Position numbers and translations under genes: made by a program. From positions 1-29,602 of the forward strand of contig JAGCZK010000038.1 of the NCBI GenBank assembly GCA_017960065.1: a stretch of 29,602 nt of DNA. Reading direction: 5' to 3'. This DNA is from Paludibacteraceae bacterium (lineage in GTDB: Bacteria; Bacteroidota; Bacteroidia; Bacteroidales; Paludibacteraceae). The notes below the pieces were generated by a model. It saw only the letters and a program-made list of their open reading frames with translations, was not told the origin of the DNA and ran no database searches. Positions 1-29,602 of this stretch are shown piece after piece. Positions within the stretch are counted from its first letter, which is position 1. Each line of letters begins with the position of its first letter.

Positions 1-29
1 CAAATTGGTGCAAACCATAAATACCGACC

Positions 30-57
30 GTAGAGACGTGGCGCGCCACGTCTCTAC
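30..57. repeat. Perfect 28-bp palindrome, REP-like (GTAG-tipped)
   Basis: gtagagacgtggcgcgccacgtctctac is its own reverse complement. It has GTAG...CTAC ends typical of REP elements and lies 19 bp past the recX stop. Confidence 0.8.
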
Positions 58-76
58 AACGATGATTGCGACAATC

Positions 77-523
77 CTACCCCAACGCCCGCACCACCGC
101 GTCCATTTCAAATCCGCGCGAGGCGGCGAAACGCATCAGTTTGTTGCGTACGGTGTAATCATCGCCCGAGAGGGTCCGTTTTTTGGCTTGTAGAATCGAT
201 TTAAGACGCGATTGGTAGTCTTCCTCGTCAATGGATGCCAGCGCCTCGGAAATCGCCGCATCCGGCACATTTTTCATGCGCAGCGCATAGCGTATTTTGA
301 CACGGCCCCATCCGGCGAACCGCAGTTTGTCGTGCGCAAAGGCACAGGCATAGCGGGCCTCATCCAAAAAATGGTGCTGCGTGAGGTATTGCAACACCGC
401 GTCGATTTGTTCTTGGGTGGCACTGGCACGCGCCAGTTTGCTGCAAACGTCTTGCTTGCAACGTTCTGCAGCGGCGCAATAGGCCGCTGCAGTGTCTTTC
501 ATTTTTTGAAGCGCTCCGTCCAT
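77..523 (-). CDS. recX: RecX family regulatory protein
   Basis: Contains AAAYCAAAERC, FLDEARYA, GWGRVKIRYALRMK and KLMRFAASRGF, matching the RecX three-helix repeat pattern. Alternative start at 502. Confidence 0.9.
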   Translation of the reverse strand: MDGALQKMKDTAAAYCAAAERCKQDVCSKLARASATQEQIDAVLQYLTQHHFLDEARYACAFAHDKLRFAGWGRVKIRYALRMKNVPDAAISEALASIDEEDYQSRLKSILQAKKRTLSGDDYTVRNKLMRFAASRGFEMDAVVRALG

Positions 524-526
524 GGA

Positions 527-3500
527 CTAATATACCACATGAACGGCTTTCACATCGGCAATCCGGCCCTCGGTGTCGTAAATCAGCACCTTGTAGGTTC
601 CAACGGCCAGCTCACGGATATCGAGGTCGTACGAACTTGCCGGGGTGTCGAGGGCTACGTCGATGTACTTGGTTGCCTGATCGCTGCTGTACACCTGAAT
701 ACGACGGATGTTGGCGTCGGTCTGCACGTGGCATACCTTTTGCACGGCCAGGCGTTTGGTAAAGTCGATTACCAGCGGATCCTGGAAGAAGTACAGGTTG
801 TCGAGGTAGATGTCCGCAGGTATCGACAAATTGACATCCGGCCCCGGAGCATGGATATACAACTGCGTCATGGCATTGGACATCGAGGTCTTCTGCGCAT
901 CTGTAATGTCAAATTCAACATGGTTCCAACCACAATGCAATTCAAATTTTCCAAATTGCTGGTTGGTGTTTCCATTACCACCCCGGATATCAATCGTCAT
1001 CGGCTTCTCGGCCCACAAATCGACGCTCATACCGTGCATGGCGGTGATGTCAACCGAAGAGAACTCAAAGGCCAAGTGATAGATGTTGTCGTAGAAATAG
1101 GTGTTGTTTCCTCCTATCTGAACCAACTCGGCAGAGTTGTTCTGGTTGAACAAGGTGCCATCGTTGGTCCGGAACGAAGCCACTCCAGTCGTATAGGCAT
1201 CACTGAACAACGAAACCACTGCCGACTCAGGCATTTCAGGGGTAGCCGCAGCCGCGGCAGGCGATGAGCTGCAACTTGCGTCGGCATAGAAATAGACATT
1301 GTCCACATACATATTATACGGAAGTGTGGGCGCGGTTCCATTCAAATCAGCGACGGGGTCGATTGACAGTCTGAAGTTAGTCAAAGCGGCAAAATTCAAA
1401 TTGATGGCATTCAACGGAATGTCGAAGGAATTCCACTCGCCCAGGACAAACTCCTGAGGATAAACAATATAATTCTCTTGCAATCCGAAACGGAGATAAT
1501 GGCTATCCACCGTTCCATTGTCGGGCAAATAGATGTCCAAGTGGATGTAATCCATATCGGTCACATCGGCAAACATGGCGTTCGTGCTGTACAACAACGT
1601 GGCGGAATTAGGAGTACATGCATTGCGTCGGATAACATTGAATTTCAACACATCAAGGCCTCCTGCTGTCTCATTTGTCGTACATGTAGCAGAAGAATAC
1701 TGACTATGAAGGTCCGTGAAATTATTCACTGTTGTGTAACGCGAAACGTACAGATGTTTTTTGTCTGCACTAGACTCTATGAACTCAGGTTCCGGAGAGT
1801 CAGGACATTGGCCGCAGACATCACGTGTGGAAATGAGCGTTCCGCCTTGGAATTTCATCTTGACAGCCGCACCGTCTTGATGCGTCAGCGTGATCTCGGT
1901 CAACTCATTGGCACCGGGTGCACGTCCGAGCGTAACGTACAAGTACTCAGCCGTAGCAGCTTGGATGTTCGGTGTCATCGCGCCTCCGGTTGCACGAGCC
2001 GTTACTGTATAAAGAGCAGCATTCTGAGCATATTCCGTACCATATCCTTCAAAATAGATCATGACACCGGCACCCTCAATACGGGTCGTGTTCTGCACAT
2101 TGAGCATCTCCTTGGAGAATTCGCAAGATTCGTCATTATATATGAAATAATTGTCCATATACAAGGTGTAGGGAGATGTTGGATACCCATCTCCTACCAT
2201 TGGCACAATACACATACGATTGGTGTTGGATCTACCAAAACTGCTAATGGGAATGTCAAAACTATTCCAAGCATTCAATGTAAGAGAGGTTTTATAAACG
2301 GGTGTTCCATTGAGTTCTCCTCCCCAAAAAGCAATTTTCGTAATGGTACGGGTCACTGCATCATCCGGAATAAAGATGTCAACATGCAACTTGTCATAAT
2401 CTCCGAAAGAAGCCCCGAGATTATCCAGAATCCACAAGATTCCTTTATTCGCATTTCCACCTCCTCTCATGCTATACTTCTTCACCGTATGAGTTGCATC
2501 AATGTCGAACGTGGCATTTGCAGCATCGGACCAAGCAGCTCCTTGATAAGCGCCAGCGACTTCCTCCCCATATTGTGTACTATAAATTGAAAGGACATCC
2601 TCTGGGAAAAAATCATAGGTTGGTGGCAAAGGAATCTCAGGATTGTAAAAGAAATAGTTGTCCAAATAAACGACATAGGGAGAATCTGGATACCCATCAT
2701 CCACCATAGGAATAATACACAATCTTCCGGTATTATTCCTATTAAAACTTGCAACTGGCATATCATAACTATTCCATGCTCCCAACGTAATATCAGTCAT
2801 GTCAATAGCATTGCCCTCTCTTTCTCCAGCATAGAAACGGATTTTGGTTATCGTACGCGTAACGGCATTATCCGGAATATACAAATCCACATGTAGCGAA
2901 TCGTATTTTACGATATTGGCACCCAAGTTGTCAACGAACCACAACATACCATTAGCAACATTCGCACCTCCAGACCCGGCAAGATTTAAGACTTTGATCG
3001 TATGGTTCTCATCAATAGAAAGAGTGCCATTGGTAGCATTTGAATATCTTGAATCCTGTTCGGCGCCTGCAATATCCTCACCATATTGAGTACTATACAC
3101 AGACAAGACCAGATTTTCTGGATGAGAATAGGTCGGAGCCAAGGGAAACGTAACAACATCTTTTACTACGGTTGCATTCTCAGGTCCTGAAGTTCCAGAG
3201 ACTCGAACACGGTATGAAGAATGAGATGCCAGTCCCGTTATTGTGTAGGGCGATGTCGCTGTAGCCGAGGCAGTTGTCCAATTCGTTCCTCCATCTGAGC
3301 TATACTCAACCATGAATTGACTGGGATCTGTTTCAAATCCAAACGGCGACCAATCGAGAGCAAGTTCATCCTCATTCGGAGTTATAGTCAAATTAATACG
3401 TGGCTCAAGACACCAACTAACAGAATGTTGGCCAAAACTGACTTCTCCTCCAATCATCACATATAAAGGAGTGTAAACATCTGGAGCAACTGTGGATTCT

Positions 3501-3802
3501 AGAGAGACCCTGATTGTATGCCCATCAGCGGATATGGATTTGTTAGAGTAAGTACTTAAGTTGTAATTACCATACGAAGTGCTCACGAAAGTTCCACCAA
3601 AACCAGTCATTGATTCCGTAGAAGTTATGGTCATCAAGTACTCCGTAAGTTCTACCTGTTCATAAAGGACATTAATGGTATGATTTCCGTTCGTATACAC
3701 TTCAACCGGACACACCGCCTTTGCTTCGAGGCCTAAGCCCATAGCAAGCACTACGCAGCTCGAAAGTAAGTAACGCCAAAATTTGGGAGATTGCTTTTTC
3801 AT
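527..3802 (-). CDS. Large secreted protein (1091 aa): FN3 domain, four tandem CBM-like jelly-roll modules, probable T9SS C-terminal domain
   Basis: Start moved to MKKQSPKFW (ATG at 3802) because a signal peptide follows and an SD lies upstream. FN3-like segment LDWSP...YTITGL...YRVRVSG. Four repeats of V(L/V)S.(Y/F)S..Y / H.D.(Y/F/W) / W(N)S(F/Y)DIP / Y.DN.(Y/F)F(Y/F). C-terminus LDIRELAVGTYKVLIY resembles a type A CTD. Confidence 0.8.
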   Translation of the reverse strand: MKKQSPKFWRYLLSSCVVLAMGLGLEAKAVCPVEVYTNGNHTINVLYEQVELTEYLMTITSTESMTGFGGTFVSTSYGNYNLSTYSNKSISADGHTIRVSLESTVAPDVYTPLYVMIGGEVSFGQHSVSWCLEPRINLTITPNEDELALDWSPFGFETDPSQFMVEYSSDGGTNWTTASATATSPYTITGLASHSSYRVRVSGTSGPENATVVKDVVTFPLAPTYSHPENLVLSVYSTQYGEDIAGAEQDSRYSNATNGTLSIDENHTIKVLNLAGSGGANVANGMLWFVDNLGANIVKYDSLHVDLYIPDNAVTRTITKIRFYAGEREGNAIDMTDITLGAWNSYDMPVASFNRNNTGRLCIIPMVDDGYPDSPYVVYLDNYFFYNPEIPLPPTYDFFPEDVLSIYSTQYGEEVAGAYQGAAWSDAANATFDIDATHTVKKYSMRGGGNANKGILWILDNLGASFGDYDKLHVDIFIPDDAVTRTITKIAFWGGELNGTPVYKTSLTLNAWNSFDIPISSFGRSNTNRMCIVPMVGDGYPTSPYTLYMDNYFIYNDESCEFSKEMLNVQNTTRIEGAGVMIYFEGYGTEYAQNAALYTVTARATGGAMTPNIQAATAEYLYVTLGRAPGANELTEITLTHQDGAAVKMKFQGGTLISTRDVCGQCPDSPEPEFIESSADKKHLYVSRYTTVNNFTDLHSQYSSATCTTNETAGGLDVLKFNVIRRNACTPNSATLLYSTNAMFADVTDMDYIHLDIYLPDNGTVDSHYLRFGLQENYIVYPQEFVLGEWNSFDIPLNAINLNFAALTNFRLSIDPVADLNGTAPTLPYNMYVDNVYFYADASCSSSPAAAAATPEMPESAVVSLFSDAYTTGVASFRTNDGTLFNQNNSAELVQIGGNNTYFYDNIYHLAFEFSSVDITAMHGMSVDLWAEKPMTIDIRGGNGNTNQQFGKFELHCGWNHVEFDITDAQKTSMSNAMTQLYIHAPGPDVNLSIPADIYLDNLYFFQDPLVIDFTKRLAVQKVCHVQTDANIRRIQVYSSDQATKYIDVALDTPASSYDLDIRELAVGTYKVLIYDTEGRIADVKAVHVVY

Positions 3803-3808
3803 AATAGG

Positions 3809-3817
3809 CCTCCTTTC
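3809..3817 (-). promoter_or_regulatory. Canonical Shine-Dalgarno (GAAAGGAGG)
   Basis: Minus strand reads gggaaaggaggcctattATG, with AGGAGG 6 nt before the ATG at 3802. Confidence 0.6.
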
Positions 3818-3920
3818 CCGTCCGCAAGACGGACGTACAAATTTGATTTTAAGATACAAAATACACCCCCACCTGTAACACCTGGCGAAAACCTCCAACA
3901 AGGCTCGCCGAAAGACAAGG

Positions 3921-4319
3921 TTACGCCCGATGCAGGCTGACCCTTGTTTTGTTATATTGATATGCCGCAAACGCAGCCACCATTAACAGCAACGCCCAGG
4001 CGCCGCCATCGAGCGGAAGCGGAACAGACTCGCCCAAACATTGGCTGTACAACGGTCCGCAATAGGCATCGTCATTATCTGCCAAACAAGCAGTCAACTC
4101 ATCCAAGCAGCAATTCATCCTATCGTCAGAGTATTCGTCATAACCGGCACAATCGCCAGCATACGGAGCCATTTGCATCGCTGGCGCAGAAGAAACCGGG
4201 ATATCAGAAAATCCTTCATCATACGACTCCGACGGCAAAGTCACCGCAAAAGCCACACCAGCCAACAGTGTTCCCAAAAGAACACTCAGAAACCTCTTTA
4301 CCGACATTATATTATTCAT
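3921..4319 (-). CDS. Small acidic six-Cys exported protein with PID-CTERM-like (PEP-CTERM-type) C-terminal sorting signal
   Basis: Signal peptide ending GVAFA. Cys cluster C-x12-CC-x6-C-x8-C-x6-C. Tail is VPLPLDGG, then hydrophobic AWALLLMVAAFAAY, then basic residues. Alternative start at 4307. Confidence 0.75.
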   Translation of the reverse strand: MNNIMSVKRFLSVLLGTLLAGVAFAVTLPSESYDEGFSDIPVSSAPAMQMAPYAGDCAGYDEYSDDRMNCCLDELTACLADNDDAYCGPLYSQCLGESVPLPLDGGAWALLLMVAAFAAYQYNKTRVSLHRA

Positions 4320-4323
4320 CGCT

Positions 4324-7300
4324 TTATTTGATTATCACTTTATAATTGTAAACCCCCAAGGCCGTAGCCACACGCAACAGGTAAGTGCCGGCAGCCAAAG
4401 GCAAATCAATCGTATTGTATTGCGGCTGCAGCTCGTAGGTCAGCGTGCGGCCAGCCATATCCGACACCCACAAGGTGCGCAGTTGCTCGCCTTCGTCGGC
4501 ACTCAGCGTAATGCGGTTGCGTTGCTGGAAGAGATAAACTTTCGGAGCAACGGTTTCTTCAACCGCCGTCAGACCACCCTCGCCATTGCCACCGGCAACG
4601 TATGCCGGAACAAGACGCAGGAAGAAACGGCCCTCGTTGTCGCCCACTTCGAGGTCGGCGATTTGGGCCACCTCGCCAGCGGCCAAATCATAGGTGACAC
4701 CGGTGGCACGGTCTTCGAGCACCACTTCGGCCATATCGTATTGCGAACCGGCCAGGATATTGACCGCTCCTTTATTCTGCAGACGGATACCCAGCGGCAC
4801 TACCGTTGCCTCTTCGGGCAAATCGACACGCGCCCACTTGGCATCGTATTGGTTGACGTAAATATCGGGCAAAGTGCCTTCCATCGCATTGAACACCTTC
4901 GGTGCATCCACGGTCAAATCCACACCTTCGGGCTTTTGGTCGTTGAAGCGCACACCGGCCAAGCTCGACGCCGTACCTGCAGCGTTTTGGGCCACCACCG
5001 AAGCGTATGGCAACTCGAGGCGTGCGGAGCGGTAGGCCGTAGAACTTGCTTCAAAGGCATTGGCAGGCAAGCTCAGGGTCGTACCGGCCGAAGGCGTAAA
5101 GATGAATCCGGTTTGCGGTTTGATCTTTTCGCCAGCCGCAGCCGTACGGAACGACTTGGTGCTGTAATCATACACTTGGAAGGTACCCGATGCCGACACA
5201 TTGTCCAGATTGATCGGAGCCGGATACGTGTTGTTCAGCAAGTTGGGCTGCCCGGCAGTAAGGCCGCTATAGGTAGGCAGCGCGTTGTCGTTGTAGAACT
5301 TACCGTTGAAGGTGTAGAGTTTCGAAACCGCACCGTCACCGGTTTTTGCCGGATTGTTGTCAATTCGGGTGTAATACAAACTTGCCGGATACTTGTACTG
5401 ACCGTATTGGTCCATAACGTTGATGGCCATCACACGGGTCGGATCGACATCCTCATACATCGAAGCGAACGCCTGGCCCCACGAGGCGACGCCGTTTTCG
5501 ATTGTAGCTTCGCGCATATACACTTGCGGTTGTGCGTTGAGGTAGAAGTCGCGCGACTGCAACATACGCACAGGGCCCGAAGTGCCTTCGTCGAACGGCT
5601 TGACCACCGTACCGACCAAGATCCATTCTTTTCGACCGGCCAGGAACTCCCAGGTCGCATAATCGTAGTGACCGTTGAGGTTTTCGACACCGAGCAGCGG
5701 CGCACCGTATTCGACATGGATATTGCCGGCCAGTTTGCTGGCATTGGCGTTGACTTGTTCGCCGCTGGCTTTGCTACGGTCGTTAAACGCCGGCACTACC
5801 GGGAAGTTCGTTACACCGGCAGCCGGAGTGGCATAGTTTTTGGAATCGGCAGCCGGAATCACGGCTTTGTATGTGGCGCTCAGCGGATCGGCGCACGTCA
5901 GCGGCAAGCCGGTCGAAGCAACCACCCAGTTGGCGCGGTCGTCCCAATCGGTGCCGTATTCGCCCTGCCATACCAACTCGGTCACTTCGGGAACCGAAAG
6001 GCCTTGTTGACAGGCACCCAGCGTCCAGCCGGTTTTGATACTGCCGGCATATACACCCAGCAAAGGCACATCAAACGTCAGCTCGGCATTGCCGACCGAG
6101 AACGTATAGCGCACAGCCGCATCGAACTCGCCGGGAGCTACAGGGCCGGTAAACGTCACCGTAGTGGATCCGGTAGCCACATCGCCGTTCGCGTCGGCCG
6201 TAAACGAAGTGGGTCCACCCAAGGCAAAGTTGGCGGCATCGGCTCCCACCAGCGAAGTGGTGACCGTCGTACCGTTGCCGATATGGAAACCGGTCAGGTC
6301 GATATCGTGCGAAGCAGTAGCGCCCGAAGCGGCCACATTCAGCACAATCGTCGCGATGTCGCCCGAAAGCAGGCTGGCATCGTCGAGCGTCGTGGTAGGA
6401 CGGACATTGCCACTGCGGATATTGTCGTCGGCCTTGGACAGGCCGGTCAGACCCGAGTGGTCGCGCGTCAGGGAGTAGCCGGTGTTGAAGGCCGTCCCGG
6501 CAATCACCAGGTCGGACGGGGCAATCGGATCGGCAGCGCACAAGTTGGCAGGCGCTGCAATAAAGAGGTCGGCATCTGTACCCGGGGCAAACGCCGAAGC
6601 GGTGTTGCTTTGGGCATCGTCGTATTTCGACCAGTAGTTGTTTTTACGCATGCGGGCACTCAACGCCGGCAACAGGTCGGAAGTGCCGGTCGAGGCATCG
6701 GTGCGCACCACAAAGGCGTTGGCGCTGCGGCCGGACACCGACGTGGAGTACGAAAGGCAGTTGTTGTATTGGAAGCCCACCGACGCCGTCTGGTAGTTGG
6801 CCTGATGGCCGTAGGCGGCCGTATTGCCATAACGGCCCATGGCAAAGAAATCGACTTTTTGGGTGGTATTGGTACCCGGAGCAATGTACAAGGTATTGTA
6901 ATATACGCCGATTTGGCCTACCGCACCGGCATCGCCGTCGAGGCGGACCAAAGCGGTCGGATAAGTGGCGTTGTTGTTCGTATTGTCGGACCAGAGGATG
7001 TTGTTCATCACCAGCACTTGCGTGGAATTGGCGATTTGCAACAACGTGGCGTGCGGGCCGCGCAAGGTATTGCGGAGCAACTGCACCCCGGTACTACCCG
7101 ACACGTTCAACGCCACGTCGGTCGCCGGTGTAGCCGATTCGAGCGAAACGCTGATGGCGTTGTTCTCCAAAATCACATCTTGCGAATTGGCCACCGACAA
7201 GCCGGTGGCACCCGACAACCGGACGTTGCAGTTGGCCACGCGCACGCCCTTCGACCCGCTGACCGACAGCGACGACAGCTTGGCTCGCCGCGAAGCGACC

Positions 7301-7593
7301 GCCGGCCGAATCGTCAGGGTTTTGCCTGCCGAAGCCGTATTGAAGCCGGATACCGACACCGCATACGCAGCCGTATCAGGCAACAAAATCACCACATCCT
7401 TTGCCAGTGCATTGCCACTGTAGTAAGTCGCATTGCCCGTCAAATCGGATAACACGGCGGCTACCGTGGCACCGCATCCGTCGGCACCAACAGTGTAATA
7501 AAGAGTGTCGCCCGTCAGTTCGGGACACGCCGCCCATACCGGCTGCATCATGCAAGCAGCCATCATAACCCCAAGGAAAGTCGCCTTTTTCAT
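4324..7593 (-). CDS. Large secreted protein (1089 aa) with N-terminal parallel beta-helix-like region, Ig-like region and T9SS type A C-terminal domain
   Basis: Start at MKKATFLGV with a signal peptide ending PVWA. Beta-helix-like repeats (VILENNAI, VQLLRNTL, VLVMNNIL, GVYYNTLY). Motif WQGEYGTDWDDRANW. C-terminus VSDMAGR...LAAGTYLLRV...YKVIIK. Confidence 0.85.
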   Translation of the reverse strand: MKKATFLGVMMAACMMQPVWAACPELTGDTLYYTVGADGCGATVAAVLSDLTGNATYYSGNALAKDVVILLPDTAAYAVSVSGFNTASAGKTLTIRPAVASRRAKLSSLSVSGSKGVRVANCNVRLSGATGLSVANSQDVILENNAISVSLESATPATDVALNVSGSTGVQLLRNTLRGPHATLLQIANSTQVLVMNNILWSDNTNNNATYPTALVRLDGDAGAVGQIGVYYNTLYIAPGTNTTQKVDFFAMGRYGNTAAYGHQANYQTASVGFQYNNCLSYSTSVSGRSANAFVVRTDASTGTSDLLPALSARMRKNNYWSKYDDAQSNTASAFAPGTDADLFIAAPANLCAADPIAPSDLVIAGTAFNTGYSLTRDHSGLTGLSKADDNIRSGNVRPTTTLDDASLLSGDIATIVLNVAASGATASHDIDLTGFHIGNGTTVTTSLVGADAANFALGGPTSFTADANGDVATGSTTVTFTGPVAPGEFDAAVRYTFSVGNAELTFDVPLLGVYAGSIKTGWTLGACQQGLSVPEVTELVWQGEYGTDWDDRANWVVASTGLPLTCADPLSATYKAVIPAADSKNYATPAAGVTNFPVVPAFNDRSKASGEQVNANASKLAGNIHVEYGAPLLGVENLNGHYDYATWEFLAGRKEWILVGTVVKPFDEGTSGPVRMLQSRDFYLNAQPQVYMREATIENGVASWGQAFASMYEDVDPTRVMAINVMDQYGQYKYPASLYYTRIDNNPAKTGDGAVSKLYTFNGKFYNDNALPTYSGLTAGQPNLLNNTYPAPINLDNVSASGTFQVYDYSTKSFRTAAAGEKIKPQTGFIFTPSAGTTLSLPANAFEASSTAYRSARLELPYASVVAQNAAGTASSLAGVRFNDQKPEGVDLTVDAPKVFNAMEGTLPDIYVNQYDAKWARVDLPEEATVVPLGIRLQNKGAVNILAGSQYDMAEVVLEDRATGVTYDLAAGEVAQIADLEVGDNEGRFFLRLVPAYVAGGNGEGGLTAVEETVAPKVYLFQQRNRITLSADEGEQLRTLWVSDMAGRTLTYELQPQYNTIDLPLAAGTYLLRVATALGVYNYKVIIK

Positions 7594-7620
7594 ACGCGTG
7601 CGTTTTAATGGTATCACCTC

Positions 7621-7628
7621 CAAAGATA
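7621..7628 (-). promoter_or_regulatory. Bacteroidota -7 promoter box (TATCTTTG) for the surface-protein cluster
   Basis: Plus-strand caaagata is minus-strand TATCTTTG, 27 nt upstream of the ATG at 7593. No well-spaced -33 box was found. Confidence 0.55.
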
Positions 7629-7857
7629 GCGAGTTTTTTTCATACAAGAAAGCTTTTCTGAAAAAATATTTAAATTTTTTGACATTTTCAGTCTCTGCCC
7701 GTCAAAGGAAAAGACACGCAGCCAAGGCCTGCCTGCGGCACCGGCAGGCGGGTTTTGGAATACAAAAACATACGGTTTCACCGAAAGATTTTCGGATTGG
7801 AACCCTCCAGAAAAAAGCCCGCTATCCGGCTCATTTTCAGGAAAGAGCGCCGGAGTA

Positions 7858-7888
7858 TTGGGATTTTGTGGATTAAATGTTAACTTTG
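7858..7888 (+). promoter_or_regulatory. Bacteroidota sigma-A promoter (TTG-N20-TAACTTTG)
   Basis: ttg at 7858-7860 and taactttg at 7881-7888. The ATG at 7897 follows 8 nt later. Confidence 0.7.
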
Positions 7889-7896
7889 CAAGGATT

Positions 7897-9123
7897 ATGA
7901 GAAAAAACCTTTGTCTGCTGATTGGGTGGTGCATGGGAATGGGAGTCGCGCTGGCGCACCCCACCTGCATCGAAGGACGGGCGACCGACTATGCCGGCCG
8001 CAAGCTGCAGCTTTCGACCATTACCGACGGGCTCAGCGAACAGCGCCGCCTGCTGGCATCGGACACCGTGGCCTCCGACGGCCGGTTCCGGCTCGAATTC
8101 GAGTTGTCGGAAACCCGCATGCTCTGCCTCGACTTGGGACATTACGAAGGGCGCCTCTACGCCGAGCCCGGCAAGCATTACGAAATCGCCCTGCCCGAGC
8201 GTCAGGACCTGACCGAGGCCGAGCGCTTCAACCCCTACTTCCGCCCGAAACTGATTCTGCTCAGTCTCATCGACCCGCCGGCCGACGACCTCAACCTGCT
8301 CATCGACCGCTTTGACGAAACCGCCGATTCGGTTTGGGAAGACTGCCTGTTCGGGGGAGGACGGCCCGAACTCATCGAAGCGGGCGTCAACCGGCTCGAA
8401 GAGGAGTTTCCGGCCGACGAGCACAGCTTTTTCGGTCGCTACAAACGCTACAACTACGCCATGCTGGTCAACCTTTACCGCTAGAATTCGCAGGCACTGG
8501 CCATCGATAACTTTTTCGCCCACGACAGCATCGATTTTGCCAATCCGGCCTGGTGGGAGGCCTTCGACCTGGTGTTCGAAGTCTTTGACCGCCCCGACGT
8601 GTTGGCCGAAAATGTGCCTCTGGCCGATTTGGTGCGCATCAACAACGTGCTGCGGCACAAAGCGGACCCGGCCGATCTCGATGCCGTCAACAGCCCGGGC
8701 GTGGCCGACATTGCCCGTTATTTCAAGAAACTGCTGACCGCCGGGGCTGTAGGGTCAAGCGTGGGCGAAGGTTGGATCAACCTGCAAGGCGACTCGGTAT
8801 TCGCAGCCGACGAGGCCCACCGCCCCACTTACCTCATCTTCGCCAACCGCCAGATCATCGAATGCAAGTCCGACATTTCGTATGCCAAAACGCTGGCCCG
8901 CAAATGGGAAAAGCGCTGCCGCTTCATCATTGTCTATGCCAACGAGGCCGAAATCCCCAAGGAAAAACCTTCCGACTACATCGAATACCTCTGCACCCAG
9001 CACAACCCGACCATTTTGGAAGATTTCGGGCTTCGGGCCCTGCCGGCCTACGTGCTGCTCGACGCCGAGGGACGCATCCAGCAGTCGCCGGCCCCCAACC
9101 CCGAGCGCTACCTCCCCGAATAA
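7897..9123 (+). pseudogene. Exported protein with C-terminal thioredoxin-like (TlpA/peroxiredoxin-type) domain, interrupted by one in-frame TAG at 8482-8484
   Basis: ORFs 7858-8484 and 8572-9123 share a frame. After the TAG the frame continues without stops (NSQALAIDNFFAHD...WWEAFDLVFEVF). Signal peptide at the N-terminus. C-terminus DFGLRALPAYVLLDAEGRI is TlpA-like, but a single Cys replaces CxxC. Confidence 0.7.
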
Positions 9124-9135
9124 TCCGCACACACC

Positions 9136-9879
9136 ATGATACAGATTCGCAAACAGCTTCCGAACATCATTACCCTCTGCAACCTGCTCTGCGGCTGCAT
9201 AGCGGTTCAAAAGGCCTTTAATTACGATACCGACGGCGCCACCCTCTACATTTTGCTGGCCGCCGTCTTTGACTTTTTCGACGGCTTTGTCGCCCGCAAA
9301 CTGGGGGTCAGTTCGCCCATCGGCAAGGAACTGGACTCTTTGGCCGACGTCGTTTCGTTTGGTCTGGCCCCTTCGGTGATGCTGTACTGTTTCTTGAAAA
9401 CCCAGCTGTTTCCGTGCCTCAACACGTTGGAGTTGAGCCCGGTTGAGCTGCTGCCCTACTGCGCCTTTCTGATCGCGGCCTTTTCGGCCTACCGGCTGGC
9501 CAAATTCAACCTCGACGAGCGCCAGACACACGGGTTCCTGGGCGTTCCGACCCCGGCCAACGCCCTGCTGCTGATTGGCCTGAGCACCAGCCATCTGGCC
9601 GAGCAGCTTGTCTATGGACGCCTTTGGGCGGTTGCCCTGATCGCCCTGGTGGTCGTTCCGGCGCTGTGCTACCTGCTGGTTTGCGAAATTCCGATGTTTT
9701 CGTTTAAGAGCGGCAAACGCTGGCCCTATGTGTTTGCCATCGCCGCTGCCGTGGTGAGCGAGGCTGTCGCCCTGTGGCACCCGTACGACGGCACCGGGCT
9801 GCTGCTCAGCATGCTCGTTTATGTCGGCATCGGCCTGGGCCTTCACTTCTTCGGAAAAAACCATGAACCCGCTGCTTAA
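9136..9879 (+). CDS. pssA: CDP-diacylglycerol--serine O-phosphatidyltransferase
   Basis: [10 protein letters not shown], the CDP-alcohol phosphotransferase motif DFFDGFVAR...[20 protein letters not shown] and FLGVPTPA. Confidence 0.92.
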
Positions 9880-10093
9880 GTTTTTGGGAAAGCTGGTGCT
9901 GCTGCCGGTACACTTTTACCGCCACTGCATTTCGCCGCTGACGCCGCCCTCGTGCCGCTACACCCCCACCTGCTCACAATACATGGTGGAGGCCGTTACC
10001 AAATACGGGCCGTTCAAAGGCGGCTGGCTGGGCATCAAACGCCTGCTGCGCTGCCATCCCTGGGGCGGCAGCGGATACGATCCTGTTCCTTAA
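9863..10093 (+). CDS. yidD: Membrane protein insertion efficiency factor YidD
   Basis: Contains [23 protein letters not shown] and [17 protein letters not shown]. The start overlaps the last 17 nt of pssA. Confidence 0.95.
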
Positions 10094-10102
10094 AAAAACG
10101 GC

Positions 10103-11920
10103 TTAGTCGAGCGGAGAAGATTCGCGGTACTGATCAACCACCGAGATGACCGTATCGGCCACCTTGAGACACTCCGACATCAGATCCATGTACGAAACTC
10201 CGGCCAGATACGGATACCGGTGCTCTTTGATGTCGCCGGCATTCTGCATTTTGAGGGTTTCGTAGCGCTGATAGACCGGGTCGCGCAGACGCTCGGTCGA
10301 GGTGACGGCCTGTACGCGGGTGTCCATGTCGGGAGCACGCAGCACTTCGAGCAGCCCGTTGAGCAAGGGCGCCACCAACTCAAACATCTCTTCGACCGAC
10401 TCGTTGAGTTCTTCGATGTATTCGTACCCCTCCTGGTTTTTGCGTAAGATGTGGCGCGACATGGCGTAAAACTCATCGCCCAACGACTCGATTTCGGAAA
10501 TCACCCGCAAGAACACATGCACGTTGCGCTTGCCGGTTTCGTTGAGGCGCCCCTCGGCCACATGGGTGATGTAGTTGGCGATTTCGACCTCCATCCGGTC
10601 GCAGATGTCCTCGTATTTGGCGATACGGGCCGAGATTTGCGCGATGTCCTCTTCGGTGGTCTGACGGTATAGCGACCGTACCATGCCGAACATGCGGGTA
10701 CACCGCTCGGCGAATACCGCGATTTCTTTATCGGCCTGCAGCAGCGACAGTTCGGAAGTCGGCATCATGGCCCCTTCAATCACCGACAAGCGGAATTTTT
10801 CGTTGCCGCGCCGGTCGGGCAGTATCCACGAGGCCAGTTTGACGAGGTAGCGGTCGAATCCGATCAGCAAAACGGCAGTGGCCAGGTTGAAGAAACTATG
10901 GAAGAAGGCCAATCCCAACACGCACGAAAAGCGCGAATCGACAAAGGCGGCTTTGGTTTCGAGCAACGCGGGCGTCAGTACGGCGTTGGGATCGGTCAGC
11001 TGCACCAGCACGCGGGGGTCGAGTTCGCGGATGTAGCGGGCAAAAGCCGTCGGGTCGCCCCACCCAAGCCCCTGCAAAGACCACGACACAAACTGCGACA
11101 CCGGGCCGCTCAGCAACAGCACCCAAATCAGGCCCACCGCATTGAACAGGCTATGCACCACGGCCACCCGTTTGGCCGAATAGTTGGCCGGGATGGCCGA
11201 CACATGGGGCATGACCGTGGCACCGAGATTGATACCGGTGAGGGCGGCCAAGGCAACTTCGAAAGGCAGGTAGCCCTTCGAGCTTAGAATCATGACCAGC
11301 ACCACCGAAGCCAGCGACGACTGGGTCACCACCGCAATCAGGAATCCGATCAGCGCCCACATCAGCAGCATGCCCATGCCCACCTGTCCGTAGTGCGACA
11401 AGAAGGCCAGCAGCTCGGGCTGTGCGCTCAGTTCCGGAATCAGCGAACTCATCAGGCCGAAGCCGGCAAACAACAGGCAGAAGCCCATCAGCACCTCGCC
11501 GAAAGATTTGCGACGGCCGTTGGTGGAAAAAAGGAAGGGCAGCGACAGGGCCACCAGGGGCAACACCCACACGGCCACCGTCAGTTTATAACCGAAGATG
11601 GCGACGAGCCAGGCCGACACCGTCGTCCCGACATTGGCCCCCAGCACCAGCGAAACCGCCTGGGTCAGGTTGAGGATGCCGGCATTGACCGCACTCTCGA
11701 CCGAAACGACCACCGACGAAGACGACTGGACCACCAGGGTCATCATAAAACCGATCAGACCGCCCACCACCCGGCTTTTGTTGATTCGCCGGATACCGGC
11801 ACGCAATTGGGTGGCGAAGAGTTTTTGCAAGCCCTCGCTGAACAGTTTCAGTCCGTAGAGCAGCACTCCGGCCGAACCGACCAGACAGAGAAAATCAAAA
11901 AAAGTAAAGTTGCCCATCAT
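10103..11920 (-). CDS. Na+/Pi cotransporter family protein with C-terminal PhoU-like domain
   Basis: Motifs LYGLKLFSEGLQK, VVQSSSS, GANVGTT, VTQSSLAS, GINLGAT and HSLFN. Soluble helical tail with KYEDICDRMEVEIANY and ESLGD. Confidence 0.9.
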   Translation of the reverse strand: MMGNFTFFDFLCLVGSAGVLLYGLKLFSEGLQKLFATQLRAGIRRINKSRVVGGLIGFMMTLVVQSSSSVVVSVESAVNAGILNLTQAVSLVLGANVGTTVSAWLVAIFGYKLTVAVWVLPLVALSLPFLFSTNGRRKSFGEVLMGFCLLFAGFGLMSSLIPELSAQPELLAFLSHYGQVGMGMLLMWALIGFLIAVVTQSSLASVVLVMILSSKGYLPFEVALAALTGINLGATVMPHVSAIPANYSAKRVAVVHSLFNAVGLIWVLLLSGPVSQFVSWSLQGLGWGDPTAFARYIRELDPRVLVQLTDPNAVLTPALLETKAAFVDSRFSCVLGLAFFHSFFNLATAVLLIGFDRYLVKLASWILPDRRGNEKFRLSVIEGAMMPTSELSLLQADKEIAVFAERCTRMFGMVRSLYRQTTEEDIAQISARIAKYEDICDRMEVEIANYITHVAEGRLNETGKRNVHVFLRVISEIESLGDEFYAMSRHILRKNQEGYEYIEELNESVEEMFELVAPLLNGLLEVLRAPDMDTRVQAVTSTERLRDPVYQRYETLKMQNAGDIKEHRYPYLAGVSYMDLMSECLKVADTVISVVDQYRESSPLD

Positions 11921-11939
11921 TTCGTTTCCCTTTGGAATA

Positions 11940-11947
11940 CAAATATA
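11940..11947 (-). promoter_or_regulatory. Bacteroidota -7 box (TATATTTG) for the Na/Pi transporter
   Basis: Plus-strand caaatata lies 19 nt upstream of the start codon. Confidence 0.6.
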
Positions 11948-12049
11948 AAAGAAATTTTTGTAATTTTACGAAAGCCTTCGGCGCAAATCGGACGGCATTC
12001 GCTCATTTTGTGCCGGAATCGCCCCTATAACCATTTAAAAATCAGTACT

Positions 12050-13714
12050 ATGACAGGAAACCGAATCGAAATCATCTGCAAAAACAACCACGAACGCATC
12101 AATGCGCCCGTCGGCATCACCCTGCGCGAACTGGCCCTGCTTCTCAAAATCGAACTCAAAAGCGACATTCTGGCCGCTTACGTCAATAACAAACTGACCG
12201 CCCTCGACACGGCCCTGTACCGCAACCGCACCGTCGAATTCGTCGATGTCTGCTCGGCAAGCGGGCAACGGGTCTATCTGCGTTCGATGACCATGCTCAT
12301 CTACAAAGCGCTGCACGACTGCTTCCCCAACCATGTGCTGGAGGTGGAGCACGCCATTTCCAACGGCTACCTGATGTCGATCCGCAAGGGCGACAGTTCG
12401 CTGACAGCCAAACAGTTGGCAACGCTCAATGCGCACATTGCCGAGCTGATTCAGGCCGACCTGACCTACAACCGGCATTTCGAACCCCGCAAAGAGGTCA
12501 TTCAGCATTTTGCGGAAATCGGCAACGAAAACACCGCCGAGCTGCTGCGCAACCAAAAGACTTATTATACCGACTATTACGACCTCGACGGGCTGCCCGA
12601 CTTTTACCAGGGCACGCTGGTCCCCTCAACGGGCTACCTCAAGCTCTATGCGCTGGAGCCTTACATCGACGGCTTTTTGCTGCGCATTCCGAGTGTCAAA
12701 GACCCCAATGTCCTGCCAGAGGCCATTCCTGCCCAGAAAGTGTACGCCACCTTCCAGGAACACCTGCGCTGGAGCCATATCCTGGGGCTGCACCATGTGT
12801 CGGACATTGACAAAATCGACGACAAGCAAATGTCGCTGCTGGTAAAGGTCACCGAAGCGCTGCACGAGCAGAAAATCGCCCGCATCGCCGATGAAATCGT
12901 CAAGCGCGGCAATGTGCGGGTCATTTTGATTGCCGGGCCGTCGTCGTCGGGCAAGACCACCTTCAGCAAGCGCTTGAGCATCCAACTGGGCGCATCGGGC
13001 ATCATTCCGCGCGTACTGGCCCTCGACGACTACTTTGTCAACCGCGAGAACACCCCGCTCGACGAAAACGGCGAGCACGATTTCGAATCGCTCTACGCCC
13101 TCGACCTTGAGTTTTTCCACCAACAGCTGGGCGACCTAATTGCCGGAAAGGAAATCCAACCGCCTACCTACAATTTCGAAACGGGCAAGCGCGAGTTCAA
13201 ACGGCCCAAGTATTCGCTCAAACCGTCGGAGGTGCTGGTGATTGAGGGCATTCACGGCCTGAACCCCGAGTTGACGGCCACCATTCCGCCCGAAAACAAG
13301 TTCTTGATTTACGCTTCGGCCCTGACCACGCTGACCATCAACAACCACACCCGGATTCCGACCACCGACACGCGCCTGCTGCGCCGCATCATCCGCGACA
13401 TGAAGTACCGCGCCTATCCGGCCGAAAAAACGATTTTGCGCTGGCCGAGCGTACGCCGTGGCGAGGAAAAATGGATTTTCCCCTTCCAGGAGAATGCCGA
13501 CGCCATTTTCAACTCGGCGCTGATTACCGAAACCTTTGCGCTGAAATCGCAGGCGGAGACTGCCCTCAACGAGGTGCCGCAAGACTCCGACGCCTATCCC
13601 GAGGCTTCGCGTCTGCTACGGTTGCTGCAATACTTCAAGCCGATTCCCGACCACATCATTCCGCTCAATTCGCTCATCCGCGAATTTGTCGGCGGCAGCG
13701 ATTTTCATTATTAG
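12050..13714 (+). CDS. Nucleoside (uridine) kinase with N-terminal ThrRS-like TGS/SAD region, 554 aa
   Basis: Real start is MTGNRIEIIC. The ThrRS-like N-terminus has AAYVNNK, YLRS and HAISNGY. P-loop IAGPSSSGKTT, then LDDYF, IEGIHGLN and RLLRRIIRD...R, and NSLIREFVGGS. Confidence 0.88.
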   Translation: MTGNRIEIICKNNHERINAPVGITLRELALLLKIELKSDILAAYVNNKLTALDTALYRNRTVEFVDVCSASGQRVYLRSMTMLIYKALHDCFPNHVLEVEHAISNGYLMSIRKGDSSLTAKQLATLNAHIAELIQADLTYNRHFEPRKEVIQHFAEIGNENTAELLRNQKTYYTDYYDLDGLPDFYQGTLVPSTGYLKLYALEPYIDGFLLRIPSVKDPNVLPEAIPAQKVYATFQEHLRWSHILGLHHVSDIDKIDDKQMSLLVKVTEALHEQKIARIADEIVKRGNVRVILIAGPSSSGKTTFSKRLSIQLGASGIIPRVLALDDYFVNRENTPLDENGEHDFESLYALDLEFFHQQLGDLIAGKEIQPPTYNFETGKREFKRPKYSLKPSEVLVIEGIHGLNPELTATIPPENKFLIYASALTTLTINNHTRIPTTDTRLLRRIIRDMKYRAYPAEKTILRWPSVRRGEEKWIFPFQENADAIFNSALITETFALKSQAETALNEVPQDSDAYPEASRLLRLLQYFKPIPDHIIPLNSLIREFVGGSDFHY

Positions 13715-13734
13715 ACCTCACCTCCGGGCGAGGT
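13715..13734. terminator. Hairpin filling the 20-nt gap between convergent stop codons
   Basis: Minus strand acctcgcc-cgga-ggtgaggt forms an 8-bp stem with one G-U pair. There is no U-tract, so its terminator role is uncertain. Confidence 0.4.
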
Positions 13735-15075
13735 TTACGGTTGCCGGTTCAAATCATTGAATCTGCGGAGCGACGAGCGGTAGGCAATGCGCGAATCGGT
13801 GCAGTTGTCGTGCGCCGACAATAGCAGCGCATAACTTTCGAGCAGCTCGCTCATGGTGGCCATGCCCGCCTCGTAGTTGAGCAACGAGAGGCGGTAGTTT
13901 TCGGTGGCCATTTCGAGCGAGCTTTCGCGCTCGCGCATGAGCTGCACCGCTTCGGTCAGCTGCATATACACCTGCTCGTTCTGCAACAACATCTTCCGGC
14001 GCAAATCGTCTTGCATCGACTCGGCCTGACGGATACGAATGTCGTGGATCTTCAGCTTGTGGCTCATCTCCCACCATTGCGTCAGCGGAATCTGCAAGGT
14101 CAGCAGCCCCACCAGATTGGCGTTTCCACTGCCATAAAAATCGGAATAGCCGCCAAAGGCCGTGAGGGCCACCAGGGGGAGCGCCTCGCCCATGGTCAGC
14201 CGTTTTTGCAACTGCTCGGCCTGCACGTTGAGCGACAGCAACTCGTACTCGGGACGGGATTCGATGGCGAAGGTATCGACCGGAGCCACCATTACCAACG
14301 TGGTGTCAAAGGGTTCGAACTCCCATTCGCCCTCGTAGGGGCGTCCCACTTGCAGGCACAGAAACTTGGTGGCGAGCCGGATGCCGTTTTCGAGCTGCAA
14401 CTGCTTGGTTTCCATTTCGTTGCGTTTGAGCTTGACCCGCAACAGGTCGTTGTTCGACACCAATCCGGCCCCGTACGCCGTTTCGGCCACATGCGACACG
14501 GTATCGAGCAGGTTCATCACCGCCTGCAGGGTGGCGCGTTTTTCTTGCAGACCGGCCACCATCCAATAGGTTTCCTCCACTTCCTGCAACAGGTCGCGCT
14601 CGGTCATCGCCGACTTTTCTTCGGCCGCCCGGACACCCAGTTGGGTCAGTTTGTGGCCGGTCACAATCCGTCCGCCCGCATAAAGTGGCTGCACCAGTTT
14701 GCCGCCGACCGAAAACCCCTGCTGCATCAGGTCGATACGCTGCGACACCTGGGTATTCGGATCGAGCTCGCGGGCAAAATCGTACAACAGCTGGACCAGG
14801 TTACGGCCCAACTCGGTCTGCGGAAGGGTCTGCACATCGACCGACACCATCGGCCGGACCGCCATAAACCCCAGTGCGGTGGCATCGACTTGCGGGAAAA
14901 ATTTGGTAAAGACCTGCCGTTGCAACTCTTGCGACGCCTCCACCTCCCAACGCGACGCCTGCAAGGCGGCGTTGTTGGACCGGGCCCACGACAGGCAGGA
15001 ATCCAAGGGAACCACTTCGGCATGCAGCGAAGCAAGCACCAGACACAGGAGAACCGACAGCAGACTCTTTTTCAT
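13735..15075 (-). CDS. TolC family outer membrane efflux protein
   Basis: Signal peptide, then WARSNNAAL, FFPQVD, VQPLYAGGRI, VEETYW, IPLTQW and LNYEAGMATMSELL. It is adjacent to the RND and MFP genes. Confidence 0.9.
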   Translation of the reverse strand: MKKSLLSVLLCLVLASLHAEVVPLDSCLSWARSNNAALQASRWEVEASQELQRQVFTKFFPQVDATALGFMAVRPMVSVDVQTLPQTELGRNLVQLLYDFARELDPNTQVSQRIDLMQQGFSVGGKLVQPLYAGGRIVTGHKLTQLGVRAAEEKSAMTERDLLQEVEETYWMVAGLQEKRATLQAVMNLLDTVSHVAETAYGAGLVSNNDLLRVKLKRNEMETKQLQLENGIRLATKFLCLQVGRPYEGEWEFEPFDTTLVMVAPVDTFAIESRPEYELLSLNVQAEQLQKRLTMGEALPLVALTAFGGYSDFYGSGNANLVGLLTLQIPLTQWWEMSHKLKIHDIRIRQAESMQDDLRRKMLLQNEQVYMQLTEAVQLMRERESSLEMATENYRLSLLNYEAGMATMSELLESYALLLSAHDNCTDSRIAYRSSLRRFNDLNRQP

Positions 15076-18000
15076 TCCTTTTTATGCTTTTTTTCTTGTT
15101 TTTCGTTGAAAGCCTCGATTTTCTCATCGCGCACCTCGAGCAGATGGTCAAAATTGGTCTGGGCCTTTTTCATCCGCTCCTTGCGACGGACCTGCCGGTC
15201 GAACACCACGCTGTAGGCCACCGGCAAGACGGTCACCACCATCGGCAGGGTAAAGAGGGTGCCAAAGCAAATCACCACGCCCATGGGCATCCACAGCAAG
15301 GTCCGCGCCATAATCATCGGCACCACGCCCAAGGCGGTCGTGGCCGAGGTCAGGAATATCGGCCGCATACGGCGCAAGCCCCCCTGATAGGCCGCTTCGC
15401 TCACCGGCAGATGGTGTTTGACAATCAGCTCGTCGATGTAGTCGTACATGATGATGGCGTTGCGTACAATGATGCCGATCAGCGAAATCACGCCCAGTAT
15501 GGCGGTAATGCCCAAATCGAGGCCGAAAATCCAGAGGCCGAATGCTGCGCCAAACAGGCACAACATGCTTTGAGAGATGCTCAACAGCGAGATTCCCAAC
15601 TTCTTGTAGTGAATCACCAACACGAGGAACATGACCACAATGGCCGCCACCACCGACCAGATGATGCCCGACAGGGTGTTGGCAATCACTTCCTTGCTGC
15701 CACCCGGTTTCCAGGTCACGCCTTCGGGCAGCGGAAGCTGCGCCACCTGTTTGACCAGGCGGTTGAACGATTTGGACTGCGACGCACCCGGCACCACATC
15801 GGCGCCGACGGTGATGCAACGCCGGCCGTTGCGGTGCGGCAGCTGGCTGTGATGGAAGCGGGGCTCGAGATGGGCCACTTGGCGCAAAGGCACCCAGACC
15901 CCCGGCTCGGCCGTCGGAATCAGCAAGTCACCAAGTGATTCATAATCAATATCGTGTACCCCTTCGGTATAAACCGTAAGCGGCACTTCGTAATTGTTTT
16001 CCCAATAAGAGGTAAGCTGACTACCGGTCATGGCTCCGGCCAGATAGACCGAAAGCGTCGCCTGGCTGATTCCCATGCGGTTCGACACATCGGGGTCGAG
16101 CACCACCTCGACCAGTTCCTCCACCTCATCGATATCGGATTGGACGAAACAGAACTCGGGCGTCTCTTTCATCAGGCGCAAAACGGAGTCGCGCACGGGC
16201 AGCATCGACTCGTAATCCTCGCTGTAGAGGCGGATTTCGACCGGCGACCGCAAGACTTGGTAATCCATCTGCTTGAAGCGGATCTGAGCCTTCGGAAAAT
16301 GATTCTCGTAGCGCTGCGGATAAATCTTCATCAACTCCTTGGTCGCCTTTTCGGAGGTGGTGTTGACGATAAACTGTGCGTATGCGCTGTTGGCCATCTG
16401 CGGCGCGTATGTCATGTGGAAACGGGGCGACGACATGCCGACAAACTGCGTGATGGACAAGACCCGGGGGTCGGCTTGCAAGACCTTGGCCAGCGAGTCG
16501 GCCACCTGGGCGGTTTCTTGCAACGAAGCCCCGGCCGAGAGGTGGATTTCGACGGCCAGGCAGTCGCGCTCGGCTTTGGGGAACAGCTGGAAGTTGAGTT
16601 GCGTGCACAGGAACACGCCCAACAGCACCGAAACGATGGGCACCAACAAGGTGGTCTTTTTGTGTTTGAAACACCAGTCGAGCAAGGTGCGATAGGCGGC
16701 CTGCAAATATCCGAAGAAGCGGTCCTGCGCCTTTTCGATCGGCGACATCCGTTTTTTGGACACGGGTCGGATGACCATGGCCGACATAAACGGAATCACC
16801 CAAACGGCATACAGGTAACTGCAGGTCAGCACGATGAAAATCGTCCAGGGAAAGAGGTTGACGAAATCGCGAATGTCGCCCTTCAGAAACTTGAGCATGG
16901 GGAAGAACATGGCCGAAATCGAACAGGTGGCAATCAGCATCGACGACAAGAGTTTGGAGGTCGAAACCGAAGCGCTGTACCAGCGCGAATGCCCTTCGGT
17001 CAAGAGGTCGGAATAGCCGTCGATGACCACCACCGAATCGTCGACAATCATGCCCAGCACCACAATGAGCGCCGCCAGGGTGACGGTGTTGAGTTCGATG
17101 TTGAGGGCATACATGATGGCAAAGGCCGCACAAAAGCAGACCGGCACCGAAGTCGAGCTGACCAGGGCCGTCCGCAGCGGGAAGAGCATCAGCATCACCA
17201 CCACGACCACAATCATGGCCTCGAGCAGGTCCATCAAAAAGGAACGGACCGAACGGTCAACCACCTTGGGCTGGTCGGTAATGCGATGGATGTGGATATC
17301 GGGCGGAATCGATGCCTGAAAGGCCGAGATTTCCTTCTCGACCTCGCTGCCGAAATGCACCACATTGTTGCCCGGACGCATCTCCATCGACAGGATGACA
17401 CATCCGGCATTCGAAATCGAGTCGTTGGTGTAGGACACGTATGGCCGGTCTTCCTGATAGCGGCGCTGCAGGGTGGCCACGTCTTTGAGACGGACCGACT
17501 GCCCCGACACCGGATCGGAATAGACAATCAGCTCGCTGAGCGTGTACATGTCTTCGAACGGAATCGACACATGGATAATCGCCGAGCCTTCGGTATTGCT
17601 GGCCCGGCCCGAGATGGTCCGGATACCATGGGCGGCCAGTTCGGTCGAAACCACCGAAGGCGAAACGGCGTATTGGGTCAGACGGGCGGGGTCCATCAGA
17701 ATCGCGACTTCTTCGCGCTGTTCGCCCAAGACCTTGATGTTGCCCATGCTGCGGATGGTACGCAGCCGGTCGCACAGGCGGTCGGTGTAGGCCCGCAGTT
17801 CGCGGCTGGGATGGCCGTCGCTTTCGATGGCCAGCAGCAGCGAAGACGAATTGCCGAAATCATCGACCACCGCGGTGGCCAACACCCCTTGGGGCAGATC
17901 GGTCGTTTGGAACAGCCGCAGGCCCTGCCGTATGCGCGACCAGGTAAGGGCGGCATTGTCCACCCCCTGCACCAGGGTCGCAAAAATGTAGAGCATACCG

Positions 18001-18275
18001 TCGCGGCTGTACGAGTACGTCCGGTTCTTGTCCACATCCGAAAAGGTGAACAGGTAGTTCTCCACCTTGGAGCTTACCTGACTTTCGATTTCCTCGGCCG
18101 TAGCGCCCGGATACACCACCGCCACCACCGCCACGCGGATCTCGGCGGAGGGGAACTCGTTTTTGTTCATACGCGGCAGGGCGATGAAGCCGAAAAGCAA
18201 CAGCATCGAGACGAAGAAAAACACCAGCAGGTGGTTCCGCATGAACGATTCGACCATATTTCGGCTGGCGGACAT
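15072..18275 (-). CDS. RND efflux transporter permease (AcrB/CzcA superfamily)
   Basis: Contains VVYPGATAEEIE, DQPKVV, LAALIVVLGMIVDDSVVVID, GIIVRNAII and RRMRPIFLTSATTALGVVPM. Alternative start at 18257. Confidence 0.93.
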   Translation of the reverse strand: MSASRNMVESFMRNHLLVFFFVSMLLLFGFIALPRMNKNEFPSAEIRVAVVAVVYPGATAEEIESQVSSKVENYLFTFSDVDKNRTYSYSRDGMLYIFATLVQGVDNAALTWSRIRQGLRLFQTTDLPQGVLATAVVDDFGNSSSLLLAIESDGHPSRELRAYTDRLCDRLRTIRSMGNIKVLGEQREEVAILMDPARLTQYAVSPSVVSTELAAHGIRTISGRASNTEGSAIIHVSIPFEDMYTLSELIVYSDPVSGQSVRLKDVATLQRRYQEDRPYVSYTNDSISNAGCVILSMEMRPGNNVVHFGSEVEKEISAFQASIPPDIHIHRITDQPKVVDRSVRSFLMDLLEAMIVVVVVMLMLFPLRTALVSSTSVPVCFCAAFAIMYALNIELNTVTLAALIVVLGMIVDDSVVVIDGYSDLLTEGHSRWYSASVSTSKLLSSMLIATCSISAMFFPMLKFLKGDIRDFVNLFPWTIFIVLTCSYLYAVWVIPFMSAMVIRPVSKKRMSPIEKAQDRFFGYLQAAYRTLLDWCFKHKKTTLLVPIVSVLLGVFLCTQLNFQLFPKAERDCLAVEIHLSAGASLQETAQVADSLAKVLQADPRVLSITQFVGMSSPRFHMTYAPQMANSAYAQFIVNTTSEKATKELMKIYPQRYENHFPKAQIRFKQMDYQVLRSPVEIRLYSEDYESMLPVRDSVLRLMKETPEFCFVQSDIDEVEELVEVVLDPDVSNRMGISQATLSVYLAGAMTGSQLTSYWENNYEVPLTVYTEGVHDIDYESLGDLLIPTAEPGVWVPLRQVAHLEPRFHHSQLPHRNGRRCITVGADVVPGASQSKSFNRLVKQVAQLPLPEGVTWKPGGSKEVIANTLSGIIWSVVAAIVVMFLVLVIHYKKLGISLLSISQSMLCLFGAAFGLWIFGLDLGITAILGVISLIGIIVRNAIIMYDYIDELIVKHHLPVSEAAYQGGLRRMRPIFLTSATTALGVVPMIMARTLLWMPMGVVICFGTLFTLPMVVTVLPVAYSVVFDRQVRRKERMKKAQTNFDHLLEVRDEKIEAFNEKQEKKHKKE

Positions 18276-18282
18276 AGGCTTA

Positions 18283-19311
18283 TCAATAACGAACTTTGGC
18301 GCCGGTATAAAGTTTCTGGCCTCCTTCCACCACGACGATTTCGCCGTCGTGCAGGCCCTCGGTCACCAGCACCCCGTTTTGGACATATTCGCCCACTTCT
18401 ATCAGCCGGCGGTCGGCCACCGAATCGCGCACCACCCACACGCTCAATCCGTTTTGCACGGTCTGCACGCAGGAGGCCGGAATCACCACTCCGGCCCGGC
18501 CGATGGCACCGACATTGACTTTGGCCACCATGCCGGGCATCAGGGAATTGGAGAGCCGGTCGGCGTCGAGAATGCGCGCCTTGACCTTGTAGGTGTGACC
18601 CATCGGGTTGGCTATCAACGATTTGTCTGTAACTTTAACCGACAGTTTCTGTTGGCCTTCGGCCGGAAAAGTGGCTACGGCCATCAGGCCGGGTTTGATC
18701 TGGTTGATGTCGTTTTCCGCAACCGAAAACTCGACCATCATCTGACTCAAGTCCAAAATGGAGGCAAATACCGCCATCGGTGCCATATCGGTCCCCACCG
18801 GGGCTTCGGCGCCACTGACCACGCCGTCGCGCGGAGCACGGAGCGAGCAGTTTTCGAGCGACTGGCGGGCCATAATCTCGGCATTGCGGGCCTTGGCCAG
18901 ATCGGTTTCCATCTGCACCCAGCGCACTTCGGTAACGCCTCCCTGGTCATACACTTTCTTGAGCCGGTTGTAGCCGTCTTCGGCCTGCCGCAGCGTGGCC
19001 ATCGCACTCTCGTGCATGGAGCGGGCCTGCGTGTCATCGACTTGTGCCAGCAGGTCGCCTTTGCGCACCCGCTGCCCGTTGTGCACATACACCGCCGTCA
19101 GCGTTCCTCCCAAAGTGAAACGCAACGGAACCGCCACCTCCGAAACCACCACGCCCACATAGCTGCGGCCCGAGAGGTTGTCGCAACTGCTGATGGTTTG
19201 GATCTCCACCGGGATAGGGGTGGCGACCGACTTGCCCGAAGGCTGCCCGCCACAGGCGGAAAGCGCCAACAGCATCAGGCCGGTCCCTATTGCAAATACT
19301 ACGCGCCGCAT
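18283..19311 (-). CDS. RND periplasmic adaptor (MFP) lipoprotein
   Basis: Lipobox LSAC. Biotinyl-lipoyl-like VYVHNGQRVRKGDLLAQVD, then LRAPRDGVV, LMPGMVAKV and VTEGLHDGEIVVVEG. The ATG at 19311 is preferred to the TTG at 19317. Confidence 0.9.
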   Translation of the reverse strand: MRRVVFAIGTGLMLLALSACGGQPSGKSVATPIPVEIQTISSCDNLSGRSYVGVVVSEVAVPLRFTLGGTLTAVYVHNGQRVRKGDLLAQVDDTQARSMHESAMATLRQAEDGYNRLKKVYDQGGVTEVRWVQMETDLAKARNAEIMARQSLENCSLRAPRDGVVSGAEAPVGTDMAPMAVFASILDLSQMMVEFSVAENDINQIKPGLMAVATFPAEGQQKLSVKVTDKSLIANPMGHTYKVKARILDADRLSNSLMPGMVAKVNVGAIGRAGVVIPASCVQTVQNGLSVWVVRDSVADRRLIEVGEYVQNGVLVTEGLHDGEIVVVEGGQKLYTGAKVRY

Positions 19312-19336
19312 TGCCAAGACAGATTAACGGTTGCTT

Positions 19337-21217
19337 TTATTTCGAATTGGTTTTTACAAAACGCAGAATCTGATTAAAGAGCGTGGGCTGCAACTGGTTG
19401 CCCGACATGCTCTCGTCGCGGGCCGGCATCACCTGGATGTCGGCATCCATGCCCAAATCGCGCAACTGCTCCACCATCCGGTAGGTGTCCTCCACATTGA
19501 AGTACCCGTCGTTGATGGTGTGCATCAGCATCAGTTTGCCACGCACCTTGCCAGCTTTCTTGACATAATTGACAATGCGGTCGGTAAAGGTCGAGTTGTC
19601 GATGTTGAGCATCGATTCGAGCTCGGCGGCCTTGTACGACACCAAGTTAGTCACCGGCGAGATGACGATGCCTCCGGTCACGATGGATTCGGGATGCAGC
19701 ATGGTGGCCAGCACCACTCCGCCGGCCATGCGGTTGCCCATCATGAAGACGTGCTTGCCGTCGCCGTAGCCGTGACGGATCAACCAGGCCGAAGCGTTGA
19801 GATAGGCGTCGGCATAACGCGGATACACCTTGAGGCCGGTGCCCATTTCCTTGTTATAGTGCACGCAGGCAACAACACAGCCCTGATCGGCCAGGTAGTA
19901 GGAGAAGTCTTGCATCCATTGGTTGCGGTTGTCTTCGATGCTCATCACAATCGGGCCTTTTTTGTTGCCCTTCTTGTACATGATCCAGCCCTTGGCTCCT
20001 TCAAACTCGGCTTCCTCACGCACGATATCGGCGCTGAAGGTGTCTTGCGACAACTCGCGAACCAGGCTGCCGTCGGCACCGCGTACCGAATAGGAGTGCG
20101 GCGTGGTACGGTTGCTGTAGGTCAGTTCGAAGTATTTGAAATCCGAAGAGAACACCGCGTCGTTGGTACCGGCTTCGTCGGCCAGCGAGCGTTTGCGGCC
20201 GTCGAGGTCGATGCTGAAGACGCCGCGGTTGCCCTGTCCGTTTTCGTTGGACTGGTAGTAGATGACACGGTTCTTGGCATCGTAGCCGTAGAGTTTGGTG
20301 ACGTCGTACTTGCCGTCGCCCATCTGGCCGATGCGCTTGCCATCGAGCGTATAAACCACCAGGTGGTTGTAGCTGTTTTTGTTTTGCAACAGCGCAAAGC
20401 TTTTGCGGTTGAGCATCAGCATACCGCTGGCATTCGAAGGAGCGATGTAGCGCGCTTCCTTGTAGTTGACAATCTTATTCACCTTGGTTTTGGAAATCGG
20501 GTCGTCGATGGTGATTTTAACGATGCTCAACTCGGTTTGGCCGCGGTGCAGGTAGGCCACCAGAAACTCATCGTTGCGACTGGTCCACAGCAACTGCGAA
20601 ATGAAGATGTCCTGATCGGGCAGCAAGGCGTCGTAGGTCCAGTTGCCGGGGATGTTGTAGAGGTAGATGTGGTGGTTTTTGGCGTAAACCAGAAAACGGC
20701 TGTCGGGCGAGAAGTTCATGTAGGCTCCCGTTCCGTAGGCTTGGGCCACATAGTCGCCCGTGGGAACCGCACCCGTACCGTTGTTGGTCACCCGTACCTC
20801 TTTGCGGGTGTTGAGGTTGGTGAAATAAACGTCGCCCAAACGCAGGAAGGCCACGTAATTGCCGTCTTCCGAAAAGGTCGGCTGGGTTTGCAGGCCCTTG
20901 TTCGAAAGCTTTTCGCAACGCTTGGTTTCGAACGTATAGACATAGTAGTCGCGGTCGGCGGCGCGCAACAGGATGCGTTTTTCGTCGGGACTGAAGCGGA
21001 AGGCTTCGATGCGCTCGAGCGGCGACACGGACATCTTGTTGAAAATCAGCAGGGTGTCTTCCTTACCGGTTTGATAATTGCCGCGCAAAAGCATGTTCTT
21101 GTTGTCGGACAGACGGGCATAATCGGTACCCTTGTTCATGGCAACCAGACTGGGGTCGGCCGCCTGACCCACTGCGAACCAGGCGCAGCAAATCGAAAGA
21201 AGCAGAATCTTTTTCAT
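19337..21217 (-). CDS. DPP-IV-like S9 family protein (beta-propeller plus alpha/beta hydrolase), probably catalytically inactive
   Basis: Propeller motifs FSPDE, PTFSEDGNYVAF, FSPDSRFL and YYQSNE, followed by a hydrolase domain. GWSYGG is replaced by GNRMAG and the catalytic His position is Glu. Confidence 0.8.
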   Translation of the reverse strand: MKKILLLSICCAWFAVGQAADPSLVAMNKGTDYARLSDNKNMLLRGNYQTGKEDTLLIFNKMSVSPLERIEAFRFSPDEKRILLRAADRDYYVYTFETKRCEKLSNKGLQTQPTFSEDGNYVAFLRLGDVYFTNLNTRKEVRVTNNGTGAVPTGDYVAQAYGTGAYMNFSPDSRFLVYAKNHHIYLYNIPGNWTYDALLPDQDIFISQLLWTSRNDEFLVAYLHRGQTELSIVKITIDDPISKTKVNKIVNYKEARYIAPSNASGMLMLNRKSFALLQNKNSYNHLVVYTLDGKRIGQMGDGKYDVTKLYGYDAKNRVIYYQSNENGQGNRGVFSIDLDGRKRSLADEAGTNDAVFSSDFKYFELTYSNRTTPHSYSVRGADGSLVRELSQDTFSADIVREEAEFEGAKGWIMYKKGNKKGPIVMSIEDNRNQWMQDFSYYLADQGCVVACVHYNKEMGTGLKVYPRYADAYLNASAWLIRHGYGDGKHVFMMGNRMAGGVVLATMLHPESIVTGGIVISPVTNLVSYKAAELESMLNIDNSTFTDRIVNYVKKAGKVRGKLMLMHTINDGYFNVEDTYRMVEQLRDLGMDADIQVMPARDESMSGNQLQPTLFNQILRFVKTNSK

Positions 21218-21221
21218 ATAC

Positions 21222-22691
21222 TTAGTTTGTTTGAATTGTTTCGGGATTGGATAAGGGCTCGCGCCAGTCGCCGTACTGTTTGATCAGGGCAATGAGGCGG
21301 CCGACCGCTTCGGCCTCGGGAATGTTCTTTTCGATGCAGGTTTTGCCCTGATACAGGCTGATGGTGCCGCGGCCGGCCCCCACATAGCCATAGTCGGCGT
21401 CGGCCATTTCGCCCGGGCCGTTGACGATACAGCCCATCACGCCGATTTTGAGGTGCGACAGGTGGGCGGTTGCCGCCTTGACGCGGGCCAGCGTTGTTTC
21501 CATATCAAAGAGGGTGCGCCCGCAAGTGGGGCACGAAATGTATTCGGTTTTGCTCATGCGGGCACGCGTGGCCTGCAACAGGTCGTAGCCATAGCGCCGC
21601 ACGCTTTCGGGGGCGATCTTCGGGGCTTCGATCCACAACCCGTCGGCATCACCGTTGATAAAATAGCGGCCGGTCGCCACGGCGCCTTCGAGGATAAACT
21701 CCTCAAAATCAGCATTATCATAACGCCAATGCACGACCGCAGGGGCATCGCCCGCAACGGGCTGCCCCGCCTCCACCACTTGCCAGCCGGCGGGAATTTC
21801 GCTGCCATCGGCCATCACCCGCACCTGTCCTGCTGCCGGGCAGCGGCGGCGGTATTCGAGCGGACCGGCCGGAGCGGGCGTTTTCGCCGACAGTGCGACA
21901 ATGCGCCGCGCCACCGGGATTTCGGCTTCGGGGGCCTCGCTCAGCGACACGCGGATGGTGTCGCCCAGGCCTTCGGCCAGCAGCGTGCCAATGCCCACCG
22001 CCGATTTGATGCGGCCGTCTTCGCCGGCACCGGCCTCGGTCACCCCCAAGTGCAGGGGGTAATGCATGTCTTCGGCCTCCATGGCGCGCACCAACTGACG
22101 CACGGTATAGACCATGACGCGGGTGTTGGAGGCTTTGACCGAAAGCACCACCTGGTCGAAGCCCTCGCGCTGGCAAATGCGCAGAAACTCCATGCACGAA
22201 GCCACCATGCCTTCGGGCGTGTCGCCGTAGCGGTCGAGCATGCGGCGGCTCAGCGAACCGTGGTTCACGCCGATGCGGATGGCGGTGCCGTGGGCACGGC
22301 AGGCCTGCAAAAAGGCCGGGAATTTTTGTTCGATTTCGTCGTAGGTTTGGGCGTAGTTGCCCGGATTGATGCGCACTTTTTCGCAGTGCAGCAGGGCCTC
22401 ATCGGCCACTTTGGGGTTGAAGTGCACGTCGGCCACCAGCGGAACGGCTTCGTAGCCGCGACGGTCGAGCTCGCGGCGGATCAGGGCCATGTTGGCGGCC
22501 TCCTTCACCCCTTGGGTGGTGGCGCGCACCAACTCGCCTCCGGCACGGACAATGCGAATCGCCTGCTCCACACTGGCCCCGGTATCGTTGGTCGAAGTGT
22601 TGAGCATGGATTGCAGCCGCACGGGCGCACCGCCTCCAATCTGCAACCGGCCCACCTGCACCGGGTTGGTCGTTCTACGCGTGTACTCCAT
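21222..22691 (-). CDS. ispG: 4-hydroxy-3-methylbut-2-en-1-yl diphosphate synthase IspG (GcpE), 489 aa
   Basis: Contains RLQSM, VADVHF, VRINPGN, RIGVNHGSLS, HLGVTEAG, GDTIRVSL, CPTCGRT and GCIVNGPGE. Start taken at MEYTRRTT. Confidence 0.96.
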   Translation of the reverse strand: MEYTRRTTNPVQVGRLQIGGGAPVRLQSMLNTSTNDTGASVEQAIRIVRAGGELVRATTQGVKEAANMALIRRELDRRGYEAVPLVADVHFNPKVADEALLHCEKVRINPGNYAQTYDEIEQKFPAFLQACRAHGTAIRIGVNHGSLSRRMLDRYGDTPEGMVASCMEFLRICQREGFDQVVLSVKASNTRVMVYTVRQLVRAMEAEDMHYPLHLGVTEAGAGEDGRIKSAVGIGTLLAEGLGDTIRVSLSEAPEAEIPVARRIVALSAKTPAPAGPLEYRRRCPAAGQVRVMADGSEIPAGWQVVEAGQPVAGDAPAVVHWRYDNADFEEFILEGAVATGRYFINGDADGLWIEAPKIAPESVRRYGYDLLQATRARMSKTEYISCPTCGRTLFDMETTLARVKAATAHLSHLKIGVMGCIVNGPGEMADADYGYVGAGRGTISLYQGKTCIEKNIPEAEAVGRLIALIKQYGDWREPLSNPETIQTN

Positions 22692-22711
22692 TCTTTTTGA
22701 TATATCAACGA

Positions 22712-22743
22712 CAAAAATACGATTTCCACACATAAAAACCAAA
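22712..22743 (-). promoter_or_regulatory. Bacteroidota promoter (TTTG-N20-TATTTTTG) for the ispG operon
   Basis: Plus-strand caaaaata at 22712-22719 and caaa at 22740-22743. Confidence 0.7.
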
Positions 22744-22791
22744 ATCCAGACAATATTTCGTCGGCAACAACTGCGTCACACACCCCCCACG

Positions 22792-22815
22792 CACAAAAAC
22801 ACAAAACCCTGGGAC
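22792..22815 (+). repeat. Left copy of a 24-bp imperfect direct repeat flanking the Abi cassette
   Basis: cacaaaaacacaaaaccctgggac versus cacgaaaacacaaaactcccggac at 23662-23685: 20/24 identical, no gaps. Confidence 0.5.
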
Positions 22816-23483
22816 TAAAGATTGTCTATCTTTCGCAATACCGCATCCGGGAATATGTCTAATCCATAAAACAATTGACATTCTGAATACCCGAGAAATT
22901 GAACATATTTGAATAGCAACGCATAGTTGTCCCTCACGAATGCCGTACTTTTTGTTCCAAACTCATCAAAACAAATAGCCTCGTGATGGGCAATGCGATT
23001 ACGAAATGCCTTTATCGTCCTTAACTCGTTATAAATTGCCCTTTGTCCAAGACCATGTGCCTTTGACGGGAATATATTCAACAACGACTGTCCTCCCCGC
23101 AAAAAAGGAACCTTTGTAAACATATAAATCCAAAACCCCAGCGAAACAGAAGAAACAACTCTATCATTGGTGTATCGGCCTGAATTCTTCAAATCTGAAA
23201 TCACATTCAAGACGGTACTTTTTTGAGGATAAAACTCTAACATTCCGCCTTGATTCAATTGATGGAGAATCCAATCGGTATCTGAAAAATAAGATTTGTA
23301 ATGCTCACTGATTGAATTTCTGAGGACAACTTCGAAGATATTCAATATCCCATAAAATTTCTGACAAAGTTTCACATTGAAGCGATATAAGGCAAGAGCA
23401 GCCAACTTGTCTCCACCACAGGATTGAAGATATTTGTCAAGCCTCGCCCGGGAAAACGCTTTTTCATAGTCGGTGTATTTCAT
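22815..23483 (-). CDS. Abi-like (Abi_2/AbiD-AbiF type) HEPN-domain protein, putative RNase toxin or phage-defence effector
   Basis: Contains SRARLDKY, ALYRFNVKL, FEVVLRNSI, SLGFW and the HEPN Rx4H motif FRNRIAHHE (codons at 22986-23003). It is AT-rich compared with its neighbours. Confidence 0.85.
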   Translation of the reverse strand: MKYTDYEKAFSRARLDKYLQSCGGDKLAALALYRFNVKLCQKFYGILNIFEVVLRNSISEHYKSYFSDTDWILHQLNQGGMLEFYPQKSTVLNVISDLKNSGRYTNDRVVSSVSLGFWIYMFTKVPFLRGGQSLLNIFPSKAHGLGQRAIYNELRTIKAFRNRIAHHEAICFDEFGTKSTAFVRDNYALLFKYVQFLGYSECQLFYGLDIFPDAVLRKIDNL

Positions 23484-23504
23484 TGTGATTTTTCTTCATA
23501 AAAA

Positions 23505-23536
23505 ATTGTAGAATTAAGAAAATGTCTGTACTTTTG
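23505..23536 (+). promoter_or_regulatory. Bacteroidota promoter (TTG-N20-TACTTTTG) antisense to the Abi leader
   Basis: attg at 23505-23508 and tacttttg at 23529-23536. No ORF follows it, only a structured segment. Confidence 0.7.
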
Positions 23537-23540
23537 CGAT

Positions 23541-23600
23541 GTAATCCCCGTGCGTCCCTGAGTTCTCAAACGCGCGGGTTTAGTCTTTTATGGAGGGACC
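23541..23600 (+). ncRNA. Putative small structured RNA, candidate Abi antitoxin; ends approximate
   Basis: 9-bp stem cccgtgcgt/acgcgcggg (23547-23555 with 23570-23578) includes a G-U pair that works only on the + strand. It has an asymmetric ccc/a internal loop, an inner tga-gttc-tca hairpin and a U-rich tail, and sits directly downstream of a consensus promoter. Confidence 0.6.
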
Positions 23601-23644
23601 TGAACCTTACACATATACGGGTTAAGAATTAAGATATTGCCTCG

Positions 23645-23675
23645 CAAATTTACAATTTCGACACGAAAACACAAA
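23645..23675 (-). promoter_or_regulatory. Bacteroidota promoter (TTTG-N19-TAAATTTG) for the Abi gene
   Basis: Plus-strand caaattta at 23645-23652 and caaa at 23672-23675. This implies a ~150-nt 5' leader. Confidence 0.75.
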
Positions 23676-23685
23676 ACTCCCGGAC
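23662..23685 (+). repeat. Right copy of the 24-bp imperfect direct repeat flanking the Abi cassette
   Basis: 20/24 match to 22792-22815. It contains the -33 box of the Abi promoter. Confidence 0.5.
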
Positions 23686-23694
23686 GACAGATTG

Positions 23695-23727
23695 TTTGAC
23701 TCCGCCTCAAAAAGCGCAATACTTTTG
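23695..23727 (+). promoter_or_regulatory. Bacteroidota promoter (TTTG-N21-TACTTTTG) for the 23822 operon
   Basis: tttg at 23695-23698 and tacttttg at 23720-23727. Confidence 0.6.
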
Positions 23728-23821
23728 CAAAAATTTCCGGTTTGCGCGCGCATATTCACTTTTTTTTTGCTATCTTGCGCTTTATTAGCGACAACATAAA
23801 AAACGAAACTCTCCTAACAAC

Positions 23822-25147
23822 ATGAAGAAACGCACATTACTCGTGGCTTTGCTGGGCCTGTGCTGTCTGGCAAGCGCTCAGAATCCGCCTGTCGGCATCG
23901 AAAACTTCGGGTGGTGGGACTCCGAATACCCCACCATCACCTGGGGCAGCGGCATCCGAACCTCCGACATCAAGGCCGTACAGTATATTTTACAGCTGAC
24001 CGGCGTGCAGCCCGCCGGCTCGCCACAGTACTACGAATGGCAATGGTCGGACGCCAACCTGCCCTACGGCTCGCGGCTCGAGTCGGTTGACGGCCAAAGC
24101 GCCCAAGGCATGCGTGCCGCCACCGCCCGCGCCATGCTGGCCGAACGGGGCGACCACCAGGTCGGCTACACCCGTACCGACGGTGTCAAACGCATCGCCA
24201 ACCTCACGGCCGCAGAGCTGCCGATATGGATGCAGGCGGTCGGGTTCAACCCCATGTACTGCAGCTGGAACAGCAAACGGCGCGAGATTCCTGACAACAT
24301 CGTCATCCGCACCGACAAAGACGTCAACTGGCACAACTTCAAAACCTACGACTACCTGATTTTGAGCGAAGACGTGCTGGCCGACCGCGAACTGATGGAA
24401 ATCATCGGCGACAACTTCCGGCGCATGGGCATGACCCGCGACGAGGTCAACCCCGACATCCTGATTACCCTGACCAAAGACGCCAACAAGAGTGTGGAAT
24501 ACACCTACGTCCCCGAACAGGTGCAACACGTGCAGACGGGCAGTTCAAGCACACCCATCTACGGCTGGAAGGGCGCCTACCTGGGCAGTATCACCACCAA
24601 CGACTACAAAACCGTAAAGACAGGCGGTTACACCCAAAAGACCTCCACCACCGACGCCTACCTCGAAGTGTCGATTTTGGAAGCCGCCCGCATGGGGCAA
24701 CGCACCCTGCCCATGATTTGGCAAATGAAATACAACTACCACAACAACACCGACTCGAACGTGGACGCCCTGTACCGCAAGGCCGTTGACTACGTGCGCC
24801 ATCCGCTCGACAGCAAGGCGTTGGAGTACTACGAATCGGCAACCCCCAACAACAAGAAGTTCTACGAAAACTACTCGCTGCTCAACTTCGGCATTGTCAC
24901 CGACATGCAGAACATCGTGCGCGGCGTGGACCAGCGCTCGGACGTGGTGCGTGAGAGCGGTTTGCAGAAAGGGGACAAGATCGTTTCGGTCAAATGTACC
25001 GAAAAACGGCACATCAGCAGAGGAAGAGACTTCTACGGCACCATTACGGTGGAGCGTAACGGAAGCACCCGGACGCTCAAGTTCAAAAACTGCCGCCCGA
25101 CCAACTCCCACTCACTGACTTTCAGCAAATTTTTCTATATCCTTTAG
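23822..25147 (+). CDS. Exported hypothetical protein with DUF4136-like core and probable PDZ-like domains
   Basis: Signal peptide ending LASA. NPDILITL...YLEVSILEA...IWQ resembles DUF4136. FGIV...SGLQKGDKIVSV is PDZ-like, and GSRLESVDGQS suggests a second degenerate PDZ. Confidence 0.65.
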   Translation: MKKRTLLVALLGLCCLASAQNPPVGIENFGWWDSEYPTITWGSGIRTSDIKAVQYILQLTGVQPAGSPQYYEWQWSDANLPYGSRLESVDGQSAQGMRAATARAMLAERGDHQVGYTRTDGVKRIANLTAAELPIWMQAVGFNPMYCSWNSKRREIPDNIVIRTDKDVNWHNFKTYDYLILSEDVLADRELMEIIGDNFRRMGMTRDEVNPDILITLTKDANKSVEYTYVPEQVQHVQTGSSSTPIYGWKGAYLGSITTNDYKTVKTGGYTQKTSTTDAYLEVSILEAARMGQRTLPMIWQMKYNYHNNTDSNVDALYRKAVDYVRHPLDSKALEYYESATPNNKKFYENYSLLNFGIVTDMQNIVRGVDQRSDVVRESGLQKGDKIVSVKCTEKRHISRGRDFYGTITVERNGSTRTLKFKNCRPTNSHSLTFSKFFYIL

Positions 25148-25173
25148 AATAACACTCTAAGAATCATACCGTT

Positions 25174-26382
25174 ATGAAAAGAATACCGTTCATTATAGGA
25201 TTGCTCTTGTGCATGGCGACTGCGGCGTTTGCGCTCGACAAATACGTTTCGGTGCTGCCCATTGCAGCCAGCGTCTATGACGCTCCTACCGCCGAGGGCA
25301 AAGTCATCGGGCAGATTGCCCCGAAAGGCGAAGTGCAAGTCTATGTGGTCAATGGCGACTGGGCCATCGTCGATTACCAAGGGCAAGTGGGCTATGTAGC
25401 CACCGCCTGCCTCAAAAAGGCCGAAACGGGCACACAAACCGCCGAGCCGCAACCGCCCGTAGAACCCCAGTCAACGGCGCAGCCGCAAACCCCGGCGACC
25501 GCACAGCCCCAGCAAACACAGCAGCCACAGCAAACACAGCAGCCACAGGCCCAGCCTCAAGCGCAGCAACCGGCCGCCAAGCCCGAGCCTGCGCCCACGC
25601 CCAAAACCACGCAAAACAATATGTTTACGCTGTACGACCAAGCCGAAAGCTACTCGCTTGTCAACAACAAAGACAACCGGTCCGACTTGTTCGACTGCGG
25701 CGGAGCATTGTATCTTGAATTTGGCTACCAGCGGCCGACCTACACCAACCCGCACAAACAAGACAACTGGGCGGGCGTGCCTTGGACCACTCCGTTCTCG
25801 CTAAACGGCGGAGAGTTTTCGATGGGCGGCATCATCCCCGTATGGGGCCCGATCGGACTGGACCTGGGGTTTGGCATGGACGTAACCTACGGCAAATATA
25901 AAACAGACGACTTTTACTTCGATGTCGTCCACAACAATTATGGTGAGCCTAAGATATTTGGCAGCCAATACGACTACGCCTCCAGGTTCAGACTGACCAT
26001 GCCGTTCTACCTGATGCCCGTGTTTGGTATGAATGTGGGATACAAACAATACGTGCGCCTGCATACCGGACCGCGCTTTGCGCTCTATTTCGAAGATTTG
26101 GTTAGTTTCCATTATATCAATGACAAAGGCAAAAAAGACAACGATTCGTACGAGTTTTACGGTATCGGCGAAGAGGACAATATACAGCGAGCGTTTGACA
26201 TCACCTGGTACTTGGGTGTCAGCTACACCTACAAGAGCATCGGCGTGCGCGTGGCCTACGAATGGGGCCTCATCGGCCGATACAAAAACGAGTACTACAA
26301 CGAAGGCCTCAACCGGAAAGAATTGTACGACCCGAGATACAACAATCTGATTATATCGCTGTTTATACCGATGTATTTTTAG
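25174..26382 (+). CDS. SH3b domain, Gln/Pro linker and C-terminal outer-membrane beta-barrel protein
   Basis: Signal peptide. SH3b-like VYDAPTAEGKVIGQI...GDWAIVDYQGQVGYVA. Q/P-rich linker. Alternating beta-strand pattern (LGVSYTYKSIGVRVAYEWGL) with a terminal Phe. Confidence 0.75.
   Translation: MKRIPFIIGLLLCMATAAFALDKYVSVLPIAASVYDAPTAEGKVIGQIAPKGEVQVYVVNGDWAIVDYQGQVGYVATACLKKAETGTQTAEPQPPVEPQSTAQPQTPATAQPQQTQQPQQTQQPQAQPQAQQPAAKPEPAPTPKTTQNNMFTLYDQAESYSLVNNKDNRSDLFDCGGALYLEFGYQRPTYTNPHKQDNWAGVPWTTPFSLNGGEFSMGGIIPVWGPIGLDLGFGMDVTYGKYKTDDFYFDVVHNNYGEPKIFGSQYDYASRFRLTMPFYLMPVFGMNVGYKQYVRLHTGPRFALYFEDLVSFHYINDKGKKDNDSYEFYGIGEEDNIQRAFDITWYLGVSYTYKSIGVRVAYEWGLIGRYKNEYYNEGLNRKELYDPRYNNLIISLFIPMYF
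25510..25548 (+). repeat. In-frame 18-bp tandem repeat encoding QQTQQP x2
   Basis: cagcaaacacagcagcca occurs twice, followed by cag, within the linker. Confidence 0.85.
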
Positions 26383-26411
26383 ATTTGAAAATTTGAGGAG
26401 TTGAAAAATTA

Positions 26412-26444
26412 AAACCCCGTTGTGTTGGAGGCACGACGGGGTTT
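26412..26444. terminator. Bidirectional intrinsic terminator between the barrel gene and murF
   Basis: aaaccccgttgtg-ttggagg-cacgacggggttt forms a 13-bp stem with A-rich and T-rich flanks. Confidence 0.85.
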
Positions 26445-26479
26445 CTTGTTATCGGGAGGAACGGGATTGCCGGTGAAGG

Positions 26480-27769
26480 TTACAGGCTCTCGGGCAGGGT
26501 AAACAGTTTTTGGGCGTTGGAGCCCTTGATGAGAATGGTTTTGCCCTGAACGGGTTGCGCCTGCAACTCGGCCTGCACTTCCTGCACATTGGCAAAATGC
26601 CGGTATGCCTGGTCTTCGGCGGCAAACTTTGGACCCACCAGCCATACCTGTTCAAACCCGTTTTGGTGCAACAGGTCCAGCACCTTGCGGTGCTCGGCGG
26701 GGCTGTCGGCGCCCAACTCGCCCATGTCGCCCAAAATCAGCATCTTGTCGGGGGCGGTGATCGCCGCAAAATTATGAATGGCGGCCGCCATCGACGTCGG
26801 GTTGGCGTTGTAGGCATCCACAATCAGGGTGTTGCGCTGCGTCTTCAGCAATTGCGAACGGTTATTGGAGGGTTGGTACGCCTGCAGGGCCGCCGCAATT
26901 TTTTTCAAAGGCACATCGAAATAACGCGCCACGCACACGGCCGCCAGCACATTGGGCAGGTTGTAAGTGCCGATCAAATGGGTCGGAATGGAAATCCGCT
27001 CGTCGAAACAAGTGCAATCGACCGTAATGTAGGGGTCGGCGGCCGCCACACGGCCCTGCACATAATTGTCGGCACCTTCGCCGTAAGGAATCAGCTGCAA
27101 GCCCCGCTCGCGGGCCATCGACATCAGGTCGGCGCTGTCGGCATTGACAAAACCGCGACACCCTTTCGAGGCCAGGAAATCGTACAATTCGCCTTTGGTC
27201 TTTTTCACCCCCTCGAACGAGCCGAAGCCCTCGAGATGCGCCTTGCCCACATTGGTGATCAGTCCGAAATCGGGCTCGACGATATCGACGAGCGTCCGGA
27301 TTTCGCCCGGATGGTTGGCCCCCATCTCGATGACCGCCAGCTGGTGCGACGGACGGAGCCTGAGCAGCGTCAGGGGCACGCCCAGGTGGTTGTTGAGGTT
27401 GCCTTGGGTGTAAAGCACCTCGTACGAAGCGCCCAACGCCGTCGAAACCAGTTCCTTCGTGGTGGTTTTGCCGTTGGTGCCCGTGATGCCGATGATGCGG
27501 GTACCCAAGCGCCGACGATGGAACCGCGCCAGGTCTTGCAAGGCCTTGAGGCAGTCATCGACCAGCAGGATCCGCTCGCCGTCGGCATACTGCGCCTCAT
27601 CGACAAAGGCGTAGGCACAGCCCTGCTCCACCGCGCTTTTGGCGTAGGCGTTGCCGTTAAAATTGGCCCCTTTCATCGCAAAAAACAGAGAGTCCTTGAT
27701 GGGGTTGCGCGTATCGGTGCAAATCACCGGGTGCTGCTCGAAACACTGGTAAAGCGTGGCTGTTTCCAT
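26480..27769 (-). CDS. murF: UDP-N-acetylmuramoyl-tripeptide--D-alanyl-D-alanine ligase
   Basis: Contains CTDTR, GITGTNGKTTTKE, NLNNHLGVP, EMGANHPGEI, DAYNANPTSM, LGDMGELG and IKGS. Start taken at METATLY. Confidence 0.96.
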   Translation of the reverse strand: METATLYQCFEQHPVICTDTRNPIKDSLFFAMKGANFNGNAYAKSAVEQGCAYAFVDEAQYADGERILLVDDCLKALQDLARFHRRRLGTRIIGITGTNGKTTTKELVSTALGASYEVLYTQGNLNNHLGVPLTLLRLRPSHQLAVIEMGANHPGEIRTLVDIVEPDFGLITNVGKAHLEGFGSFEGVKKTKGELYDFLASKGCRGFVNADSADLMSMARERGLQLIPYGEGADNYVQGRVAAADPYITVDCTCFDERISIPTHLIGTYNLPNVLAAVCVARYFDVPLKKIAAALQAYQPSNNRSQLLKTQRNTLIVDAYNANPTSMAAAIHNFAAITAPDKMLILGDMGELGADSPAEHRKVLDLLHQNGFEQVWLVGPKFAAEDQAYRHFANVQEVQAELQAQPVQGKTILIKGSNAQKLFTLPESL

Positions 27770-27793
27770 AGGCGTGTTGAATTGTATGTGACG

Positions 27794-27801
27794 CAAAGGT
27801 A
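27794..27801 (-). promoter_or_regulatory. -7 box (TACCTTTG) for murF
   Basis: Plus-strand caaaggta lies 24 nt upstream of the ATG. Confidence 0.6.
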
Positions 27802-27846
27802 CGGGATTTTCTGTTGTTTTAGTACGCCTTTGTCAATAAAAATACG

Positions 27847-27854
27847 TATTTTTG
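27847..27854 (+). promoter_or_regulatory. -7 box (TATTTTTG) for coaD
   Basis: Only 6 nt separate the box from the ATG at 27861. Confidence 0.55.
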
Positions 27855-27860
27855 CTGCCG

Positions 27861-28316
27861 ATGACCACAAAAAAGAAGACCATACACACTGCGCTGTTCC
27901 CCGGGTCGTTTGACCCCTTCACCATCGGACACGCCGACATCGTGCGCCGCGCCCTGCGGCTGTTCGACGGCGTGATCATCGCCATCGGCGTCAACAGCGA
28001 CAAGTCCGAAAAAAACTGCGAGGAGCGGTTGGAGCACTTGCGTGCGCTCTATGCCGACAATCCGCGCGTCGAGGTACTGGCCTACCACACCCTGACGGCC
28101 GATTTGGTGGCACAAAAAAATGCCTCGTGCATTATACGAGGCATCCGTAACGAAAGCGATCTGGCCTACGAAAGCCAAATCGCCCAAGTCAACTTCAGTC
28201 TGTTCGGCATCGAAACTATCTGGCTGCCGGCCGACCCCGAACTGAAAGAACTGTCTTCGACCGTCGTGCGCGAGTTGCAACGCTTCGGCAAAGACATTTC
28301 CAAACTGGTCCCCTGA
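27861..28316 (+). CDS. coaD: Pantetheine-phosphate adenylyltransferase
   Basis: Contains ALFPGSFDPFTIGHADIV, IIRGIR...D..YE, IET and SSTVVREL. Confidence 0.95.
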   Translation: MTTKKKTIHTALFPGSFDPFTIGHADIVRRALRLFDGVIIAIGVNSDKSEKNCEERLEHLRALYADNPRVEVLAYHTLTADLVAQKNASCIIRGIRNESDLAYESQIAQVNFSLFGIETIWLPADPELKELSSTVVRELQRFGKDISKLVP

Positions 28317-28325
28317 CGGGAGAAA

Positions 28326-28778
28326 TTACTGCAATTTTGAGATTTTATCGACGCGCTGGATGTGACGTCCGCCTTCGAAATCGGTGGTGAAGAACGTCTC
28401 CACCATCTGCTCGGCCTCGGCTTGCGAAATGAAGCGGGCCGGCATCGACAGGATGTTGGCGTCGTTGTGCTGGCGAGCCAGCTTGGCGATTTCGTTCTTC
28501 CAGCAGAGGGCGGCGCGCACATTGGGATATTTGTTGGCCGTCATGCTCACCCCGTTGCCCGTACCGCAAATGGCGATGCCGAAATCGAACTGTCCTTTGT
28601 TGACGGCCGATGCCATGGGATGGATCGTGTCGGGATAGTCCATGCTGTCGGTCGAAAAGGTGCCGTAGTCTTTGAGCGAGAACAGGCGGCTTTCGAACAC
28701 GCGTTTGAGCTCTTCTTTCATTTCATACCCGGCGTGGTCGCAGGCAATCGCCACCGAGAGGGTTTCCATATCTTTCAT
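28326..28778 (-). CDS. rpiB: Ribose-5-phosphate isomerase B
   Basis: Contains IACDHAG, DYPD, ICGTGNGVSMTANK, ARQHNDANIL and FEGGRHIQRV. Alternative start at 28769. Confidence 0.95.
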   Translation of the reverse strand: MKDMETLSVAIACDHAGYEMKEELKRVFESRLFSLKDYGTFSTDSMDYPDTIHPMASAVNKGQFDFGIAICGTGNGVSMTANKYPNVRAALCWKNEIAKLARQHNDANILSMPARFISQAEAEQMVETFFTTDFEGGRHIQRVDKISKLQ

Positions 28779-28812
28779 ATTCGTGTAGGGTTGGAGGTTT
28801 TGTTTCGGTCTG

Positions 28813-28844
28813 CAAAGTTACAACTTCTTGCGCTTTTTTTCAAA
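28813..28844 (-). promoter_or_regulatory. Bacteroidota promoter (TTTG-N20-TAACTTTG) for rpiB
   Basis: Plus-strand caaagtta at 28813-28820 and caaa at 28841-28844. Confidence 0.75.
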
Positions 28845-28848
28845 AAAA

Positions 28849-29602
28849 TCACCGGGCGCTTTGCTCAAATTCTTTCCAGAAATCGGGATAGGACTTGCTC
28901 ACCACTCCCGGGCAAAGGATGTTCAGGGCCGTACCGGTCAACACTGCCGGCGCAAAGGCCATGGCCATGCGGTGGTCGTCGTAGGTTTCGATTTCGGCCT
29001 GGCAGGGCACGGCCGGGCGACGGCTGTCGCAACGAAGGCAGCCATGGGCCGGCTCTTCGAGCACAAAGCCGAGTTTGGCGCATTCGCTGCACAATGCGGC
29101 GATGCGGTCGGTTTCCTTGATCTTGAGCGACTCGAGCCCCGAAAATTCGAACGGCACGCCGAGCAGGCAGCAGGTCACCACCAAGGTTTGGGCCAGGTCG
29201 GGCGACAGCGAAAAGTCGAGCTGGAGCGGCGACTTGTCGGCTTGGGTTTTGCGAAGCACCACCCCCTCGCTGTGGTATTCGGTGCTTACGCCCAGGCGGG
29301 CGAACCAGTCGGCCACGCAGCTGTCGCCCTGCAGGCTGTCGGACTGCAAGCCGGGCAGCGACACCCAGGCGTCGGGGTCGGCCGAAAGGGCCACTATTTC
29401 GTACCAGTACGAGGCCGCCGACCAGTCGGATTCGACCGTATAGGAGGCCGGCCGGTAACTGCCGGGGGCTACGGTGATCGTGTCGCCCTGCCAATCGACG
29501 CGAGCGCCGAAATGGCGCATCAGCTCGATGGTCATTTGGATATACGGACGCGAAGCCACCTTGCCCTCGAAGCGAAGCGTCAGGCCCTGGCGCATGTACG
29601 GG
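28849..29602 (-). CDS. aroA: 3-phosphoshikimate 1-carboxyvinyltransferase (EPSP synthase), 3' part only; the gene runs off the window end
   Basis: Contains SRPYIQMT, VESDWSAASY, SLQGD, PDLAQT, LKIKETDRI, TYDDHRMAMAF and VSKSYPDFW. Confidence 0.95.
   Translation of the reverse strand, partial: PYMRQGLTLRFEGKVASRPYIQMTIELMRHFGARVDWQGDTITVAPGSYRPASYTVESDWSAASYWYEIVALSADPDAWVSLPGLQSDSLQGDSCVADWFARLGVSTEYHSEGVVLRKTQADKSPLQLDFSLSPDLAQTLVVTCCLLGVPFEFSGLESLKIKETDRIAALCSECAKLGFVLEEPAHGCLRCDSRRPAVPCQAEIETYDDHRMAMAFAPAVLTGTALNILCPGVVSKSYPDFWKEFEQSAR

Follow-up and report, generated by a model that had tools for sequence, protein, structure and literature searches.

In type I toxin-antitoxin systems with a 5′ overlap, such as hok/sok, a short antisense RNA is made from inside the leader of the toxin mRNA, and the two promoters face each other. 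A different use of a small RNA is seen in the AbiF toxin/RNA-antidote system, which appears in the accounts on which we draw as one first worked out in 2025; among its members, PbAbiF-AbiFr of a Prevotellaceae bacterium (PDB 8VZ6; Zilberzwige-Tal et al., Cell 2025) is known to us through three of them (PMC12373285, PMC12737573, PMC13064643). One hairpin RNA is bound per PbAbiF monomer (PMC12737573), and both PbAbiF and the C. difficile AbiF are bound and neutralised by their RNA (PMC12373285, PMC12737573). In the C. difficile phage phi027, this RNA, RCd22, contains two Rfam abiF motifs and is encoded on the abiF strand, upstream of the toxin gene, with which it is co-transcribed; it binds the toxin, AbiFCd, and also lowers abiF transcription in cis (PMC12373285).

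For comparison we fetched canonical Bacteroidales Abi_2 genes of ~300 aa, the product of one of which matches 8VZ6 at E 3e-65. At most of these loci a -7 box, a hairpin, a U-run and the ATG follow each other in that order, all on the toxin's strand, and the gathering score of Rfam abiF (RF03085) was passed in 3 of the 13 canonical loci searched. The locus described here belongs to a Paludibacteraceae bacterium and lies in a stretch of 29,602 nucleotides, all of which was analysed and which we call the window. Its main features are:

22815-23483, minus strand: abi, 222 aa, candidate AbiF-fold HEPN RNase toxin with the Rx4H motif R161-N-R-I-A-H166
23506-23536, plus strand: small-RNA promoter, with a -33 TTG at 23506-23508, a 20-nt spacer and the -7 box TACTTTTG at 23529-23536; 81 of 89 homologous RNA genes have a box at this position
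23645-23675, minus strand: distal toxin-strand promoter of abi, with a -33 TTTG at 23675..23672, a 19-nt spacer and the -7 box TAAATTTG at 23652..23645; predicted abi start near 23638
23484-23638, minus strand: predicted abi 5′ leader of ~155 nt, deduced from the promoter positions, if the distal promoter is used
23509-23516, minus strand: decayed proximal toxin-strand -7 box, reading TAATTCTA where the nearest relatives have TAAATTTG

The window locus has in common with PbAbiF-AbiFr an Abi_2 toxin candidate of the HEPN type with a shared predicted fold (Z 12.8), the bacterial order, and a single neighbouring hairpin RNA that is conserved and has an unpaired C-rich element, for which an RNase-blocking logic is presumed. 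It differs in the size of the protein (222 aa versus 300 aa), in its distant sequence, and in the RNA, which falls outside Rfam abiF: at E <= 10, RF03085 matched neither the intergenic region of the window nor any of 15 loci of its clade. Moreover, in PbAbiF-like Bacteroidales loci the RNA is upstream on the toxin's strand, whereas in the window it is on the opposite strand and has a separate promoter. AbiFCd-RCd22 offers a tested precedent for two brakes in one RNA (PMC12373285); its cis brake is premature termination on a shared transcript, whereas that of the window would consist of convergent transcription and antisense pairing by a single inverted hairpin. As in the type III systems ToxIN, CptIN and TenpIN, which have anti-phage uses, a small structured RNA is presumed to inhibit an endoribonuclease toxin, but the window has neither a tandem repeat array nor a shared promoter-terminator transcript, and its toxin candidate has a HEPN fold instead of the ToxN/AbiQ fold of the ToxIN-type toxins. 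The likeness to hok/sok, a short antisense RNA from within the toxin leader and facing promoters, would hold if the distal promoter is used; unlike the small membrane peptides that serve as type I toxins, however, the window protein is a 222-aa soluble, helical HEPN RNase candidate, and leader overlap is absent in many members of its family.

The abi product matches Pfam Abi_2 (PF07751) at E 2.3e-8, with 35 bits against a cut-off of 25.6, and in PADLOC it matches AbiD (9e-6) and PD-T4-5 (7e-9); no NCBIfam match was found. Residues R161, N162, R163 and H166 are invariant in the clade alignment, and the motif R161-N-R-I-A-H166 occurs in 13 clade members. The AlphaFold (AF2) model has a pLDDT of 92, and the best solved match of the predicted fold is PbAbiF with its bound ncRNA (8vz6_A). 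With the predicted model as query, Foldseek gave a probability of 1.0 and a TM of 0.61, and VIA gave Z 12.8 with an rmsd of 3.4 Å over 202 aa; the next match reached 6.2, and later ones (Z 5-6) were mostly other HEPN proteins (Swt1, Csm6, Cas13d). Kinship in sequence is remote (profile E 0.0076), and a single-sequence PDB search missed 8VZ6, which was found only by profile and fold searches. On the strength of its predicted model, the partner protein is a candidate AbiF-fold HEPN toxin, so that the Abi_2 domain and the predicted fold bear out the choice of the abi product as toxin partner in the initial annotation.

That annotation had also claimed a minus-strand and a plus-strand promoter pointing at each other about 110 nt apart. 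Direct reading and a pattern scan both placed the two promoters exactly at the positions given above, with their -7 boxes facing each other and 108 nt between inner edges, and both fit the Bacteroidota -33/-7 consensus. Over both strands the window holds 16 TAnnTTTG boxes, compared with 10.2 ± 3.2 in shuffled sequence, and three of the 16 sit within 23529-23727. The distal promoter is the sole consensus box on the minus strand between abi and the next gene, and the predicted ~155-nt abi leader spans, in complementary form, the entire small RNA together with its promoter. The claimed complementarity of the small RNA to the abi leader thus covers the whole RNA, conditional on the minus-strand promoter firing. 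No terminator-like U-run was seen after the hairpin on the minus strand.

As blastn did not find conservation of the intergenic DNA in 60 relatives, relatives were reached through the protein, by gathering Abi homologues from 400 genomes of the order and from one-genome-per-species contigs. Opposite abi, the homologue loci share an element that consists of a TAnnTTTG box, ~7 nt, a hairpin and a U-run, in that order. The hairpin stem varies and the motif GUCCCUG ... CAAAC is fixed, the conserved parts of the hairpin being a single-stranded CCC and an upper stem closed by UG/CA. A covariance model built from ten copies, R1, found 89 copies, all of them beside Abi homologues. The window carries no tandem repeat array of the RNA, and its copy is the only one in the 85%-complete genome. 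Its parts, all on the plus strand, are:

23536-23594: small RNA gene, as spanned by the covariance model (R1 match of 61.8 bits, E 6e-13)
~23543 to ~23590: predicted RNA transcript of ~50 nt
23547-23555 / 23570-23578: P1 stem of 9 bp
23556-23558: single-stranded CCC in an internal loop, opposite A23569
23559-23561 / 23566-23568: P2 stem, with the loop GUUC
23579-23589: U-run

Among 78 aligned copies, 92.4% of stem cells were paired, and 141 double changes were counted as against 42 ± 5 in shuffles; when partner columns were slid as a control, pairing fell to 18-45%. Since G-U pairs outnumber A-C pairs across the family (55 versus 9), the folded strand is the plus strand of the window, and the family count thereby upholds what had first been read from a single window pair, T23551-G23574 in the stem 23547-23555 / 23570-23578. 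In 81 of the 89 RNA copies an own -7 box ends at the model start, with a TTTG at N19-20 from that box in 42 of the 72 scored, compared with 4.7% at random positions. The RNA still lies opposite abi's strand even in L062, from a MAG labelled Chlorobium, and in L083 and L087, from MAGs labelled Acidobacteria. Judged by covariation and by these promoter and terminator signals, the plus-strand RNA is a conserved, structured gene with its own promoter and terminator.

Within the window no Rfam family reached its gathering score, a search of 23400-23900 at E <= 10 returned noise only, and no tRNA or tmRNA remnant was found. A generic terminator scan did not call the hairpin, probably because the scan is limited to simple stems closed by a loop of 3-8 nt and a large internal loop interrupts this hairpin. 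A 36-aa open reading frame at 23522-23632 (plus strand) was considered as the product and rejected: its start lies upstream of the predicted transcription start, and the changes seen in the region are compensatory ones in the stem and indels in the loop. Separately, the sequence AGGGAC at 23595-23600, just past the terminator, is complementary to the loop GUCCCU (23554-23559); homology with L038, the nearest relative, ends before this point, and the sequence is not conserved there.

The position of the RNA gene relative to abi was not the same throughout the family. It is upstream on the opposite strand in 78 of the 89 copies, downstream on abi's strand with a promoter of its own in 8, and downstream on the opposite strand in 3, of which L074 and L097 overlap the abi stop codon. 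On the Abi tree, the upstream-opposite layout runs throughout an 84-protein clade that contains every R1-positive locus on the tree, and each of the two downstream layouts forms one clade. In the small clade with L074:2192-2252 (minus strand) and L097:2191-2251 (minus strand), the overlap is with the 3′ end of the abi mRNA and not with its leader.

Several variants were observed beside these. Tandem pairs of hairpin genes occur at L087:60-176 (minus strand), in an Acidobacteria-labelled MAG, and at L095:2294-2418 (plus strand), in a Prevotella MAG, and would represent a small step toward a repeat array. A sister clade, L012-L016 (Abi of 224-267 aa), has a different divergent RNA on the opposite strand, at most about 250 nt upstream of abi, with a -7 box of its own and two hairpins, one bearing AAGCCUCU ... 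ACGUAA and the next a distinct terminator hairpin; the first of these hairpins recalls the Rfam abiF loop, yet Rfam abiF gave no match at E <= 10. Also, in L067, L071, L078, L093 and L104 (Chitinophagales, Saprospiraceae, Lewinellaceae), a variant hairpin, ..CCUGG.UGCCGCUG.., was recognised by eye upstream of abi on the opposite strand. As R1 does not report this hairpin at E <= 0.01, the RNA family extends beyond the model.

The 77 loci with an upstream-opposite RNA were scored for toxin-strand -7 boxes under a strict consensus, with the following outcome:

19 of 77 loci: proximal box, between the RNA start and the ATG, back-to-back with the RNA promoter, leaders of 11-47 nt
33 of 77 loci: distal box, no more than 110 nt beyond the 3′ end of the RNA, face-to-face with the RNA promoter
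3 of 77 loci: both boxes
28 of 77 loci: neither box

On the control strand of the same distal DNA, boxes were found in 8 of 77 loci, where ~7 are expected from background. More than half of the distal boxes (18 of 34) sit within 10 nt of the end of the RNA model, and in the Muribaculaceae/Prevotella/Porphyromonadaceae clade the distal box is the last conserved element of the module. Proximal and distal boxes seldom occur together (odds ratio 0.175, p 0.007, an indicative figure in which kin are counted as independent). Thus the face-to-face layout, as far as promoter motifs tell, is one that recurs in many relatives, and for about two fifths of the loci the only apparent route of toxin transcription leads across the antitoxin gene. 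On the Abi tree the distal box comes out as a labile trait, with 18 changes for 28 rows. A -33 TTTG accompanies 8 of 53 toxin-strand promoters versus 42 of 72 RNA promoters, a pattern that would fit a weak toxin promoter and a strong antitoxin promoter. Set against the canonical Bacteroidales loci sampled and RCd22, an inverted, autonomous RNA gene, often with convergent promoters, appears to be a new AbiF layout.

In the window, ispG and a lipoprotein gene flank abi and its RNA, which form a low-GC module (32-48%, versus about 60-70% in the neighbours). Homology to the nearest relatives spans the stretch from the ATG to the RNA's U-run and ends at ~23592, so that the distal promoter at 23645-23675 sits in non-conserved flank, ~55 nt beyond the conserved module; this flank is homologous to no relative, and the distal box may therefore be fortuitous or inherited from the insertion site. 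L038, the closest of the aligned relatives (70% protein identity), has, like L033-36 and L042, a proximal TAAATTTG that abuts the RNA's -33 in a back-to-back arrangement, and proximal boxes were found in L033-36, L038, L040, L042, L050, L051, L054 and L057. In the window this box, TAATTCTA (23516..23509), has lost two of six consensus positions. L038 additionally carries a distal box, an independent one, 28 nt beyond the RNA. Two further promoters belong to the neighbouring genes:

23695-23727, plus strand: TTTG-N21-TACTTTTG, probably the promoter of the lipoprotein gene at 23822
22712-22719, minus strand: TATTTTTG box between abi and the conserved part of ispG, likely ispG's own promoter

The first of these stands back-to-back with the distal abi promoter; the lipoprotein gene itself (23822-25147) has a weak DUF4136 match. 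Because the TATTTTTG box likely serves ispG, abi need not be co-transcribed with ispG, and for the same reason the distal promoter would have no target other than abi. As to ispG, its listed open reading frame starts with a TTG at 22742, the IspG proteins of relatives align only from residue 18-21, and the listed 5′ end takes in the TATTTTTG box (22719..22712); translation probably starts further downstream. An empty-site comparison for dating the distal box found the ispG-lipoprotein adjacency in 0 of 30 relatives within 1.5 kb and did not recover the pre-insertion state. From the arrangement of boxes, the distal promoter is probably the working promoter of abi in the window, acquired locally and not brought by the module.

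Furthermore, a pattern scan of viral contigs (IMG/VR) gave 58 stretches, of which 19 pass R1. No abi was present in the fetched flanks of 18 of these 19 copies, about 15 of the 18 having at least 1.7 kb on both sides. The phage copies sit among genes for major head proteins, terminases, helicases and methyltransferases, and most of the hairpins have no TAnnTTTG box of their own. Examples of lone phage hairpins are:

L162:7299-7354, plus strand: on a 108-kb contig, directly after the major head protein gene
L213:3119-3175, minus strand
L187:7598-7658, plus strand
L170:11405-11465, plus strand
L190:12542-12594, plus strand

Their occurrence apart from abi would fit a role as anti-AbiF decoy RNAs, for which they are candidates.

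Our leading reading, held tentatively, is that of an AbiF-type toxin/RNA-antitoxin module in an inverted layout, with protein binding in trans and, in the window, a second brake in cis. The strong promoter at 23506-23536 (plus strand) would make the ~50-nt hairpin RNA, which by analogy with the studied AbiF pairs most likely binds the HEPN RNase encoded at 22815-23483 (minus strand) and keeps it inactive; when a phage shuts off host transcription, the short RNA would decay and the RNase would be freed. As the proximal toxin promoter has apparently decayed, abi would be driven only from the consensus promoter beyond the RNA gene, so that its transcription would have to cross the active, stronger and opposing RNA promoter, with polymerase collision as a result, and the ~155-nt leader could pair with the whole small RNA to form a duplex. 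Collision and duplex together would amount to a second brake on toxin synthesis, acting in cis. For this locus we infer all of these, namely transcription, RNA-protein binding, toxicity and the antisense or collision effect.

Within this scheme, protein binding in trans is likely the core mechanism, in view of the predicted fold, the fixed loop with its covarying stems, the independence of position and the lone phage copies, although it is carried over from tested relatives. RNA-protein binding is an extrapolation here, because the RNA has no Rfam abiF match and the sequence kinship of the protein to PbAbiF is remote. Extra brakes by antisense pairing and by polymerase collision are plausible and would differ from lineage to lineage. 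That the RNA can work without leader overlap is implied by the back-to-back loci, by the clade with a same-strand downstream RNA and by the lone phage copies, and the second-brake layer would be optional, since many relatives have no overlap. The hybrid design put forward in the initial annotation, in which one RNA both binds the protein and silences its gene, thus gains from the fold of the protein partner and from the recurrent layout, but it loses antisense overlap as its core: the window's distal box is in non-conserved flank, the nearest relatives are back-to-back without overlap, in one clade the RNA gene follows abi on the same strand under a promoter of its own, and in phages the hairpin occurs alone, with no abi.

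There is a substantial chance, all the same, that the RNA is purely a trans-acting, type III-like antitoxin and that the head-on geometry is incidental. The distal box would then be a leftover of the insertion site, either unused or used without regulatory effect, and perhaps one half of an old divergent pair with the lipoprotein gene, with whose promoter (23695-23727) it stands back-to-back. The end of the conserved module at the RNA's U-run, with the distal box in unrelated flank, is what such a history would leave, and the back-to-back promoters of the nearest relatives, the clade with a same-strand downstream RNA under its own promoter and the lone hairpins in phage genomes agree with it. 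Against it, distal boxes across the family are about four times as frequent on the toxin strand as on the control strand, are concentrated near the end of the RNA and stand in for proximal boxes; in the window itself the proximal box has lost two of six consensus positions and the distal promoter has the full -33/-7 consensus. Should the distal promoter fire, moreover, convergent transcription over an active promoter would hardly be without effect.

A stronger version of the hybrid, in which both layers have been selected, the RNA blocking the protein (type III) and silencing the toxin mRNA by collision or antisense pairing (type I), and in which phages counter with loop-only decoys, seems to us possible but doubtful.

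It is improbable that abi is silent or decaying here, with a broken proximal promoter, a non-working distal box and an RNA gene that merely survives. The proximal TAATTCTA, where relatives have TAAATTTG, and the solitary state of the module as a low-GC insert (32-48% versus about 60-70% GC) could be read in this way, but the open reading frame is intact, with all family-invariant residues including the HEPN motif, the predicted model folds with a pLDDT of 92, and a full-consensus promoter is directed at the gene.

Very improbable is a purely antisense, type I-like system in which the RNA pairs with the abi leader and never touches the protein. The window geometry and that of 33 of 77 relatives resemble hok/sok, but the back-to-back loci and the same-strand downstream loci have no overlap, and the phage copies have unrelated stems. 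Stems that covary freely around a fixed CCC..UG/CA are the pattern of a protein-recognised hairpin and not of a pairing surface. In addition, the toxin candidate is a 222-aa AbiF-fold HEPN protein whose solved or tested relatives are neutralised by RNA binding (PMC12373285). Least credible of all is a hairpin with no gene of its own that serves only as terminator, insulator or leader attenuator of neighbouring genes, which would account for the likeness of hairpin and U-run to an intrinsic terminator and for the phage L162 copy directly after a major head gene, but not for an own consensus promoter in 81 of 89 copies, a conserved loop motif, an RNA that travels with Abi in three different positions, or its constancy on the RNA strand in Chlorobium- (L062) and Acidobacteria-labelled (L083, L087) MAGs.

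The subfamily is widespread in Bacteroidota, and many of the MAGs that carry it come from gut or rumen. Cas13 and its crRNA have been proposed to descend from AbiF and its RNA, and the wiring of the RNA and toxin genes therefore bears on the origin of guide-RNA loci. The hairpin constitutes an RNA family absent from Rfam, the phage-borne lone copies of which are candidate anti-defence decoys. In this family the antitoxin RNA can come from an independent gene that has a strong promoter and a terminator to itself and is placed divergently from, convergently with or downstream of the toxin gene. If the overlap regulates, a single RNA would act by both type I and type III logic.
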